DNA of 64,000 bases from Nanobdellota archaeon (lineage in GTDB: Archaea > Nanobdellota > Nanobdellia > Pacearchaeales > GW2011-AR1), in contig JAQICZ010000014.1 of assembly GCA_027858295.1 (NCBI GenBank), positions 1,293-65,292 of the forward strand, read 5' to 3'. A program made the position numbers and the translations under genes. Shown piece after piece: positions 1 through 64,000 of the stretch; the first letter of the stretch is position 1, and each line of letters begins with the position of its first letter. Under the pieces are notes generated by a model, which was not told where the DNA came from, made no database searches, and was given only the letters and a program-made list of their open reading frames with translations.

Positions 1-3000
1 GAAATTATAATTTCACTATTGTAACCTCAAACTCAACAAGCATAGTAAACACTACAAATATTTCTGTAACTGTTAATGATACAACAGCGCCTTATTGGAT
101 TGATTTTGTAGACCCCACTCCAGCAAATAATACAAATTTATCTCAATCATATATCGAAGCAAATATTTCTGTTAATGACAGTTTTAGTAATATAAGTACA
201 ATAAGAATCTACCTTTACAATACAACTGGATTAGTAAACAACACAAATGTTTCTGCAGTTGGTGGATTAAATGCAACAGGCTTTGTTAATTTTTCATCAG
301 TAACCTTACCAGATGGAATTTATTACTTGAATGCAACAGCAAACGATACTGCAGGAAATGAGAACTTAACTGGACCAACAAGAACAATAACACTAGATAC
401 AACAGGACCGGTTATTACTTTGTTTAATTATACAAATGCAACATTAAAATCAAATTATTCAACTTTGGCTCTTAATGTTTCAGTTGTGGATACTATTTCG
501 AATGTAAGCGCGTGTGTTATTAATGTGAATGATAAAACAAATCAAACAGTTGCCTATAATTCCACTGGTTGGTGTAACGCAACAGCAATTTCATTAACAG
601 GTTTGGCTGATGGAAATTATACTATTAATGTTTATGCTAATGATACGTTGGGGAATTTTGCCTTGAATGATTCTTATGTCGTACAAATTAATACTGCAGC
701 TTTCTTTCAATCAGCAGTTGATTTGGGGAATGCATCAAATTTTACAATTCTTTCAAAGAGTGCTATAAGCACAACGGGAGAAACTACAATTACGGGAGAC
801 ATTGGTATAAGTCCACCTGCTGCGACGTATATAACTGGTTTTGATTTGGTGATGGATGCTGGTGGCGCATTCGCGACATCAACTTATGTAAATGGAAGTG
901 TATATGCATCTGACTATGATGTTCCCACTCCTGCCTATATGACTGATTCCATAGGTGATATGGAAACTGCTTATACAGATGCTGCTGGAAGAACAAATCC
1001 AGTTGCTACTGAGCTTGGAGCTGGAGATATTAGTGGAATGACTCTTTACCCTGGAGTATACAAATGGTCAAGTGGGCTCACAATACAAACTGACGTTACT
1101 CTAGATTGCCTTGGAAATTCAAGTGCAGTTTTCATTTTCCAAATAGCACAAACCTTAACAGTTGCTAATGGAAAAGTAATTACTTTAAGTGGCAACTGTC
1201 AAGTAAACAACATATTCTGGGCAGTTGAAGGCACAACGACACTTGGAACAACTTCCCAATTTAAAGGAAATATATTAAGTGTAACGGATATTATTATGCA
1301 AACTGGAGCAACTTTAAGCGGAAGGGCACTAGCACAAACAGCTGTTGCATTGGATGCTAATACTGTTTCTTCAACTGGAGCAGAAATTGTCTCTGTAGCT
1401 CCTGGTATTACTTTGCCACTTTATGTAAATGGAACAGCTTATACAAATTTACAAAATTTAACTTTAAATATTTCTCTTAGTAATGAAGGCACAGGTAGAA
1501 GTGCTTGTGTTGTTAATCTGAATGGAGTAACAAATCAAACAGCAAATCAAACAATTGCTTATGTAAATGGGTCAAATGGTACTGGCTGGTGTAACACAAC
1601 AGCAATTGCATTAACAGGTTTGGTTGATGACAATTATACTATTAATGTTTATGCAAATGATACACTAGGGACATTCGGATTAAATGATTCTTATGTTGTT
1701 CAAGTGGATTCAACATATCCTTTAATTGACTACGGCACTGGAGTAGAAGACAACAATACTAATATATCTCAATCGAATATTTATGTTAATGTTTCAGTAA
1801 CTGAGGCAAATGAAAAAAATATTACCTTCTTATTACATAATTCAACGGGATTCGTTAACTCAACAACCTATACAACTGCCGTAAGAACAATTAATTGGAC
1901 AGGCTTGCCTAATGGTGTGTACACATATAATGTTACAGTTGTTGATTATGCAGAAAATTCAAATACAACATTAACAAGAACAATAACTCTTGATCCAACA
2001 GCACCACTAGTTGATTATGGACTTGGTGTAGAAGTTGATGATGCTAATGTTTCTCAATCAAATATTTATGTTAATATTTCAGTAACTGAAACAAATGAAA
2101 AAAATATTACCTTCTTATTACACAATTCAACAGGATTAGTTAACTCAACAACCTATACAACTGCCGTAAGAACAATTAATTGGACAGGTTTGCCTAATGG
2201 TGTGTACACATATAATGTTACAGTTATCGATGATTCAGAAAATTCAGCTATAACTACAACAAGAACAATAACTTTGGATTCAACAGCGCCTACTGTTACT
2301 TTCAGCTGCGATAGTTCAGTAGATTTGTGGGCAACATTGGTATGTTCTTGTACAGGGGTAGATGCTGGTGGTTCAGGAGTTGAATCAACAACAATCACAA
2401 GGCCATCATCGACACTTGGAGATAATACAGCAACTTGTGCAGTTACAGATTACGCAGGAAATTCAATATCCTCTGACGTTTCATATACAGTTAGTGCTGC
2501 TAGTAGTAGTTCTGGAGGTGGAGGATACCCAACCTATTCATCAAGCCAAAATGAATTGACTACAGGCTCCCAAAAAACTATGCGAGAAAACTGGAAAATA
2601 TCCTTTAAAGTTGGAGGCGAGTCACATACATTCGAAGTTGACGAAATCGGATTAACAACTGTAAAAATAACTATCACCTCAGACCCTCAAGAAGCAACAC
2701 TTTCAATTGGAGAAGAAAAGAAATTTGATGTTACTGGAGATGGTTATTATGATGTTTCAGTAAAATTAGACTCAATAGACAACAGTAACACACAATATCC
2801 AAAAGCAGATTTTACAATAACAACAATACATGAAGAAATTGCACAAGAAATTGTTCCAGCTGCTCAACCAAAGACTGCTCCTGTTCCTGCTCCAACAGTT
2901 CCAGAGACTACTAGCCCGCCAGAACAAACAAGAGGAATGACTGGAAGAGTAATTGATGATTTTAGCCAAAGCCCTTTCCCTTGGATAATATTGGTAGTAC

Positions 3001-3098
3001 TTTTAATCGCCTTAGTTGTCTTTTTCATTATTAGAAAAAGAAACAAGGACTTAAAGAAAAAAGTTAAAATTTCAAACCCATTAAAGAAAAGAAGATAA
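1..3098 (+). CDS. Large surface glycoprotein-like protein, 5'-truncated by the window edge. Contains tandem Ig-like modules, an embedded DUF3494 domain, a Gly/Ser linker, a ~80-aa C-terminal beta module, a Pro-rich stalk, and a C-terminal TM helix with a basic tail.
   Basis: Reading frame 3 is open from nt 3, and my hand translation shows the same NxS/T-rich repeat style upstream. The TTG at 327 used by the ORF track is therefore internal. The C-terminus reads PWIILVVLLIALVVFFII followed by RKRNKDLKKK. The repeats resemble those of the 6119-aa protein (ITLD..P...NITF.L.N..G...S.....R.INWTGL.DG.Y.YNVT..D..N). Confidence 0.85.
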   Translation, partial: NYNFTIVTSNSTSIVNTTNISVTVNDTTAPYWIDFVDPTPANNTNLSQSYIEANISVNDSFSNISTIRIYLYNTTGLVNNTNVSAVGGLNATGFVNFSSVTLPDGIYYLNATANDTAGNENLTGPTRTITLDTTGPVITLFNYTNATLKSNYSTLALNVSVVDTISNVSACVINVNDKTNQTVAYNSTGWCNATAISLTGLADGNYTINVYANDTLGNFALNDSYVVQINTAAFFQSAVDLGNASNFTILSKSAISTTGETTITGDIGISPPAATYITGFDLVMDAGGAFATSTYVNGSVYASDYDVPTPAYMTDSIGDMETAYTDAAGRTNPVATELGAGDISGMTLYPGVYKWSSGLTIQTDVTLDCLGNSSAVFIFQIAQTLTVANGKVITLSGNCQVNNIFWAVEGTTTLGTTSQFKGNILSVTDIIMQTGATLSGRALAQTAVALDANTVSSTGAEIVSVAPGITLPLYVNGTAYTNLQNLTLNISLSNEGTGRSACVVNLNGVTNQTANQTIAYVNGSNGTGWCNTTAIALTGLVDDNYTINVYANDTLGTFGLNDSYVVQVDSTYPLIDYGTGVEDNNTNISQSNIYVNVSVTEANEKNITFLLHNSTGFVNSTTYTTAVRTINWTGLPNGVYTYNVTVVDYAENSNTTLTRTITLDPTAPLVDYGLGVEVDDANVSQSNIYVNISVTETNEKNITFLLHNSTGLVNSTTYTTAVRTINWTGLPNGVYTYNVTVIDDSENSAITTTRTITLDSTAPTVTFSCDSSVDLWATLVCSCTGVDAGGSGVESTTITRPSSTLGDNTATCAVTDYAGNSISSDVSYTVSAASSSSGGGGYPTYSSSQNELTTGSQKTMRENWKISFKVGGESHTFEVDEIGLTTVKITITSDPQEATLSIGEEKKFDVTGDGYYDVSVKLDSIDNSNTQYPKADFTITTIHEEIAQEIVPAAQPKTAPVPAPTVPETTSPPEQTRGMTGRVIDDFSQSPFPWIILVVLLIALVVFFIIRKRNKDLKKKVKISNPLKKRR
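696..1375 (+). other. DUF3494 / type-1 ice-binding-protein-like beta-helix domain embedded in the surface protein.
   Basis: The motif string matches the IBP/DUF3494 family as I remember it: LGNASNFTILSKSAISTTG..ITGDIGISP, DMETAYTDAAGR, ELGAGDISGMTLYPGVYKWSS, VFIFQI, NNIFWAVEG, QFKGNILS, GATLSGRALAQTAVALDANTV. Confidence 0.8.
1716..2285 (+). repeat. Two near-identical tandem 285-bp (95-aa) Ig-like modules.
   Basis: YPLIDYGTGVE...TRTITLDPT is followed by APLVDYGLGVE...TRTITLDST. The core DNA at 1784..1950 and 2069..2235 differs at only a few positions. Confidence 0.9.
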
Positions 3099-3234
3099 TT
3101 CGATTTTCCAGACTATAACTTAAATCCAAATATTCATTATTATCCCTAATACAATTCATCTAATTCTATACGAATATATTCCCTGGTTATATTATCTATA
3201 TAACTATCTTCTATAAATAAGGAGGTAACATATA

Positions 3235-3435
3235 ATGAATAAAATACTATCAAAAACTGCTTTAATTTTGCTTATTATTGGTGGATTAAATTGGGGACTT
3301 GTTGGAATTTTTAATTTCAACTTAGTTTCTGCAATTTTCGGTGAGATGTCTCTTCTCTCAAAAATCATCTATTCACTAGTAGGAATTTCAGGGATTGTTC
3401 AGATAATAGAACTTTTAAGCCCTAGTGAAATGTAA
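3235..3435 (+). CDS. DUF378-family small membrane protein.
   Basis: Carries the IIGGLNWGLVGIFNFNLVSAIFG signature. An AAGGAGGT Shine-Dalgarno box lies about 8 nt upstream of the ATG. Confidence 0.85.
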   Translation: MNKILSKTALILLIIGGLNWGLVGIFNFNLVSAIFGEMSLLSKIIYSLVGISGIVQIIELLSPSEM

Positions 3436-3585
3436 TTTCTATGAAAATTATTTTTTATTTTTAATTAATTTAACCCATTATATTCAGTTCTAAACCTCTT
3501 GGGTTTGGGACTTACAGATATTATTTTTTAAAAAAATTAAGTTCATAATTGATAGCCCAAAAAAGAATTGACAAAACTTACCAAT

Positions 3586-4020
3586 TCATAAAAAGGAAGA
3601 GATTTGCAAAACGGTTAAGACTACAAAACTCCACCAAGACAAGAAGCTAAAAACTAGACTAACAGAAATCATTATTTGTAGCTTATTTGGTAACAACACT
3701 TTCTTCCCAATTAACTTATCTAATCTTGGACTAACAAAAAAAGAAAGAAAAGCTCCATTAATCAACATAACCAACAGAATCAAAGTCTTTATCAAATAAA
3801 TTCCTTCAAAACCATTCTTCAATAAAACAAACATCCAACTAAAAAACACAATCAAAGTTCCAATCCAGATTAATGGTTTTGTTATATGGTGTGCATGAAT
3901 CGTTACTTGAGTCATCTCCCTACTCTTCCTAGAAAAGAAACCAAGAGTATCAATAACAGTAACTGCACCAAGCCCAATAATAAGACCCACAATATGAATA
4001 AACAAAATCCAACTAAACAT
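3586..4020 (-). CDS. Polytopic membrane protein (about 4 TM helices), function unknown.
   Basis: The ORF has four long hydrophobic segments. I recognised no family motif. Confidence 0.55.
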   Translation of the reverse strand: MFSWILFIHIVGLIIGLGAVTVIDTLGFFSRKSREMTQVTIHAHHITKPLIWIGTLIVFFSWMFVLLKNGFEGIYLIKTLILLVMLINGAFLSFFVSPRLDKLIGKKVLLPNKLQIMISVSLVFSFLSWWSFVVLTVLQISSFL

Positions 4021-4165
4021 AAATAAAACAACATTTTAAGATTAACATATTCTGTGGCGAATATGTTCTACAAAAATAATTAAAAAAACACTAATTACAA
4101 TTATATAAATTCTAAAGCCAATAATTGAAGTACCTTCATTCATGGGAAGTAAATTTATATAAGAA

Positions 4166-4636
4166 TCAAGCATTCAACTTCCAAATTGAATAATTCAAAA
4201 GGCTAGCAAAGCCTACCCAAAAGAAATAAGGGATTAGTAAATAGCCAGAAGAACTATTAACAACAAAGAAATAAACTCCAGTAATAGCAATAAGCAACAA
4301 CAAAATTAATATCTCAATAAAAGCCAATATCGGATTGTGCATTCCAAAGAACAAATAACTCCATAAAATATTAAATACAAACTGTACACCAAACAGCACC
4401 AAAGCAATAGTTCTAATATTGGAGGACGGAGAAGTCCAAACTAAATACAATGCAATTCCCATTAAAGTAAATAACAAAGTCCATGCTGGCCCAAAAACCC
4501 AACTCGGAGGATTAAAACTTGGCTTCTTTATCTGATTATACCAAGAACGATCAGAAGACGTCCATATTGCACCCAAAGAGCCAATTAGATTACACAAAAC
4601 AACAAATCCAATCAATAACATCCAATTAATCTTCAT
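4166..4636 (-). CDS. tspO: TspO/MBR family tryptophan-rich sensory protein.
   Basis: Contains WYNQIKKPSFNPPSWVFGPAWTLLFTLMGIALYLVW. It has five TM segments, is Trp-rich, and is about 155 aa long. Confidence 0.85.
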   Translation of the reverse strand: MKINWMLLIGFVVLCNLIGSLGAIWTSSDRSWYNQIKKPSFNPPSWVFGPAWTLLFTLMGIALYLVWTSPSSNIRTIALVLFGVQFVFNILWSYLFFGMHNPILAFIEILILLLLIAITGVYFFVVNSSSGYLLIPYFFWVGFASLLNYSIWKLNA

Positions 4637-4683
4637 TTATAAAAAAGTCAAACAATGTATTTATAATTTTCCCCTAACAAAAA

Positions 4684-5193
4684 TCACATCTTTCTAGAAT
4701 CATAAGCCCAATGTAACAAAGCCTGCCTCTGCCTTGGACGACACAAAAAACTTCCCCTAGGACAATTTTTCTTCAATTGAGCAATATGCCTAACCATCTG
4801 CTTCCATCTCTTAATTTGAATCTTATCATAACCAGGAATCCGACGCCCCATATAATACCTACAATACCATTGAAACCAACCACGAGGATCGTGCTCAAAA
4901 TTAATCCAACCCCGATCAACCCAATACTTCAAAGGCTTACTTGCATTTACTTTGAAAAAATTCAAATCAGCATCTCTCCCATCTTTAGCCAACTTCGCTT
5001 TTACCCACCAACTTCTTGGAAACTCCCTATTACAATCCCTCATATAAACACCACCAAACACACCCAAAGAAAACATCTGGGGAGGTGTCAACTCCGGTTT
5101 AAAGTCCTCCGCAAAATTCTTCCCTACAGGTTCTGTCAAATAATAAACATATCCTCTCTGCATTTTATCCGTAACACTTTTTTTCTTTTTCAC
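4684..5193 (-). CDS. Conserved hypothetical cytoplasmic protein. Possibly DUF4385-like, but that family name is from memory and uncertain.
   Basis: 169-aa ORF with the motifs GVFGGVYMRDC and DPRGWFQWYCRYYMGRR. The overlapping plus-strand ORF 4777..5199 is low-complexity and treated as antisense. Confidence 0.6.
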   Translation of the reverse strand: MKKKKSVTDKMQRGYVYYLTEPVGKNFAEDFKPELTPPQMFSLGVFGGVYMRDCNREFPRSWWVKAKLAKDGRDADLNFFKVNASKPLKYWVDRGWINFEHDPRGWFQWYCRYYMGRRIPGYDKIQIKRWKQMVRHIAQLKKNCPRGSFLCRPRQRQALLHWAYDSRKM

Positions 5194-5278
5194 AGATAAA
5201 CAAACCCTTTAAAATTTATAAAATAATAGACAAATTGAAATAAACCCTTCACCTTAAAGAAATTATTATCAAATATAA

Positions 5279-6001
5279 TTAATCCAATTCCACATATAAA
5301 TAATAAGCAGTAGAACCACTAAACCCACTAGCCCCATTTTCAGGAACAATCATTTGAAAATCATAAGCAGTCCCGTCATAACCAACAGCATCCTCTTCTA
5401 AAATAGCAGCATAAACAATATCTGCACTATCATATAACGCAACTTCTTCAAAAGATGAACTTGATTGCCCTGTGCTATTATAAGTATTAACAGTATGCTG
5501 ACAATTTGTAAATTGAGTCCCCGCAACAAAGAAAGGAGAATGAACATTATCATCAAATGTAGCAGTAATATTGTCTGAAATTCCTGAATGACTCATCGCA
5601 GTATTTTCCGTCTCTAAATCAGTACTATCAGCACAAGCAATTGATCCCCAAACCGGAGTAGTTATTTTTCTCGTAGCATAAACACGCCCACTCACAGAAG
5701 CCAAAGTCCAATCATAAATAGTATTTGCTGAAGAATCCTCCAAAGTAAAAGCCCCCACAACATTTCCGACAAAAGCCTTCCACTTATAATTCTGCATATT
5801 AGCCGTTAAATTAAAAGTTGAAATAATCCCACCAGAAACATTAACCATCTGAGCCCCCACTGCTGTCTTCGTCTCATTAGTCCCAAAAACCAATCCATCA
5901 GGACCACTCGGAGCAACCGCCGAAATAAATGCAGCACATAAAATAAACATTAAGCCTGCTACTAAAAGTAAACCCCCTCTCTTCCCATTTGTTCTCCCCA
6001 T
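5279..6001 (-). CDS. Family A secreted protein (paralog of 17337..18128, 18203..18928 and 62582..63268).
   Basis: The start is placed at the ATG at 6001 (MGRTNGKRGGLLLVAGLMFILCAAFISAVA). That gives a Sec-type signal peptide and a length matching the paralogs. The track's 341-aa ORF reads through upstream repeat DNA. The C-terminus is YYLYVELD. Confidence 0.8.
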   Translation of the reverse strand: MGRTNGKRGGLLLVAGLMFILCAAFISAVAPSGPDGLVFGTNETKTAVGAQMVNVSGGIISTFNLTANMQNYKWKAFVGNVVGAFTLEDSSANTIYDWTLASVSGRVYATRKITTPVWGSIACADSTDLETENTAMSHSGISDNITATFDDNVHSPFFVAGTQFTNCQHTVNTYNSTGQSSSSFEEVALYDSADIVYAAILEEDAVGYDGTAYDFQMIVPENGASGFSGSTAYYLYVELD

Positions 6002-6277
6002 AAACCTTTTTTCCGACAAATCGCTTCCCCAGACTGATTTACATTGAAAACTTTTCCAAGGGTTTTCAATTGTCTGTAAAGTAGTCAACAATCGATTTGA
6101 CCTGTCTGAAAAAAGTTTTCTCATACGCAACAGCGAATGATTCCTTCTTTTATCTCCCATTCTCCCCCTAAACCTTTTTTCCGACAAATCGTTTCCCAAT
6201 CGATTTGACCTGTCTGAAAAAAGTTTTCTCATACGCAACAGCGAATGATTCCTTCTTTTATTTCCCATTCTCCCCCA
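5995..6277 (-). repeat. Tandem upstream modules, each carrying its own GGGGGAG SD and ATGGG. Two 108-bp units plus a 54-bp C-box insert.
   Basis: Units start at 6090 and 6198 (aatcgatttgacctgtctgaaaaaagttttctcatacgcaacagcgaatgattcc...cattctccccc). ATGs lie at 6268, 6160 and 6001. The C-box gaaaacttttccaagggttttc is at about 6046..6067. Confidence 0.85.
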
Positions 6278-6285
6278 TGTTTTTA

Positions 6286-6474
6286 TCATTTTTTTGCCAA
6301 CCAAAGATTTCCTTTTTTACTCAACCAGCCCCGAGTATATAACTTTTGAAGATATTTATCAGCAGTATTCCAACTCATATTCCCAGACTTTGCAATTTCA
6401 GAAGCATTCAACCAATGATTCTTCTTAAGCAAAATTACCAAAATTGTTTTTTCAAAATGACTTAACTCAATCAT
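6286..6474 (-). CDS. Small winged-helix DNA-binding protein (62 aa).
   Basis: Shows the HTH-like pattern LNASEIAKSGNMSWNTADKYLQKLYTRGWL. It resembles 33823..34026 in size and pattern, and overlaps the upstream ORF by 4 nt. Confidence 0.55.
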   Translation of the reverse strand: MIELSHFEKTILVILLKKNHWLNASEIAKSGNMSWNTADKYLQKLYTRGWLSKKGNLWLAKK

Positions 6475-6710
6475 TTTCCAATTCGATAAGTAACCTCTCC
6501 CTTCTCCTCATCTACCACCATCTTCACAACATCCCCTTTCTTAATATCAAAATCATACATCCTCGTAACCTTCCTAGGCAAAGGAAACTTTATCTGATGC
6601 TTCTCAACAATCGGTTTCACATCAAAAACCGCCTGCTTCTCCTCTTTCTTATTCACATCCAGCTCATCCAGTATCAACTGGGGAATCTTCTCTTGCCTCT
6701 TCATATTCAT
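6471..6710 (-). CDS. Small AbrB/SpoVT-like DNA-binding protein (79 aa).
   Basis: KFPLPRKVTRMYDFDIKKGDVVKMVVD resembles the swapped-hairpin motif (IPkevr...GD.v). The 4-nt overlap with 6286..6474 suggests an operon. Confidence 0.45.
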   Translation of the reverse strand: MNMKRQEKIPQLILDELDVNKKEEKQAVFDVKPIVEKHQIKFPLPRKVTRMYDFDIKKGDVVKMVVDEEKGEVTYRIGK

Positions 6711-6754
6711 TAGACTATTTTATCATATATAAATGTTTTTTAAGTCTACATTTT

Positions 6755-6923
6755 TTTAGTCTAAAAATACAGAAAAACACCCTGAAAATAAAGAAAATTA
6801 GTCTAAAAACACATAATAACGGAACCATCAAGAATATTAGTCTAAAAAATCACACAGTCTCCTCTTGACTATAAAATATTGCTCTAAAAATCACATACTC
6901 AATTGTAAAATATTAGTCTAATA
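6755..6923. promoter_or_regulatory. Array of five direct repeats, AATATTAGTCTAAAAATCACA-like, spaced 34-42 bp apart in a divergent intergenic region.
   Basis: TTAGTCTAAAAA occurs at 6755, 6797 and 6836. TTGCTCTAAAAA is at 6878 and TTAGTCTAATAA at 6912. The array lies between the AbrB/wHTH operon (-) and the subtilase (+). Confidence 0.6.
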
Positions 6924-6989
6924 ATCCATAATTAAAAACCCAAACCCATTTTCCCCAATCTATAAAAAACAACATGCTCTATTTATATT

Positions 6990-9890
6990 ATGAAAAAGGT
7001 GCTATTAATAATCATAATCCTAAGTCTATTATTCTTACCAGTTATTGCAGCAAAAAACGTAGAAGTAATAATAGAACATAAAACAACTCAGTCAACAGTT
7101 CACAATCAACAATTTACGGTCAACAATTTACGGTCAGCAGTTCCCCCGCAAAAATATGAAATAAAAACAATTACAGAAGAAAAATTCGCACAACTAAAAC
7201 AAGATACTTCAATACTAGTTCAGGAGAATATTCCAAAACATATTTTCCTTAGCGAATCTGTCCCATTAATCGAAGCAGATAAAGTTTGGAATTTAACAGA
7301 AAGCTCAAGCAATATAACAGGTGAAGGTCAAACAGTTTGTATTTTAGATACTGGAGCACAAACAACACATCCAGTCTTAATAGGAAAAAATGCAACCTGT
7401 AATATAGATTGTATTAACACCGACTGTATAGAAGATTGCTCAAAAACAGATCCCAATGGCCATGGAACACACGTCGCAGGAATAATTGTTTCAACCGACA
7501 CAATCTATCACGGAGTAACACAACAAACAAAATACATTCCAGTAATGGTTTGTGATTCTGGAGGAGTTTGCTCAAGCCTTGATGTATTAGAAGGAATTGA
7601 TTGGTGTATTACAAACAAAGATGCATACAATATCTCGGTAATCTCAATGAGTCTCGGAGTGGGACAAGAGACCTCCTATTGTGATAATAGTTACCCCGAT
7701 GACGCAGCAGCAATAAATAATGCAGTTGCTAATAACATCACCGTCGTGACTGCCACAGGAAATTTAGACGGCGCACATGGAATCACTAATCACTCTGCAG
7801 GAATCTCAGAACCTGCCTGCATTGAAAATGCAACAAGAGTCGGAAACACAGACGATACCGACAACATGGCAGACTCCGGTTTAAGACACAATTTCTTCAC
7901 AGACATAATTGCCGCACCAGGTGTGAATATTCATTCAACATGGTCTTCAGATAGTAATTCTGGAACTGTGTGTGATGGACAATCCTATTGTATTTCAACA
8001 GGAACCTCCATGTCAGCACCTCACGTCTCTGGAGTAATTGCATTGCTAAACCAATACAAAAAATTAGAATCAAATACAATCCTTTCACCATCAACAATAA
8101 AATCATTATTGCTCTCTTCAGGTGTTGAAATCGATGACATGTCAGAAAGTGGAATAAACTATTCAAGAGTAAATGTCTACCAAGCAGTCAACTATGCTAA
8201 CAACTCTATTTTAACAAAAATAAATTCCCCATCAAACAATTTAAACACAAATATTAGCAATATTACTTTCAATTGCTCAGCCGACTCCTTTAATGAAACA
8301 GAAATTACACAAATGCAATTAAACATTTTCAAAAACAATTCTATATATTATAACGAAACAAAAATTACTTCTGCCCTAAAAACCACTCAAACATTTACTT
8401 TCAATTTCACAGAAGAAAACTTTTACACTTGGAATTGTGAATCAATAGATTCAAACAATATAAAAAATTCCACTCAAAATTATTCTATAACTTATGATTC
8501 CTCTAATCCACAAACAACTCTTACAGCACCAAACGACTCTCTATTAACCTCAATAGGCAACCAAACATTTTCTTGTAACGCAACAGACAATTTACAACTT
8601 ACAAACCTAACCTTAAACATTTACAACTCAACAGGACTCTTCTATAACACAACAAACTCCTCTCCAACAAGCAACACCCTAATCATTAACAAATCTATAA
8701 ATCTCTCAACAGCAGACACCTACACTTGGAACTGCCTAGGCTACGATAACCAATCGCTCTACAATCAAACAGTAAACAGAACTCTCTCAACCTCATCAAT
8801 CCAAGCAACTCTAACACCAACAAATAACACATTCACAAACATAAATGAAACAACCTTCAACTGCTCCGCCCAATCTACAAATAATTTATCAAACATAACA
8901 CTAAATATCTATAACGGTACACAGTTAACAGTCTACAGTCAACCAGTAACCGGCCTTTCAAATTACTCAACCTTCAACCACACCTTCCCTTCGGAAGACG
9001 GCCAACCGTCAACCGTCTACCAATATAACTGCCTAGCAACAAATAACCTCTCACAATCCTCCACAACAGAAAATTACACTATCACCTACGACATCATAGC
9101 ACCACAAATAAACTTAACCTCTCCCACAAACGGAGCTTCAGAAGGAACAACATCAACATTAACAAAAGAGTTCAAATACAATGAAACTGAAATAAACAAA
9201 AACTTTTGTAATCTAACATTAAATGGGGTTTCTAAATCTTCTTTTACACAATCACTCTCACCAGCAACATATACTTGGTCTGTGAACTGCACCGACAAAG
9301 CCAATAATACAAATACATCAGATGAGCGAACTTTCATAGTAACACAAACTATTATTAATACTCCCTCAACTAGCAGCAGCGGCGGAGGCGGCTCATCAAC
9401 ACCTAGAACATACACCCCAACAGAGACCCAAATAAAAGAAGGCTACAAACAAACATTAAGAGAAAAAGAAATTATAAGTTTTAAAATAAAATCAAGTTCT
9501 CACAAATTAACATTAAATAAAATAGAGAATGGCCTTGCAGAAATAACTCTAGAATCTGACCCTATAACCCTAACACTTTACCTCAACTCCACAAAAAAAA
9601 TAAACCTAGACAACGACGAAACCTTCGACCTAGAACTAACACTTCTTGAAACAAATTCCAGAGCAGATATTAAAATAAAAGAAATCAACGAGACTATTCC
9701 AGTAAAACACATCCTAACCCCCGAAGCAAATAATATAAATGATACAAAAGAAATTCCAATTTCAACAACGGAAAACAAAACAAAAGAAATAAAACTCTTA
9801 GAAGAAAATAACAACCTCTTGAAGCAAATAATAGTACTACTAGAAAGAATCATCCAATTCTTTAAAAAATTATTCCCATTTTACATGTAA
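6990..9890 (+). CDS. Secreted subtilisin-like serine protease (S8) with a long Ig-like repeat tail and a C-terminal beta module.
   Basis: Signal peptide MKKVLLIIIILSLLFLPVIAA. Catalytic triad motifs are CILDTGAQ (Asp), GHGTHVAGII (His) and GTSMSAPHVSGVIALL (Ser). Repeats of about 95 aa follow, with FNCSA/FSCNA and YTWNC. Confidence 0.9.
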   Translation: MKKVLLIIIILSLLFLPVIAAKNVEVIIEHKTTQSTVHNQQFTVNNLRSAVPPQKYEIKTITEEKFAQLKQDTSILVQENIPKHIFLSESVPLIEADKVWNLTESSSNITGEGQTVCILDTGAQTTHPVLIGKNATCNIDCINTDCIEDCSKTDPNGHGTHVAGIIVSTDTIYHGVTQQTKYIPVMVCDSGGVCSSLDVLEGIDWCITNKDAYNISVISMSLGVGQETSYCDNSYPDDAAAINNAVANNITVVTATGNLDGAHGITNHSAGISEPACIENATRVGNTDDTDNMADSGLRHNFFTDIIAAPGVNIHSTWSSDSNSGTVCDGQSYCISTGTSMSAPHVSGVIALLNQYKKLESNTILSPSTIKSLLLSSGVEIDDMSESGINYSRVNVYQAVNYANNSILTKINSPSNNLNTNISNITFNCSADSFNETEITQMQLNIFKNNSIYYNETKITSALKTTQTFTFNFTEENFYTWNCESIDSNNIKNSTQNYSITYDSSNPQTTLTAPNDSLLTSIGNQTFSCNATDNLQLTNLTLNIYNSTGLFYNTTNSSPTSNTLIINKSINLSTADTYTWNCLGYDNQSLYNQTVNRTLSTSSIQATLTPTNNTFTNINETTFNCSAQSTNNLSNITLNIYNGTQLTVYSQPVTGLSNYSTFNHTFPSEDGQPSTVYQYNCLATNNLSQSSTTENYTITYDIIAPQINLTSPTNGASEGTTSTLTKEFKYNETEINKNFCNLTLNGVSKSSFTQSLSPATYTWSVNCTDKANNTNTSDERTFIVTQTIINTPSTSSSGGGGSSTPRTYTPTETQIKEGYKQTLREKEIISFKIKSSSHKLTLNKIENGLAEITLESDPITLTLYLNSTKKINLDNDETFDLELTLLETNSRADIKIKEINETIPVKHILTPEANNINDTKEIPISTTENKTKEIKLLEENNNLLKQIIVLLERIIQFFKKLFPFYM
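7085..7147 (+). repeat. Degenerate heptanucleotide array (9 units) inside the subtilase CDS, just after the signal peptide.
   Basis: aactcag tcaacag ttcacaa tcaacaa tttacgg tcaacaa tttacgg tcagcag ttccccc. Confidence 0.8.
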
Positions 9891-10034
9891 CCATTAAACA
9901 ATAATTTACCACATCCTTCTCCCAAAAACACCATTTTGAATTATTTTTGCGTTTAGACTAGGCATTTTATTACGTTGTGTAGTTCCTCTACACGAGGAAT
10001 GAAATAACGACGTATAAACCAAAAAAAACCAAAA

Positions 10035-10487
10035 TTAAATGCAAGTACCAGAGGCGTCAGGATAACCCCTCCCCTCATAATCACAAGTCAAACCCTCTTC
10101 ACAAATAAAACCAGCAATACCACCACACATCCCACCTTCAACAACTTTCTCACGAGCACATTTAGGCTGAACTGGACTTTCACAGAACATCTCCGTACAT
10201 CCACCAATCTTTCCATCAGTAATAAAACAGCTATTACAACCATCAAAATAAGAAGAACATTTATTCAAATCAATAACCTCTCCACTCTCCAAAAAAACCA
10301 TATGCCCAAAAGCACACTGCCCCTCGACAAAAACGTCACCGCCACTTTCCACACAACCAGCAAAACTATCCATCGCCAAATCTCTTCCATTAAGAACAAA
10401 AAATAACAAAACCCCAAGTATAACCAACACAACAACAGAACCAACAATCATATACACGCCTTTCCTCTCCATATAAATAACAAACAT
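10035..10487 (-). CDS. Small Cys-rich membrane-anchored or secreted protein. The start may instead be an internal Met at 10472 or 10451.
   Basis: N-terminal hydrophobic segment IVGSVVVLVILGVLLFFVL followed by many Cys residues (..CGGIAGFICEEGLTCDYEG..PDASGTCI). No family recognised. Confidence 0.5.
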   Translation of the reverse strand: MFVIYMERKGVYMIVGSVVVLVILGVLLFFVLNGRDLAMDSFAGCVESGGDVFVEGQCAFGHMVFLESGEVIDLNKCSSYFDGCNSCFITDGKIGGCTEMFCESPVQPKCAREKVVEGGMCGGIAGFICEEGLTCDYEGRGYPDASGTCI

Positions 10488-10527
10488 TCCACTTTTATAA
10501 AGAATAGTGAAACATGTTAGTTAAAAT

Positions 10528-10660
10528 TTCACAGTCAACGGCAAACGGTAAACAGTCAACGGTCAACGGTTCACGGTCAACAGTCAACAGTCTACAGTCA
10601 ACGGTCAACAGTTTACGGTTCACGGTTCACGGTCTACAGTCAACGGCCAACGGTCTACAC
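10528..10660. repeat. Heptanucleotide tandem array, 19 units, consensus TCAACGG / TYWACRG.
   Basis: The array was parsed unit by unit. The 67-aa ORF at 10514..10717 is only its translation. Confidence 0.95.
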
Positions 10661-10774
10661 TTTACTCAACCCAATTTTGAATTATTTTTTATCAAGATGT
10701 GCTTAAATTATTTTTAATAAATCGTCTGATTGTTAAAAATCATTTGAGGGCATATTGGTAAAAAAGAAACAAAA

Positions 10775-11695
10775 TTACTTAGTCGTAAACTCGACAGTGA
10801 CCAAATCCTTAAGCCTATGATTAAGCCCAACAATCTGTCCACCAAACTTAGACCCAGGACCCCAAATCTTAATCTTCTTAACCCTCTTAGAAAAACCCTT
10901 CAAAATCTTTTCAGCCACGTCTTTAACCGTAGAATCAGGTGTCAGAATTACAGGCAAAGGCGACCTTACTTTTCCAGGCTCTTTAGTATGAACTCTTATA
11001 ATATCAAACGACTCAAAAATCTTCTTCTTCAACTCATCAATTCCATTTTCCGGCCAATGAGGAATACAAGAAATCATTTGAAATTTATACTTATTACTCT
11101 GAAAACGAGCCTTCAATTTCCTCTTCTCCTTAGGAGTCAACAAATCAATTTTATTTAAAACAATAATAATTTTACCCGTAACCATGTACAACTTCTCCTC
11201 AAGCTCCTTAATATCCTCAAACTTATCAACCATCATCAAAACAGTATCCGCAGTATGCGCCATAGACTTATCAAAATAATCCCCCTCAACTGCAGGAACC
11301 TCAATTATTTGAACTTGACAATTCATATAATGCATCATCCCAACCTGTGGCTCATTAGTCGTATACTTAATGTTAGAAACCCTAGGCCCTGCATTAGTCA
11401 AAATATTCAAAAGAGAAGATTTCCCAACATTCGTCTTCCCAACCAAAATAGCCTGCATATCATCCTTACGAATCCCAACCTTCGTTCCCCGACCAGACTT
11501 CTTCTTCTTCTCAATCTGTCCCTCAAGCCTCTTCCTCTTCGTAGTCAACTGCTGTCTCAAGTTCTCAGCACCCTTATGCCCAGGCATATGGGAAATCATC
11601 TTACTCAAGAACAACAACTGCTCCTCGACTGTAGAAGCTTCATAAAAAGCCTTCTCAGCCTTCACATATTCCGGGTCATTTACATTAATTGGCAT
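10775..11695 (-). CDS. DRG/Obg-like GTP-binding protein with a C-terminal TGS domain.
   Basis: P-loop GKTNVGKSSLLN, NKID G4 motif, and a C-terminal TGS-like segment. The start is placed at MPINVNDPEY (Met 32 of the track ORF). The upstream part of that ORF is heptamer-repeat DNA. The start coordinate may be off by about 1 nt. Confidence 0.85.
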   Translation of the reverse strand: MPINVNDPEYVKAEKAFYEASTVEEQLLFLSKMISHMPGHKGAENLRQQLTTKRKRLEGQIEKKKKSGRGTKVGIRKDDMQAILVGKTNVGKSSLLNILTNAGPRVSNIKYTTNEPQVGMMHYMNCQVQIIEVPAVEGDYFDKSMAHTADTVLMMVDKFEDIKELEEKLYMVTGKIIIVLNKIDLLTPKEKRKLKARFQSNKYKFQMISCIPHWPENGIDELKKKIFESFDIIRVHTKEPGKVRSPLPVILTPDSTVKDVAEKILKGFSKRVKKIKIWGPGSKFGGQIVGLNHRLKDLVTVEFTTK

Positions 11696-11813
11696 AATTT
11701 CTCGCTTACCGCAAACAGCTAACCGCTTACCGCACAACATTAAATAGATTTCGCCATTTTTAAGATTTCGCAGACTAAAAACTATCAATGCCCCTTAGTT
11801 CAAAGACGAAATG

Positions 11814-11904
11814 GCTCGCGGATTGAACGGATGTTACGGATATATCAAAAACAAAATAGTATCGTCCCCTGCCCTCATCCGTCAAATCCGTTTCATCCGC
11901 GAGC
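11814..11904. repeat. Inverted pair of a 28-nt element containing CGGAT three times at 9-nt spacing.
   Basis: GCTCGCGGATTGAACGGATGTTACGGAT at 11814..11841 on the plus strand. Its imperfect reverse complement is at 11877..11904. A third copy lies at 12360..12387. Confidence 0.8.
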
Positions 11905-11923
11905 AAAAATGCCTTAATAAAAA

Positions 11924-12298
11924 TTAAACTCTAGCTCTATCAAAAATCTTCCGCTTAAACTTAGCTTGCCGACCATAATTTAAAATTAAACCAATTTCCT
12001 TATCAGTAGCTCTTAAATAATTTAATAACTGAGCTTCATCAGAAACAGAAAGCTCCCTACTGGCCTTAATTTCAACAACAACATTTCCCCCAACTACAAA
12101 ATCAGCAATATAATCACCAACCACAACCCCCTCATAATAAACCTTAATCGGAAACTGATTTTCATAAGTTAAACCAGACTTCTCAAATTCAATCATCATA
12201 GCCCTCTCATAAACCTTCTCCAAAAAACCATAACCCAAAGTATTATACACCTTGTAAAATATTCTAATAACCTCCTTAGTTATCTCTTCATGCTTCAT
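11924..12298 (-). CDS. GxxExxY protein (PD-(D/E)XK_3-like small protein).
   Basis: Carries GYGFLEKVYERAM (the GxxExxY motif), VVVEIKA and GLILNYG. Confidence 0.8.
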   Translation of the reverse strand: MKHEEITKEVIRIFYKVYNTLGYGFLEKVYERAMMIEFEKSGLTYENQFPIKVYYEGVVVGDYIADFVVGGNVVVEIKASRELSVSDEAQLLNYLRATDKEIGLILNYGRQAKFKRKIFDRARV

Positions 12299-12359
12299 AG
12301 AATACCCCTCTTCTAAATATTAATAAGTTATATCAAAAACTTTTATCCCTCATATCTCA

Positions 12360-12408
12360 ATCCGTAACATTCGTCCAATCCGCGAGCAAAAATGCCATAA
12401 TAAAATAA
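12360..12408 (-). repeat. Direct-repeat partner of 11877..11925, flanking the GxxExxY gene.
   Basis: Both copies end in ATCCGCGAGCAAAAATGCC(T/A)TAATAAAA. Confidence 0.8.
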
Positions 12409-12411
12409 TTA

Positions 12412-12590
12412 CAAAAAAAAAGGAGGACTCAAAACCGAAATTTCTTGTCCTCCAACCTAAGAACCGAAGCTCAAAGGAATCCAAAACCGAAGTTTTGAAT
12501 CTCTACCTCAACCGAAGTTGGGCAGGAGACCATACCGAAGTAAGGTCCTCAGTCAACCGAAGTTAACTGGAACTAACCGAAGTTAGTAAC
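12412..12590 (-). ncRNA. Candidate ncRNA made of 7 consecutive hairpins, 6 capped by UUCG (CGAA on the plus strand). It ends in a GC-rich stem plus a U-tract.
   Basis: Stems on plus-strand coordinates: 12572..12587, 12550..12569, 12528..12547, 12507..12522, 12479..12500 and 12456..12477. The terminal hairpin GGAGGAC...GTCCTCC is at 12422..12453, followed on the minus strand by T9. Confidence 0.6.
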
Positions 12591-12608
12591 AAACAAAGAA
12601 AATGTCAG

Positions 12609-12617
12609 TTAATAAAG
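12609..12617 (-). promoter_or_regulatory. TATA-like box CTTTATTAA, 21 nt upstream of the first hairpin of the minus-strand hairpin RNA.
   Basis: The same box, (C/G)CTTTATTAA, lies at the same distance from the plus-strand copy at 34661..34668. Confidence 0.5.
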
Positions 12618-12817
12618 CTTTGGATTAGCAAGATTATCCAAAGTTTTCTCTAAAATACCGCCTAGTTAAGTTAATCATTATCTTCATTATCTCTTCATTT
12701 GTCTTTAATACTCCGATACTCCTTATCTCATAGCACAATCTTTTAAATTCGACATCATTTTCAATTCTCATCCACAATATAGTGGAATATGCATATATAA
12801 AACTTTCCACAATATAG

Positions 12818-13072
12818 TTGATGACCAAACGAAGTACAACAGAAATAAAAATATCTATTCTAAGAACGCTCACAAACACAAAAGATTGTTCATATGGAGA
12901 ACTAGAAAGAAGAATTAATACAAATTGGAAAACCATTAGAAGTCAATGCCAAGAACTAGAATTATTTAAAACCATAAATATATCCGAAGACAATAGAATA
13001 AACATAACAAAGAATGGCCAAATAATTATAAAAGAATCAAAAGAAAAATATCCTTCTAAAAATTATAAATAA
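12818..13072 (+). CDS. Small putative winged-helix DNA-binding protein (84 aa).
   Basis: ISILRTLTNTKDCSYGELERRINTNWKTIRSQCQELELFKTI has an HTH-like pattern. It overlaps the antisense ORF 12634..12936, which looks less protein-like. Confidence 0.45.
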   Translation: MMTKRSTTEIKISILRTLTNTKDCSYGELERRINTNWKTIRSQCQELELFKTINISEDNRINITKNGQIIIKESKEKYPSKNYK

Positions 13073-13196
13073 AAAACCAGCAACAACCACCTCAAAACTA
13101 CCCTGCCATGACGAACAATTCCCTCGCTCGAAAAGCAACATTAATTCAACTGTCCTTATATCAATCTACCTTATGCCTTCAATATAAATAAATCCT

Positions 13197-13478
13197 CTAC
13201 CCCCTCAACTTCTTACGCACATAGATTCGCTCATCCCAAACATCAATCAAAGTCCTATGATTAACAAACAACTTCCACAACAAATAACCAAACAAAGCAA
13301 ACAATCCGAAGCCCAAAACAATCTTCAACAAAAACAAACCAACAGCCAATACAAAACTAAAAACCACAAACAAAATAATCAGCATTAAAACAATCCCACT
13401 AAAAATAAAAAGACGCCGCCCTTCGTGCCTCAACTTCTTTTCTAAATCTTTAAATTCCATAGACAAAGAAATATTCAA
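13197..13478 (-). CDS. Small two-TM membrane protein.
   Basis: Two long hydrophobic segments. It lies 17 nt downstream of 13495..14403 on the same strand. Confidence 0.5.
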   Translation of the reverse strand: MNISLSMEFKDLEKKLRHEGRRLFIFSGIVLMLIILFVVFSFVLAVGLFLLKIVLGFGLFALFGYLLWKLFVNHRTLIDVWDERIYVRKKLRG

Positions 13479-13494
13479 ACACTTTTAATCTTTC

Positions 13495-14403
13495 TCAATG
13501 AGAATAAACATAAACATAAACCCAATACCTCTCATAATCTAATCTCTCACTTGCAAGATATGTCTCATGACTAAACTCATCAGGAAACACATACTCCAAA
13601 ATATAGGTCTTGTCTCCAACCTCTACAATTTCATTTAATTTATTCTCCTCCAGAAAGCTCTCATTCAAAGAAAAATCATTAAAAAATGTAATATTATTAC
13701 CAAAATCAAATCCAAACTCCTTGCTCTTATTATTATTAGCCAAATAATAGCCATCTTGATTAATTACAAATATATTCTCTTTCTGCAAATTTCTCACATT
13801 ATCCAAAAAATAATCTGCATAAATATTCATAACAATTATTCCAACTGATTTATTTTTCTCATTAAATACAGGAGTAGAATAACGAACTACAGGAACATAA
13901 ATCGGATTTTCCTCTGTCCCTTTATTCTCTAAAGCATTATTCTCAACATTTAAATCTAAAGTAGATATAAAAACCTCTCCCTTCTGCAAACTCATTGTTT
14001 TAATAAAATAATCTCTATTACTTTTATTTTGTAAATCCTCCCTCAGAATGGCTTTCAAACCATCATCTTCAAAAATAACCTTAACTTTTTCCATTCCAAA
14101 TTCATCAATATATCTTAATTGATAATACGCAGTTTCACCTCTCATAAAATTCAAAAAATTATCCTCCATACCCACATAATCCAACTTGTCAGTACTATCC
14201 ATGTCTGCAAAGAATACAGTCATCTTACTATTATAAAATAAAAAAGATGTCGCATCTAAAGCTAAACCCTCTAAAATAATTTCAGAAAAATGAATCTCTG
14301 TTTCCATTGTACTTTTTTTCTGACAAAATGAACCTAAAATAAAAACACTTGTGATTATTAAAACAATTAAGACATAAAAAAATAAAGAAAATCTCTTTTT
14401 CAT
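13495..14403 (-). CDS. Membrane-anchored extracytoplasmic protein with a Cache/PDC-like sensor domain and no output domain.
   Basis: N-terminal TM LFFYVLIVLIITSVFILG. SNRDYFIKTMSLQKGEVFIS and VPVVRYSTPVF...SVGIIVMNIYADYF resemble the Cache motifs DR.YF and G.l..di. Confidence 0.45.
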   Translation of the reverse strand: MKKRFSLFFYVLIVLIITSVFILGSFCQKKSTMETEIHFSEIILEGLALDATSFLFYNSKMTVFFADMDSTDKLDYVGMEDNFLNFMRGETAYYQLRYIDEFGMEKVKVIFEDDGLKAILREDLQNKSNRDYFIKTMSLQKGEVFISTLDLNVENNALENKGTEENPIYVPVVRYSTPVFNEKNKSVGIIVMNIYADYFLDNVRNLQKENIFVINQDGYYLANNNKSKEFGFDFGNNITFFNDFSLNESFLEENKLNEIVEVGDKTYILEYVFPDEFSHETYLASERLDYERYWVYVYVYSH

Positions 14404-14478
14404 TAGAATTAAAACAGAAACAACTAATTATAGTATACACCGAATATATTCTAACTGGCCTTTATTAAAGACTAACAA

Positions 14479-15507
14479 CTACTTACTCTCTTCCGGATAA
14501 GATCTCTTAGAAATCTCTTCCAACTCTTCCCGATTCTCATCAATCAAAGAAAGCATCTTAATAATTTCAGAAGCACAACCCATTTTAACATCAAGTGGAT
14601 GAACACTCTTTTCAATAACAGCCTTCTTCAAATCTTCAAAAGTAGCAAATTCTAAATTCCCACCAAACTTCTCAGGCCTTTCAACAACTAAACCTTCACC
14701 TCGAGTTTTTTTCAATTCAAAAATAATATTCTCAAAGAAAGCCATAATCCCATTCTCCGGATTACCTTCCTCAAAGTCAGCACCATTAATCTTCTTCTTA
14801 ATTTGCTTAGGAGTATCCAAGAGACCAATCTTCCCACCAGCGACAGAAGAACTCATCTTATCTCCAATCAACCCAGGAATCAACGGATTCAACAATTCAA
14901 TTCTTTTAGCATAACCAATTTGAGGTAATTTTTCTCTAGCCAAAACCATAATCTTTCTCTGATCAGTTCCACCCATCTGCATATCAACACCCAAATATTC
15001 CTCATCAATAGCCTGCATTAAAGGATAAATATAACCAGACAATTTAGGACTTCCACCAAGCTTAACAACTTCACTAGCAGCCTTATGACAATCATGAACA
15101 GAAGTCAAAGAAGACATCTTAAACAAATCCATCAGATATTCTTTACTTAATTCAAAATCACTTCCACGGACAAATTCTAACTTAGAAACATCAGCACCCA
15201 TTGCCTGAATCATCAACGGAATAATTTTAGAATAAAACTCATATCTCTCACTCAAAACTTCCCAAGGAGTATTATCAAGAGCCGCATGTAAATCAGCCAA
15301 AAGAATCTTAACCCTAAACCCAGCCTTCAATAAATCAGCAACCTTTAATCCCCAAATAAAATATCCAATATGCGGAATCCCAGTCGGAGCAGTTCCCAAG
15401 TAACACGACGGCTCTTCCTTATCCTTCAATAACTGCATCAAATCTTCACGACCAATAATCTCCGCCACATTTCTCTCAACAAGCTTAAATCTTTCTTCAA
15501 TATCCAT
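14479..15507 (-). CDS. tyrS: Tyrosyl-tRNA synthetase, archaeal/eukaryal type.
   Basis: It aligns end to end, from memory, with Methanocaldococcus TyrRS. Shared features are a class I HIGH-like PHIGY, ILLADLHA, and KMSSS within GDKMSSS. Confidence 0.92.
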   Translation of the reverse strand: MDIEERFKLVERNVAEIIGREDLMQLLKDKEEPSCYLGTAPTGIPHIGYFIWGLKVADLLKAGFRVKILLADLHAALDNTPWEVLSERYEFYSKIIPLMIQAMGADVSKLEFVRGSDFELSKEYLMDLFKMSSLTSVHDCHKAASEVVKLGGSPKLSGYIYPLMQAIDEEYLGVDMQMGGTDQRKIMVLAREKLPQIGYAKRIELLNPLIPGLIGDKMSSSVAGGKIGLLDTPKQIKKKINGADFEEGNPENGIMAFFENIIFELKKTRGEGLVVERPEKFGGNLEFATFEDLKKAVIEKSVHPLDVKMGCASEIIKMLSLIDENREELEEISKRSYPEESK

Positions 15508-15550
15508 AATAACTAAAAAGAAAAATCATTAATAAGCATTTCCATTAAAG

Positions 15551-15578
15551 TTTTTAGTATTTAGTTATTAGTTGTTAG
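15551..15578. repeat. Heptamer array (4 units) overlapping the stop codon of the four-helix-bundle gene.
   Basis: tttttag tatttag ttattag ttgttag. Confidence 0.7.
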
Positions 15579-15934
15579 AAACTTCTCTCCAACTTTACAA
15601 CAAATCCTCTAATCATCATACCTAATTCATTAAATTCCCTTTCCAGCATGCAACAAACTTCTTTTGACAAATATCCCAATTTTTCAGCAATAATTACTTG
15701 ACACTCCACTTCCTTCAAACTTCCTGTCGCATTATACAAAAAATTACGGAATTCTTTTCCCGTCCTCTTCCCACTACTCTCTGCAATATTAGATGATATA
15801 CTAACAACTGCCCGCCTCATCTGACTAATCAATCCATAAATCTCCTCCTTAGGAAAACTCTTAGTAATAAAATAAATATCTTCTGCTATACCAACAGATT
15901 TCTTCCAAATATATAATTCCTTAAAATCTTGCAT
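15575..15934 (-). CDS. Four-helix-bundle protein (the so-called 23S rRNA intervening-sequence protein family).
   Basis: FKELYIWKKS, SQMRRAVVSISSNIAES, GKEFRNFLYNATGSLKEVECQ. Confidence 0.85.
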   Translation of the reverse strand: MQDFKELYIWKKSVGIAEDIYFITKSFPKEEIYGLISQMRRAVVSISSNIAESSGKRTGKEFRNFLYNATGSLKEVECQVIIAEKLGYLSKEVCCMLEREFNELGMMIRGFVVKLERSF

Positions 15935-16019
15935 GAAAAAATTCGATTAGAAAACTTAATAACATTAACCGAAAACTCGGGATAAAAATTCAACTTACTT
16001 GCCTTCTGCTCCCGGTCTT

Positions 16020-16054
16020 AACTGATAACCGAAAACTGACAACTCAAAACTAAA
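16020..16054. repeat. Heptamer array (5 units, AACNNNN) upstream of the four-helix-bundle gene.
   Basis: aactgat aaccgaa aactgac aactcaa aactaaa. TAACCGAAAACT is also repeated at 15966 and 16025. Confidence 0.7.
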
Positions 16055-16069
16055 AAAATCAAAGATTTT

Positions 16070-16117
16070 TTACGCCACCGGAGCTACACGCCCACCAAAC
16101 TCAATATTACCTTCACT
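16070..16117 (-). pseudogene. Remnant of the last 15 codons plus stop of a family B gene.
   Basis: It encodes SEGNIEFGGRVAPVA*, against CEGNIEFGGRVAPSN* at the 3' end of 16328..17335. The core ccaccaaactcaat(a/g)ttaccttcac is nearly identical. An upstream module directly precedes it. Confidence 0.7.
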
Positions 16118-16119
16118 AA

Positions 16120-16300
16120 ATAAAATTTCGTCAAAACTTTTCCAAGGGTTTTGACTGCATATAAATTTTCATTTTCCTATACACCAAAGCGAATAGAATT
16201 TTTTCTTTAAAACTTTCCCCCGACGAATTTACATTGAAAACTTTTCCAAGGGTTTTCAATTGCCTGTAAATTTGTCCACAAGGGTTTTAAAGTGTCTCTA
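16120..16300 (-). repeat. Two copies of the recurrent upstream module (A/B/C boxes).
   Basis: aaaacttttccaagggttttgac is at 16133..16155 and gcgaata at about 16189. A second C-box, gaaaacttttccaagggttttcaattgcctgtaaa, lies at about 16237..16270. About 55 nt of it nearly match 6035..6085. Confidence 0.8.
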
Positions 16301-16327
16301 AAAAATGTTTTAATTAAACCTAAAGGT

Positions 16328-17335
16328 TTAATTTGAAGGTGCCACTCGTCCACCAAACTCAATGTTACCTTCACAAGTCCCCGCAAGTCCTTTAGGTACA
16401 TAAATTCTCCAATAAGTTGGTTTAACAGCCTCGTTAAAACCATCATTCTGTCTATAATCTAAATTAAACTCCATAACAGCTGGGTTTAAACTTGAAGTCA
16501 AATTCACATGTGCAGCCTCAAATTCACTTAGACTCAGAATCCCAGGATTAGTATCAGTCAAATTAAACTTTTCATATTCAATGTCAATAAACTTATAAGA
16601 TCCCTTAGAACAATTCATAGCATGACCATCATTAGGACCAGCACCCAAATTTGAATAACCATTCAAAGTCAAGTTTAACTGAGTGTTACCCACATTTGAA
16701 ACATTCACTAATTGCTCATCTGAAACTTCAGTCGAATTAACAATCCCATAATCAATAGAATCTTGTAAACCAATCGCAAGTAATGTGTTTATACTTCCTT
16801 CATCAATTTCCATATTGCTACGAGCCGTAGCATCCTCTATATAAACAGAACAATTCCAATTCCCAGGATTAGCATAATATTGAACCTCGAAAGTACAATT
16901 TGCAATTGCATGCCATTCATCTTCAGACTTACCAAATAAGTCAGTAGTATCATTTTGCTTTATACATGAAGCATTAGTATAATGAGTATTATTGTCATCC
17001 GCACTATCCCAAGTAGCTAAAGAGACATCAAACAAAGTTGCATTAATCAAAACAATATCACTATCATTATTCCAATCCTGAATCAAAGCTTGACATAGAA
17101 CAGTCTTAGTCGCATTCGGAGTCAAAACAACAGGAACTCCATCGTTAACAGAAATATTCAAAATCTCAGGAAAAACAGCCCCCACTTCCAATGAAGTAGA
17201 AACCGTAACATTCTGTGCAGCCCCACTCGAAGCCATTGGAACAATAGCCGCAGCCAAAAGTACAACTAAAGCTATTCCAAAAACAAAATAACTTCCAACA
17301 ATTCGTTTATTTTTTTTATTAACATTTTTTTCCAT
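16328..17335 (-). CDS. Family B secreted protein (paralog of 57248..58438).
   Basis: It has a signal anchor. The shared C-terminus is TYWR(I/V)YVP...G.CEGNI.FG. It starts 1 nt after the stop of the family A gene 17337..18128. Confidence 0.75.
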   Translation of the reverse strand: MEKNVNKKNKRIVGSYFVFGIALVVLLAAAIVPMASSGAAQNVTVSTSLEVGAVFPEILNISVNDGVPVVLTPNATKTVLCQALIQDWNNDSDIVLINATLFDVSLATWDSADDNNTHYTNASCIKQNDTTDLFGKSEDEWHAIANCTFEVQYYANPGNWNCSVYIEDATARSNMEIDEGSINTLLAIGLQDSIDYGIVNSTEVSDEQLVNVSNVGNTQLNLTLNGYSNLGAGPNDGHAMNCSKGSYKFIDIEYEKFNLTDTNPGILSLSEFEAAHVNLTSSLNPAVMEFNLDYRQNDGFNEAVKPTYWRIYVPKGLAGTCEGNIEFGGRVAPSN

Positions 17336-17336
17336 T

Positions 17337-18128
17337 TTAATCTAATTCCACATATAAGTAGTAAGCAGTCGACCCACTAAATCCATTTGCCCCATTTTCA
17401 GGAACAATCATTTGAAAATCATAAGCAGTCCCATCATAACCAGTTGCATCTTCTTCTAACAAACCAGCATAAACCGCATTCCCACCATCCCACAAAGCAA
17501 CTTCCTCAAAAGCAGTAGTAGAAACATCTCCAACATAAGGATTAACAGTATGAGTACATTGATTTGCATTTATCTGTATCCCAGCTGCGAAAAATAAACC
17601 GTGAGTAACATCTGAAAAAGTAGCAGTAATATTGTCGTTAGCACCTGAATGACTCATTGCCGTATTTTCTGTTTCTAAATCGGCAGTTGAAGCACAGGCA
17701 ATTGAACCCCAAGTTGGAGTTGTTAATTTTGTTGTCGCATAAATACGGCCTGTAACAGATGCCAAAGTCCAATCATAAATAGTATTTGCTGAAGAATCAT
17801 CCAAAGTAAAAGAACCAATCACATTTCCGACAAAAGCCTTCCATCTCGGATTCTGCATATTTGCAGTTAAATTGAATGTAGAAATAACTCCCCCAGAAAT
17901 ATTAACTTCAGTTCCCGCTGTAACCGACTTTGTCTCATTAACACCATAAACCAATCCATCAGTACCAGTCGGTGTAACCGCCGTAATAAACATAAGTGAA
18001 GTCACAACCATTAAAGTTGCAACTAATAATAAAATTCCTCTCTTCTCAATCTTGTTTTCTTTATTGTTTTTCATCTCTTCGCTTAGGATTTTATTAAAGC
18101 CTTCCTGTGGCTTTTGGGATTTTTTCAA
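17337..18128 (-). CDS. Family A secreted protein. An alternative start lies at 18074.
   Basis: It is very similar to 5279..6001 along the mature protein and ends in YYLYVELD. Confidence 0.8.
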   Translation of the reverse strand: MKKSQKPQEGFNKILSEEMKNNKENKIEKRGILLLVATLMVVTSLMFITAVTPTGTDGLVYGVNETKSVTAGTEVNISGGVISTFNLTANMQNPRWKAFVGNVIGSFTLDDSSANTIYDWTLASVTGRIYATTKLTTPTWGSIACASTADLETENTAMSHSGANDNITATFSDVTHGLFFAAGIQINANQCTHTVNPYVGDVSTTAFEEVALWDGGNAVYAGLLEEDATGYDGTAYDFQMIVPENGANGFSGSTAYYLYVELD

Positions 18129-18202
18129 GGCCCCACACCTCCAGGTTTACGCCCCACGGCGAAAAAAAGAAAAAAGGTAAAAATAAAAATAAAACTGTAA
18201 CC

Positions 18203-18928
18203 TTATTCTAACTCTACATAAAAGTAGTATTGTCTTGTAGCTGTATCTATGTCATGTCCATCTTCTGGAACTAACATCTGAAAGTCATGATCCTTTTGAT
18301 CAAAACCTATAATACTAGCTTCTTCAATAATTGCTGTCCAAATAACTTCTCCACTTCCACCTTCAAGAATAACTTCTTCATAATCTGCTGCTTCACCTTT
18401 ACCATTGCTGTTAAAGATTCTTGTACTATTACAAGAATTAGCATCAATCTGAATATTATTCACAAAGAACTCACTATGAGTTGTCCAATTAAATGTTTCA
18501 TCCACACCATCAACATCATTACTTACAATGTCATATGACGCTTCTAAAGCCGCATTATCAGTGGCCATATCCCAACACTTAATACCTGTCCAATTGATAG
18601 TATCACCAGTTTCCGAAGCATACACTTCACCTTCTGGGTCAGCCAAACTCCAATTATACATTACGTTATCTGCACCATCTACTAATTGAATAGTACCTGA
18701 AACATTACCGAAGTAACCTTGCCAAGCCTGAGTAGTAGAAAAACCAGTAATTGTTAATTCCGTAACATTCCCTGCAATCGCAGTAGTAGAATCCGCCAAA
18801 TCAATTCCGGCTCTTGTTGAAGAACCTTCAACAATTGTTTCAACACCAAAAGGTTGAACAGAACTAACTGTAGATAAAGCTAACACACAAACTACAAGCA
18901 TTCCTATAAATAACTTATTATATCGCAT
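18203..18928 (-). CDS. Family A secreted protein, divergent paralog.
   Basis: Signal peptide MLVVCVLALSTVSSVQ. It carries AWQGYFGNVSG and HDFQMLVPEDG and ends in YYFYVELE. A GGAGG box lies upstream. Confidence 0.8.
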   Translation of the reverse strand: MRYNKLFIGMLVVCVLALSTVSSVQPFGVETIVEGSSTRAGIDLADSTTAIAGNVTELTITGFSTTQAWQGYFGNVSGTIQLVDGADNVMYNWSLADPEGEVYASETGDTINWTGIKCWDMATDNAALEASYDIVSNDVDGVDETFNWTTHSEFFVNNIQIDANSCNSTRIFNSNGKGEAADYEEVILEGGSGEVIWTAIIEEASIIGFDQKDHDFQMLVPEDGHDIDTATRQYYFYVELE

Positions 18929-19162
18929 CTTTCCTCTTTTTTCATCCTCCTTTCAATACCTTGTATCTTAAGGTTTATTCTCCCCTTGAGAGATATCACA
19001 CTAATCTATACGTACATATCTTTATAAACATTTCCCAGCTTTTGCCCCCCCGAAAAAGTGAAAAAATAGATTTGCCGAAGACAAATTTGTCCCTAAAAAA
19101 GAATTAACAAATATTATACAGCACCATCAACACTATCAGCATACAATATATGGTATGAAACA

Positions 19163-19239
19163 CTAACGGTCAACGGTTTACAGTTTACAGTCTTCAGTAA
19201 TCAGCACTCAAAACTGACAACTGACAACTGACAACTGTA
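19163..19239. repeat. Heptamer array (11 units) between the giant gene's stop and the family A gene.
   Basis: ctaacgg tcaacgg tttacag tttacag tcttcag taatcag cactcaa aactgac aactgac aactgac aactgta. Confidence 0.85.
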
Positions 19240-19259
19240 AAATTGCAAAGCAATTTTAC
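19237..19259 (-). terminator. Perfect 10-bp hairpin overlapping the stop codon of the 4849-aa gene.
   Basis: GTAAAATTGC aaa GCAATTTTAC. The downstream minus strand includes AGTTTTG within the heptamers. Confidence 0.4.
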
Positions 19260-22200
19260 TGCAGCTCAACATAAAACACCGCTTCACTTCCAGCCCCACT
19301 ATATTCTCTTAACTTTGCCGGCACACGAAGTTCATAATCATAAGTACCATAATTACCAACAGCACCTTTGTTAATTTTAGAAACAAAAATCAAATCCTCT
19401 GCCTCTGCTATATCAAATTCACCATTAGTGTCATCAGATGAATCCCACAAAATACCAGTCTTAAAATTATTATTAGACGTAGACTGAGTCACAGGAACCG
19501 CCGGAAGGGTTCTACCAAAAACAGAAAAGCTATCCACCTCATTTGGAACAAAAGCTGTCAAATACAAGGCAGAGATAGAATCAGGAAAATCCACCATAGA
19601 AAGCAAACTATCAACTTCTAAAAAATCATCAACAGAATAAGCACTTACATTATTATAACCAAATGCCAAAACACTATCCCAGGAAACAGAACTATCCTTA
19701 TCACTCATAAACACGCTTGCACTAGCAAACCAATTAATCACAGAATTATTTTCTAAATCAGCCAACTCAAGTTCACTTGCCGACTCAATGTTACCATAAA
19801 AGAACTGCCAGGCCCCCACAGAAACATTCTCATTACCTAAATTATTATTTTCATCTCCCTCGGTAAAAGAATCTGCCCCGTCAACAACAACCCACAGCTC
19901 ATTCAAACCAATCACAGTATCATAACTATAATTAACATACAATACATCCGACACATTCAAATCAATAATCCGCTCCCCAATTTTAAAACCCGTAGCAGGA
20001 TATCCAGAATAGAATTCAACCAAAACCCCACTCGCATCAGCTATCCCAATATTGGAGACAGTCGCGTTAATCAAAATAGATTTTCCTTCCACCGGAGTTG
20101 AATCATTTAATGTAACAGCAGAAACAAAAAAGTCCGGATAACCATAACTAAAATTATAAATTTCACTAGTATTTACATTCCCAGTCAAATCAACACACTC
20201 AACTGACCAATTATGATTTCCTACAGAAATTCCATTTACATTTGATTGCCCAATACTATCATTACCTGCCCAAATATTATTTCTAACTTTTATATCATCA
20301 ACCAAGAGATCACACTGTATTGCAGTTGCCAAATTATCCGTTGGTCTCCACTGAAACTGCAATGGATCAATATTAGCATCTACCTTTGCATCAGCAACAG
20401 GGGCAACTAAACTTGCAAAAGGCGGAGTCACATCACGAGTAAAAATTGAATTTTCTACCCAAGCAACATTCGAATCCACATCTGAACAGGAAATGTTCCA
20501 ATAATGATTCCCCTCACTTATTCCGTTAACCTCGAACATATTTTCAACATTATTTTCAATCACCACATCTGCCCCCAAAGAACTACCGTCAAAAAACATT
20601 TCACACTGAGTTAATCCAGAACCATCTTTCGGGATATATGTGAAATTTACAGATGAATTTGTATCAAATGTATTATTCGTGGGTGAAACTATATCGATCA
20701 CAGGAGGAGCAGTCATTGTAAAACTCTTTTCTAAGGTCTCAAAAGAATTACCAGCCTCATCACCACATCTAATACTCCAACTATAATCTCCATCATGCAC
20801 ATCAACAAAACTCTCTGAAACCGTATTATTACTTGCCAAAACTCCAGATTCATTAAATCCATTAATTAAAATTTCACAATTTCCAACAGAATCTAAATTA
20901 TCAATATAAGTAAAATTAAATTTAAGATTATTCCAATCAAAAGTTTCACCACCAGTTGGATGATGGGTGATAATGTTAGGAACATGAGAATCAATACTCA
21001 GAAAAGAAGTTTCAGAATACCCAACCAAATTTAAATTATTATAACATTCAATACTCCAATTATGATTATTCTCGGTCAAAGTTTCTGTAAAAGAATTAGA
21101 TACCCAATTCTCAATATTTGTATCTACCGAAACAAAAACAGAATCCACATAAAGCGAACAATTAGCAAGACCACTGTTGTCTCCAACAGTGTAAGAAAAT
21201 GTCACATCTGTATCATTCGTCCAAACATTATTTTCAGGAGAATCAATTGCAACTTGAGGCGCTGCAAAATTTTCAAATTCATATTCTAAACTCGAAACAT
21301 AATTTTCTCCCAAGTCAACACAACTAGCACCCCAAGTATGATTATTAGAATTTAATGAATGAACAAAAGAAACGTTAACTCCTTCACTTGCCAAAATACT
21401 TTCATTAACAATTACATCATCAATAGTTAAATTACAATATGCTTCAGATGAATATAAATCATCAAACCAAAAAGTAAAATTAACTTCACCGCTATAAACT
21501 TCACTATTATTTAATGGATATGCTAAAGTTAAATTAGGCGCAGTTAAATCTTTATAAAAAAATCTATCTTCACTAATTGATTCCAATAAATAAACATCTG
21601 TACAATTTACAGCATAATCAAAATATCCTTGTGAAAGTGAAGTAATGTCAAAAATATTTTGTGAATCAGTCACAATTGAACTGATCGTATCAAAAACTAC
21701 GCCTCCAATTATAAGCGAACAAGAGGTAATATTGCTATTATCATTTGGTGTATATTCAAGAGAATTAGTCAAATAAGAATTATTTGCATCATTCAAATTA
21801 ATAGTTGGTGACTCAGCAATAGTGATTACTTGCTGTTCACTAAATTCAACATTATTATCCATATCAATACATGAAACATTCCAATATTTTGGACCATCAC
21901 CTAAAGAATTAACAAGATAATTAATTAATGTATTATTTGGAGCAGTAATTCCAGAATACGAAACATCCCCAACATAAAGAGTACAATCCATAGAATCATC
22001 TGTATTATCTATAACAGTAAAATTAAAATTAACTGAAGAACTAGATGAAGTAAAAGAATCAATTGGTAAATTTAAAGTAATAACGGGACCAACGGTATCC
22101 ATATCACGAATAGTAATACTCCTGTCTCCAGTTGTACCAATTAAATCAGAAGAATCTCTCGCCAAAACAGAATAATCATAATCCCCATAAGTCAAATTAT

Positions 22201-25200
22201 TAAATTCGATATTAAAATAATATTTATCCAAATCTTTTTTATAAAAATTTGTTCTATTCTTAATTATTAATTCAGATGAATTCAAAATCTTATCATAAAT
22301 TTTAACCTCATCTATATAACCATCAAAAAAGTAAGAAGGAGTTATTCCATTATATCCCATTCCTAAATTAAATTTCAAATCACTTGGTAAAGTCACCGTA
22401 GTTGAAAAAGTTCGGACAACCTCACCATCATAGATAATTGATATATTTTTACCTTCATAAAAAGCAAAACCAATTTGATGCCAATCCCCATCAACCAAAA
22501 CTGAATTTGAAATAGTTCTTCCATAAGAATCTGCCACACTCAAAAAATTAGAACCAGCAGCATGACCAATAGATAAAAGGGTATTTCCCGCGGAGTCATC
22601 AATAGACAAAATGCTTTCCTCATTGACAATAGAGCTTGTTTTAACCCAAGAAAGAATTGTTATATTCTTTGAAACAAAATTATAGGGCGCTCCAATTTCT
22701 ATATAATCCGAATCTCCTCTAAAAAATCTATAAGCACCAAGACCATCATGTCCTTCTCCACTAATCCAACTAGCACCGTTATTGTCACCAAGCGCCCCAC
22801 TTACATAATCATAAATATTATTACTATTCTCCGAAAAAGTCGCCAAATTATCAAGACCAATAAGTCCAATCAAAGAACCATCATAAATAAAATTATTAGT
22901 TCCATTAAAATCTAAAACTACTTCTTCTAAATTTGCTTCAGTTAAATCAACATCAATAATTAATCCATCTGGCAAATGATCCGAAGAATCTGCTGGAGTT
23001 AAACTTCCAAAAACAAGAGATGGGTTAATCGTATCAATTGCAAAATTGTAAATTGTCAAATTTTCATTATTAGAAGAATCACGACAAGAAAATGCAATTA
23101 TGTGATTTCCCTCAGAAACAGAATTTAATGTCATATCAAAATGAGTATCATTAACACGATTCATAGAAACAGAAGATGCAGAATCTAAAACATATGAACA
23201 ACTATTTCCATATTCGTCTAAGTAAACATCAATATTAAAATTTCCTGTTGTGTAAGCACCTTCATTTTCAATTCCAGTGATTACTAATTGGGGTGCAACA
23301 ACATCTCCAAATTTAGTAGAAACCGTTCTAGTTATTTGACGAACACCCCCATAATAATTTTCAGCATAAGTAGTGAACATATAATCATCATTAATGAGAG
23401 AAGTTTCATTTACAAAAAAAGTTCTCTGACCAGTATACAATTCTTTAGCTTCCTCATCGCTAATTACTCTATCATAAACTACAAACTTATCAAATGACCC
23501 ATTAAAATATTCAGGTGTTCCACCTGTATCTTCAATACGACCAAAGGAATAAAAATTATTAGTAACGTTTCCAATATAAGAAATAGCTTGTTGATTTAAT
23601 TCCCCATTAATATAAATCTTTGAGGAACCATTATTTGCATAACGACTAATTACAATATGCTTCCAAGTCCCATCATTAATTGGGACTGTTGATTTTACTG
23701 CCGCAGAATTCGCAACAGTATATCCAATATGCCCAGTTGCATCAAGCCAACCAATAAAAATATCATTTCCTCCTCCTGCTTCTTCAATACCAGTCACTCC
23801 AGGAGCCATCCACATAGTGTCATCCCCTACTTGTGTTGTCTTTACCCAAAAAGATAATGAAGAAGTTGAACCCAATACAGGGGTTAAAGAAACGTCAGTT
23901 TGAATGTAGTCATTAACTCCATCAAAACTTAACGCAAGCCCCTCATATCCAGTTGTATAATTAGCACCATAAATTGTTCCATCAATTCCCCCAACAAAAG
24001 AAGAAACATGAGTATCATTCTCTCCCCTAAATTCTTCACGATCTAAATTATATCCAAGCATGATTAATGAATTGAATAAAGTCTGATTTACACCATTAAA
24101 ATCTAAAATAACTGTGTTCAAATCGGTTTCATTAACACTAATATTAATTGGAATAAAATCTTGTGGAACTTCAATGCCATTAACAGGTGTAGGATTAATA
24201 TAAGATGCTCGCGGAACTTTAATGACATCTACCGTAGGCATTAAAAAACCAAAAGCATTTCCATAATCATATCTAGCATAACATCTAAGAATTGCATTTC
24301 CAGGTGAAATAGCCATTACAGGTATATCTTCAGACACAGAACCATAATTAATTGTTCCCAAATCCCGCCACTCATATCCGTCACCAAAAATCAAATGCTC
24401 ATTATTATTATGAACATTGACCCACACAGAATCATTCAAATATTGCAAAGTCAAATCCACATTTACACATTCCCCAATAGAACAATTAACTTGACAAGTA
24501 AAATTATCTTCTTCCGCTTCCGTCATAACTTTGTCATTAACAGGATAAAGAAAATCAGTATATAATTGCCCAATCAATGAAAAATCCGAAAACTCAACGA
24601 AAGAAGCTTTTAATCCATCCCAACGATGAATTAATGTTACATTTCCAACATTATCATTATATCCAGAAATCACAAGTTTTATTTTATCAGAATTTTTTAA
24701 AATGAATTCATTAGGAACAATACAATTTGAAGTCCATACTCCAGAAGTCGCACTAACACGCAATCCTCCAGTATAATCATTTCCAGATTGACAAATTAAA
24801 TTATCACCACTTGAATTTTCAAAATATAATTTCCATGTTAAATAAACTGCATTCACAGTATCAACCTCTGTATATGAACTGAAACTTACAGTAGCTCCAG
24901 TTGGAATTCTCATACCATTATTTCCTAAATATGTTGTCATCGGAATAACAAAATCAGTAACAGAAGAACCAGATAAATTAATGGATAAATAATTTTCAAT
25001 TAAATCTCGCTTATTCTTTAAATTTATTTGGGCAACATTTCCAACAAAATTTGAAGTCGAAGATTCATACAGCCGATTATTCCAATCAATACTATACTCT
25101 CCAGTAACATTAATTTGCCTTGATGAACTAATCACTTCACGATTAGAATAATCAAGACAACTAACAAACCAATCATGAATACCATTAGAAACAAAAGTTT

Positions 25201-28200
25201 GAATATTTTCAACTGTATCATTTAAAATATTATAATTTGCTCCAGAGATTTCTGAATCCAAGAATAAAGAACATTCTTTAATTCCATAATTATCATCTGC
25301 TATAAAACCAAAATCAATTGTATTTGAAGTTGTATTATAATGATCTATTGGAGCATCCAAAATAATTCCTGGATTTGTTAAATCAATATTAAACTCAACT
25401 AAATCACTTACATACTCGACTGAAGAAGGATCAACACAATAAAATACTGCAGTATGATTTCCTTCTGCTAAACCATAAACACTATTAACAAATGACGTCG
25501 GTGTGACTAATGTCATTGAAACATTTGCGGCAAAATCTAATGAATATTTACAACTAACGGAAGCAAGTTTTGTATTTACTTTGAAATCCACATCACTAGA
25601 ATTATAAGATTCATTTTGTGGAGTATCTAAAATCACAAACGAGTTTATCGGGACTCCCATTTCAATAACTTGCCAGAAAGCATCATTGGTTTGATCACCA
25701 GTTCCCTTATAAAATTCTAAATTAGTGTCACTAGTTAAATAATTTGTTAATGCAGAATTTGCAAAAGTTGTTCCACCACCAGTTGAATCATGTGATTCCA
25801 GACTGAAAGCTTTAGACGAATTCACAGAAGAAATTGGTTGATTGATTGCACTAGATCCAGAAATACTCCTAGTTCCATTTTGAACACCGATTTCTAAAGA
25901 CTCAACAACAAACCAAGACACAGTAGAGTCACCAGTAGTTCCAGTCCGATTAAAATCAATTTTATTTGAAAATAAAGTAGAACGAACATTGAGCTCATCA
26001 AGTCCAGTAGCACCAGAATCAAAACTATTTGAAGTGATTAAAAATGCAGTTGAAGTGTCAACGCTCTTACTCAAAGAAACAGTTCCAGAACTTCCGGAAA
26101 AAGTAGTTGCACCTACCTGAACTTTAGAACCACTCCATTCTATTGCCTGCCAAGCAATTTCACCAAAAGCCCCAACCTGACTTCTCTCGAAATTTAAATA
26201 AGAGGTATTACTAAATTTAGAATTAAAAAATCCATAAACATTTTCAGCAGTATCTGTTGAGGATAATTTGTTTGATGAAATAATAAAACTTTTACTCAAA
26301 TTAAAATTCTCTGTAAATGCAGTCACCGCAGAATCACTTGCTAAAAATGGAGAAATTCCACGACGCACAAAAATATTTGAAGATTCTATAACCTGCCAAT
26401 CAATATTAACAACTCCTGAAGTAGAATAGCGACTAAAAGTAATATTGTTTTTATTCAAAACTCCTTCAATTTGAATCTGTGCAGGAGTACTAGTTGACGA
26501 ACGAATTGAAAATAATAAAAAAGCATTTGCTAAATAATCAGTAGTTAAAGGAATGACTGTTTCACTCTCCCCGTTGGCAATTATTGTTCTTCCTTTTACT
26601 ACTTCTGGAGAAAAAGTAGTAACAATATTAAAATTACTAGAATTAATTCCTGCACGACCATTCTCTCCTAAACAAGAAAAATTAACATAATTAGCTCCAT
26701 TACGAACATAATCATCTGATGCAGAATAAAAAGTTGTATTTATTTGAGTCATCAAAACAGGCGGACCAGAATTTAAAGAATAAGTACAATTTTCAATTGT
26801 CACGTTGCTCTGTACTGCAAAAACAACTGGACTAGAATTTATTTGCCCAAAAGGAGAAACAACTTCTATTACTGGAGCAGATAATTTTTTCACCGTCACA
26901 AATCGATTATTTCTTGCATAAGACATTTCCCCTATAATATTTTCACATCGAATATTCCAATCAAAACTAACATTAGACAAATTTGTTAAAGTGAATTGTA
27001 CAGTAGCACTTTTTCCACTTACAGATTTAGTTTCACCTAATTGTAAAGAACCACTAGCACTATGAACCAAATTACATTCTTTCAAATTCGCTTTTGCTTC
27101 AACATTTGCAACAAAAGTTAAATTTGCTGGATCCAAATCATATTCTGCATAATTATTCTCTGGACTAACAAGACTTATTTGAATTGCATCTTTTCTCGTT
27201 GGCCAAGTAACAACTTCACAATTAATGTTATGAGACGGATCAGTATTTCCCGTTCTTCCTCTTTCAAATTGAATAGTAGTATTATCATAATAAAATGCAG
27301 GGTATTCTCCTCTAGACGAAGCTGTCCCTTCCCCATTAAGGAAAGAATAAGAACAAAATAAACTACTTGCATTCAAATCAATTTGCGATGGCAAAGTTGA
27401 ATTAAATATTGTATTATCTCCAATTTCTAAATCTGTTGGTGTATGATGTATAGCAGAAGAATAAACTCCTTCTTCAAATTCCACAACATAAATTTCACAT
27501 TCTTGAGGAGCAGTTCCGCCTGTACCCAGTTCTGAAGTTAAACAAGTAACTGTTGATGAATCTTTAAATTTACATTGTATATTTACATCTTCAATTCCAT
27601 ACTCTTCAGAACGACAAGAATGAATTAAAAATGAATTATTCAAGTTAACAGATTTTCCAATATCAAAATCAACCCCTGTATCCAAATGCACTTCTCCAGT
27701 ACTAATATTAGTAACTCTCGAGTTATCATTAAAACACACAACATCCGCCCGCACTTCCCGATTTCCACAAGCCCTTGTATTCGCCTGCACAGATAAAATA
27801 TTTTGAGATTCAAATTTACCCATAAAAAGTCCTTCTCCTCGACAAGAAGCATCTGAACTTGAAGACATCACATTATTTCTAACTGAAACAAAGCATTTAT
27901 CTTTGTAATTGCTTGGCATAAAAGCACAAGCAGAAGCCAAACTAATATTTAATTTATCAATTCCATTACCAACAATTCCCTCGACGTGACATGTATCAAT
28001 ATATTCCGTTTCCAAAAGACTATAAGACCCCACCATCGAATCAGTAGTCCCAATACGTTCAATAGTTAATTGATTTGAATAACCTCCAGTAATATTTGAA
28101 AAATAAAACATTCCATCTGCATTATTTGGAGCAGTGTTTGTTGATGCAGATATCTGACTATCCACAATCATAAATGCATGATTAACATAATAATTATTCT

Positions 28201-31200
28201 CTAAAGTTATATTTGTTTGAGTTCCAGAAACATATCCGAAACCAGATTCAGCTTGAACTTGCGCCCTCAAAGAAAAATCAGAAATAATAAAATCAGCAAT
28301 AGCAATATTAATTTTATTTGTTTCATCCAAAACAACATCTAATGCATAATTTACAGGATTATAAATAACAAAAAATTCCCAAATAGAATATAATGGACCA
28401 GTTGCATTAACAGCCCACTTAGAATTACAATAATCCCCTCCTTTCATACCAGATAAACAAGGCAAATTTAATGGGCTCAAAGGATTCTGCATTATTGTAT
28501 AAAATGGAACTCCAGAATTCATTGGTACTATTCCCTTGCTATTAACATCTGCCCACCTTTCAAAATTTCCAATTGAAATTAAATTTGCTTGATTTTCAAT
28601 TAATTGATATGTCTGATTAATCCAGTCTGCACTTCGTGAAATTCCAGAGATTGTTACTTCATCAATTGTCCCCACATATCCTTGTCCCCCATCAGTCATA
28701 TCTCCAATTGCTAACCCATCAATTCCATCATAATCTGCAATCCCGCCAGTATGTGCAACAGTACTAAACAAAACCCCATCCACATAATACATCGCATGAG
28801 TCCCATTATAAGTACCAGTCAATAAATACCATGTTCCATCCGCCATAGTATATGTTGCAGAACTTGTTGCCGTTGTTGTACTTGCAACATGCCACATTAA
28901 ATCAGTATCGCTTCCAGCATTTAATTCAAATCCATAAGCTCCCCACGGAGAATTATCGTTAGGACCATACCATAATGGTTTTGCATAATCTACTTGAGCC
29001 CCATTTCTTTTAAGCCAAAGTGAAACCGTTATTGCACTAGTAGGTTCCAAATCTATTGTTCGAGGTACTTCAATTACATCTGCTCCATCAAACTCTTGTG
29101 CTAGTCCAATCTTTCCAGTCGTTTCAACTGCTCCACTATTTACTGCATCATTTGCATTAATAGTTGAATCATATTTTGTTCCAGTTGTTCCATTCAAATG
29201 CCAAACTCCCAAATGATTTGAATCCCAAACTCTCGAAACATCCTCGCCAGAAACAGCCAAAGAATTATTGTAATACATACAAATTGAATTAACTCCTGCT
29301 GAAAACAAAGGCGCCCTAACCCAAACATCGGCATAAAGCGTATCATAATTTTCAATTTCAAAATCCATTTCTACTCCACCTTCAGAAGAACAACTTCCAT
29401 TAACAAACCTCAAATCCGCCAAATCTGTTTGCATTTCAGATTCTACTGGAAGTTTCAAATGAACTGGAAAATCAATTAGTGATGATACTCCACCATTAGT
29501 AATATTAATTTCTTTTCTTAAAACCCAAGAAGAATTCCACCAAATAAGTTCAGGGTCCAGCGTTGCATTGATGTCACCACATTCACCTCCGGAACAAGTT
29601 ACTCTTGATGTTATATTAAAAAAATCATTTTGTAAAACACTCGCACTCGTTGACGGAGAAACAAAATATGAACTTAATGTTCCCCAAGGAATAAACCAAT
29701 TAGAAGATCCATAATCAACATGAGAACCATTATCATAACATTCAATATTCAATGCAAAATCTCCAGAATCCTCAACTACCCAATTAAGATTATCACGAAT
29801 CCAATAATCACTCACATTTGACGTAGAATTCACATTAAAAATTGTGCTACTATCTGGAATATTTAATAATTCAAAATTTACTCCTACAACACTTCCCTTA
29901 TTACTTGTGCAATTTGCTCTAACTCTAGTAATAACCTCACCATAATTAATATCAGAACAATTTTTCCAAATACTATTCTCTTCACAGTCTATTGAATTTA
30001 TCACAGAATTTCCAAAACTTGTTGTTGTTGAAATAGTCAAATTTATCGAAGGAGTTTGAGTTGTATTAACATAAGAACTATAATTTATTGAATCATAAAT
30101 TGTAAAAAATTCCCAAGAAGAATCCAATCCACCAGTTGCATTAACAATCCAACTATTCACACAAGAATCACCATCTTTCATATCTGCCAAACAAGCAGTA
30201 TCTATGTAATTCACAGGATTTTGACTTGTAGTATAAAATGGAACACCTGTATTCATTGGGATTATTCCTTTGAAATTTTCACTAGCTTCTCCATATAATA
30301 CCAAATTATTTTGATTTTGAATTAATTGATATGATTCATTAATCCAGTCTGCGCTTCGAGGCGTATCTGAAAATCTCAATTCATCAACTTGCCCATCCAA
30401 ATGAGTTTCTTCTACAGCAGTTGATCTATAACCAAATCCTGACCGCAAAGGTTCTCCCGAAATAACATTCAATGCCTGTCCAGAACAAGTTGTACTTGTA
30501 GCAACACTTTGACCATCAATATATGCCGTAGCTGTAGTCCCATCAAAAGTCAAAGCATAATGATACCACTCACCCAAATTCACAGCACCACCTGCAAAAT
30601 ATCCTTCTGTTCCACCACAAGTTACCCCAAAAGTTGGAGCTCCAGCACTTACAGCAATTCTAAAAAGATAGTTTGCCCCCCAACCCAATTGTGACCCTTT
30701 CCATAAAATCGGATTATGGTCTGGCGTCGTCCATGTGTCAGCCTTTGCCCAACCCTCTGCTGTAAAAACTTGTTTTTGTAAATCAGTAGAATCAGGTACT
30801 TCAATTCTTTGTTGATTATTTCCTCCAAGGTCATAACCAGAAGCAACTTTCGCAGATGCTAAATAAGTAGGAGTAGTTCCTAGTGGTGCTCCATTATTAC
30901 CATTTCCCGTTGAATCTAATAAAAAATCTCCAGTCCCGCTAGCTTCTTCTAAATGCTGAACTGTCATATAATTGGAGTTCCAAACTCCAGCTGCATTCCC
31001 CCGATTAACTGCATTCGAGTTATCATAATACATACAAATTGAATTTATACCAGAATAAAAATTTGGTACTCTTAACCAAACATTTGCAAAAGTAGAATTA
31101 TAACTTTCAATCTCAAAATCCACCTCAGAACCACCACCCGTTTGACACGCGCCATCCACAAATCTTAAATCATCCAAATTTGAACCCATTTGTGATTCAA

Positions 31201-33805
31201 TTGGAAGTTCTAAATAAATGGGAAAATTCGTTAATATTGACGCCCCCACATTTGTAACATTAATTTCTTTTCTAAAACCCCAAGAAGAATTCCACCAATT
31301 CTCCAATGGATCAAGTGTCGCATTTACATAACCACACTCCCCCCCCATACAAATAACATTTGACGTGAAAGTAAATAAATTATTTTGAGCAACTGTTTCA
31401 TTTTGGTTGGGTACAACCAATTCTGATGTCAAAACTCCCCAATCAACAAACCAAGTTGATTCACCAGGACTAGGCAAGGGAACATCATCAAAACAAGTAA
31501 TATTCAAAACAAAATCTCCTGAATCATCAATTAAAACATCTGAATTATCATACGTCCAAAAATCTCCTGCATTTGAAGTTGAATTAGAATTAAAAAAGAC
31601 ATTAGAATCAGGGGTATTTAATAATTCAAAATTTGCTTCGCTAATTGCCCCCCCAATACTTGTACAATTTACCCTAACTTGAGTTATAGTTTCTCCAAAA
31701 TCTATTTCATTACAATTTTTCCACGAACCAGACTCTTCACATTGAATTTCATTTACTTGTGCAGAACTACTTTGTTCATCTACCCTAAATACCACATCAT
31801 CGGTATCACTCCACGTTTGAACATCTCCACATGTATTTGTGACATCCCCATTATATTGAATAATTCCTCTAACTACATGATCTCCAGAAGAACCAGTCAA
31901 AACAAAATCAGAACTAAATAAATAGAAACCCCCATTTACAGGACAAGTGCCAACCGAATCAATAATCGTCCAAGAAATACTAGACGCATCATTAGCATAG
32001 ATTAAATTTAAATTATCATTCGCATTATTATAACAATATGCCCAAACATCTACCCTCACAGTGTCCCCATCCTCTATAGAACTACCATTCAAGCTAGTTA
32101 TAGTAATGTTTTCTATATTCTCATCCGTTAGATATGTCCCATCAGAAGTACCATCAATACAGGAATCTACTGTATTTGGATTGTTTGGCTCAGAAGTCCC
32201 CCCCATGCCCTCTTCTGCAATCAGCAAAGTTGTTGGTGCAACACAAGGAGAATCTGAAATAGAACAATACGGCGCCCCAAACCCAGGATTATATGCTGCA
32301 GTAGGATCTACAACATAATCAAAATAAACACTCCCTTCTTTAACCAACAAATCAAATGTATTTTGATCTCCAACCAACTCTTTCAAAAATATTTGGTATT
32401 TTTTATCCTCTTTAATTATTCCAAAGTCTGCAATTAAAACATCTGAATCTTTTTCATAAACTTCTACGCTTGCACCTTCGTCTGATTTCGCATAAATTGT
32501 TATATCTTTTGAGCTATCCAAAAGTTTTTCAAAAACAACACGTATGTATTCTCCTGCAGGAATTGCTACAAAAATATTATCTCTTTCCCTCACCTCTTCA
32601 TAAATATTTTTAATAAAATTTCTTTCACTGTCTAAATGTTCAGCTGCATTAATTATAATTATTTCAAACGTCTGCGTAGACAAATGGGGAACGACAAAAT
32701 AAATCTCATCAATAAAACCATTTCCATCAGTATCATTAACTTCAAAATCTAAACTTTGATTTTCTTCAACCCAATTAAGCTTAATCTCTTTCTTATCTTT
32801 AGCATATTCATTAATTTTCGTAGAAGTATAAACGTTTTTGTAACCCAAATAATCAGGAGCACTAACAACCACTTCTTTTGCTTTCTCACCTAATTCTTTC
32901 TCACTTATTTCTGGAGCAGGAGTTTCATATTCGATTCTGACTTTTCCTAAAGACTCATTTAAAACGACTTCTCTCTTAGCTACCTCCTTAGAAAAAACAG
33001 AAACAACCTTGTTGTAAATATTCACATCAGCCCCAGCCCCAACCAAGCTCCCATTTTGAACAAAACTCACATTACTAGCAGCATATGGAATTAAAACATT
33101 CCCCGAACTGGTATTTACCCACTCACTCCAACGCACATTCTCCCCAACCCTAATTACACCAATAACAACCAAAGCCCCCTCCTCTCCAATCTCATCAATT
33201 TCTTTCAATGATTGGACATTCAACTGTGACACTATAGAATTACTCGTATTCTCATTCTTTTTAGTCACACCTCTAGTTGTAATATTTGTATTTTCCTCCA
33301 ATAACCCATTAACCTCCTCGTCCTCACTAATATTTTCCACAGGATCTATTGGATAAGTTAGTGTGACATCCTGCTCTAAACTCTTAACCCTTGCTGTTTC
33401 TACCTCCTCTTCTGTTTCAAAAACTTCAAAATAATTAATTTCCTTACGTCCCTCAGACTGAATCGTGAATTTATACTCTCCAATCTCAATCAACTCAAAC
33501 AAAAAAGTATCTTCAGTCCCCTCTTTCAAAAACACATTAGAGGGGGTATCAATCCTAAGTTCATAATCGACATAATCCGACAAATCAACTCTCAAATTTT
33601 CCCCAACAACATAGCCCTCTTTCTGAATAAAATTAGCCCCAGCAAAAGACAAAGTTAAAATTAACAATAAAGCTAACAGAAAACCGCTAACAGAAAACCG
33701 CTGCCTACCTAACTCTTTGCCCCTCAAGCTTCTAGCCTCCAGCTTACAGCTTACAGCTACCTGCCCCATTCCTTCTTTCTTATCCCCCATATTATTATCT
33801 CTCAA
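19256..33805 (-). CDS. Giant surface protein, 4849 aa. An alternative start is Met13 at 33769.
   Basis: Single uninterrupted ORF. It has an N-terminal signal anchor FLLALLLILTLSFAGA and a head of about 450 aa paralogous to that of the 6119-aa protein. Also present are two DUF2341+LamG modules, further LamG-like domains, Ig-like repeats, a CARDB-like domain and a C-terminal family A domain. Confidence 0.9.
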   Translation of the reverse strand: MRDNNMGDKKEGMGQVAVSCKLEARSLRGKELGRQRFSVSGFLLALLLILTLSFAGANFIQKEGYVVGENLRVDLSDYVDYELRIDTPSNVFLKEGTEDTFLFELIEIGEYKFTIQSEGRKEINYFEVFETEEEVETARVKSLEQDVTLTYPIDPVENISEDEEVNGLLEENTNITTRGVTKKNENTSNSIVSQLNVQSLKEIDEIGEEGALVVIGVIRVGENVRWSEWVNTSSGNVLIPYAASNVSFVQNGSLVGAGADVNIYNKVVSVFSKEVAKREVVLNESLGKVRIEYETPAPEISEKELGEKAKEVVVSAPDYLGYKNVYTSTKINEYAKDKKEIKLNWVEENQSLDFEVNDTDGNGFIDEIYFVVPHLSTQTFEIIIINAAEHLDSERNFIKNIYEEVRERDNIFVAIPAGEYIRVVFEKLLDSSKDITIYAKSDEGASVEVYEKDSDVLIADFGIIKEDKKYQIFLKELVGDQNTFDLLVKEGSVYFDYVVDPTAAYNPGFGAPYCSISDSPCVAPTTLLIAEEGMGGTSEPNNPNTVDSCIDGTSDGTYLTDENIENITITSLNGSSIEDGDTVRVDVWAYCYNNANDNLNLIYANDASSISWTIIDSVGTCPVNGGFYLFSSDFVLTGSSGDHVVRGIIQYNGDVTNTCGDVQTWSDTDDVVFRVDEQSSSAQVNEIQCEESGSWKNCNEIDFGETITQVRVNCTSIGGAISEANFELLNTPDSNVFFNSNSTSNAGDFWTYDNSDVLIDDSGDFVLNITCFDDVPLPSPGESTWFVDWGVLTSELVVPNQNETVAQNNLFTFTSNVICMGGECGYVNATLDPLENWWNSSWGFRKEINVTNVGASILTNFPIYLELPIESQMGSNLDDLRFVDGACQTGGGSEVDFEIESYNSTFANVWLRVPNFYSGINSICMYYDNSNAVNRGNAAGVWNSNYMTVQHLEEASGTGDFLLDSTGNGNNGAPLGTTPTYLASAKVASGYDLGGNNQQRIEVPDSTDLQKQVFTAEGWAKADTWTTPDHNPILWKGSQLGWGANYLFRIAVSAGAPTFGVTCGGTEGYFAGGAVNLGEWYHYALTFDGTTATAYIDGQSVATSTTCSGQALNVISGEPLRSGFGYRSTAVEETHLDGQVDELRFSDTPRSADWINESYQLIQNQNNLVLYGEASENFKGIIPMNTGVPFYTTSQNPVNYIDTACLADMKDGDSCVNSWIVNATGGLDSSWEFFTIYDSINYSSYVNTTQTPSINLTISTTTSFGNSVINSIDCEENSIWKNCSDINYGEVITRVRANCTSNKGSVVGVNFELLNIPDSSTIFNVNSTSNVSDYWIRDNLNWVVEDSGDFALNIECYDNGSHVDYGSSNWFIPWGTLSSYFVSPSTSASVLQNDFFNITSRVTCSGGECGDINATLDPELIWWNSSWVLRKEINITNGGVSSLIDFPVHLKLPVESEMQTDLADLRFVNGSCSSEGGVEMDFEIENYDTLYADVWVRAPLFSAGVNSICMYYNNSLAVSGEDVSRVWDSNHLGVWHLNGTTGTKYDSTINANDAVNSGAVETTGKIGLAQEFDGADVIEVPRTIDLEPTSAITVSLWLKRNGAQVDYAKPLWYGPNDNSPWGAYGFELNAGSDTDLMWHVASTTTATSSATYTMADGTWYLLTGTYNGTHAMYYVDGVLFSTVAHTGGIADYDGIDGLAIGDMTDGGQGYVGTIDEVTISGISRSADWINQTYQLIENQANLISIGNFERWADVNSKGIVPMNSGVPFYTIMQNPLSPLNLPCLSGMKGGDYCNSKWAVNATGPLYSIWEFFVIYNPVNYALDVVLDETNKINIAIADFIISDFSLRAQVQAESGFGYVSGTQTNITLENNYYVNHAFMIVDSQISASTNTAPNNADGMFYFSNITGGYSNQLTIERIGTTDSMVGSYSLLETEYIDTCHVEGIVGNGIDKLNISLASACAFMPSNYKDKCFVSVRNNVMSSSSDASCRGEGLFMGKFESQNILSVQANTRACGNREVRADVVCFNDNSRVTNISTGEVHLDTGVDFDIGKSVNLNNSFLIHSCRSEEYGIEDVNIQCKFKDSSTVTCLTSELGTGGTAPQECEIYVVEFEEGVYSSAIHHTPTDLEIGDNTIFNSTLPSQIDLNASSLFCSYSFLNGEGTASSRGEYPAFYYDNTTIQFERGRTGNTDPSHNINCEVVTWPTRKDAIQISLVSPENNYAEYDLDPANLTFVANVEAKANLKECNLVHSASGSLQLGETKSVSGKSATVQFTLTNLSNVSFDWNIRCENIIGEMSYARNNRFVTVKKLSAPVIEVVSPFGQINSSPVVFAVQSNVTIENCTYSLNSGPPVLMTQINTTFYSASDDYVRNGANYVNFSCLGENGRAGINSSNFNIVTTFSPEVVKGRTIIANGESETVIPLTTDYLANAFLLFSIRSSTSTPAQIQIEGVLNKNNITFSRYSTSGVVNIDWQVIESSNIFVRRGISPFLASDSAVTAFTENFNLSKSFIISSNKLSSTDTAENVYGFFNSKFSNTSYLNFERSQVGAFGEIAWQAIEWSGSKVQVGATTFSGSSGTVSLSKSVDTSTAFLITSNSFDSGATGLDELNVRSTLFSNKIDFNRTGTTGDSTVSWFVVESLEIGVQNGTRSISGSSAINQPISSVNSSKAFSLESHDSTGGGTTFANSALTNYLTSDTNLEFYKGTGDQTNDAFWQVIEMGVPINSFVILDTPQNESYNSSDVDFKVNTKLASVSCKYSLDFAANVSMTLVTPTSFVNSVYGLAEGNHTAVFYCVDPSSVEYVSDLVEFNIDLTNPGIILDAPIDHYNTTSNTIDFGFIADDNYGIKECSLFLDSEISGANYNILNDTVENIQTFVSNGIHDWFVSCLDYSNREVISSSRQINVTGEYSIDWNNRLYESSTSNFVGNVAQINLKNKRDLIENYLSINLSGSSVTDFVIPMTTYLGNNGMRIPTGATVSFSSYTEVDTVNAVYLTWKLYFENSSGDNLICQSGNDYTGGLRVSATSGVWTSNCIVPNEFILKNSDKIKLVISGYNDNVGNVTLIHRWDGLKASFVEFSDFSLIGQLYTDFLYPVNDKVMTEAEEDNFTCQVNCSIGECVNVDLTLQYLNDSVWVNVHNNNEHLIFGDGYEWRDLGTINYGSVSEDIPVMAISPGNAILRCYARYDYGNAFGFLMPTVDVIKVPRASYINPTPVNGIEVPQDFIPINISVNETDLNTVILDFNGVNQTLFNSLIMLGYNLDREEFRGENDTHVSSFVGGIDGTIYGANYTTGYEGLALSFDGVNDYIQTDVSLTPVLGSTSSLSFWVKTTQVGDDTMWMAPGVTGIEEAGGGNDIFIGWLDATGHIGYTVANSAAVKSTVPINDGTWKHIVISRYANNGSSKIYINGELNQQAISYIGNVTNNFYSFGRIEDTGGTPEYFNGSFDKFVVYDRVISDEEAKELYTGQRTFFVNETSLINDDYMFTTYAENYYGGVRQITRTVSTKFGDVVAPQLVITGIENEGAYTTGNFNIDVYLDEYGNSCSYVLDSASSVSMNRVNDTHFDMTLNSVSEGNHIIAFSCRDSSNNENLTIYNFAIDTINPSLVFGSLTPADSSDHLPDGLIIDVDLTEANLEEVVLDFNGTNNFIYDGSLIGLIGLDNLATFSENSNNIYDYVSGALGDNNGASWISGEGHDGLGAYRFFRGDSDYIEIGAPYNFVSKNITILSWVKTSSIVNEESILSIDDSAGNTLLSIGHAAGSNFLSVADSYGRTISNSVLVDGDWHQIGFAFYEGKNISIIYDGEVVRTFSTTVTLPSDLKFNLGMGYNGITPSYFFDGYIDEVKIYDKILNSSELIIKNRTNFYKKDLDKYYFNIEFNNLTYGDYDYSVLARDSSDLIGTTGDRSITIRDMDTVGPVITLNLPIDSFTSSSSSVNFNFTVIDNTDDSMDCTLYVGDVSYSGITAPNNTLINYLVNSLGDGPKYWNVSCIDMDNNVEFSEQQVITIAESPTINLNDANNSYLTNSLEYTPNDNSNITSCSLIIGGVVFDTISSIVTDSQNIFDITSLSQGYFDYAVNCTDVYLLESISEDRFFYKDLTAPNLTLAYPLNNSEVYSGEVNFTFWFDDLYSSEAYCNLTIDDVIVNESILASEGVNVSFVHSLNSNNHTWGASCVDLGENYVSSLEYEFENFAAPQVAIDSPENNVWTNDTDVTFSYTVGDNSGLANCSLYVDSVFVSVDTNIENWVSNSFTETLTENNHNWSIECYNNLNLVGYSETSFLSIDSHVPNIITHHPTGGETFDWNNLKFNFTYIDNLDSVGNCEILINGFNESGVLASNNTVSESFVDVHDGDYSWSIRCGDEAGNSFETLEKSFTMTAPPVIDIVSPTNNTFDTNSSVNFTYIPKDGSGLTQCEMFFDGSSLGADVVIENNVENMFEVNGISEGNHYWNISCSDVDSNVAWVENSIFTRDVTPPFASLVAPVADAKVDANIDPLQFQWRPTDNLATAIQCDLLVDDIKVRNNIWAGNDSIGQSNVNGISVGNHNWSVECVDLTGNVNTSEIYNFSYGYPDFFVSAVTLNDSTPVEGKSILINATVSNIGIADASGVLVEFYSGYPATGFKIGERIIDLNVSDVLYVNYSYDTVIGLNELWVVVDGADSFTEGDENNNLGNENVSVGAWQFFYGNIESASELELADLENNSVINWFASASVFMSDKDSSVSWDSVLAFGYNNVSAYSVDDFLEVDSLLSMVDFPDSISALYLTAFVPNEVDSFSVFGRTLPAVPVTQSTSNNNFKTGILWDSSDDTNGEFDIAEAEDLIFVSKINKGAVGNYGTYDYELRVPAKLREYSGAGSEAVFYVELQ
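19259..19816 (-). other. Family A domain forming the C-terminus of the giant protein.
   Basis: GAWQFFYGNI, FKTGILWDSS and AVGNYGTYDYELRVP, ending in AVFYVELQ-COOH. These align with family A's W.(G/A)(Y/F)(F/V)GNV, FEEVALWDGG and ATGYDGTAYDFQMIVP, ending in YYLYVELD-COOH. Confidence 0.75.
19817..20131 (-). other. CARDB-like domain (approximate bounds).
   Basis: VEGKSILINATVSNIGIADASGVLVEFY...NELWVVVD...EGDENNN is the typical CARDB pattern. Confidence 0.6.
28590..29550 (-). other. DUF2341 plus LamG/ConA-like module number 2 of the 4849-aa protein (approximate bounds).
   Basis: WWNSSWVLRKEINITNGG..FPVHLKL..DLRFVNG..MDFEIENYD..VWVRAP..ICMYYNN..VWDSNHLGVWHL, then LamG-like sequence ending in SRSADWINQTYQLIENQ. 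Confidence 0.7.
30310..31300 (-). other. DUF2341 plus LamG/ConA-like module number 1 of the 4849-aa protein (approximate bounds).
   Basis: WWNSSWGFRKEINVTNVG..FPIYLEL..DLRFVDG..VDFEIESYN..VWLRVP..ICMYYDN..VWNSNYMTVQHL, ending in PRSADWINESYQLIQNQ. Confidence 0.7.
33672..33769 (-). repeat. Fourteen in-phase heptamer units inside the 5' coding end of the giant gene. They include two perfect 14-mers and two perfect 7-mers.
   Basis: gctaacagaaaacc occurs twice (33672..33699) and gcttaca twice (33742..33755). All units from 33672 to 33769 keep one 7-nt phase. The stretch encodes MGQVAVSCKLEARSLRGKELGRQRFSVSGF. Confidence 0.85.
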
Positions 33806-33822
33806 TTTTCCCTTTTAACGAT

Positions 33823-34026
33823 TTATTTAATAAATGACCACAAGTTCATTCGCCCGACTCTAAACCCATTCACCTTTCCAGCAATCTGAAGCATCAAACA
33901 ACGAGTCTGCACAGAATGCCACGGCTTATTTAATTTAATAGAAATATCTTGAGTAGAAACAAGCTGCTCGCTAGAACTTAATAATTTTACAATTTTCCCC
34001 TGTAATTCATCCCCTTTAACAGTCAC
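33823..34026 (-). CDS. Small winged-helix DNA-binding protein (67 aa, GTG start) directly upstream of the giant gene.
   Basis: KIVKLLSSSEQLVSTQDISIKLNKPWHSVQTRCLMLQIAGKVNGFRVGR has a wHTH-like pattern. An AGGGGAAG SD lies 8 nt upstream. Confidence 0.55.
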   Translation of the reverse strand: MTVKGDELQGKIVKLLSSSEQLVSTQDISIKLNKPWHSVQTRCLMLQIAGKVNGFRVGRMNLWSFIK

Positions 34027-34034
34027 TTGATTCT

Positions 34035-34131
34035 TCCCCTAAATTTTTTCATTTAAATCGTTTTCCAATCGATTTAAACTTGCATGAAAAAGTTTTCTCA
34101 TACGGCAAAGCGAATGAGATCCCCAAATCAT
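34035..34131 (-). repeat. Copy of the recurrent upstream module ahead of the wHTH gene.
   Basis: cccctaaatttttt...aatcgatttaaact..tgaaaaagttttctcatacggcaaagcgaatga. The box order matches that at 6090..6190. Confidence 0.8.
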
Positions 34132-34552
34132 ATAATAAACAGCCTAAAAATCTTTTTAAACATTGCGAAGTTTCGCACGAATAACCGTACGATGTATTGC
34201 AAAAAAAGAAATGAAGAAACTCACTTTCATAAAAAAAAGCCGCCTACACATCTTACCTTCTTAACCACAAAGTCAGGCAAATCTGCCCTTGCTATTCTCC
34301 AACAGTTCAATCTTTTTTACAATAACTAGTTCCATATAATTCTAGAAACCAATTTAATATTTAGATCGATAACTCCCCCAGATTATGGGGCAATACTTAA
34401 TTCCAATAAGGCTCCATTGAGTGGTTACAGTCGAACAATTCATGCACGCACCACGAGGGATAATTCAAAATGTTTTGGCAACAATTAGGGCGGGTGTGAC
34501 GTGTTTCCAAAATTCGGGACGCGAATAATAATTGCCAAAACTGCTTTCTATT

Positions 34553-34637
34553 TTCTGCCTTCTGCCCTCCTTAATTCACAGTCTACCGTCAACCGTCTAC
34601 GGTTCACAGCCAACGATCTGCCATCAACCCTTCCCTT
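34553..34637. repeat. Heptamer array (about 12 units).
   Basis: ttctgcc ttctgcc ... ttcacag tctaccg tcaaccg tctacgg ttcacag ccaacga tctgcca tcaaccc. Confidence 0.8.
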
Positions 34638-34660
34638 TCACTTCCAAGTTACCCTAAACC

Positions 34661-34668
34661 TTTATTAA
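34661..34668 (+). promoter_or_regulatory. TATA-like box TTTATTAA, 22 nt upstream of the first hairpin of the plus-strand hairpin RNA.
   Basis: The sequence context is CCTTTATTAATC. The paralogous box lies at 12609..12617 on the minus strand. Confidence 0.5.
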
Positions 34669-34689
34669 TCAAAAACTCATAAATTCCTT

Positions 34690-34975
34690 ACTGCCTTCGG
34701 GTAGTTTTTGTCAACTTCGGTTGTCAAAACGAACCAGTCTTCGGACAGGTTCAGAGTTCGACTCACGTCAAACTCAGAGTAACCTTCGGGATACTCAGAA
34801 TTAACTTCGGTTAATTCATTAAGTACCAAAATTTATTTTGGTCACCACAGATCTTCGGATCCAACGGTCAGACCGATCCTTCGGGATCAGTCGAGTTGAA
34901 TTTATTCAACTCAGAATAACTTCGGTTATTCTCGGGGGCAAGATTTTCGGATTTAGCCCCCTAAATTTTTATTTT
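34690..34975 (+). ncRNA. Candidate ncRNA of about 11-12 back-to-back hairpins: 9 capped by UUCG (including the terminal stem) and 2 by UUUA. It ends in the stem GGGGGC...GCCCCC plus a T-rich tract.
   Basis: Stems: 34690..34705, 34706..34729, 34731..34752, 34777..34796, 34798..34817, 34825..34842, 34850..34861, 34871..34892, 34893..34912, 34913..34932 and 34934..34961. Three 8-bp stems are perfect, and the others have at most one mismatch. Confidence 0.65.
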
Positions 34976-35409
34976 ATATAAATATTAATGTTTTATTTTT
35001 ATTATAGGATTTTTAATTCTATTATATATATGCGAACGCCCACGCCGAGCATTAAACCACTACAATATTATCTATCAATAAATCATCAATAAATCAAAAC
35101 TACTCTGCTAATCAGAAACAATCTGTGCACGCACTACGAGGGATAATGAAATTAGTCGTTCTGGGTGGGTGAGCATCTTCTAAAATTTTTTAATAAATAG
35201 AAAGTCCCATTGATTTAAAGAAAGATTTCACGGAGTGCGAATTATCAAAAATTATTAAAGAATTTTTTGCAATAATTACAAAATGACGAAAAGCCATCGG
35301 ATATATTGCGGAGGCCGGGGGAACGAACAGTGTGGGTGAGAATCTTCTGGCGCCCTCAATTAAAACCTTCTTGGCAACACGAAGTTTGAATAGGGAGGGG
35401 CGGCCTTAA

Positions 35410-37374
35410 TTATATTAATTTACCTACCCAACTCAAAACCCTAACCCTAAACAAATTCCACTCGATAAACCTATCCCAAATATTCAATTTAATCTTCTCA
35501 CCATAAATCACAATATTTCTATAAACCTCTTCAGAATTAAAACTATATTTTAAGTCATCACCCTCAATACTAATAGCCATACCAGTCAATAGACTACGCT
35601 TCCCATTTGTATCAGTTCCATAAAATTTCAAATCCTTAACCCCACTATTCTCTAGCTCCTTTTTATTAGCCTTATACTCAAAAGCAAACCTCCCAGAATT
35701 AGAACCCAAATTATTTTCAAATGAATATCCATCAACGAATGTCATCTTCCTATCATACCAATTATTCTTCACATCAAACCCAAAAATATCAAAAGCTCCA
35801 CGACTAGAAAAATTCTTAGAATAAAGAGCACCAGTAAAATTATTCATTTTGCTAATCAAAGGATGCTTATCTGTAACTTTAGATTTATTCTTTGGCAAAT
35901 AATAATATCCGCCTCCGCTACCGCCACTACTCTTTCCAATAGGCTTAACATAATCATATACCGAGATATTCTCTTCATCAATTTTCTCACCTCCAAGTGA
36001 ACTCATAAAAGAAAAATCACCCGCGACAGATGGAACTAAAGAATAACTAAACTCAAGATTATCACCAACAACATCCCAAACAATCACATTATAAGACGAA
36101 CTAGAAATTTCAACTACCCCTCCATCACTCACAGAGTTTATCTCAAATTCGACAGGGATATATTCCCTAAATTCAACAGAAACATTCCTTGAGATATTCC
36201 CCCTTAGTGATATAAAAATCCCTTCTTTATTTTTAATCTTCTTTCCCATATCCCTTGAAAAATTAACCGATTCAACTAAATACATGGATATATCAGTGCT
36301 AAAATTACAAACAGACCAAAAATCATTCACCTTCAAATCAATGCTAGCAACTGATAACTGAGTACTTAGAACTGTATCTCCAGCTCCCAACTCCCAGCTC
36401 CCAGCTCCGAAGGAACAACTGTTTAGTTTAGTCTTTGGCTTAATCAAATAACTATAATTAAAATCTGTTGAACCATTTTCTTTCCACTCAATTGAATAAT
36501 AACCGTCTTCTTCATAAACTCGTCCGCCATTACTAACATTAAACACCTCATATTCATTTGCAACAAAATCAACAACAGGGACATTTTTGTCAGACCTATT
36601 ACCATAAAAATCTACAGTCAACTGTTCACCATCAACTGTTAACTGTTTTTCATAATCTACCCACTCTCCATTCGCAAAATAATCCTGTGGAATACTACCC
36701 TTCTTCTCCCTAATTCCAGTATGACAATCTGTAACAATCTCCAATTCATTCAAGCCAAAACTTCCGTTAAGAAAATCATCATAATCACATCCATCCCAAC
36801 AGAACTGTTTACTCGTACTATTTTGAACAATAAAAGAATCACACCCATCATAAACATTTAACTGCAAATTAACCTTTGACAACTTTGAGACATACAATTC
36901 CTGGTTTGGTTTACCCACCTGAACAACTTCACGAAATTCCATTTTATAAAAAATATCACAATCAGAACAACTGTAATCTTTATTATTTACAGCAGCCAAA
37001 TTCATATCCACAGGCCCACCCGCAAAACCATTCTCAAAATCCAAAATCTCTGCACGAACAATCGCATCGTCTTTAAATTTTGGCCTATCATTCAATGGAA
37101 CATTTACAAAAGAATATTTATTCTCATCAGGACTAACTAAAACTTCTCGATAACTTCCCACATCATTCATATCATAAACAAAAACATTCTGCCAAGCAGG
37201 ACTAACTGTTTCTCTGCTCGAAGACACAACAACCCCACCAATAACTTGAGCAGAGACTAACCCAATTAACATTACAAACAATACACTGTAAACCGTAAAT
37301 CTTAAACCATAAACAGACTTTCTTTTTCTCCCCATTAATCTTTCTCTCATCTTCGCTTTATTTTCTTTTCTCAT
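35410..37374 (-). CDS. Secreted or membrane-anchored beta-rich protein, 654 aa, function unknown.
   Basis: N-terminal anchor FTVYSVLFVMLIGLVSAQV and an SSGGSGGGYYY linker. It lies immediately downstream of the 6119-aa gene on the same strand. Confidence 0.7.
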   Translation of the reverse strand: MRKENKAKMRERLMGRKRKSVYGLRFTVYSVLFVMLIGLVSAQVIGGVVVSSSRETVSPAWQNVFVYDMNDVGSYREVLVSPDENKYSFVNVPLNDRPKFKDDAIVRAEILDFENGFAGGPVDMNLAAVNNKDYSCSDCDIFYKMEFREVVQVGKPNQELYVSKLSKVNLQLNVYDGCDSFIVQNSTSKQFCWDGCDYDDFLNGSFGLNELEIVTDCHTGIREKKGSIPQDYFANGEWVDYEKQLTVDGEQLTVDFYGNRSDKNVPVVDFVANEYEVFNVSNGGRVYEEDGYYSIEWKENGSTDFNYSYLIKPKTKLNSCSFGAGSWELGAGDTVLSTQLSVASIDLKVNDFWSVCNFSTDISMYLVESVNFSRDMGKKIKNKEGIFISLRGNISRNVSVEFREYIPVEFEINSVSDGGVVEISSSSYNVIVWDVVGDNLEFSYSLVPSVAGDFSFMSSLGGEKIDEENISVYDYVKPIGKSSGGSGGGYYYLPKNKSKVTDKHPLISKMNNFTGALYSKNFSSRGAFDIFGFDVKNNWYDRKMTFVDGYSFENNLGSNSGRFAFEYKANKKELENSGVKDLKFYGTDTNGKRSLLTGMAISIEGDDLKYSFNSEEVYRNIVIYGEKIKLNIWDRFIEWNLFRVRVLSWVGKLI

Positions 37375-37526
37375 TTTTTATTCTCTGCCTTTGCCATCTC
37401 TGCGCCACCCCTGCCACGTTTTGTTTTTATTTTTAGGCTAGTTTGGATTTTAAAAATTTCAATAAATCGTCTGATTATCGAAATTTTTAACAATTCAAAA
37501 TAGTCAAAAAGAAAGACAAAACCAAA

Positions 37527-40500
37527 TCATTGCTGTAGCCATGCATAATCCTCAGTCATGCTAACCTCAAACCCTTCCTCCATATTTACTTCAAAATTCC
37601 GACCTATACACGGTCCAAAAGGGTAACAAATCTGCCCTAGACTATCCTGAGACGCACTATCCCATCCACTAATTGCATCTTCAAAATCAATAGACGCTCT
37701 CAATTCACTTGCGCTAGTAATTACTGTAGAAGCAGTCATCCCAATCCAATTTTTATTAAATCTTGTTCCACTTTCATCATAAACCAAATCAACCCATACC
37801 GGACTATTGACAATCCCAACACCAGACCAGTTAATACTCACAGGACCAGAAGTATTCATAATAACCTCATACCCTTCACCAGCTTTCAAATCAAAATTAC
37901 AAGCTGTATCAGTACAACTAAAACTCTCCGGACAACTAAACTCGTTACAGCTAACTTGCTTCTGAGTTGCTGTGTCTAGTCTAGAAATAGAAGTAATCCC
38001 AGTAATCTTACCCAAACTTTCATTAGCATTAGAGATACTAGTAAAATTTGTAGGGAACGATATCCAATTCCGATTCGTAATGCTCCCTACCGGGCTAACT
38101 ACATTATGGTTCAGTGTATAAACATGTGCTCCATATGTTTCAGTACTAATATTAGCACTTGAAGGGTTCCAAGCTTCAACCTTATAGAATCTTCTTCTCT
38201 GGCCTACAAATGTTGTATCTGTATAATTTGTATTCGCAGTCTCAGCAATCATGCTCAAAGCCCCCATATCGCTTCCAGCATAAATACGATAAGTCAATGC
38301 GTCAACACTAGCATTCCAATCAATAAAAATATCTCCAGTCCCGTTATTTGCACTTTGGGTTATATTCGTAAATGCTGGCCTTGTCGGAGGTAAGAATGCT
38401 CCAAATGTATTATTTGCCGTCATACCCAAATTTCCATAAATATCATAACATTCAACAGTCCAATTATAAAATCCGCCAACTCCAACATTTACACTAGCAA
38501 AATCAACTTCATAATAAACAGTTTGATTCAAATGCCAACCGCCATTCCACGAACCATAAAGCGAGCAATTACTCATAGAACTTTCATCTGCAAAACTATA
38601 ACCAAATGACGGGATAAAATAAGTTGAAAAATTATAACTATTCGTAGGACTCGTTAGCTCAACAGCAGGAGCATTCAAATCACGCATCTCAACTGCAAAC
38701 CACGTACTCATTCCAGCCCCCGCATTTGCCCCTTTCTGCAAAGCCAAAGTATTATTATTCTTTATCTTCTGTGTCAAAGATGAAGTCGAATAATCCGTAG
38801 CAGAACCATCATTATAATGAGAATTTAAATTAAATGCACGCGAACTATTAATCAGATCACTACCCAACGAAACATCTTGCTCTGCAGTAGAAACTAAATG
38901 CGCATAATCTCCACTCTGAACATCAAATAAATCAGATTCCAAAACAAAATAATTAATACTAACATTTCCTGCCGTCCCAACCCTCTCAAAGCTAATATTG
39001 TTATTAGTTTCAAATCCTCCACGAATCATAGAACTATCAACAACATTTGAGCCATTAATGTTATTTGAAAATACCAAGAAGGACTTCGTTAAATCAACAC
39101 CATTAATAATTGCATTATTCACACTATTTCCAACACCAAGTTCCAGACTTCCAGATTGCACGGAGATGTCTGCCCAATCAACAACTTGGAAAGAAAGTTC
39201 TCCCGAGGACCCATTAACCCCTCTACTGAACCGAATAGTAGTATCATCCAAAAATTCTGCAGAAAACATTCCATCAATGTTCTGGGCAGATCGCGGAGAA
39301 TTAACTCGAGAATTTACAATAATAAAACTACTTGATAAATTCACAGCATTAATTGAGGTATCGATATAACTCTCCGAACCGAAATCCAATTCTCCACGCT
39401 GCACACTAATATTAGGACCGACTACTAAATTCCACTCAACAAAAACAGGCTCTCCACTAATATAATTTTCAAAAGCAATTGTATTCACATCCAAAAATTT
39501 AGAAAGAACATTCAATGTATCAGCTCCCTTATCTCCTCCACGAGCCGTATGTAAAATAAACGACTTGCTCATATCAATCTGATCAACTGCTTCTTCCTGA
39601 TAACCGTCAACATATGATGTTCCACTAATTACTCTATATGTTGGAGTAAAAATCAAACTTGAATTAACAAAAAAAGTTGCACTTGTATTATTCAGATATC
39701 CCATAGTATCGTTAGCATATAATTCAAGCGTATGAGATGAAAAATCATCCACATTAATCGAAGTATCGAAACAATTTGGAAGAGTAATATTCACTTCGCC
39801 ATCAAGATTATACCAACACTTATCTAAATGAACATCAATGGCATCATAACTAATTCTAATCCCATTTGCGTAACTATAATTTGTACTTTGTGGGCTCTCC
39901 AGAATAAGCCTCGGGTTCGTAACATCAATCAAACTAATATTCCTAGTTACAACAGAACGAACATTCCCCGCAAAATCATAAGCACTCACATTATATTGAT
40001 AAGTCTTATTTTCACTTGATGCTGTAAAATTTATAGAAGTCACAGGAGTATTATAAACAGTTTCATTTACTAAACCGTTTCCATCATAAAGCCCATACCT
40101 TATTTCTTTAAAATTATTTTCTAAGATTGCAGTCTCTACAAAAATCCAATCACGCTCAACCACATATCCATCAGCTTCAGTATTAACAGTATAACTCAGA
40201 ACTGGCAAAGTAGTATCTAAATTAATTCTTCTCGTATTCAAGCTCACACCATGACCCGCCTTATCATAAACAGTTACATTATAATAATAACTTCCATCAA
40301 CCAGCCCAGTCCAATTAATCTCTCGTGTTCCATTTGAGAATGTCTGACTAGTAATAATTGATGTATCATTACTTAAAATAAAAGTCATATTCGCGAAATT
40401 CGTATCCACAACTGTTGTGTTAACATAAACCCAACTCTCACTTTTATTCGCAGAATCAACTTCTACCCCACCAGCATAATTAACAACCGGCAACAATGTA

Positions 40501-43500
40501 TCAAGCGTAATATTTCTCGTCTCACTCGAATTAACATTTCCTGCCTTATCCCAAACAGTAACATTATATAAATATTCGTCATTAGGCAAAAGCGTCCAAT
40601 TAATATCTCTTTTAGAATTTGAGAATGAATTGATTGATACTGAATTCGCTGAACTATCAAATAAATTAAATGTAATATTATTATAATTTATTTCATTAAC
40701 AGTTGTATTCAAATAAATGAAATCCTGAGACATGTACACTCCACTATTTTCCGTAGGATTCACAAATGTAACCACTGGTAAAGTTGTATCAATTGTTATT
40801 GAATTATTAGTCGTATTATATAAATTAGCAACAGAATCTTCTGCCTGATAAAACCAGTCGTAAATCCCATCAACCAAGAAATCATAAACAACTCCAACAG
40901 TCGCACTCAAAGTTCCACCTAACGAAATAGGAGAACTGTAAACAAAGCCTGTCGAGTTGAAAATATATAACATCACTCCCGCAAGGCCATTCTCATCAGC
41001 AAAATTACCTGTCAAATTCTGATTTGCATTATTCGTAATTACCCCACTATCTGGAGAACTCAAACTACCTGTAGGAGCCTTTGTGTCAAGCATAATTTTT
41101 CTAGTAGGAGAATAATCACTCCTGTCCGCCTTATCATAAACCGTCATATTATAATAATAAGTTCCATCCGCTAAATTTGTAAAAGTATAATCTCGAGTCG
41201 AATCATTAAAAAACTTACTCGTAACCTCGATCCTAGACTCATCGAACAATCTAAAAGTTATATTCTTATAATTATTTTCAACAATAGAAGAATTTACATA
41301 AATAAAATTCTGACTAATATTTATATTATCAACTAGTGTATTCAAACCAAAATCAACAACAGGATTAGTAACATCAAAAGTAATTGAATAATTACTAACT
41401 GCCCAAGTATAATATCCTTTTGTATCATTACATTCGACATTCCAATAGTGAGTTCCCTCCTCACTCAAATTCAAATAAAATAGAGGTGAAACAAATGTCT
41501 CTTCACTCCCTGCCAAATAAGTTGGCTCGACTAAAAGAAGTTGACGAACTTTAATAAAATCCCAATAAGCAGTAATAAAATCAGTCGTCGTATGTGATGT
41601 CGATGAAAAGCCTATTTCAACTGGATCCGTGACCCCTATATCTTGATTTACTCCCAACTGATTCCAAGTATCACCACCATCAACTGAATAATAACTGGAT
41701 ATTATTGAACCCGATTTTATTAATCTAAATAATGTTGGGCCAGAAGTTGCAGCACCTATAACATTTCCTGCATAATTCCACTGAAATCCCATTCCATTTC
41801 CCATTGTGTCACCAACCATGGCATAATTAGTGCCTTGGGTTGCTGCATCTTTAACAATTAGTGATGCTTTTCCCCATGCGTTTGTAGCCCAAGTGGTCGA
41901 AGACAATTCTGCTTCCGCAATAAAATCTCCATTTAAAGGTTGAGAAACAAGTCTCTGGTCATCCTCTGCTCCCCAAATATCTGCACCTTGACCTGAAACT
42001 GCTAAAAGCCCACCTGCCTCAGTAGTACTACCTACACCAGTTTGAATATTATAACTAGTCCATTCATTTGAAATTGTTCCATCATTAAAATCATCATAAA
42101 CAGAAAATACATTACTTTCATTCTGTGGTGGGTTTGTAGCAGTAGGATTATTATAATAAACATAATAATTACCATCACTTCCAAACCCAGCAATACTTGC
42201 TTGTATACTAAACCAAATTTCCGTATTTACATTATTAAATGCCGTTTCATTATGTCTATCCAATTCTAGAGAAGTGCTCCCTTCCACATAAACAATTCTC
42301 ACATCCTCACCATTTGTTTTAAAATCACTTCCAGTTGTATCCATTGTTAGCATCATACTATAACCTTTATTAATAACGACAGAGTCTAAATTGGTAATAT
42401 TTATCATTTTTCTTTTAGAATATCCAGAATTCCACCAACCAACATCGGTTGTTTGATTCAAATGCCACCCGCCATTCCAATCACCATATAATGAGCAGGC
42501 GACTGCTCCATCTGGATCTTCAGCCGTATAGTTAAAAACGACAGATTGCGCTGAAGAATAAAAAACATTATCCGCTGGCTTCAACAATTGAATTGCAGGT
42601 CCCGTTGTCGAAATCAAAAATGTAACATTTTCATAATTCATATTTCCAAGTGTATCATTTGCATAAAAATGTAAAGTATGCTGCCCATCACTTGTGTTGA
42701 AATTTGACGGACCGGAACAACTCACAGTTGTATTCACACCATTATCTAAATTATACCAACAAACATCATTGCCAACAATTGCATCCGTAACAACATAGTC
42801 AAGTGGCAAGCTCAAGTTATATCCATATGCTTTTGCCTTTGGATTAATCAAACTAATTACCGGACCAACATAATCAAGCCCACTCTTTCTCAAAGTTGTA
42901 TTTCCAACCACTCCTGCCTTGTCAGAGACACTAATATTATAATAATAAACAGCGGACGCAAGTCCTGTAAAATTAAAATCTCTAGTTGTATTTGTGAATG
43001 TCTTGCTGGAAACTTCACTCATCAATCTATCAAACAATCTAAATGTAATATTATTAAAATTACCCTCAACAACACTAGCATTCACATAAATCCAGTTGTC
43101 AGTATTATTAATTCCATCCGCCAAAGTTCCAACCCCAAAATCAACTATAGGCGCGACATTATCCAAAACCAGAACCCGAGTCAAAGTACTAGCTTTGTTT
43201 CCTGCCTTATCATAGGTAGTTGCATTATAATAATAAGTTCCATCAGATAGACTAGTCCAATTATATTCACGAGTCGTGTCAGAAAAGCTCTGACTACTAA
43301 CAATTGAAGACTCATTACTCAGCGTAAGAGTAACATTTTTAAAATTACTTTCAACAAGATTCACATTAAAATACACCCAATCGCGAGCAAAACTAGTATC
43401 ATTATTCTCTGTTCCAAAAGCATATGTAATCACAGGCAAAGTATTATCCAAAATAATTGAACGAGTTGAGGTAGAAGTTTTATGACTCACTTTATCAACA

Positions 43501-46500
43501 ACAGTTACATTATAATAATAAGTCCCCTCTGAGAGTAAATTCCAAGAAATACTCCTTCGCCCATCACTAAAAGTATTTTTCTTCACATTAAATCCAGTTG
43601 CATTATACAAATTAAAAGTTATATTCGCTTCATTTGCTTCAGTCACCACTGTGTCAACATACACAGTATCTCCCGCCCCATATGCCCCATCAACTTTAGT
43701 TCCCGCACCAAAATCAACAACAGGGTTCAAATTATCAAATGTAATATTTCTAGTCTCCGTTGTGTTAGAATTCCCAGCCAAATCATAAGCCGTAACATTA
43801 TATTCATAAAATCCATCTGGAAGAAGTGCCCAATCAATTTCTTTTGTGCCATCATTGAAAGAGTTTTCAAATAACAATCCTAAACTATCATACAGCCTAA
43901 AAGTTAAATTATCAAAATATATTTCATTATATGTTACATTAACGTAAACATTTTCTCTTCCAAATACAAGACCCGAATTTTCAACACCCAAAGAATAATC
44001 AATTAATGGCTTCGTTGTGTCCACAGTTAAAGTATTATTAGCTGTATTGTAAACATTCCCCACATTATCCTCAACCTTATAAAACCAAGAATAAATTCCT
44101 TCTTTCAAAAAAGTAAAAACAAGCCCTACAGTAGCACTGGTTGCCCCCAGAAGATTTTGATATGAAGTATAAATTAAACTCCCTGTTTCGTTAAACACAT
44201 ACAACGTTGCATTCAAAAGGCCTGTTGAATCTGCGAATGCCCCTGTCAAATTCTGTAAAAGATTATTCACATAACCTCCATTAACAGGAGAAGCCAAAAT
44301 TCCCGTTGGCGGAGACAGATCTAAATTAATATATCTAGTTTGTGAATATCCAAAATGCTCAGCTCTATCATATACAGTAATATTATATCGATAATCCCCA
44401 CTCGAAAGTCCCGTAAAGTTAACTACCCTAGTATTGTCCGTAAACTGTCTACTGTCAACTGTCAACCCATTTTCGTCGTACAACGAAAATGTAATGTTCT
44501 TAAAATTATTCTCGATAACATTCGCATCAAAAGAAACCCAATCTTTCCCGACAATTGAATTATTTACTTTAGTGCCCGCTCCAAATAAAACAACTGGACT
44601 GGTAACATCCATAATAAAAATATAATTGTCAAGCCCAAAAGAAGAATAACCAATTGTGTCATTACATTTTACATTCCAGCTATAAGCGCCTTCGCTACTA
44701 ATACCAACAGAAAATGCTATAAATGTTTCTTCAGATAAAAAGGTTGTAGTATCTGCAGAATTTGCAACCTGCTGATAACTCTGATTAATCCAGTCTCCAC
44801 TTCTATCAATTGAAGAAACTTTAATCTCATCTAAAGAACCAATCAATCCATGGGCCGTATTATCATTAAAGACTGGGTTTGCCGAATTTGCCGAACCAAT
44901 TCTCGCGTCATCAGTTCCAGACAAACCATCTCCCTGAGTTGCAGAATTAGAAAGTTCACCATCAACATATAAAAATTGAACAGATCCAGTATGCCCACCA
45001 CAAACATAATGCCAACTATTATCTGAATATGAAGTTCCACTATCCAAGAAATTCGCCACACCATTATACATCTCTGCATATCTAAATTCACCAGTCGAAG
45101 TCACTCCCATTCCAGTACCATCTGTCAAACCCCCATCTTCAAGAATGGTCCCAAAATGTCCCACAGAAAATTTTGCCCAAGTACAATATGTGTGCGCCCC
45201 ATCAACATTCCACTCCGGATTCGTACCCAGATAATCAGACCCATCAAAATAATCAGCTCCACCAACAACCCCTGCAATATTCATATTAGAATCTGGAGTA
45301 ATCCCATCTTCGGCGTCCCAATTACCAAGAGAATCATAAGCCACTCCACTTGTCTGGTCTAAGTGATAAACACTTGTATAGGCCGAGGACCAAACACTCA
45401 AAGCATCTTCATCACTCTCAGCATCAGAATTCCCATAATACATACAAATTGTATTTTCTCCTACTCCAAAACTTGAAATCTTTACCCAAATATTTCCATT
45501 GCTCTCACTATAATCTTCAATCTCATAACTCAAAGCAGCTCCTGCAGAGTCACAAGTTCCACTAAAAAATCTCAAATCATTATAATCACCAGAAGTTGTA
45601 TGATCTGAGCTAATATTCAAATAAGCTGGAAAATCTGTAAGAGTTGAAGCCCCTATATTTGTAAGAACAACTTCTTGACGATGAGAGTACCCGACATCAA
45701 ACCAATCTCCAGAATAAACTTGCTTCTCATTCCAAGCTCCAGCCCAATCACCATAAAGAGAACATGTGTCCACCGAGTCTGGGTCATTGGCTACAAAACT
45801 AAAATTAATATCTTGCGCGCTTCCATAAAAAGTATCATTTGCTGGTGCTAAAAGTTCTACTGCAGGCCCCGTAACTGAGATGAAGAAAGATACTGAATCA
45901 AAACCTAAATTACCAAAAGTATCATTTGCATAAAAATTAATTGTATGGGGAGCCACACTTGCATCAAAAATTGTTGCTGTATTACAAACGATTGTCTGAT
46001 TCGTTCCACCATCAAGATTCCACCAACAGGCATCCACACTACTAACAGTATCACTAACCGTATGCTCTAAAGGAAGACTTGTATTGTATCCATAAGTCTT
46101 TGACTTCGGCTTAATCAAATTCACGATTGGCCCAGAGCCATCAAGACCAATACTTCTAGTACTTGTATTCGCAACATTCCCCGCCCAATCCGAAACTGTT
46201 ACATTATATTTGTAGTTCCCATCTGATACACTTGTAAAATTATATCCTCTTGTTGAGTCAGTAAAAACAGCCTCATCATTAAAACCATCAGAATCATAAA
46301 GGCTAAATTTAATTTCCTTAAATGAAGCTTCAACAACACTTGTATTTACATAAATCCAATCTCTGTTTCTAACCACTAAATCACTTTCAGTTGGAGAAAC
46401 AAAATTAACAACAGGCTTAACCGTATCTAAACTTATCTTTCTCGTTGTTGTATCCCCCTTCTGGCCCGCCAAATCATAAACTGTTACATTATAATAATAA

Positions 46501-49500
46501 ACTCCATTCGCAACGCCTGTAAAATTGTAGGCCCTAGTAGAATCCGTGAATATCATACTCGAAACCTCACTCATCGAATTATCGAACAATCGAAGCGTAA
46601 TATTCTTAAAATTATTTTCCACAACACTTGTATTCACATAAATCCAATTTTGACTTTTATTCCCGCTATCGTTCTCAGTTCCAGCAGAGAAACTAACAAC
46701 AGGTGCAGTATTATCCAATGTTATTTTTCTTGTAATAGTTGATCCCTTCAAATTGACATCATCAACAACTGTTACATTATAGTAATATATTCCTTCTGGT
46801 ATAAGTGTCCAATTAACATTTCTTCTTCCATTAAGAGAAGTAGTCAACGGCTTTGCAAGAGTTCCAAAAGAATCATATAGCGCAAAAGTAATATTAGCCT
46901 CATTAACTTCAACAACAGAAACCTCAACTGTAATACTCGTTCCAGAAATTACAGAATCATTAACTTTTGTCGCTCCAGTAAAAGAAACCATAGGTGCAAT
47001 ATTATCAAGTATTATTGAACGAGTTGGTGAATAACCAACGTTCCCAGCCAAATCATACGAGCTTACATTATAATAATAAACATCATCTGCGAGGTTAGTC
47101 CAATTAATTTGCCTAGTCCCATCTGAAAAAGTATTCGGACTTGGAGAAACAATCCCCTCATCATTAAACAATCCAAAAGTCATGTTCTTGTAATTCTTTT
47201 CATACATGCTCGTATTTACAAAAATATTATCTTGTAATTTCACAACCCCATCATTTTCTGTTGCTGCAATAAATGTAATAACTGGTGCCGTATTATCAAT
47301 TTCAATACTATTAGCAGTCGTATTATATTCATTATCAACCGAATCTCTCACCCTATAAAACCAACTAAATACATCATCATACAAAAAAGTATACACAACT
47401 CCAATTGTTGCAGAACTCATGCCAATCAAAGACACAAGAGAAGTAAAGACAACATTCCCCGTAGAATTATAAATATATAACATTGCATCTTTCAATTCCA
47501 CACTATCAACAATAGTAGCTGTCAAATTCTGAGTAGGATTCTTAGTGAAATATCCATCTCCTGGAGTATTGGAAACCCCTGTCGGTTTTGTCGTATCAAA
47601 CTCAACAGACCGAGTGCTACTATTACCAATTCTTCCAGCCTTGTCATAGACCGTAATATTATATTTATAAATTCCATCAGAGAGTCCAGTAAAGGTATAA
47701 TTTCTTGTTGAGTCTGAATATGTCTGACTCCCAACATTCACTCCAGCCTTATACAAGTCAAACGTAATATTTTTCAAATTTGTCTCGACTACCAAAGCGT
47801 CAACATACAAACTACCTTGACTTACTCTAATGCCATCATTCAAAGTCCCAACTCCAAAGTCTACAATAGGATTTGTCAAATCAAGTGAAACTGAATAATT
47901 AGCAATAGCTGTACCAATAAAACTCAAACTATCATTACATTTTACATTCCATTTATAATTTCCTTCACTATCGAGATTTAATGAAAATTTAACTACCTCA
48001 AATATTTCTTCACTACTAACAGTATAAAATGATTCTGGACTTTCTTGATTTTGATATGATGTTGCAATCCAGTCGGCGCTCCTAGGTGTAGACGATATTT
48101 GTACTTCATCCAACACTCCTGTCCAATAAGAATCCGTATTTGCACTTTTACCCAATGTAAGTGGATAATCATTTGTTGTTATTGTGCTTCCTGCTCCTGC
48201 AGAATAAGTGTTTATCAATATTCCGTCACTATACACTCTAGCAACCCCCCCCTCAACTACAGATGTTATTAAATGCCAAGACCCATCATTAACTGTTCCA
48301 AAACTCGCAGCAGGATCCCCCCCCCATCCAGATACCCAATACCCAACAAATCCATAAGCATTAACTTTACTTCCTATACCATAACCTGTAGTCCATCTAC
48401 CTAATTTATCAATAATCTTTGCCCAATCTCCACTCGCATCAGTCGTTTGCATCCAGGTTGAAATTGTAAAATCATCAACAAAATCAACTGGTGTATCAGC
48501 AGTTGTAATATAATCAGTAGAACTTCCAACGAAATTTATACCCGAACCAATTCTTGCGCCGATTACATTAGTTGAATCCATGCTTGTTGCCGTCCCATCA
48601 TTCGCATTTGCAGTTGAATCTTGAATATTTATTTCTGTCATATGCCACACTGCAGAATAATTTGAATTCCAAACTCCAGCTGAATCCTCTTGATTTATTG
48701 CATTAGAATTATTATAATACATAAACAATTTCATATCTGAAACTGACGATAAATTAACTTTCACCCAAGCGACCAAATGAGCATGAGTTGAATTATATGT
48801 CTGATTAAAAGATTCCATTTCATAAGAAAGCTTTGTGGTGCCGTCAGAAAAAGTAAATAAAATATCTGCACCATCACTCCTTGTAAAATCATGTAAACCC
48901 TCATCATACAACTCTACCAAAAAAGGAAAATCTGTTAAACTCGATTGCACGCTTCCAGAATCAATAGTAATCGTCTTTCTTTTTTCCCAACTAGAATTAT
49001 ACCACGGAGCGACAATCTTTAATGTTTGATTCAAATGCCATCCCCCTCTCCAGTCACCATACAATGAACAATAATCTAGCCCATCAGGATCAACGGCTGA
49101 ATAATTAAAATCAAATAATGTTTGCACTGAATAAACAGTATCATTAGCTGGTTCGTTTAATGTCACCGCAGGTCCTGCTGTTGAAACCAAAAAAGTAACC
49201 TGCTTCGTTCCTAAATTTCCAAAAGTATCATTTGCATAAAAATAAACAGTATGCTGCCCATCCTCAACAGTTATGGCAGAAGATCCCAAACAGTCTGTAG
49301 TTGCATTCGCTCCACCATTAACATTATACCAACAAGTATTCACACCAGCAATTAGATCAGTCACACTATAGTTTAAAAGTAAGTTTGTTCCATTTCCATA
49401 AGCCTTAGCTTGTGGACTAATTATATTAATTGATGGGCCACTAACATCCACCCCAATTCTTCTAGTCACACTATTACCTAAATTACCCGCCTTATCATAA

Positions 49501-52500
49501 GAAGATATATTATATTCATAAAATCCCGTAGACAAACCACTAAAATTAAATGACCTCGTACTATCACTAAAGGTCTGACTCACAACTTCATTTCCAAAAT
49601 TATCGAATAATCCAAACGTAACATTTGAGAAATAAGGCTCCGTTACCACCCCATCAACAAAAACCCAATTATGACTAACATTGTTATTATCAGCTTCGGT
49701 TAAAACACCAAAATCAACAACAGGGGCTGAATTATCAAGTGTTATCTTACGAGTTGCAGGGTTCCCAAGATTTCCTGCTTTATCATAAACAGTTACATTA
49801 TAATAATATTCTAAATCATCAAGTCCAGTAAAATTAAAACTTTTCGTCCCGTCAACAAAAGTTTGACTACTAATAACCGACGACTGATTACTCAAAATAA
49901 AAGTAATATTTTCAAAATTGTCTTCAACATAGCTAACATTTACATAAATATAATTTCTTGCAAAATATGAATCATCTGCTTCAACACCTTCACCATAGCT
50001 AACAATTGGCAAACCATTATCCAAAGTAACCGTTCTAGTTTCTGTCGAATTAGAATGCCCATAAATATCATAAACAGTCACATTATAATAATAAAGACCA
50101 TCAGCTAACAACACCCAAGGAAGAACTCTTCTCTTATCAGTATAGGCAACAGGTGTACTTGCTAAATTAAAAGACGAGTCATATAAATAAAAAGTAATAT
50201 TCGCTTCATTTGGTTCCACAACATTGACTTCTGCCGTAATTGTGTCTCCAGAAACAATCAATCCATCCGCCAAAGTAACCCCACTAAAAGAAATCAAAGG
50301 ATTTTCAGAATCTACATTAATTTTTCTTGTTTCTGAAACTCCAAGCTGACCAGACAAGTCATAAGCAGAAACATTATAATAATAATCCCCAGAAGAAAGT
50401 CCAGTAAAAACATATCCTCTAGTTGTATCTGTAAACCGTCCATTGTCTACCATCAACCCCATTTCGTCGTACAACGAAAATGTAACATTCTTAAAATTAG
50501 CATCAACAACACTCACGTTTACAGAGAAATAACTCTCACCAATCTGTGTATCATTCAAAGGCGTGTCTGGAGAAATAAAAGTAATCACCGGACCTGCCGC
50601 GTCACAAGCCGTTGCTACCCCCCCAATTAAAGTCAAATTATATCTCAAAGGATAACCATCATCAATTGCATCCGCAATAGTAAGGTCAACATTCGCATCA
50701 TCAGTTAAACAAGTAAAATCATAATACCACTCATTACCAGCACCCGAAACAAATCCATTGCTCCCGCCATTAACAGTTCCATTAACTGATGCAATTGAAT
50801 CCGTCCCATCAGCGACATCAATGCTAAACCTAGCTATATCATTCAATCCAACAAAACTGCTATTTACCCTAGGATTAGAAAAGACAGGTGCATCTAGATT
50901 CTCATCATAAGGTAATTCTAAAACTTGCCAAGCGTATTCTCTATTCTGCCCTCCATAAGTTCTCTCAATATGAATTCCCGTGACAGGGTCTCCACCATTA
51001 AAACCACTCCACTCTGTATGACGAGGCTTCGCCGTACCATCTCCGTTTGAAGTTCCAGAAACAAAGAACAAACTTCTGTTCCTTGAAAAGCTGCTTAAAA
51101 AAACAACATCATCTACATAATCTGCACTAGCCCAATCCGTATGGATTCCTTCTTCTCTCTGCGTCGCTCCTGATAAATCAATTACATACCACTTAACACC
51201 CGCATCATTAATACCATCAAAATCATAAAAGCAAACAAAATTATCATCCTGTATATAACCAGCCCTTGTAGAAGAATCAAGACCACCAGTATTTAGATGC
51301 AAAGAATTACTTTGGTGAAATAAAATAGATGTACTCTTATTTATTGTCTTACCAATGCTAAAACAATCTGGAGCCGTATCAGGACCACTAATCGCTCCGG
51401 TATAACCCTTTGCAAAATTATTTATTTTATCAATATCCCAGCTAACAACAACCCACCTGAAATCAACATTAAGAGCAGTCCCCGAATTTCCCCTTGTAAA
51501 AGTAATAGTATTTGCATCTGTAATATCAGAATAAAATTGGATTAAATCCCCATTATTTCCAGTGTAAGTCGTACTAATATAAAACCAAGACATTGAATTT
51601 GCAACATTTACTGGTGTTGGAATTGTCGCAGTTGTTGTAGCTGCTGTCCCTGAATAACTATGAACTTCTCTTTGCACAGAAAATTCCCCATTCATTGCTT
51701 CCAAGACTTGCCATGAAACAACAACTGGACCATCTGCAGCATTCCCCCTCTGTGCCCGAATGTGGGTAGAATTATATAAATACAAAGAAACAAAAGAAGT
51801 GTCTGATGTTGTTGCCGGGTCTCCACTTGTTCCCGCCGTTGTATTCTCCTGATTCCCTTTATTCTGAGAAAGAACAAAAGATGAATTAATATCCACTACA
51901 AAATCAAGCGGAATAAATTCATCTGTCCCTACAAAATTATAAAGCCCACTTTGAGTTTGGTACCCCAATTTATCTGAACCACCTAAATCTTCAAAATTAA
52001 CAACTATTGTATTTAGAGTTTTCAAATCTTCATAACCAAAAGCTGAACCCAAACAAGATACATTATAATTATAAGCCCCATATGTCGAAAAGTTTCTATT
52101 ATATTCAAACAAATAAGATGATGCATTGTAAACCATTTCTACTTTTTCATCTTCAAAGCTAATGTTACAACTTGCAGTGTCAATTGCTTGTCCTGTCGTT
52201 AAATTGCTATAATTTGCATAAAATGAAACATTGTCCAAAGGGTAAACTGTTTTAAATTCCGTTGTATCAGAGACTTGCAGCTTACTATTAGCACCTAATG
52301 TATAAGTACTAAAAGAACTAACATTGAAAATTAGAACTCCACCAGCATATGAATTGATTTGACAATCCTGACAAATAACACCATCCTTCAAAACCTTTGG
52401 CACAAACTGATAATTCAAATTATACATCTCAATCGTCGCGGACCGATTCATTCTCTCCTCTACTAAAGAGTTCACACCCACCTGTTCTTCTCCTATTACA

Positions 52501-55500
52501 ACCAAGGAATCAAAATCCACTCCACCTGTCAAATTCAAATTTTGATTATAACTAATTTTACCATAACTTGGATTTTCCAAAACAAACTTTGAGACGTCAT
52601 TCAAGTCAACAGTTGAAAAATCAGTTGTATTTCCAGAAAAAGAATTCACACCAACTACATCGAAAAATCTAATTTCTGATTGCGCAAAATTCTCCGCTTC
52701 ATCATAACAAACAACACTAAAATTATAATGCCCAATAGGCAAACCACTGTAATCCAAAGACTCGGCAACTCCCTTTGAGACAATCGTATCATTTAGAACA
52801 TAATTATTATTTATTATCAAACTACAATTCTTTATGCTTGATAAAACATCTGAAACATTATACTTAAAGCTCATAACTCCATCAACATCTCCTGAATTGT
52901 TCAAAATTGATTTCAAAACAATTGTTGAGGGTATCGTATCAATTGTAATTGTATTATTTGTTGTATCGTACACATTATCTGCCAGATCAGAAACTCTATA
53001 GAACCAAGAATAAACCCCATCAGAAACAAAATTATAAACAATTCCTACCGTCGCAACAACTCCAGAAACCAAGACTGTTGTCGTATTTATCAAACTTCCA
53101 CTTGAATTAAAAATTGACAAAGCTGCCCTTTTTAAGCCAAGAGCATCAGAGACATCAGCGGTTAAATTTTGATTTCTTTTACTTGAATGTTTATTGCTAG
53201 TCGGTGTACTTAATGTCGCAGAAGGATTTACAGTGTCAATCGTTATATTTCTTGTCGTTGTTACGTTTAAGTGTCCCGCCTTATCATAAACAGTCACATT
53301 GTAAAAATAAAGTTTACTCAAAAGACCATTCCAAGTAACACTCCTTGTCGAATCAGTAAAAGTATCACTATTCAAAACTCCTGTTCCATCATACAACTCA
53401 AAAGTTATATTCTCAAAATTATCTTCAATAATACTTATGTTTACGAAAATAGAATTTGCGTTTACAACACTCCCATCATTTAATGTTCCAGAAGCAAAAT
53501 CAGCCATTGGATTAGTGTGATCTATTGTCAACCCACTCTGGAGAGTATAATTTCCAAGAGAGCTATCACTCCCCCAAAAATCAATCGCTTCACAAGTAAA
53601 ATTAACCCCCGTTGTTTCTGGAGCCAAAGAAGTGTCCCAAACAAAACTACTACCCCCTGTGTGGCTCCCGATATTACCATTTGTATCATTTACCATATAC
53701 GTTACGACATCTCCTTCCGGATCAACAGAACCAGAACAATTCAATTGAACATTCCCATCAATAACAACATCACAACTGCCTCCATTACACGTTAAACCCG
53801 TTGGTACCGAGGGCGCCGCGTTTGGAAGAACTTGAAATGCTAAATCATCTGTATCGCTCCATGTTTGTGTATTTCCACACGTATCTGCCGCATTCCCATT
53901 ATATTGCATTACTCCTCTAACAACATGATCTCCAACTCTTGAGGAGAGCACAATATTTCTTGTTACAAGTTCATATCCTGCCCCTGCACAAGTAAACGCC
54001 GGACCTACTATTGTCCAAATTGGACTTTGAGCATTGTCAGAATAAACCACATTCACGTTATCTGTAGCTCCATAACAATAAACCCATATATCTGCTTGAA
54101 TTGTATCCCCAACTTCAAACGTAGCACGCCCCAAATTTGTCACAGTTATATTTTCAACACTCTCATCACTTGCATATGTCCCGGCACTAGTACCATCAGT
54201 ACAGGCATCTACAGTATTTGGAGAATTAGGTTCTGCTGTTCCACCCATATTTGCTTTAGCAATTAAAAGAGAAGTCGGTGCAACACATGGAGAATCTCCA
54301 ACAGAACAATAAGGCGCACCAAATGTAGAATTATATGTTGCTGTAGGATCCACAATATAATCAAACTGAACAGAGCCATTTACAACTTTTAAGTCATACG
54401 TATCCTGCACCCCTAACAAGCCAGAAAGATATATTTTGTTCCCAACATCATCTTTCAATAAATCAAATTTAGTAATCATCACCTCGCCATCTTTTTCATA
54501 CACTTCAACCCAAGGCGTACCATTAATCACTTTTGGATAAATAGTAATATCTTTTGTCTTATCTAATTCTCTCTCAAAAGTAATTCTAACAAATTCTCCA
54601 TCGTTAATAGTTGGCGAATAAACCCCATCTAAATCTTCAACTTGAGAATAAATATCTTCTATGTAATTTCTATTGACGTCTAAATGCTCTGCAAGGTTAA
54701 TAACAATAATCTGGAATGTCTGATTTGATAAATGAGGTACATCCCAACTAACATAATCATAAATTCCATTCTCATCCCTATCTTCCAATTTCTCACTCTG
54801 AATTTTTACACCCTCTTCAACCCAATTAATAACAACTTCTCTTTTATCTCTAACATTCAATGCTTCATCAATCTCAGTAGAAACAATTACATTAGTATAA
54901 TGTTCTTCTGAATAAACTAAAACTTCTTTCCCATTCTTCAAAATCTTTTCTTCTTTATTTGGTGCAGCTGTTTCATATACCACTTCAATATGACCTTGTT
55001 CCACCTCCTCTACTTCCGGAATATCCCTTACTTCTTCTACACTTAGACTCCTTAAACTAAGACTCTTCTTACTAGTAGCAATATAGGTTCCTGTATCTGA
55101 TTCCTTATAACTAATTTCCTTCCCTTCCTTTGGGATTTTAACATTAACCTTCTTACCTTCATTGTAAACTTTCTTAGTCCATCTAACCGGTTGCCCCACT
55201 TCTGCCGCCCCTTGGACTATTTCAACTGTAAAATCCTCTTCCTCAAAAATTTCTTCTAAAGAATTATTAACAGTCTCATTTTCAAAAACATTTCCAACTT
55301 GTTCACCCGCAGAAAAATCAAAAGAAACATTGGCAGAACTATTTTCTTTTTTAGTCAAATTATCTAGCGCTATAGTGCTCTCATTAATTACAGAACTAAA
55401 AGAATTATTTTCGGCACCAACGCTCTCATTCCCAACCTGTTCACTTGAATCATTGCTTTCCGTGATACTCTCATTAACTTTATCCAAAACATCAGAATCA

Positions 55501-55886
55501 TTTTCAACCGTTATACTTTCTCCCCCTACCGCCGAACTATTCATCAAACTTCCAACTTCAACAATATCCTCCTCTCCGTCTTCCAACCCCTTATCACTTC
55601 CATTAAAATCCCCTGCAGAATCTAACGGGTGGATGGGTGGGGCACTGGGATTACTACCCTCAACTTCCAAAATAGAATTATCTGTTACTGGCCCATCTAC
55701 TATCAATCCATCACTAGCACCAACAACTTGTAACTCAATAATTGAATTATCAAAAATCTCCCCTCCCGCCCCAGCAAAAGCTAAGTTCGACATAAACAAT
55801 ACATATATCAAAACACATCCAATTATTGAATGCCAATTTTCCCTTTTCATTTTCCCCATATTTAATCTGATTTTCGAAAAAAACAA
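37527..55886 (-). CDS. Giant surface protein, 6119 aa. The track uses a TTG start at 55886, but the ATG at 55859 or 55850 is more likely.
   Basis: Single uninterrupted ORF with signal anchor IIGCVLIYVLFMSNLAFA. The N-terminal head is paralogous to that of the 4849-aa protein. Four super-repeats are each marked by CSLYG(D/S)W.G.W. There are three DUF2341 modules and a C-terminal FN3-like domain. Confidence 0.9.
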   Translation of the reverse strand: MFFSKIRLNMGKMKRENWHSIIGCVLIYVLFMSNLAFAGAGGEIFDNSIIELQVVGASDGLIVDGPVTDNSILEVEGSNPSAPPIHPLDSAGDFNGSDKGLEDGEEDIVEVGSLMNSSAVGGESITVENDSDVLDKVNESITESNDSSEQVGNESVGAENNSFSSVINESTIALDNLTKKENSSANVSFDFSAGEQVGNVFENETVNNSLEEIFEEEDFTVEIVQGAAEVGQPVRWTKKVYNEGKKVNVKIPKEGKEISYKESDTGTYIATSKKSLSLRSLSVEEVRDIPEVEEVEQGHIEVVYETAAPNKEEKILKNGKEVLVYSEEHYTNVIVSTEIDEALNVRDKREVVINWVEEGVKIQSEKLEDRDENGIYDYVSWDVPHLSNQTFQIIVINLAEHLDVNRNYIEDIYSQVEDLDGVYSPTINDGEFVRITFERELDKTKDITIYPKVINGTPWVEVYEKDGEVMITKFDLLKDDVGNKIYLSGLLGVQDTYDLKVVNGSVQFDYIVDPTATYNSTFGAPYCSVGDSPCVAPTSLLIAKANMGGTAEPNSPNTVDACTDGTSAGTYASDESVENITVTNLGRATFEVGDTIQADIWVYCYGATDNVNVVYSDNAQSPIWTIVGPAFTCAGAGYELVTRNIVLSSRVGDHVVRGVMQYNGNAADTCGNTQTWSDTDDLAFQVLPNAAPSVPTGLTCNGGSCDVVIDGNVQLNCSGSVDPEGDVVTYMVNDTNGNIGSHTGGSSFVWDTSLAPETTGVNFTCEAIDFWGSDSSLGNYTLQSGLTIDHTNPMADFASGTLNDGSVVNANSIFVNISIIEDNFENITFELYDGTGVLNSDTFTDSTRSVTWNGLLSKLYFYNVTVYDKAGHLNVTTTRNITIDTVNPSATLSTPTSNKHSSKRNQNLTADVSDALGLKRAALSIFNSSGSLINTTTVLVSGVVATVGIVYNFVSDGVYSWFYRVSDLADNVYDTTNNTITIDTIPSTIVLKSILNNSGDVDGVMSFKYNVSDVLSSIKNCSLIINNNYVLNDTIVSKGVAESLDYSGLPIGHYNFSVVCYDEAENFAQSEIRFFDVVGVNSFSGNTTDFSTVDLNDVSKFVLENPSYGKISYNQNLNLTGGVDFDSLVVIGEEQVGVNSLVEERMNRSATIEMYNLNYQFVPKVLKDGVICQDCQINSYAGGVLIFNVSSFSTYTLGANSKLQVSDTTEFKTVYPLDNVSFYANYSNLTTGQAIDTASCNISFEDEKVEMVYNASSYLFEYNRNFSTYGAYNYNVSCLGSAFGYEDLKTLNTIVVNFEDLGGSDKLGYQTQSGLYNFVGTDEFIPLDFVVDINSSFVLSQNKGNQENTTAGTSGDPATTSDTSFVSLYLYNSTHIRAQRGNAADGPVVVSWQVLEAMNGEFSVQREVHSYSGTAATTTATIPTPVNVANSMSWFYISTTYTGNNGDLIQFYSDITDANTITFTRGNSGTALNVDFRWVVVSWDIDKINNFAKGYTGAISGPDTAPDCFSIGKTINKSTSILFHQSNSLHLNTGGLDSSTRAGYIQDDNFVCFYDFDGINDAGVKWYVIDLSGATQREEGIHTDWASADYVDDVVFLSSFSRNRSLFFVSGTSNGDGTAKPRHTEWSGFNGGDPVTGIHIERTYGGQNREYAWQVLELPYDENLDAPVFSNPRVNSSFVGLNDIARFSIDVADGTDSIASVNGTVNGGSNGFVSGAGNEWYYDFTCLTDDANVDLTIADAIDDGYPLRYNLTLIGGVATACDAAGPVITFISPDTPLNDTQIGESYFSVNVSVVDANFKNVTFSLYDEMGLMVDNGRFTDTTRGYVFTGLSSGDYYYNVSAYDLSGQLGVSETRKINVDSENPLISFSGVTLADGLIVSGDTITAEVNVVEPNEANITFYLYDSSFNLASTPVAYTDKRRVLPWVLLADGLYYYNVTVYDIYGHSNSTETRTVTLDNGLPIVSYGEGVEADDSYFARNYIYVNVSYVEDNFENITFILSNQSSVISSQTFVDGTKSFNFTGLDDLEYYYNVTVYDKAGNLGNPATRKITLDNSAPVVDFGVLTEADNNNVSHNWVFVDGVVTEPYFSNVTFGLFDNFGNEVVSQTFSDSTRSFNFSGLSTGFYEYNISSYDKAGNLGNSVTRRIGVDVSGPSINIISPQAKAYGNGTNLLLNYSVTDLIAGVNTCWYNVNGGANATTDCLGSSAITVEDGQHTVYFYANDTFGNLGTKQVTFLVSTAGPAVTLNEPANDTVYSVQTLFDFNYSAVDPDGLDYCSLYGDWRGGWHLNQTLKIVAPWYNSSWEKRKTITIDSGSVQSSLTDFPFLVELYDEGLHDFTRSDGADILFTFSDGTTKLSYEMESFNQTYNSTHAHLVAWVKVNLSSVSDMKLFMYYNNSNAINQEDSAGVWNSNYSAVWHMTEINIQDSTANANDGTATSMDSTNVIGARIGSGINFVGSSTDYITTADTPVDFVDDFTISTWMQTTDASGDWAKIIDKLGRWTTGYGIGSKVNAYGFVGYWVSGWGGDPAASFGTVNDGSWHLITSVVEGGVARVYSDGILINTYSAGAGSTITTNDYPLTLGKSANTDSYWTGVLDEVQISSTPRSADWIATSYQNQESPESFYTVSSEEIFEVVKFSLNLDSEGNYKWNVKCNDSLSFIGTAIANYSVSLDLTNPIVDFGVGTLNDGIRVSQGSLYVDALVVETNLKNITFDLYKAGVNVGSQTYSDSTRNYTFTGLSDGIYKYNITVYDKAGRIGNSSTRSVEFDTTKPTGVSNTPGDGYFTKNPTQNLTATIVDSVELKDAMLYIYNSTGNVVFTSLVSLIGMSSATIGVVYTFLYDDVFSWFYRVRDSVDNEYNTTANSIEIDNTAPVITFIAATENDGVVKLQDNIFVNTSMYEKNYKNMTFGLFNDEGIVSPSPNTFSDGTRQINWTNLADDVYYYNVSSYDLAGNVGYSPTRSIILDNIAPMVSFTGATKVNDSVISGTSITVEVSVVEVNEANITFALYDSFGTLAKPLTTSLNGRRNVNWTLIPEGIYYYNVTVVDDVNLKGSTITRKITLDNTAPVVSFSAGTENDSGNKSQNWIYVNTSVVENNFKNITLRLFDNSMSEVSSMIFTDSTRAYNFTGVANGVYYYNVTVYDLAGQKGDTTTRKISLDTVKPVVNFVSPTESDLVVRNRDWIYVNTSVVEASFKEIKFSLYDSDGFNDEAVFTDSTRGYNFTSVSDGNYKYNVTVSDWAGNVANTSTRSIGLDGSGPIVNLIKPKSKTYGYNTSLPLEHTVSDTVSSVDACWWNLDGGTNQTIVCNTATIFDASVAPHTINFYANDTFGNLGFDSVSFFISVTGPAVELLAPANDTFYGSAQDINFSFVANDPDSVDTCSLYGDWAGAWNEKQVYSGDWFDVGYSHRQEVVLTNIGASTLTDFPAYLNISSDHTTSGDYNDLRFFSGTCDSAGAALSYEIEDYSESNGNIWVKISSFGVGENTICMYYGNSDAESDEDALSVWSSAYTSVYHLDQTSGVAYDSLGNWDAEDGITPDSNMNIAGVVGGADYFDGSDYLGTNPEWNVDGAHTYCTWAKFSVGHFGTILEDGGLTDGTGMGVTSTGEFRYAEMYNGVANFLDSGTSYSDNSWHYVCGGHTGSVQFLYVDGELSNSATQGDGLSGTDDARIGSANSANPVFNDNTAHGLIGSLDEIKVSSIDRSGDWINQSYQQVANSADTTTFLSEETFIAFSVGISSEGAYSWNVKCNDTIGYSSFGLDNYIFIMDVTSPVVLFGAGTKVNNSIVGKDWVSFDANVIENNFKNITFSLYDENGLTVDSRQFTDNTRVVNFTGLSSGDYRYNITVYDRAEHFGYSQTRYINLDLSPPTGILASPVNGGYVNNLLQNLTGAFADSTGLLNATLYVFNETGSLIYTSYQNLLGATSATVGLVFTFLKEGIYSWFYKVEDNVGNVYNTANNTLTVDTTKPLIDYSLGVENSGLVFGRENVYVNVTYNEIYFDNLTFRLYDSLGLLFENSFNDGTKEIDWALLPDGFYEYNVTAYDLAGNSNTTETRNITFDNLNPVVDFGAGTKVDGAYGAGDTVYVDTVVTEANEANITFNLYNATGFNVKKNTFSDGRRSISWNLLSEGTYYYNVTVVDKVSHKTSTSTRSIILDNTLPVITYAFGTENNDTSFARDWVYFNVNLVESNFKNVTLTLSNESSIVSSQSFSDTTREYNWTSLSDGTYYYNATTYDKAGNKASTLTRVLVLDNVAPIVDFGVGTLADGINNTDNWIYVNASVVEGNFNNITFRLFDRLMSEVSSKTFTNTTRDFNFTGLASAVYYYNISVSDKAGVVGNTTLRKSGLDYVGPVISLINPKAKAYGYNLSLPLDYVVTDAIVGNDVCWYNLDNGVNTTVSCSGPSNFNTSDGQHTLHFYANDTLGNMNYENVTFLISTTGPAIQLLKPADNVFYSSAQSVVFNYTAEDPDGAVACSLYGDWNGGWHLNQTTDVGWWNSGYSKRKMINITNLDSVVINKGYSMMLTMDTTGSDFKTNGEDVRIVYVEGSTSLELDRHNETAFNNVNTEIWFSIQASIAGFGSDGNYYVYYNNPTATNPPQNESNVFSVYDDFNDGTISNEWTSYNIQTGVGSTTEAGGLLAVSGQGADIWGAEDDQRLVSQPLNGDFIAEAELSSTTWATNAWGKASLIVKDAATQGTNYAMVGDTMGNGMGFQWNYAGNVIGAATSGPTLFRLIKSGSIISSYYSVDGGDTWNQLGVNQDIGVTDPVEIGFSSTSHTTTDFITAYWDFIKVRQLLLVEPTYLAGSEETFVSPLFYLNLSEEGTHYWNVECNDTKGYYTWAVSNYSITFDVTNPVVDFGLNTLVDNINISQNFIYVNSSIVENNYKNITFRLFDESRIEVTSKFFNDSTRDYTFTNLADGTYYYNMTVYDKADRSDYSPTRKIMLDTKAPTGSLSSPDSGVITNNANQNLTGNFADENGLAGVMLYIFNSTGFVYSSPISLGGTLSATVGVVYDFLVDGIYDWFYQAEDSVANLYNTTNNSITIDTTLPVVTFVNPTENSGVYMSQDFIYLNTTVNEINYNNITFNLFDSSANSVSINSFSNSKRDINWTLLPNDEYLYNVTVWDKAGNVNSSETRNITLDTLLPVVNYAGGVEVDSANKSESWVYVNTTVVDTNFANMTFILSNDTSIITSQTFSNGTREINWTGLVDGSYYYNVTVYDKAGHGVSLNTRRINLDTTLPVLSYTVNTEADGYVVERDWIFVETAILENNFKEIRYGLYDGNGLVNETVYNTPVTSINFTASSENKTYQYNVSAYDFAGNVRSVVTRNISLIDVTNPRLILESPQSTNYSYANGIRISYDAIDVHLDKCWYNLDGEVNITLPNCFDTSINVDDFSSHTLELYANDTMGYLNNTSATFFVNSSLIFTPTYRVISGTSYVDGYQEEAVDQIDMSKSFILHTARGGDKGADTLNVLSKFLDVNTIAFENYISGEPVFVEWNLVVGPNISVQRGELDFGSESYIDTSINAVNLSSSFIIVNSRVNSPRSAQNIDGMFSAEFLDDTTIRFSRGVNGSSGELSFQVVDWADISVQSGSLELGVGNSVNNAIINGVDLTKSFLVFSNNINGSNVVDSSMIRGGFETNNNISFERVGTAGNVSINYFVLESDLFDVQSGDYAHLVSTAEQDVSLGSDLINSSRAFNLNSHYNDGSATDYSTSSLTQKIKNNNTLALQKGANAGAGMSTWFAVEMRDLNAPAVELTSPTNSYNFSTYFIPSFGYSFADESSMSNCSLYGSWNGGWHLNQTVYYEVDFASVNVGVGGFYNWTVECYDIYGNLGMTANNTFGAFLPPTRPAFTNITQSANNGTGDIFIDWNASVDALTYRIYAGSDMGALSMIAETANTNYTDTTFVGQRRRFYKVEAWNPSSANISTETYGAHVYTLNHNVVSPVGSITNRNWISFPTNFTSISNANESLGKITGITSISRLDTATQKQVSCNEFSCPESFSCTDTACNFDLKAGEGYEVIMNTSGPVSINWSGVGIVNSPVWVDLVYDESGTRFNKNWIGMTASTVITSASELRASIDFEDAISGWDSASQDSLGQICYPFGPCIGRNFEVNMEEGFEVSMTEDYAWLQQ
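41540..42440 (-). other. DUF2341 plus a different ConA-like (DUF1349-like) jelly-roll, module number 3 of the 6119-aa protein (approximate bounds).
   Basis: WWNSGYSKRKMINITN...YYVYYNN, then DDFNDGTISNEWTSYN..GGLLAVSGQGADIWG..DFIAEAEL..WGKASLIVKD..FRLIKSG..YYSVDGGDTW. Confidence 0.55.
44770..45700 (-). other. DUF2341 plus LamG module number 2 of the 6119-aa protein (approximate bounds).
   Basis: GYSHRQEVVLTNIGAS..FPAYLNIS..DLRFFSG..LSYEIEDYS..IWVKIS..ICMYYGN..VWSSAYTSVYHL, ending in DRSGDWINQSYQQ. Confidence 0.7.
48040..49006 (-). other. DUF2341 plus LamG module number 1 of the 6119-aa protein (approximate bounds).
   Basis: WYNSSWEKRKTITID..FPFLVEL..ILFTFSDG..LSYEMESFN..VAWVKV..LFMYYNN..VWNSNYSAVWHM, ending in PRSADWIATSYQNQ. 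Confidence 0.7.
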
Positions 55887-55977
55887 CAGATTTTGCTGCC
55901 AACTTTCCCATCACCTCTGAAAACTAGAATAAGATAAATCAGAGTGCCTTATCTTAATATTTCAGCGCTTTTTCCGT

Positions 55978-57171
55978 TTATATAGATTTATATCCTCCAT
56001 CTTTATCGTCGTTAAAACCCTTATTACTACTCTGATTCAATGACACATTTTTGTTGTACTCTTTTATTGATTTTATATCAAAAGCACTATCCATTGAGTC
56101 CGAAAAGAACTCCTCTTCCGTCTTTGATTTTGCAAGCAACATCATACCCCAAATTACAAAAACAGCACCAAAGATTATAGTACTTATCACCAGATTGTCT
56201 GAAAGCCCCAAAGCTCCCAAATCTCTTGATATCGCAGATAAATTAAACCCAATCATCAAAAGACCAATCTCCTTCAAGAACTTTCCACCCAAAAACAGTA
56301 ATACTACCGCAAGTAAAAGTGGTAGCAAAATTCCCCCTAGTGTTACCATCGGAGTAACCTTCCCATCGGCACATAAAATCTCTGTATGAAATAATCCCCC
56401 CTCATACACAATCTTCTGATAATCACAATCATAAAACTTAGAGGTTGAAAGATGTCCTAATTCATGAATAGCGACGGTTCCAATAAAAACAAAATTTGCA
56501 AGAATTATAATAAAAGCCAAATGACTAAACAATTTAACCATATATGATTTTCCTACACTCATTTTAACATCTACTGGTATAGAATAAACTTTCAAATCAC
56601 AAATAAGCAAATATAAAAAAAAGAAAAAAAGAATCACTGACGCAATTGTAAGCATATAAAAGTTCCCGAAACCCGCCATAAAAAGAACTACGAGCAACAA
56701 TGAAACAGCAGAATAAACAATCCCAAATAATCCAACTCTACGATAAACATCTGCTCTAATTGAAAATTCTGTAAACAAAATAATACTAAACAAAAAAGAA
56801 TCAACAATAAACAACAGTACAGAAGTATGCGCTACTAAAAAAAGCAAAGGAATTGAAATTAAATACAATGCCAACAAATAATACAACTTCTTATTTTTTG
56901 AGAACATGTAAGACACCTTAAATAAAACACCATTCTGTATCAATAAAAGGATTGCAAACATCACTGAATAATCTGCAAAGGAATATTTCAAATAATCAAA
57001 AAACCAAAAAAAAGAAAGCACCGAGACAACCAAATAACAAAAAGCCGCAACCGCCAGATATCTAACTGCCCTCAAGGCAGAATTTTCATTATAATGAACA
57101 AATAATTTTACCAGCAAGAAAATAAAAATAGCTAAGCTAATAATCCCACCAATCAAAAACATAAAATTCAT
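55978..57171 (-). CDS. Polytopic membrane protein with HExxH in a hydrophobic segment. Possible S2P/M50-like intramembrane metalloprotease.
   Basis: It has about 10 hydrophobic segments. It carries GTVAIHELGHL and a later FNLSAISRDLG, which loosely resembles the M50 motif FNLLP..PLDGG. Confidence 0.45.
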   Translation of the reverse strand: MNFMFLIGGIISLAIFIFLLVKLFVHYNENSALRAVRYLAVAAFCYLVVSVLSFFWFFDYLKYSFADYSVMFAILLLIQNGVLFKVSYMFSKNKKLYYLLALYLISIPLLFLVAHTSVLLFIVDSFLFSIILFTEFSIRADVYRRVGLFGIVYSAVSLLLVVLFMAGFGNFYMLTIASVILFFFFLYLLICDLKVYSIPVDVKMSVGKSYMVKLFSHLAFIIILANFVFIGTVAIHELGHLSTSKFYDCDYQKIVYEGGLFHTEILCADGKVTPMVTLGGILLPLLLAVVLLFLGGKFLKEIGLLMIGFNLSAISRDLGALGLSDNLVISTIIFGAVFVIWGMMLLAKSKTEEEFFSDSMDSAFDIKSIKEYNKNVSLNQSSNKGFNDDKDGGYKSI

Positions 57172-57247
57172 GTTAATGCCACCTTTACTTTGTATTTCTG
57201 TCTATTTGCCTTATCTAAAGACCAATAACTAATAACTAATAATTTAT

Positions 57248-58438
57248 TCATACACTCATCACCGCCCCAAAAACAATATTTCCCTCACATACCCCCCCCA
57301 CCTTTTCAGGGACATAAACTCTCCAATATGTTGATTTATATGCATCCTCGAATAAATCGTTCTGTCTATATTGCAAATTAAAATTATTCGTAAAAATATT
57401 ACTAGTCAAATTGTTGTAGTTGATCTCGAACTCCCCAAGTGTTAAATCCCCAAAAATTGAAGAAGCTAAATTATACTTTTCATAATAAACTGGCAAATTA
57501 TTACCAGTAGAACAATTCATAGCAAGGTTATCTCCGGGTGTTGATCCATACCCATACAAATTCAAATCAACCTCGACATTCCCTCGATTAAGGATAACGA
57601 CTTCAGACTCATTAGAGACTTCCTGGCTAGACAAGTTTCCAAATGAAATAGCCTCTTGAATTTCCAAAGATAGTAAAGGATTAACATTTACATCATCAAT
57701 TCCAGAGCCTGTACTGGATGGATCGTCAACTCTCATCTGACAATTCCAATTTCCAACATTAGCATAATACCAGACATCAAAAGAACAGGTAATCTTAGAC
57801 TGATTTTCATCTCCATAACTATTATTGATTTCACAACTTGAATTTGAATAATGTTTATTATTGTCATTTGTATCTCCAATAAAGGAATTTGAAGTATCAT
57901 AAAATTCAGCAACAGCATTGCTTAAGACTTGTCCTTCATACTCACGAGCAACTCCCTCACAAACAACTTCCCTCGTGAAATTCGTAGCTAAATCTATTTC
58001 ATTTACAGTTAAATTGAAAGAATCATCGACCAAAACAAATTCAAATTCCGGAGCAACATTCAAAGTTAAATTGGGAGCAATATTATATCCGGCTCCAGTA
58101 ACTAATACATTTACAGCACTAGACAACATCTCTCCAGTCGCTTCAAACACACCCACACTTAAAACATCGCCTACTATACAAGGTGTTGCAAGCATTTCAC
58201 AATCAATCAAATAAAAATCATCGGTATAAGAATTACCATTCGGACCAACAACATCACTTGCATTATCGAGCCCATCACTTGTAAAATTCCATAAAGTAAC
58301 AACCTTATTATTTGCACTCCCAGTCCCACTTCCCCCATCAACATACCCAGTAATCCAATGCGCAGAACTCACCATCGGTAAAATAAACAAGAAACTAATA
58401 ACTAATAACCAACAACCAATAACTAGCTTACTTCCCAT
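57248..58438 (-). CDS. Family B secreted protein.
   Basis: The start is placed at MGSKLVIGCWLLVISFLFILPMVSSA (ATG at 58438), preceded by GGGGGATTTTAAGA. The C-terminus is TYWRVYVPEKVGGVCEGNIVFG. Confidence 0.75.
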   Translation of the reverse strand: MGSKLVIGCWLLVISFLFILPMVSSAHWITGYVDGGSGTGSANNKVVTLWNFTSDGLDNASDVVGPNGNSYTDDFYLIDCEMLATPCIVGDVLSVGVFEATGEMLSSAVNVLVTGAGYNIAPNLTLNVAPEFEFVLVDDSFNLTVNEIDLATNFTREVVCEGVAREYEGQVLSNAVAEFYDTSNSFIGDTNDNNKHYSNSSCEINNSYGDENQSKITCSFDVWYYANVGNWNCQMRVDDPSSTGSGIDDVNVNPLLSLEIQEAISFGNLSSQEVSNESEVVILNRGNVEVDLNLYGYGSTPGDNLAMNCSTGNNLPVYYEKYNLASSIFGDLTLGEFEINYNNLTSNIFTNNFNLQYRQNDLFEDAYKSTYWRVYVPEKVGGVCEGNIVFGAVMSV

Positions 58439-58676
58439 TCTTAAAATCCCCCATACAAAATTTCGTAAAAACTTTCCCAAGGGTTTTTACCTGGCTGAAA
58501 TTTTGGCACGCCATATTACCAAAACGAATGGCCGGGATTTTACTTCCCATCCTTAAAATCCCCCATACAAAATTTCGTCAAAAACTTTTCAAAGGGTTTT
58601 TGACCTGCCTGAAATTTTGGCACCCATATACCCAAGCGAATGGTCGGGATTTTACTTCCCATTCTTAAAATCCCCC
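58425..58676 (-). repeat. Tandem 112-bp upstream modules: two full units plus flanking partial copies. Each ends in GGGGGATTTTAAG(A/G)ATGGGAAGTAA.
   Basis: ATG triplets lie at 58438, 58550 and 58662, an exact 112-nt spacing. I estimate about 88% identity between the units. Confidence 0.9.
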
Positions 58677-60829
58677 TTAACCTGCTCAAACAAAGGTAAA
58701 ATCCTTTCTTTAACAGAAGGCGACAACAAATTAAATTGTTTCTCTAACTTTCCAAACAAGACAGCATCCTTTGTTTTCCTGAATTTCTCAAGACCAGCTT
58801 CAATCTCTGAAATCAATATTCCATTATACAAATGCTCGGTCTTCGAATATAACTGATTCCTTTCTTTCCCAGCCAACCTAGCATAACTCATCTTAACCTT
58901 AGAATACATTTCTTTTGCTTTCTTAATTTCACCCGAATCCAACAAATCTTGCGCCTCAGTAATTCTATTTGTTGCCCTAAAATAATCATCAGATAAGCTT
59001 CCATTTCTAAAATAGACAAAATAAATAATCAGCACAACTAAAAGAATGGCCCCAAAGATTCCGAGATAGCCTTGACTCGAAGAGTTAAAGACAGAGAACC
59101 CAGTGATGCTACCACTATCAGAATCTTCTTTTACAACTTTAATAAAACTAAATTCAATCTCTTCCAAATCCGCAAAATTAGTAACCTTAGACAAAACATA
59201 AGAAATTGCCTTAGTATCAGTAGCAAATGAAATAACATTATCACTAACTAAATTGTAATTCCTATTATTCACCTCTATTCCTTCTGCAATTGATGAATCC
59301 AAAACTTCCATAAAATAAGCATCTTCTATACCTTCCAGCTTTGAGTTCAAACTACGCTTCACAATTGAGAACTTTTTACTAGAACTGTCCAGATTTAGAA
59401 CCTCAACATTATAAAATTCACTCTCAACAACCAAAGGTGTCTCTTTCAAAATAGCAGCCGTTTCCTTCATGCTTTTTTCCAGATCTTTTTCGCTAATAAC
59501 TTCATCAATTTCCAGAATTGATTTTCTTTGCTTTTCTTCACTTAATTCCTCTCTTCTTTTTTTCTCGTCTAAAATTGTTAAATACTCAGGAACCCCTTTT
59601 TCAATAACTCCAAGTCTAACTCTAGAAGATTCAATTTTTTTCTCCAAATCTTCTCGTGTTAAATCTTGATCCTTCAGATTCAAAGAACTAATTCTAATAC
59701 TTTCAATTTCCTTTTTTGCATTTTCAATTTCCTTATCAAGTCCCAACAACTTAAACAACATATCCTCAGACTCACTAAAACCCCCAACTGCATCAACCCT
59801 TTCAACCAGATTATCAATTTCAGATAAGAAAGAATCAACTTTCCCCCTAAGCTGCGGATTCAATCCACTATTCAAATCAGCATCATCAAACAAACTAATC
59901 CCTTCGACCTCTCTAGACATGCTTCCTTCATTCCCGGCATCATCCACTGCAGAAACTCTATAATAATAAGTTGTCCCATCTTCTACAGAAGTATCAACAA
60001 AATCCGTATCATCTGTTTCCTCATAATAATCCATATAATCTTCATTTGAAAGTTCAGATCGATAAATTCTATAATCACTAGCATCTTCTACCGGCTCCCA
60101 ATCTAATTCAATCCTACCTTCCTTACTAATTGCTTTGATTTCCGCAACCAATCTCGGCTCAACAAAATCATATGAGAAATAAGCACCCTCAACAACATCA
60201 GTCCCCAATCTTCCCTCTAAATCATTCGCTCTAAACTTAAATGACAAAACACCTTCTTCTAAATTATCAGGCATAACAATCTTTCCTATCCAACTCATTC
60301 CAGCGCCTGTTACAACCAGGTCATTATAACTAACACCATTAAAAGAATATTGAACTATCGGAATACTCGAAACATATTTAGAAGTCTCCACCCCCACTTC
60401 AAGTTCATTATCATTTATGGGCTCTGACTTATCCAAATGAATTTTAGCTGAAATTAAAGAATTAACTCTCAAAGCTACCTCAAATTCTTCAGGATCAGGG
60501 TCATTATCATCAACTTTACATTTTATATAATAATAATATGTTCCATCCTCCAAATCATAGAAACTCTTTTCGTGGCTCGTTCCACCATTCACATCAAATA
60601 AATTAGACATAATACTATAACTATCTCCTGAATCCATCGAGTATCTACAGATTGTTCTATTGTCTGTTGTAATTTTCATCATTGCAGAATTATAGTCAAC
60701 AGTTCTCTCAAAATATCCACCTTCATCAAAATTATAATGTATTGTAAATGACTGATCCTTAGCACTCCCAAAAGCCAAAGTCGCAACTAACAAAAATACC
60801 AAGATCATTATTGATCCTATCCTTCTCAT
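58652..60829 (-). CDS. Type I membrane protein, 725 aa: signal peptide, beta domains, FN3-like domain, coiled coil, TM helix and helical cytoplasmic tail.
   Basis: Signal peptide MILVFLLVATLAFGSA. The FN3-like segment is IELDWEPVEDASDYRIYRS...TYYYRVSAVDDAGNEG. The TM helix is LGIFGAILLVVLIIYFVYF. Confidence 0.75.
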   Translation of the reverse strand: MRRIGSIMILVFLLVATLAFGSAKDQSFTIHYNFDEGGYFERTVDYNSAMMKITTDNRTICRYSMDSGDSYSIMSNLFDVNGGTSHEKSFYDLEDGTYYYYIKCKVDDNDPDPEEFEVALRVNSLISAKIHLDKSEPINDNELEVGVETSKYVSSIPIVQYSFNGVSYNDLVVTGAGMSWIGKIVMPDNLEEGVLSFKFRANDLEGRLGTDVVEGAYFSYDFVEPRLVAEIKAISKEGRIELDWEPVEDASDYRIYRSELSNEDYMDYYEETDDTDFVDTSVEDGTTYYYRVSAVDDAGNEGSMSREVEGISLFDDADLNSGLNPQLRGKVDSFLSEIDNLVERVDAVGGFSESEDMLFKLLGLDKEIENAKKEIESIRISSLNLKDQDLTREDLEKKIESSRVRLGVIEKGVPEYLTILDEKKRREELSEEKQRKSILEIDEVISEKDLEKSMKETAAILKETPLVVESEFYNVEVLNLDSSSKKFSIVKRSLNSKLEGIEDAYFMEVLDSSIAEGIEVNNRNYNLVSDNVISFATDTKAISYVLSKVTNFADLEEIEFSFIKVVKEDSDSGSITGFSVFNSSSQGYLGIFGAILLVVLIIYFVYFRNGSLSDDYFRATNRITEAQDLLDSGEIKKAKEMYSKVKMSYARLAGKERNQLYSKTEHLYNGILISEIEAGLEKFRKTKDAVLFGKLEKQFNLLSPSVKERILPLFEQVKGDFKNGK

Positions 60830-60925
60830 TTTAGTCTTTATCCCCTTTACAATCGAGCCCTACTTGCCCAAATAATCTGGGGGAGTTATCGACTTTTTCA
60901 CCTAATTGTCTGCCCATACTTAATT

Positions 60926-62122
60926 TCATTTTAACCTCCTCAATTTCTCCCTATAAACTCTCTTTTCTCTTCTAACTTTGAAAAACATCATTGCAACAAA
61001 TACAATAAGAACAAAATACAAGAGCGGTAAGAAAGAAAAACTTCTTCCTGTAACATCTATCGCAGAGCTCGCTTCAAATGTTCTCTTCCCATCATAATAA
61101 ACTCTACCACTAATCACATACCTTCCTTCTTTCTGTGGAGTAAAATACATTAAAAATTTCTCAACACTCCCCTGATCCACAATTAATTCTTCACTCTCAA
61201 ACACTTGAACAATCTGACCATTATATGTAGCCTTCCCCTTAAACCTGGCTTTAACGTCTTTTTCTCCCGTATTCTTAAAACTAGCTTCAAACGGAACCGT
61301 CTCTTTTGTCTTAACATCTCTTTTAGATAAAATACTCTGCAAAATTCCCTGAGACTTCAATGCACCCTCGGCTAAAATATCAAATGTCAAAAGACTACTC
61401 TGCAAACAATCCGGCAAAGACAAATCTCCCCAATACTGACCCAATTCAAAATCAGTAGAATCAATTCTAAATTCTATGTCCCGGTCAATAGTTGGTAGAA
61501 TACTCTCCCCAATAAAATTTTCCTTACTAACAAGGTCAATCTGTTCAGAGTCCCAGATATCAAACAAAACTTCTGGACTAAGTCTTACATTCCCCTTATT
61601 CAAAACATTCATTCTTAAAACAACATCATCACCAACTTCCGCAGAAGAAACTTCAAAGTTCTTTGCAAAACAAGCTTTCGACTCAACATCTGTAACACTT
61701 ATAGTTATTGCCAAATCCAAAGTAGATTTAATCTTTCCAACAGCGTGGTCTTCAACACTCTCAGCAATAGACTCCGTAAACACCTTCATGAAACCAGTAT
61801 AATTTCCATTAGGCGTATCTGATGGTGGAATAATTGAAATTTTCAAATACTTTAACTCATTCTTAGAAACCGCAAAAGTTTCCTCCGGATAAGTCAACCA
61901 CTCCGCAATATTCCCACGAGCTTCCAGCCTCACATCAACTGGCTGCTCACTATCCGCAGAAATGGCAATATAGTCCTCTGCATAACCAGAACGCATTACA
62001 TCCTCAAAATTCAACACCGCAGGACTAACCCCAATGTTAACCGCACTCACAAAAGAAAAAGTATGAATTAAAATTACCATTAAGACTAAAGTACGAACTA
62101 AATTATTATTTCTTTTTTTCAT
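60926..62122 (-). CDS. Secreted two-domain beta-sandwich protein with a C-terminal TM anchor (398 aa from the ATG at 62122).
   Basis: MKKRNNNLVRTLVLMVILIHTFSFVSA, then VNIGVSPAVLNFEDV...PNGNYTGFMKV, an Ig-like adhesin or chaperone-like pattern. The C-terminus is LPLLYFVLIVFVAMMFF followed by KVRREKR. The track's upstream 39 codons are module DNA. Confidence 0.7.
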   Translation of the reverse strand: MKKRNNNLVRTLVLMVILIHTFSFVSAVNIGVSPAVLNFEDVMRSGYAEDYIAISADSEQPVDVRLEARGNIAEWLTYPEETFAVSKNELKYLKISIIPPSDTPNGNYTGFMKVFTESIAESVEDHAVGKIKSTLDLAITISVTDVESKACFAKNFEVSSAEVGDDVVLRMNVLNKGNVRLSPEVLFDIWDSEQIDLVSKENFIGESILPTIDRDIEFRIDSTDFELGQYWGDLSLPDCLQSSLLTFDILAEGALKSQGILQSILSKRDVKTKETVPFEASFKNTGEKDVKARFKGKATYNGQIVQVFESEELIVDQGSVEKFLMYFTPQKEGRYVISGRVYYDGKRTFEASSAIDVTGRSFSFLPLLYFVLIVFVAMMFFKVRREKRVYREKLRRLK

Positions 62123-62139
62123 TATTATTTCCATCCAGA

Positions 62140-62235
62140 CCCTAAACCTTTTTCCCCGTTGAAAGTTTTCCAAGGCTTTCACCCTGTCTGAAAAAAGTTT
62201 TCCCATACACCGAAGCGAATGGTTAATTTTAGCCC
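62140..62235 (-). repeat. Copy of the recurrent upstream module.
   Basis: ccctaaaccttttt..gaaagttttccaaggctttc..ctgtctgaaaaaagttttcccatac..gcgaatgg. Confidence 0.8.
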
Positions 62236-62242
62236 CCAAGCT

Positions 62243-62534
62243 ATTTTGTTTTTTATGAGTTCTTCGATATCAGACTTTCGTCATTGACATCAATGATGTT
62301 TTTTGTGAGTACAGCAATAAGTTTTTCAAGTCGCCCCTTATTTTAGAGCGACTCTTTTCCCCTATAGCCGTTATTTGTTTTCGTGAGTATAAAGGGCATC
62401 CGAAGATGCCCAAGGTATCAAAAGTGTGCGAGACACTTCAGTTATTTATAGACTCTGTAATCCGTCACCTCTAACTTTTTACCCAGTCTGCGATTTGTGT
62501 TTGTTTGCGAATATGAATGGGCTCCTTAGAGCCC
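62243..62534 (-). other. ORF-free structured spacer: five hairpins interleaved with four copies of ACTCAYRAAAACAAAT (minus-strand reading).
   Basis: Motif copies lie at 62243..62260, 62297..62311, 62373..62389 and 62493..62513. Hairpins lie at 62281..62296, 62329..62353, 62394..62411 (GGGCATC-CGAA-GATGCCC, which is UUCG on the minus strand), 62422..62438 and 62519..62534. Confidence 0.6.
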
Positions 62535-62581
62535 GTAATCATAAAAAAAAGAAAAAAGTTAAACTAAAAATAAAAATAACC

Positions 62582-63268
62582 TTAATCTAATTCCACGAAA
62601 AAGTAATAGTCTTTTGTATCACTATTACCATGCCCATCTTCTAATACAAGCATCTCAAAATCATGTGACTTATTGTCATACCCTGTTGCGTCGTTTTCTA
62701 AAATAGAAGCAAACACAGCAGCTTCACCATCCCACAATAAAAGCTCTTCGAAACTTGAACCACTTGTCCCTGTACTATCATAAACATTTGTACTTGAACA
62801 ACTATCCAATGTAGACCCCGCAATGATATGTGATCCCGCAGTCCCTACAAAAGTTTCATCAACACCGTCTGTTCCTGTCGCTTGATATGCTGTCTCCAAT
62901 GCTGTTATGTTCGCAGCACTCGCACAAGCAATATTTGACCAATCAACAGTTTGATTTACCGATGCCAAAACCTTCCCTGATGGATTTGCAGCAGACCAAT
63001 TATACATAACTTTTCCAGCCGCATCAGATAGCTCAATTGCACCTGAAACATTACCGAAAAAACCAGTCCAAGTTTGAGTAGTCGTTGACCCTGAGATTAC
63101 TAATTCTGTAACGTTCCCCGCCAAAGCAGGAGTTGAAGTCGCAGCAGTAATAGCAGCAGTTGTTGAATTTTCAACATCAACAGTTGAAGCACCATTAACA
63201 GCTAAAGCAAAGCTCGCACTAAGCAGAACACTCATAATCATTACAGCAAATAAATATATTTTTTTCAT
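62582..63268 (-). CDS. Family A secreted protein, divergent paralog.
   Basis: Signal peptide MIMSVLLSASFALA. It carries TWTGFFGNVSG and HDFEMLVLEDG and ends in YYFFVELD. A GGGGGAAA SD lies directly upstream of the ATG. Confidence 0.8.
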   Translation of the reverse strand: MKKIYLFAVMIMSVLLSASFALAVNGASTVDVENSTTAAITAATSTPALAGNVTELVISGSTTTQTWTGFFGNVSGAIELSDAAGKVMYNWSAANPSGKVLASVNQTVDWSNIACASAANITALETAYQATGTDGVDETFVGTAGSHIIAGSTLDSCSSTNVYDSTGTSGSSFEELLLWDGEAAVFASILENDATGYDNKSHDFEMLVLEDGHGNSDTKDYYFFVELD

Positions 63269-63302
63269 TTTCCCCCAGATTCCCCCTTTTTAACTCTATG
63301 TT

Positions 63303-63920
63303 TTAACTTTGTTCCCCTTTAGCTCTAACAATCTCTCCCAAGATATTCTCAGGGTCATACAATGGCAAAATAGAATCTAACGAAAGCGTAGATAGATTGC
63401 CCTTCGTAATGAAGGAGCAATCTATCTGCTTGTCAAGTGTCTTGATAAATGAGTTTACTTTCTGTTTCACCTCTTTTGACCCAGAAAGAACCAGAACCCG
63501 CGTTAACGAATTCTCCTCTAAATAAACACCCTCTATTTTACCCAAGTATTCATCCAACTTCCAAAACAACTTTTCTATTGGATAATGTAATGTTGAATCC
63601 GCAACCATCCAGATATTCAATATCGCTTTGTGATGTGCGGTTAAGTATAATAGTTTCTTCTCAGCAACGTCTTTCGTTAAAATACTCAGTTGCGCCATCT
63701 CCTGAGTAAGACTATAAACATTTCTGGGCTTGCCTTTTTCAGCAGCCCCAGTTCTCGTTTTATATATAATCCCAGAAACTTCCAAAAGTTTCAACTGCTG
63801 GCTCACGTATGAGACCGTTGTTGATAATTGTTCAGATAATTCGATTGGAGACGAAGGTTTCTTCGCCAAAATCGTTAATATCTCCCACCTCTTTTCGCCC
63901 AGGAACAAATCTATGTTCAT
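63303..63920 (-). CDS. ArsR-like winged-helix transcriptional regulator with a C-terminal domain of unknown function.
   Basis: RWEILTILAKKPSSPIELSEQLSTTVSYVSQQLKLLEVSGIIY is a typical ArsR/wHTH pattern. Confidence 0.65.
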   Translation of the reverse strand: MNIDLFLGEKRWEILTILAKKPSSPIELSEQLSTTVSYVSQQLKLLEVSGIIYKTRTGAAEKGKPRNVYSLTQEMAQLSILTKDVAEKKLLYLTAHHKAILNIWMVADSTLHYPIEKLFWKLDEYLGKIEGVYLEENSLTRVLVLSGSKEVKQKVNSFIKTLDKQIDCSFITKGNLSTLSLDSILPLYDPENILGEIVRAKGEQS

Positions 63921-64000
63921 TATAACCTCTATATCAAGTACAGACCGAAATACTATTTAAACGTTTTGTTTATTTTGTTAAAAAGAACACTTAATTAAAC

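Follow-up and report, generated by a model that had tools for sequence, protein, structure and literature searches.

The window (the whole stretch of 64,000 nt of DNA that was analysed) comes from the genome of a DPANN archaeon and contains a tandem array at the junction of two genes, with all features of the array on the minus strand. Tandem Repeats Finder described the array as 2.2 copies of a 112-nt unit. Each unit consists of a structured element of 84 nt, here called E, and a 25-nt copy of the gene junction, here called F. The individual features are as follows:

58652..60829, minus strand: 725-aa gene from the ORF list, with a weak Fn3-like match; its last 8 codons and TAA lie within F1
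58652..58676, minus strand: F1, first 25-nt junction copy, GGGGGATTTTAAGAATGGGAAGTAA; stop of the 725-aa gene, decoy Shine-Dalgarno (SD) sequence and ATG (58662)
58644..58651, minus strand: 8-nt 5' extension of the first insert, AATCCCGA; this and the TAA make up the 3' arm of a hairpin
58560..58643, minus strand: E1, copy of the 84-nt element (covariance model R1, 92.3 bits, E=1e-17; nhmmer)
58540..58564, minus strand: F2, second junction copy, AAGGATG variant; decoy SD and ATG (58550), TAA closing relay ORF 1
58532..58539, minus strand: 8-nt 5' extension of the second insert, AATCCCGG
58448..58531, minus strand: E2, second copy of the element (R1, 96.9 bits; identity matrix)
58428..58452, minus strand: F3, third junction copy; genuine family-B SD and ATG (58438), TAA closing relay ORF 2
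58540..58662, minus strand: putative relay ORF 1, 40 codons, MGSKIPTIRLGIWVPKFQAGQKPFEKFLTKFCMGDFKDGK
58428..58550, minus strand: putative relay ORF 2, 40 codons, MGSKIPAIRFGNMACQNFSQVKTLGKVFTKFCMGDFKNGK; middle part frameshifted relative to relay ORF 1
57248..58438, minus strand: family-B gene, 396 aa, with a signal-peptide-like N-terminus

The 25-mer GGGGGATTTTAAGRATGGGAAGTAA occurred three times on the minus strand at a spacing of exactly 112 nt, while 0 occurrences were expected from 100 shuffles, and ATGGGAAGTAA starts at 58662, 58550 and 58438, the very positions given in an earlier note on this DNA. That note had called the tandem exact. This holds for the spacing of the 25-mer, but the units themselves show 91% matches and 2% indels and differ at ~10 positions in the window, four of which are 1-nt indels that cancel. 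The last five G of E1 are shared with F2. As the note had read it, the 725-aa ORF (60829..58652) ends in ...GDFKNGK-TAA inside the copy at 58662, and only the ATG at 58438 heads a family-B gene, since the N-termini of the orthologues (MKNKILF..SSAHYIVGYV) match that of the family-B protein (MGSKLVIG..SSAHWITGYV). It had also reported a 40-aa ORF with a stop codon 8 nt past the following ATG; two ORFs of this kind are present. The sole Pfam match on the neighbouring proteins was an ArsR-like HTH encoded upstream, and a tRNA search of the window gave no match.

The junction was compared with that of related genomes. In three congeners (G001, G008 and G017), the homologue of the 725-aa gene shares 11 nt (ATGnnAAnTAA) with that of the family-B gene without a spacer, and its stop lies inside the start of the family-B homologue (GAAAATGGAAATTAA, GAAAATGAAAAATAA; orthologous junctions read AGGGGTGAAGTGGAAAATGAAAAATAA and similar). 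In a fourth congener (G004) the motif is kept at the end of the 725-aa homologue and the family-B gene is absent. The C-terminus of the 725-aa protein aligns to its end with the homologues from four congeners. The same 11-nt overlap is found at every junction copy of the array in the window, and the 25 nt around the insertion point include both the final codons of the 725-aa gene with its TAA and the family-B SD and ATG. Because the two genes overlap directly in the congeners, F represents the ancestral stop/start overlap, which has been duplicated around an insert. F flanks each copy of E as a long target-site duplication would. With the junction present on both sides of each E copy, both genes have kept intact ends. 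A same-strand, stop/start-overlapping gene pair that is conserved in relatives is what is expected of a pair coupled by termination-reinitiation. The chain of stop/start overlaps noticed earlier is real and derives from a probable coupling site, the native overlap, with the same 11-nt motif and no spacer in three congeners.

The remainder of the unit has a different source. Where the earlier note saw a promoter/SD/ATG unit, most of the unit turned out to be a copy of a genome-wide repeat; rather than a built regulatory cassette, it has one of ~150 dispersed structured repeats as its core, while SD, ATG and TAA belong to the duplicated target site. In the 1.35-Mb genome, iterated nhmmer gave 158 matches to E (44 of full length) and BLAST found it at 64 other places. 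The matches are spread over 45 of the 64 contigs and reach 26 of the 128 contig ends, and 60 of the 65 copies scored lie between genes. Covariance model R1 recovered 71 copies in this genome, while among 60 relatives only two had matches (6 and 2, all weak). E contains three covarying helices, in which 95.4% of cells pair and 13 of the 22 pairs show compensatory changes; none of 500 shuffles reached the observed pairing, and slid controls gave 33-52%. Stems covary and loops are maintained even in the diverged copies of G001 and G010; one conserved loop of E reads UUGGAAAA. The internal loop was not accepted as a k-turn, since the G-A positions needed for one are variable. Rfam 15 gave no gathering-level match in the window, the best permissive hit being a miRNA model at E=0.088. 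Exact-pattern scans for the 25-mer and the E cores had no match in the metagenome and genome collections, in which records of the genome itself may be hidden. Other loci of this genome were seen in the JGI sets 3300051639 and 3300051640 and in the Logan runs SRR22875240 and SRR22875241. The window contains the following further copies of E:

6026..6248, minus strand: two copies (6165-6248 and 6026-6099) in a second array, F-E-F-E-F', of period 108
16113-16196 and 16216-16299, minus strand: two copies (R1)
34035..34117, minus strand: one copy (R1)
62139..62222, minus strand: one copy (R1), directly 5' of the start of the next gene

Arrays of the form F-E-F-E-F with flanks of 20-28 nt were found at the loci C15, C20 and C55 and at 5990-6300 of the window, and a single E adjoins a 20-nt repeat of the 3' end of tRNA-Val. 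At C15, the copy number is 2.2 in this genome as against 3.2 in another assembly. The E sequence at 5990-6300 can be read through in the frame of the gene that follows. Upstream of this second array lies a 62-aa gene whose one clear homologue, in G005, has another downstream neighbour. Flanking direct repeats of 15-28 nt were present at about six E loci. At most copies, flanking repeats are at background level, so that target duplication of 25 nt may not be general to E.

Unit number at the 725-aa/family-B junction was also compared between strains, as the earlier note had proposed. Assemblies of near-identical strains contained one, two and four units: one assembly (L041) has a single unit, a clean F-E1-F in which the 25-nt direct repeat is perfect, the window has two and another assembly (L042) has four, although short-read metagenome assembly, from which these numbers are taken, can collapse tandem arrays. 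All units of the three assemblies are exactly 112 nt long. The flanks are 99.1-99.98% identical between the window and the two other metagenome assemblies, in which the 725-aa protein is identical. Such different unit numbers behind near-identical flanks indicate that the array expands and contracts. The identity between E1 and E2 is 0.83, while that to unlinked copies is 0.87-0.89 (identity matrix). The two are thus no more alike than they are to unlinked copies, so that a simple in-place duplication is insufficient and either ectopic gene conversion or a second insertion has to be invoked.

Taken together, we consider it highly probable that the 112-nt tandem is the footprint of E, a non-autonomous hairpin-forming repeat, inserted into the overlap of two presumably translationally coupled genes. 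E would have entered the 11-nt stop/start overlap, with the 25-nt junction duplicated on both sides. The array may then have grown and shrunk as duplicated junctions and E copies recombined or slipped. Ribosomes that end translation of the 725-aa gene might reach family B by termination-reinitiation at the short ORFs, and the insertion would have been tolerated because of this hand-on.

The layout of the units bears on this last step. With a length of 112 nt (3n+1) and an open frame, every unit has a 40-codon ORF that runs from a duplicated ATG to the next duplicated TAA, and this ORF, which starts and ends in the native overlap, is kept in every unit of the three assemblies. A termination-reinitiation relay is therefore structurally possible, and the unit architecture makes a relay of translational coupling through short ORFs plausible. 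A conserved uORF or leader peptide was dismissed as an identity for the 40-aa product, since its middle part is frameshifted between units and the relatives have no such ORF. In addition, the extension AATCCCGA plus the TAA can pair with GGGATTTTA of F1 in a hairpin of 9 bp (arms GGGAUUUUA and UAAAAUCCC). The folding energies were -12.2 kcal/mol for F1 and -11.5 kcal/mol for F2, as compared to -1.8 kcal/mol for F3. The predicted hairpin thus masks the decoy SD and start sites and leaves the genuine family-B start free.

It is possible, albeit doubtful, that selection keeps the array as an adaptive rheostat, in which unit number tunes the amount of the family-B surface protein per 725-aa protein in the manner of a contingency locus. 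The conservation of the ancestral 11-nt overlap in four congeners is consistent with this idea, as is the combination of the 112-nt period with an open 40-codon frame in every unit despite four indels between the E1 and E2 types. Roughly one third of E frames are open and one of three period classes closes the chain, which by a rough estimate gives a chance of a few percent. Moreover, the decoy SDs are masked by a predicted hairpin that a terminating ribosome would open. Gaps of ~20 nt break coupling, and experiments on single pairs suggest that a long spacer abolishes it (PMC10666635), so that coupling would be lost without the relay ORFs. On the other hand, the 40-aa peptides lack conservation, only two independent unit types underlie the frame argument, and the locus was chosen for its pattern. 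At C15 and C55, similar arrays are not followed by a gene that could be coupled; the genuine family-B start, with an unmasked SD of its own, may be used independently, and the differences in unit number may partly be assembly effects. We regard it as unlikely that the insertion created a natural relay in which only ribosomes that terminate upstream re-initiate, by way of one to four 40-codon ORFs that lead to the family-B surface-protein gene, with recombinational shifts in unit number as a heritable dial on coupled expression.

The earlier note had offered a duplicated promoter as its alternative, with an archaeal promoter or leader in each unit driving family B. The TTTTAAGA motif in F and A/T-rich stretches in E do look like TATA boxes, and the orientation of E tends to follow that of the downstream gene (38:17, p=0.006). 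However, all orientations of E occur, and its copies keep no constant distance to genes, lying from -6 to >1000 nt from gene starts in all four gene configurations. The TATA-like TTTTAAGA lies 1-8 nt before the ATG (bases 7-14 of F, with the ATG at 15-17), which is too close to start a transcript ahead of this ATG, and in the relatives the family-B gene overlaps its neighbour and thus has no room for a promoter. These data make a duplicated promoter very improbable.

How E might move was approached through the enzymes encoded in its genome. No match to the Y1/RAYT transposase (PF01797) was found in the assembly, which is 88% complete, whereas control genomes did match. The genome also had no match to TnpB (PF07282), which argues against an omega-RNA or end-derived element of IS200/IS605, nor to Cas1. 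A CRISPR-like array with F as repeat and E as spacer was rejected because Cas1 is lacking and the 'spacers' are homologous copies of E. The search for DDE transposases returned a single IS1182-family gene, which was discarded as mobiliser since its inverted repeats (GGCTGTGTCACAAT) are unlike the ends of E and absent from E. As inverted repeats, these ends (CCATTC and GTATGG) are only 6 nt long and imperfect, with 5/6 matching. Self-BLAST of all ORFs revealed no protein gene with three or more copies, and hence no active multi-copy IS is visible.

There is very little probability, in our view, that E is an RNA-level element, that is, a small RNA gene or a SINE-like retro-mobilised sequence copied by a reverse transcriptase (RT) of the genome. 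Its long, variable flanking repeats, 3' microhomology and extra 5' bases would on this reading be marks of target-primed reverse transcription. In line with this, the 15-28-nt flanking repeats start with bases also found at the 3' end of E (GGG, GTGG, GTTTAG, TCGGG), 0-32 extra bases lie on its 5' side, and stems covary around conserved loops also in the G001 and G010 copies. A true diversity-generating retroelement (DGR) elsewhere in the genome (C51) has a DGR-type RT and an E-like copy in the spacer between TR and RT, but this copy is a weak member of the family (34 bits) and antisense to the DGR transcript. An RT without E is present in G017 and G006, and weak E copies without a detectable RT in G001 and G010; a DGR link was rejected on these grounds. 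Further, G:U cells (~10) are as frequent in the helices as A:C cells (~11) by our own tally and therefore give no strand-specific RNA signature, and truncated copies lack either end of E, not the 5' end only. The array was likewise rejected as a DGR target because the unit differences are not adenine-specific, as was adenine-specific mutagenesis of the F copies, for which there are too few sites, the E differences again not being A-specific. Lastly, mis-assembly of a repeat is almost certainly not the source of the tandem: E and associated repeats do sit at 26 of the 128 contig ends and a similar array in one sister assembly contains an N-gap, but the two units differ at ~10 positions, the F-E unit occurs at the junction in three independent assemblies with four distinguishable unit variants together, and the window haplotype (AAGGATG, then GTTTTGG) is not a sub-path of the four-unit assembly.

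The insertion of E into the overlap, which remains our preferred reading, has several implications. One is the record of an abundant family of structured, mobile-looking repeats in a DPANN archaeon. Genomes this small are usually seen as streamlined; the present one measures 1.35 Mb as compared to 0.4-1.0 Mb in relatives, and its repeats break its assembly. The locus offers a rare before/after view of an insertion into an overlapping gene pair, with a 25-nt duplication that rebuilt both gene ends. If a relay exists, it would rest on the duplicated 11-nt overlap, the 3n+1 unit length and the hairpin over the decoy SD sites, and the array is a natural test case for whether short ORFs can relay termination-reinitiation across a long spacer. 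Annotators should call the 40-aa ORFs and any N-terminal extensions that run through copies of E as genes only on evidence, as both are probably by-products.

E invites comparison with BOX, RUP and SPRITE of Streptococcus pneumoniae, REP/BIME of enterobacteria and Correia elements of Neisseria. Like these, it is a non-coding repeat of ~80-150 nt in tens to hundreds of mostly intergenic copies, with predicted hairpins, mosaic association with other modules and lineage-specific bursts. Variable tandem copy number, as in the E array, is known for boxB. E consists of short extragenic imperfect palindromes, as REP/REPIN sequences do, although its 84 nt exceed the typical REP length. Unlike the bacterial small repeats, to which it has no sequence or Rfam relation, E resides in a DPANN archaeon. 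In contrast to them, it was found without long terminal inverted repeats and without a cognate transposase or RAYT, and its tandem unit takes in a 20-28-nt copy of the local flank.

With MITEs, E shares that it is small, non-coding, dispersed in many copies and non-autonomous, and the one-unit allele is a clean insert in a perfect target direct repeat. The duplication differs, being 25 nt here, 15-28 nt between loci and absent at most copies. Target duplications of most DDE families measure 2-12 nt. Terminal inverted repeats matching an autonomous IS of the genome, as seen with MITEs, were not found for E. The Rickettsia palindromic elements show that palindromes can be tolerated in translated sequence, and E at 5990-6300 is likewise open in frame; in the array at the family-B junction, E is intergenic and is covered only by separate 40-codon ORFs, and there is no sequence relation between the two.

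We know of no natural relay of termination-reinitiation through short ORFs. Known termination-reinitiation pairs (Huber et al., PMC6728339, PMC10666635) are co-directional, the ATG of the second gene lying within the end of the first, whose coding sequence also contains the SD. The same holds here, in an arrangement that is conserved across congeners. The overlap measures 11 nt as compared to the usual 4 or 1 (PMC6728339, PMC10666635). Unlike in the known pairs, the site is reiterated here, and short ORFs could pass ribosomes across 112-448 nt.

The repeat between the 725-aa gene and the family-B gene, which had been described in the earlier note as an exact 112-bp tandem of promoter/SD/ATG units, is real but not exact, since Tandem Repeats Finder reports 91% matches and 2% indels. 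What does recur at a spacing of exactly 112 nt is the 25-mer GGGGGATTTTAAGRATGGGAAGTAA (here called F), which is found three times, with a chance expectation of none. Every relevant feature at this locus lies on the minus strand:

58428-58676, minus strand: tandem array (Tandem Repeats Finder, period 112, 2.2 copies)
60829..58652, minus strand: 725-aa ORF, ending in ...GDFKNGK-TAA within the first F copy (F1)
starts at 58662 and 58550, minus strand: two 40-codon ORFs, each with its stop, TAA, 8 nt past the next ATG
start at 58438, minus strand: family-B gene, 396 aa, opening at the third ATG

The earlier readings that the 725-aa ORF closes inside a repeat copy, that a 40-aa ORF stops 8 nt beyond the next ATG, and that only the copy at 58438 heads a real gene thus all hold, the second for both short ORFs. 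The order in the window is F1 - AATCCCGA - E1 - F2 - AATCCCGG - E2 - F3, where E1 and E2 are copies of an 84-nt element, E. Each inserted piece is flanked on both sides by F, and the terminal G's of E are also the initial G's of F.

Homologues of the 725-aa protein were found in four congeners (43-49% identity). In G001 the homologue finishes with ...AEVENGN-TAA and the family-B homologue begins inside this end (GAAAATGGAAATTAA), while in G008 and G017 the junction reads GAAAATGAAAAATAA, directly followed by MKNKILF...SSAHYIVGYVND. At its C-terminus the window protein can be aligned to the congener homologues through the final residue. The ancestral state was therefore an 11-nt overlap, ATGnnAAnTAA, without any spacer. 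F is this ancestral junction and comprises the final codons and the stop of the first gene together with the SD and ATG of the second. In G004 (contig C4, 1440-1560, minus strand; L011) the 725-aa homologue retains the ATGAAAAATAA end; the family-B gene of the other congeners is gone, and unrelated sequence is found instead.

The core of the repeat unit is not specific to this locus. With the 249-nt array as query against the own genome (1.35 Mb, 64 contigs), the ~85-nt unit core gave 64 matches across many contigs, and an iterated nhmmer search returned 158 matches, 44 of them full length, on 45 of the 64 contigs (0.75% of the genome). Matches lie at most 300 nt from 26 of the 128 contig ends, and these repeats therefore break the assembly. 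The consensus of E is CCATTCGCTTGGGAATATGG-GTGCCAAAATTTCAGRCAGGTYAAAAC-loop-GTTTTRACGAAATTTTGTATGGG. Most scored copies (60 of 65) are intergenic; all four arrangements relative to the neighbouring gene ends occur, at no fixed distance, and the orientation of E tends to match that of the gene downstream (38:17, p=0.006). In several copies homology breaks off sharply at the E termini; others are fused to various further repeat modules, forming a mosaic. One copy (62139-62222, minus strand) stops 2 nt short of ATGGAAATAATAATGAAAAAAAG, where the next gene starts; JGI places the beginning of this gene (426 aa) within E, and its true start is likely the ATG of MKKRNNNLVRT. The chain of stop/start overlaps noted earlier exists and goes back to a true coupling site; rather than having been assembled as a promoter/SD cassette, it arose when a dispersed repeat inserted there.

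A three-helix structure of E is well supported: when 39 distinct full-length copies were aligned (A2), 95.4% of cells paired and 13 of the 22 pairs carried both-sided changes. The observed values were reached by none of 500 shuffles, sliding the helix partners by 1-3 columns lowered pairing to 33-52%, and RNAalifold recovered the identical three helices. Folded singly, the copies have unremarkable energies. By our own tally of the alignment tables, G:U and A:C exceptions are about equally frequent, and the data therefore do not tell an RNA-level from a DNA-level role of the hairpins. Nothing in Rfam matches E.

An exact look-up of the 725-aa protein yielded two further JGI metagenome contigs, L041 and L042, whose flanks are 99.1-99.98% identical to the window. 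Unit number, which the earlier note had proposed to compare between strains, is one in L041, two in the window and four in L042, all of them lower bounds because the assemblies were made from short reads, for which a de Bruijn assembler may return a tandem array that is too short. In L041 (F - AATCCCGA - E1 - F) the 25-nt direct repeat is perfect, the form expected if a single insertion duplicated a 25-nt target. L042 holds E1, E2', E2 and E1' between five F copies, with 40-codon ORFs called every 112 nt; such a mosaic of unit types would be expected from unequal recombination. The window haplotype, AAGGATG then GTTTTGG, is no sub-path of L042, and the populations therefore differ in the array. 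The identity between E1 and E2 (0.83) does not exceed their identity to unlinked E copies (0.87-0.89), while a single base in 5.3 kb separates the neighbouring strains; the units have therefore exchanged sequence with other E copies or stem from two separate insertions.

Since the period (112) equals 3n+1 and E can be read through without a stop, a 40-codon ORF runs from each duplicated ATG to the next duplicated TAA, and the native overlap geometry is recreated at every junction. Termination-reinitiation in Haloferax and E. coli requires overlaps, is nearly abolished by gaps of ~20 nt, and needs only short 3' regions of the upstream gene (PMC10666635; also PMC6728339). An insert of 112-448 nt without relay ORFs would accordingly be predicted to uncouple the two genes. 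Of the E frames, only a third are open (vs 11% in shuffles), the chain is closed by just one of three period classes, and the two unit types differ by four indels that cancel each other. The probability of frame and period being kept by chance is roughly estimated at a few percent, which is suggestive, although the estimate covers two unit types at a locus that was itself picked for its pattern. The 40-aa relay peptides are not conserved. Furthermore, a hairpin is predicted between GGGAUUUUA of F and UAAAAUCCC, which comprises the stop codon and the insert's 5' extension (F1 -12.2, F2 -11.5 kcal/mol); it buries the decoy SD and places the AUG in the loop, while F3, the genuine start, has no comparable hairpin (-1.8 kcal/mol). 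Similar flank-extension hairpins occur on contigs C55 and C64. Either selection for masking or a side effect of the insertion may account for the hairpin.

Four further arrays each combine two E copies with three copies of a flank of 20-28 nt:

C15: period 124
C20: period 95
C55: period 115
window 5990-6300, minus strand: period 108

On C15 and C55 the upstream gene has its final codons and its stop within the first flank copy. Copy number of the C15 array is 2.2 here and 3.2 in one other assembly, and a further assembly shows an N-gap; the C55 and window 5990-6300 arrays showed no change in the assemblies seen. Throughout, the first bases of the flank copy also form the 3' end of E (GGG, GTGG, GTTTAG, TCGGG), and between the left flank copy and E lie 0-32 extra bases. 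For most E copies, flanking repeats do not exceed background. The window 5990-6300 array has GGGGGAGAATGGGARATAAAAGAAGGAA-like flank copies and a 54-nt insert in its second E; its period is divisible by 3 and its frame has no stop, so that JGI calls a 336-aa gene across both E copies, from an ATGA overlap with a 62-aa upstream gene into a family-A protein. This gene has equal length in two other assemblies. On C51 (7194-7410) a single E, 32 nt downstream of tRNA-Val(TAC), is accompanied by a 20-nt direct repeat that includes the tRNA 3' end; the final 9 nt of the tRNA and its T-rich trailer (TCGGGTCCATATTTTTTTCT) recur right after E. Two E arrays are followed immediately downstream by tandem heptamers, (ACGGTTG)n and (ACCGTAG)n, in 6-9 copies:

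own genome: C15:~6230-6280 and C55:~23400-23470
also: L046:2559-2604 and L049:1998-2066

Searches of the own genome for Y1/RAYT, TnpB and Cas1 gave zero matches, and no protein gene with three or more copies was found. Diversity-generating retroelements (DGRs) are present outside the window, the first with a clear TR/VR pair and reverse transcriptase:

C51:13900-16300, minus strand: complete DGR
C20:48000-50000: decayed DGR copy

The C51 target gene carries the VR at its 3' end; TR and VR differ at adenines and end in ...CGGGGT and ...CGGAAT, respectively. The TR is followed by a 347-aa reverse transcriptase, and the spacer between them is filled by a weak antisense E-like copy (34 bits). Retro-mobilisation of E by this enzyme is a lead of low probability, since reverse transcriptase and E do not co-occur in relatives. 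The one IS1182-family transposase was rejected as mobiliser, its inverted repeats (GGCTGTGTCACAAT) being unlike the ends of E; this single gene (C32:1-1650, L051; 515 aa, NF033551 at 300 bits) belongs to an element that starts at the very contig start.

A covariance model of E (R1) found 71 copies in the own genome and, among 60 relatives, only six weak copies in G001 and two in G010. These diverged copies retain the loop AUUGGAAAAC and the bulge CAAACAG, and their stems covary. E is thus an old, low-copy element of the genus that expanded in this single lineage. The burst is confined to this genome in comparison with the 60 listed relatives; its assembly comprises 1.35 Mb at 88% completeness, vs 0.4-1.0 Mb in those relatives. 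Our literature search returned no small structured dispersed repeat described for this archaeal lineage, and we know of none of this class. E is a new member of that class, and an unusual variant in that the duplicated junction is long, the stop/start overlap is reiterated and unit numbers differ.
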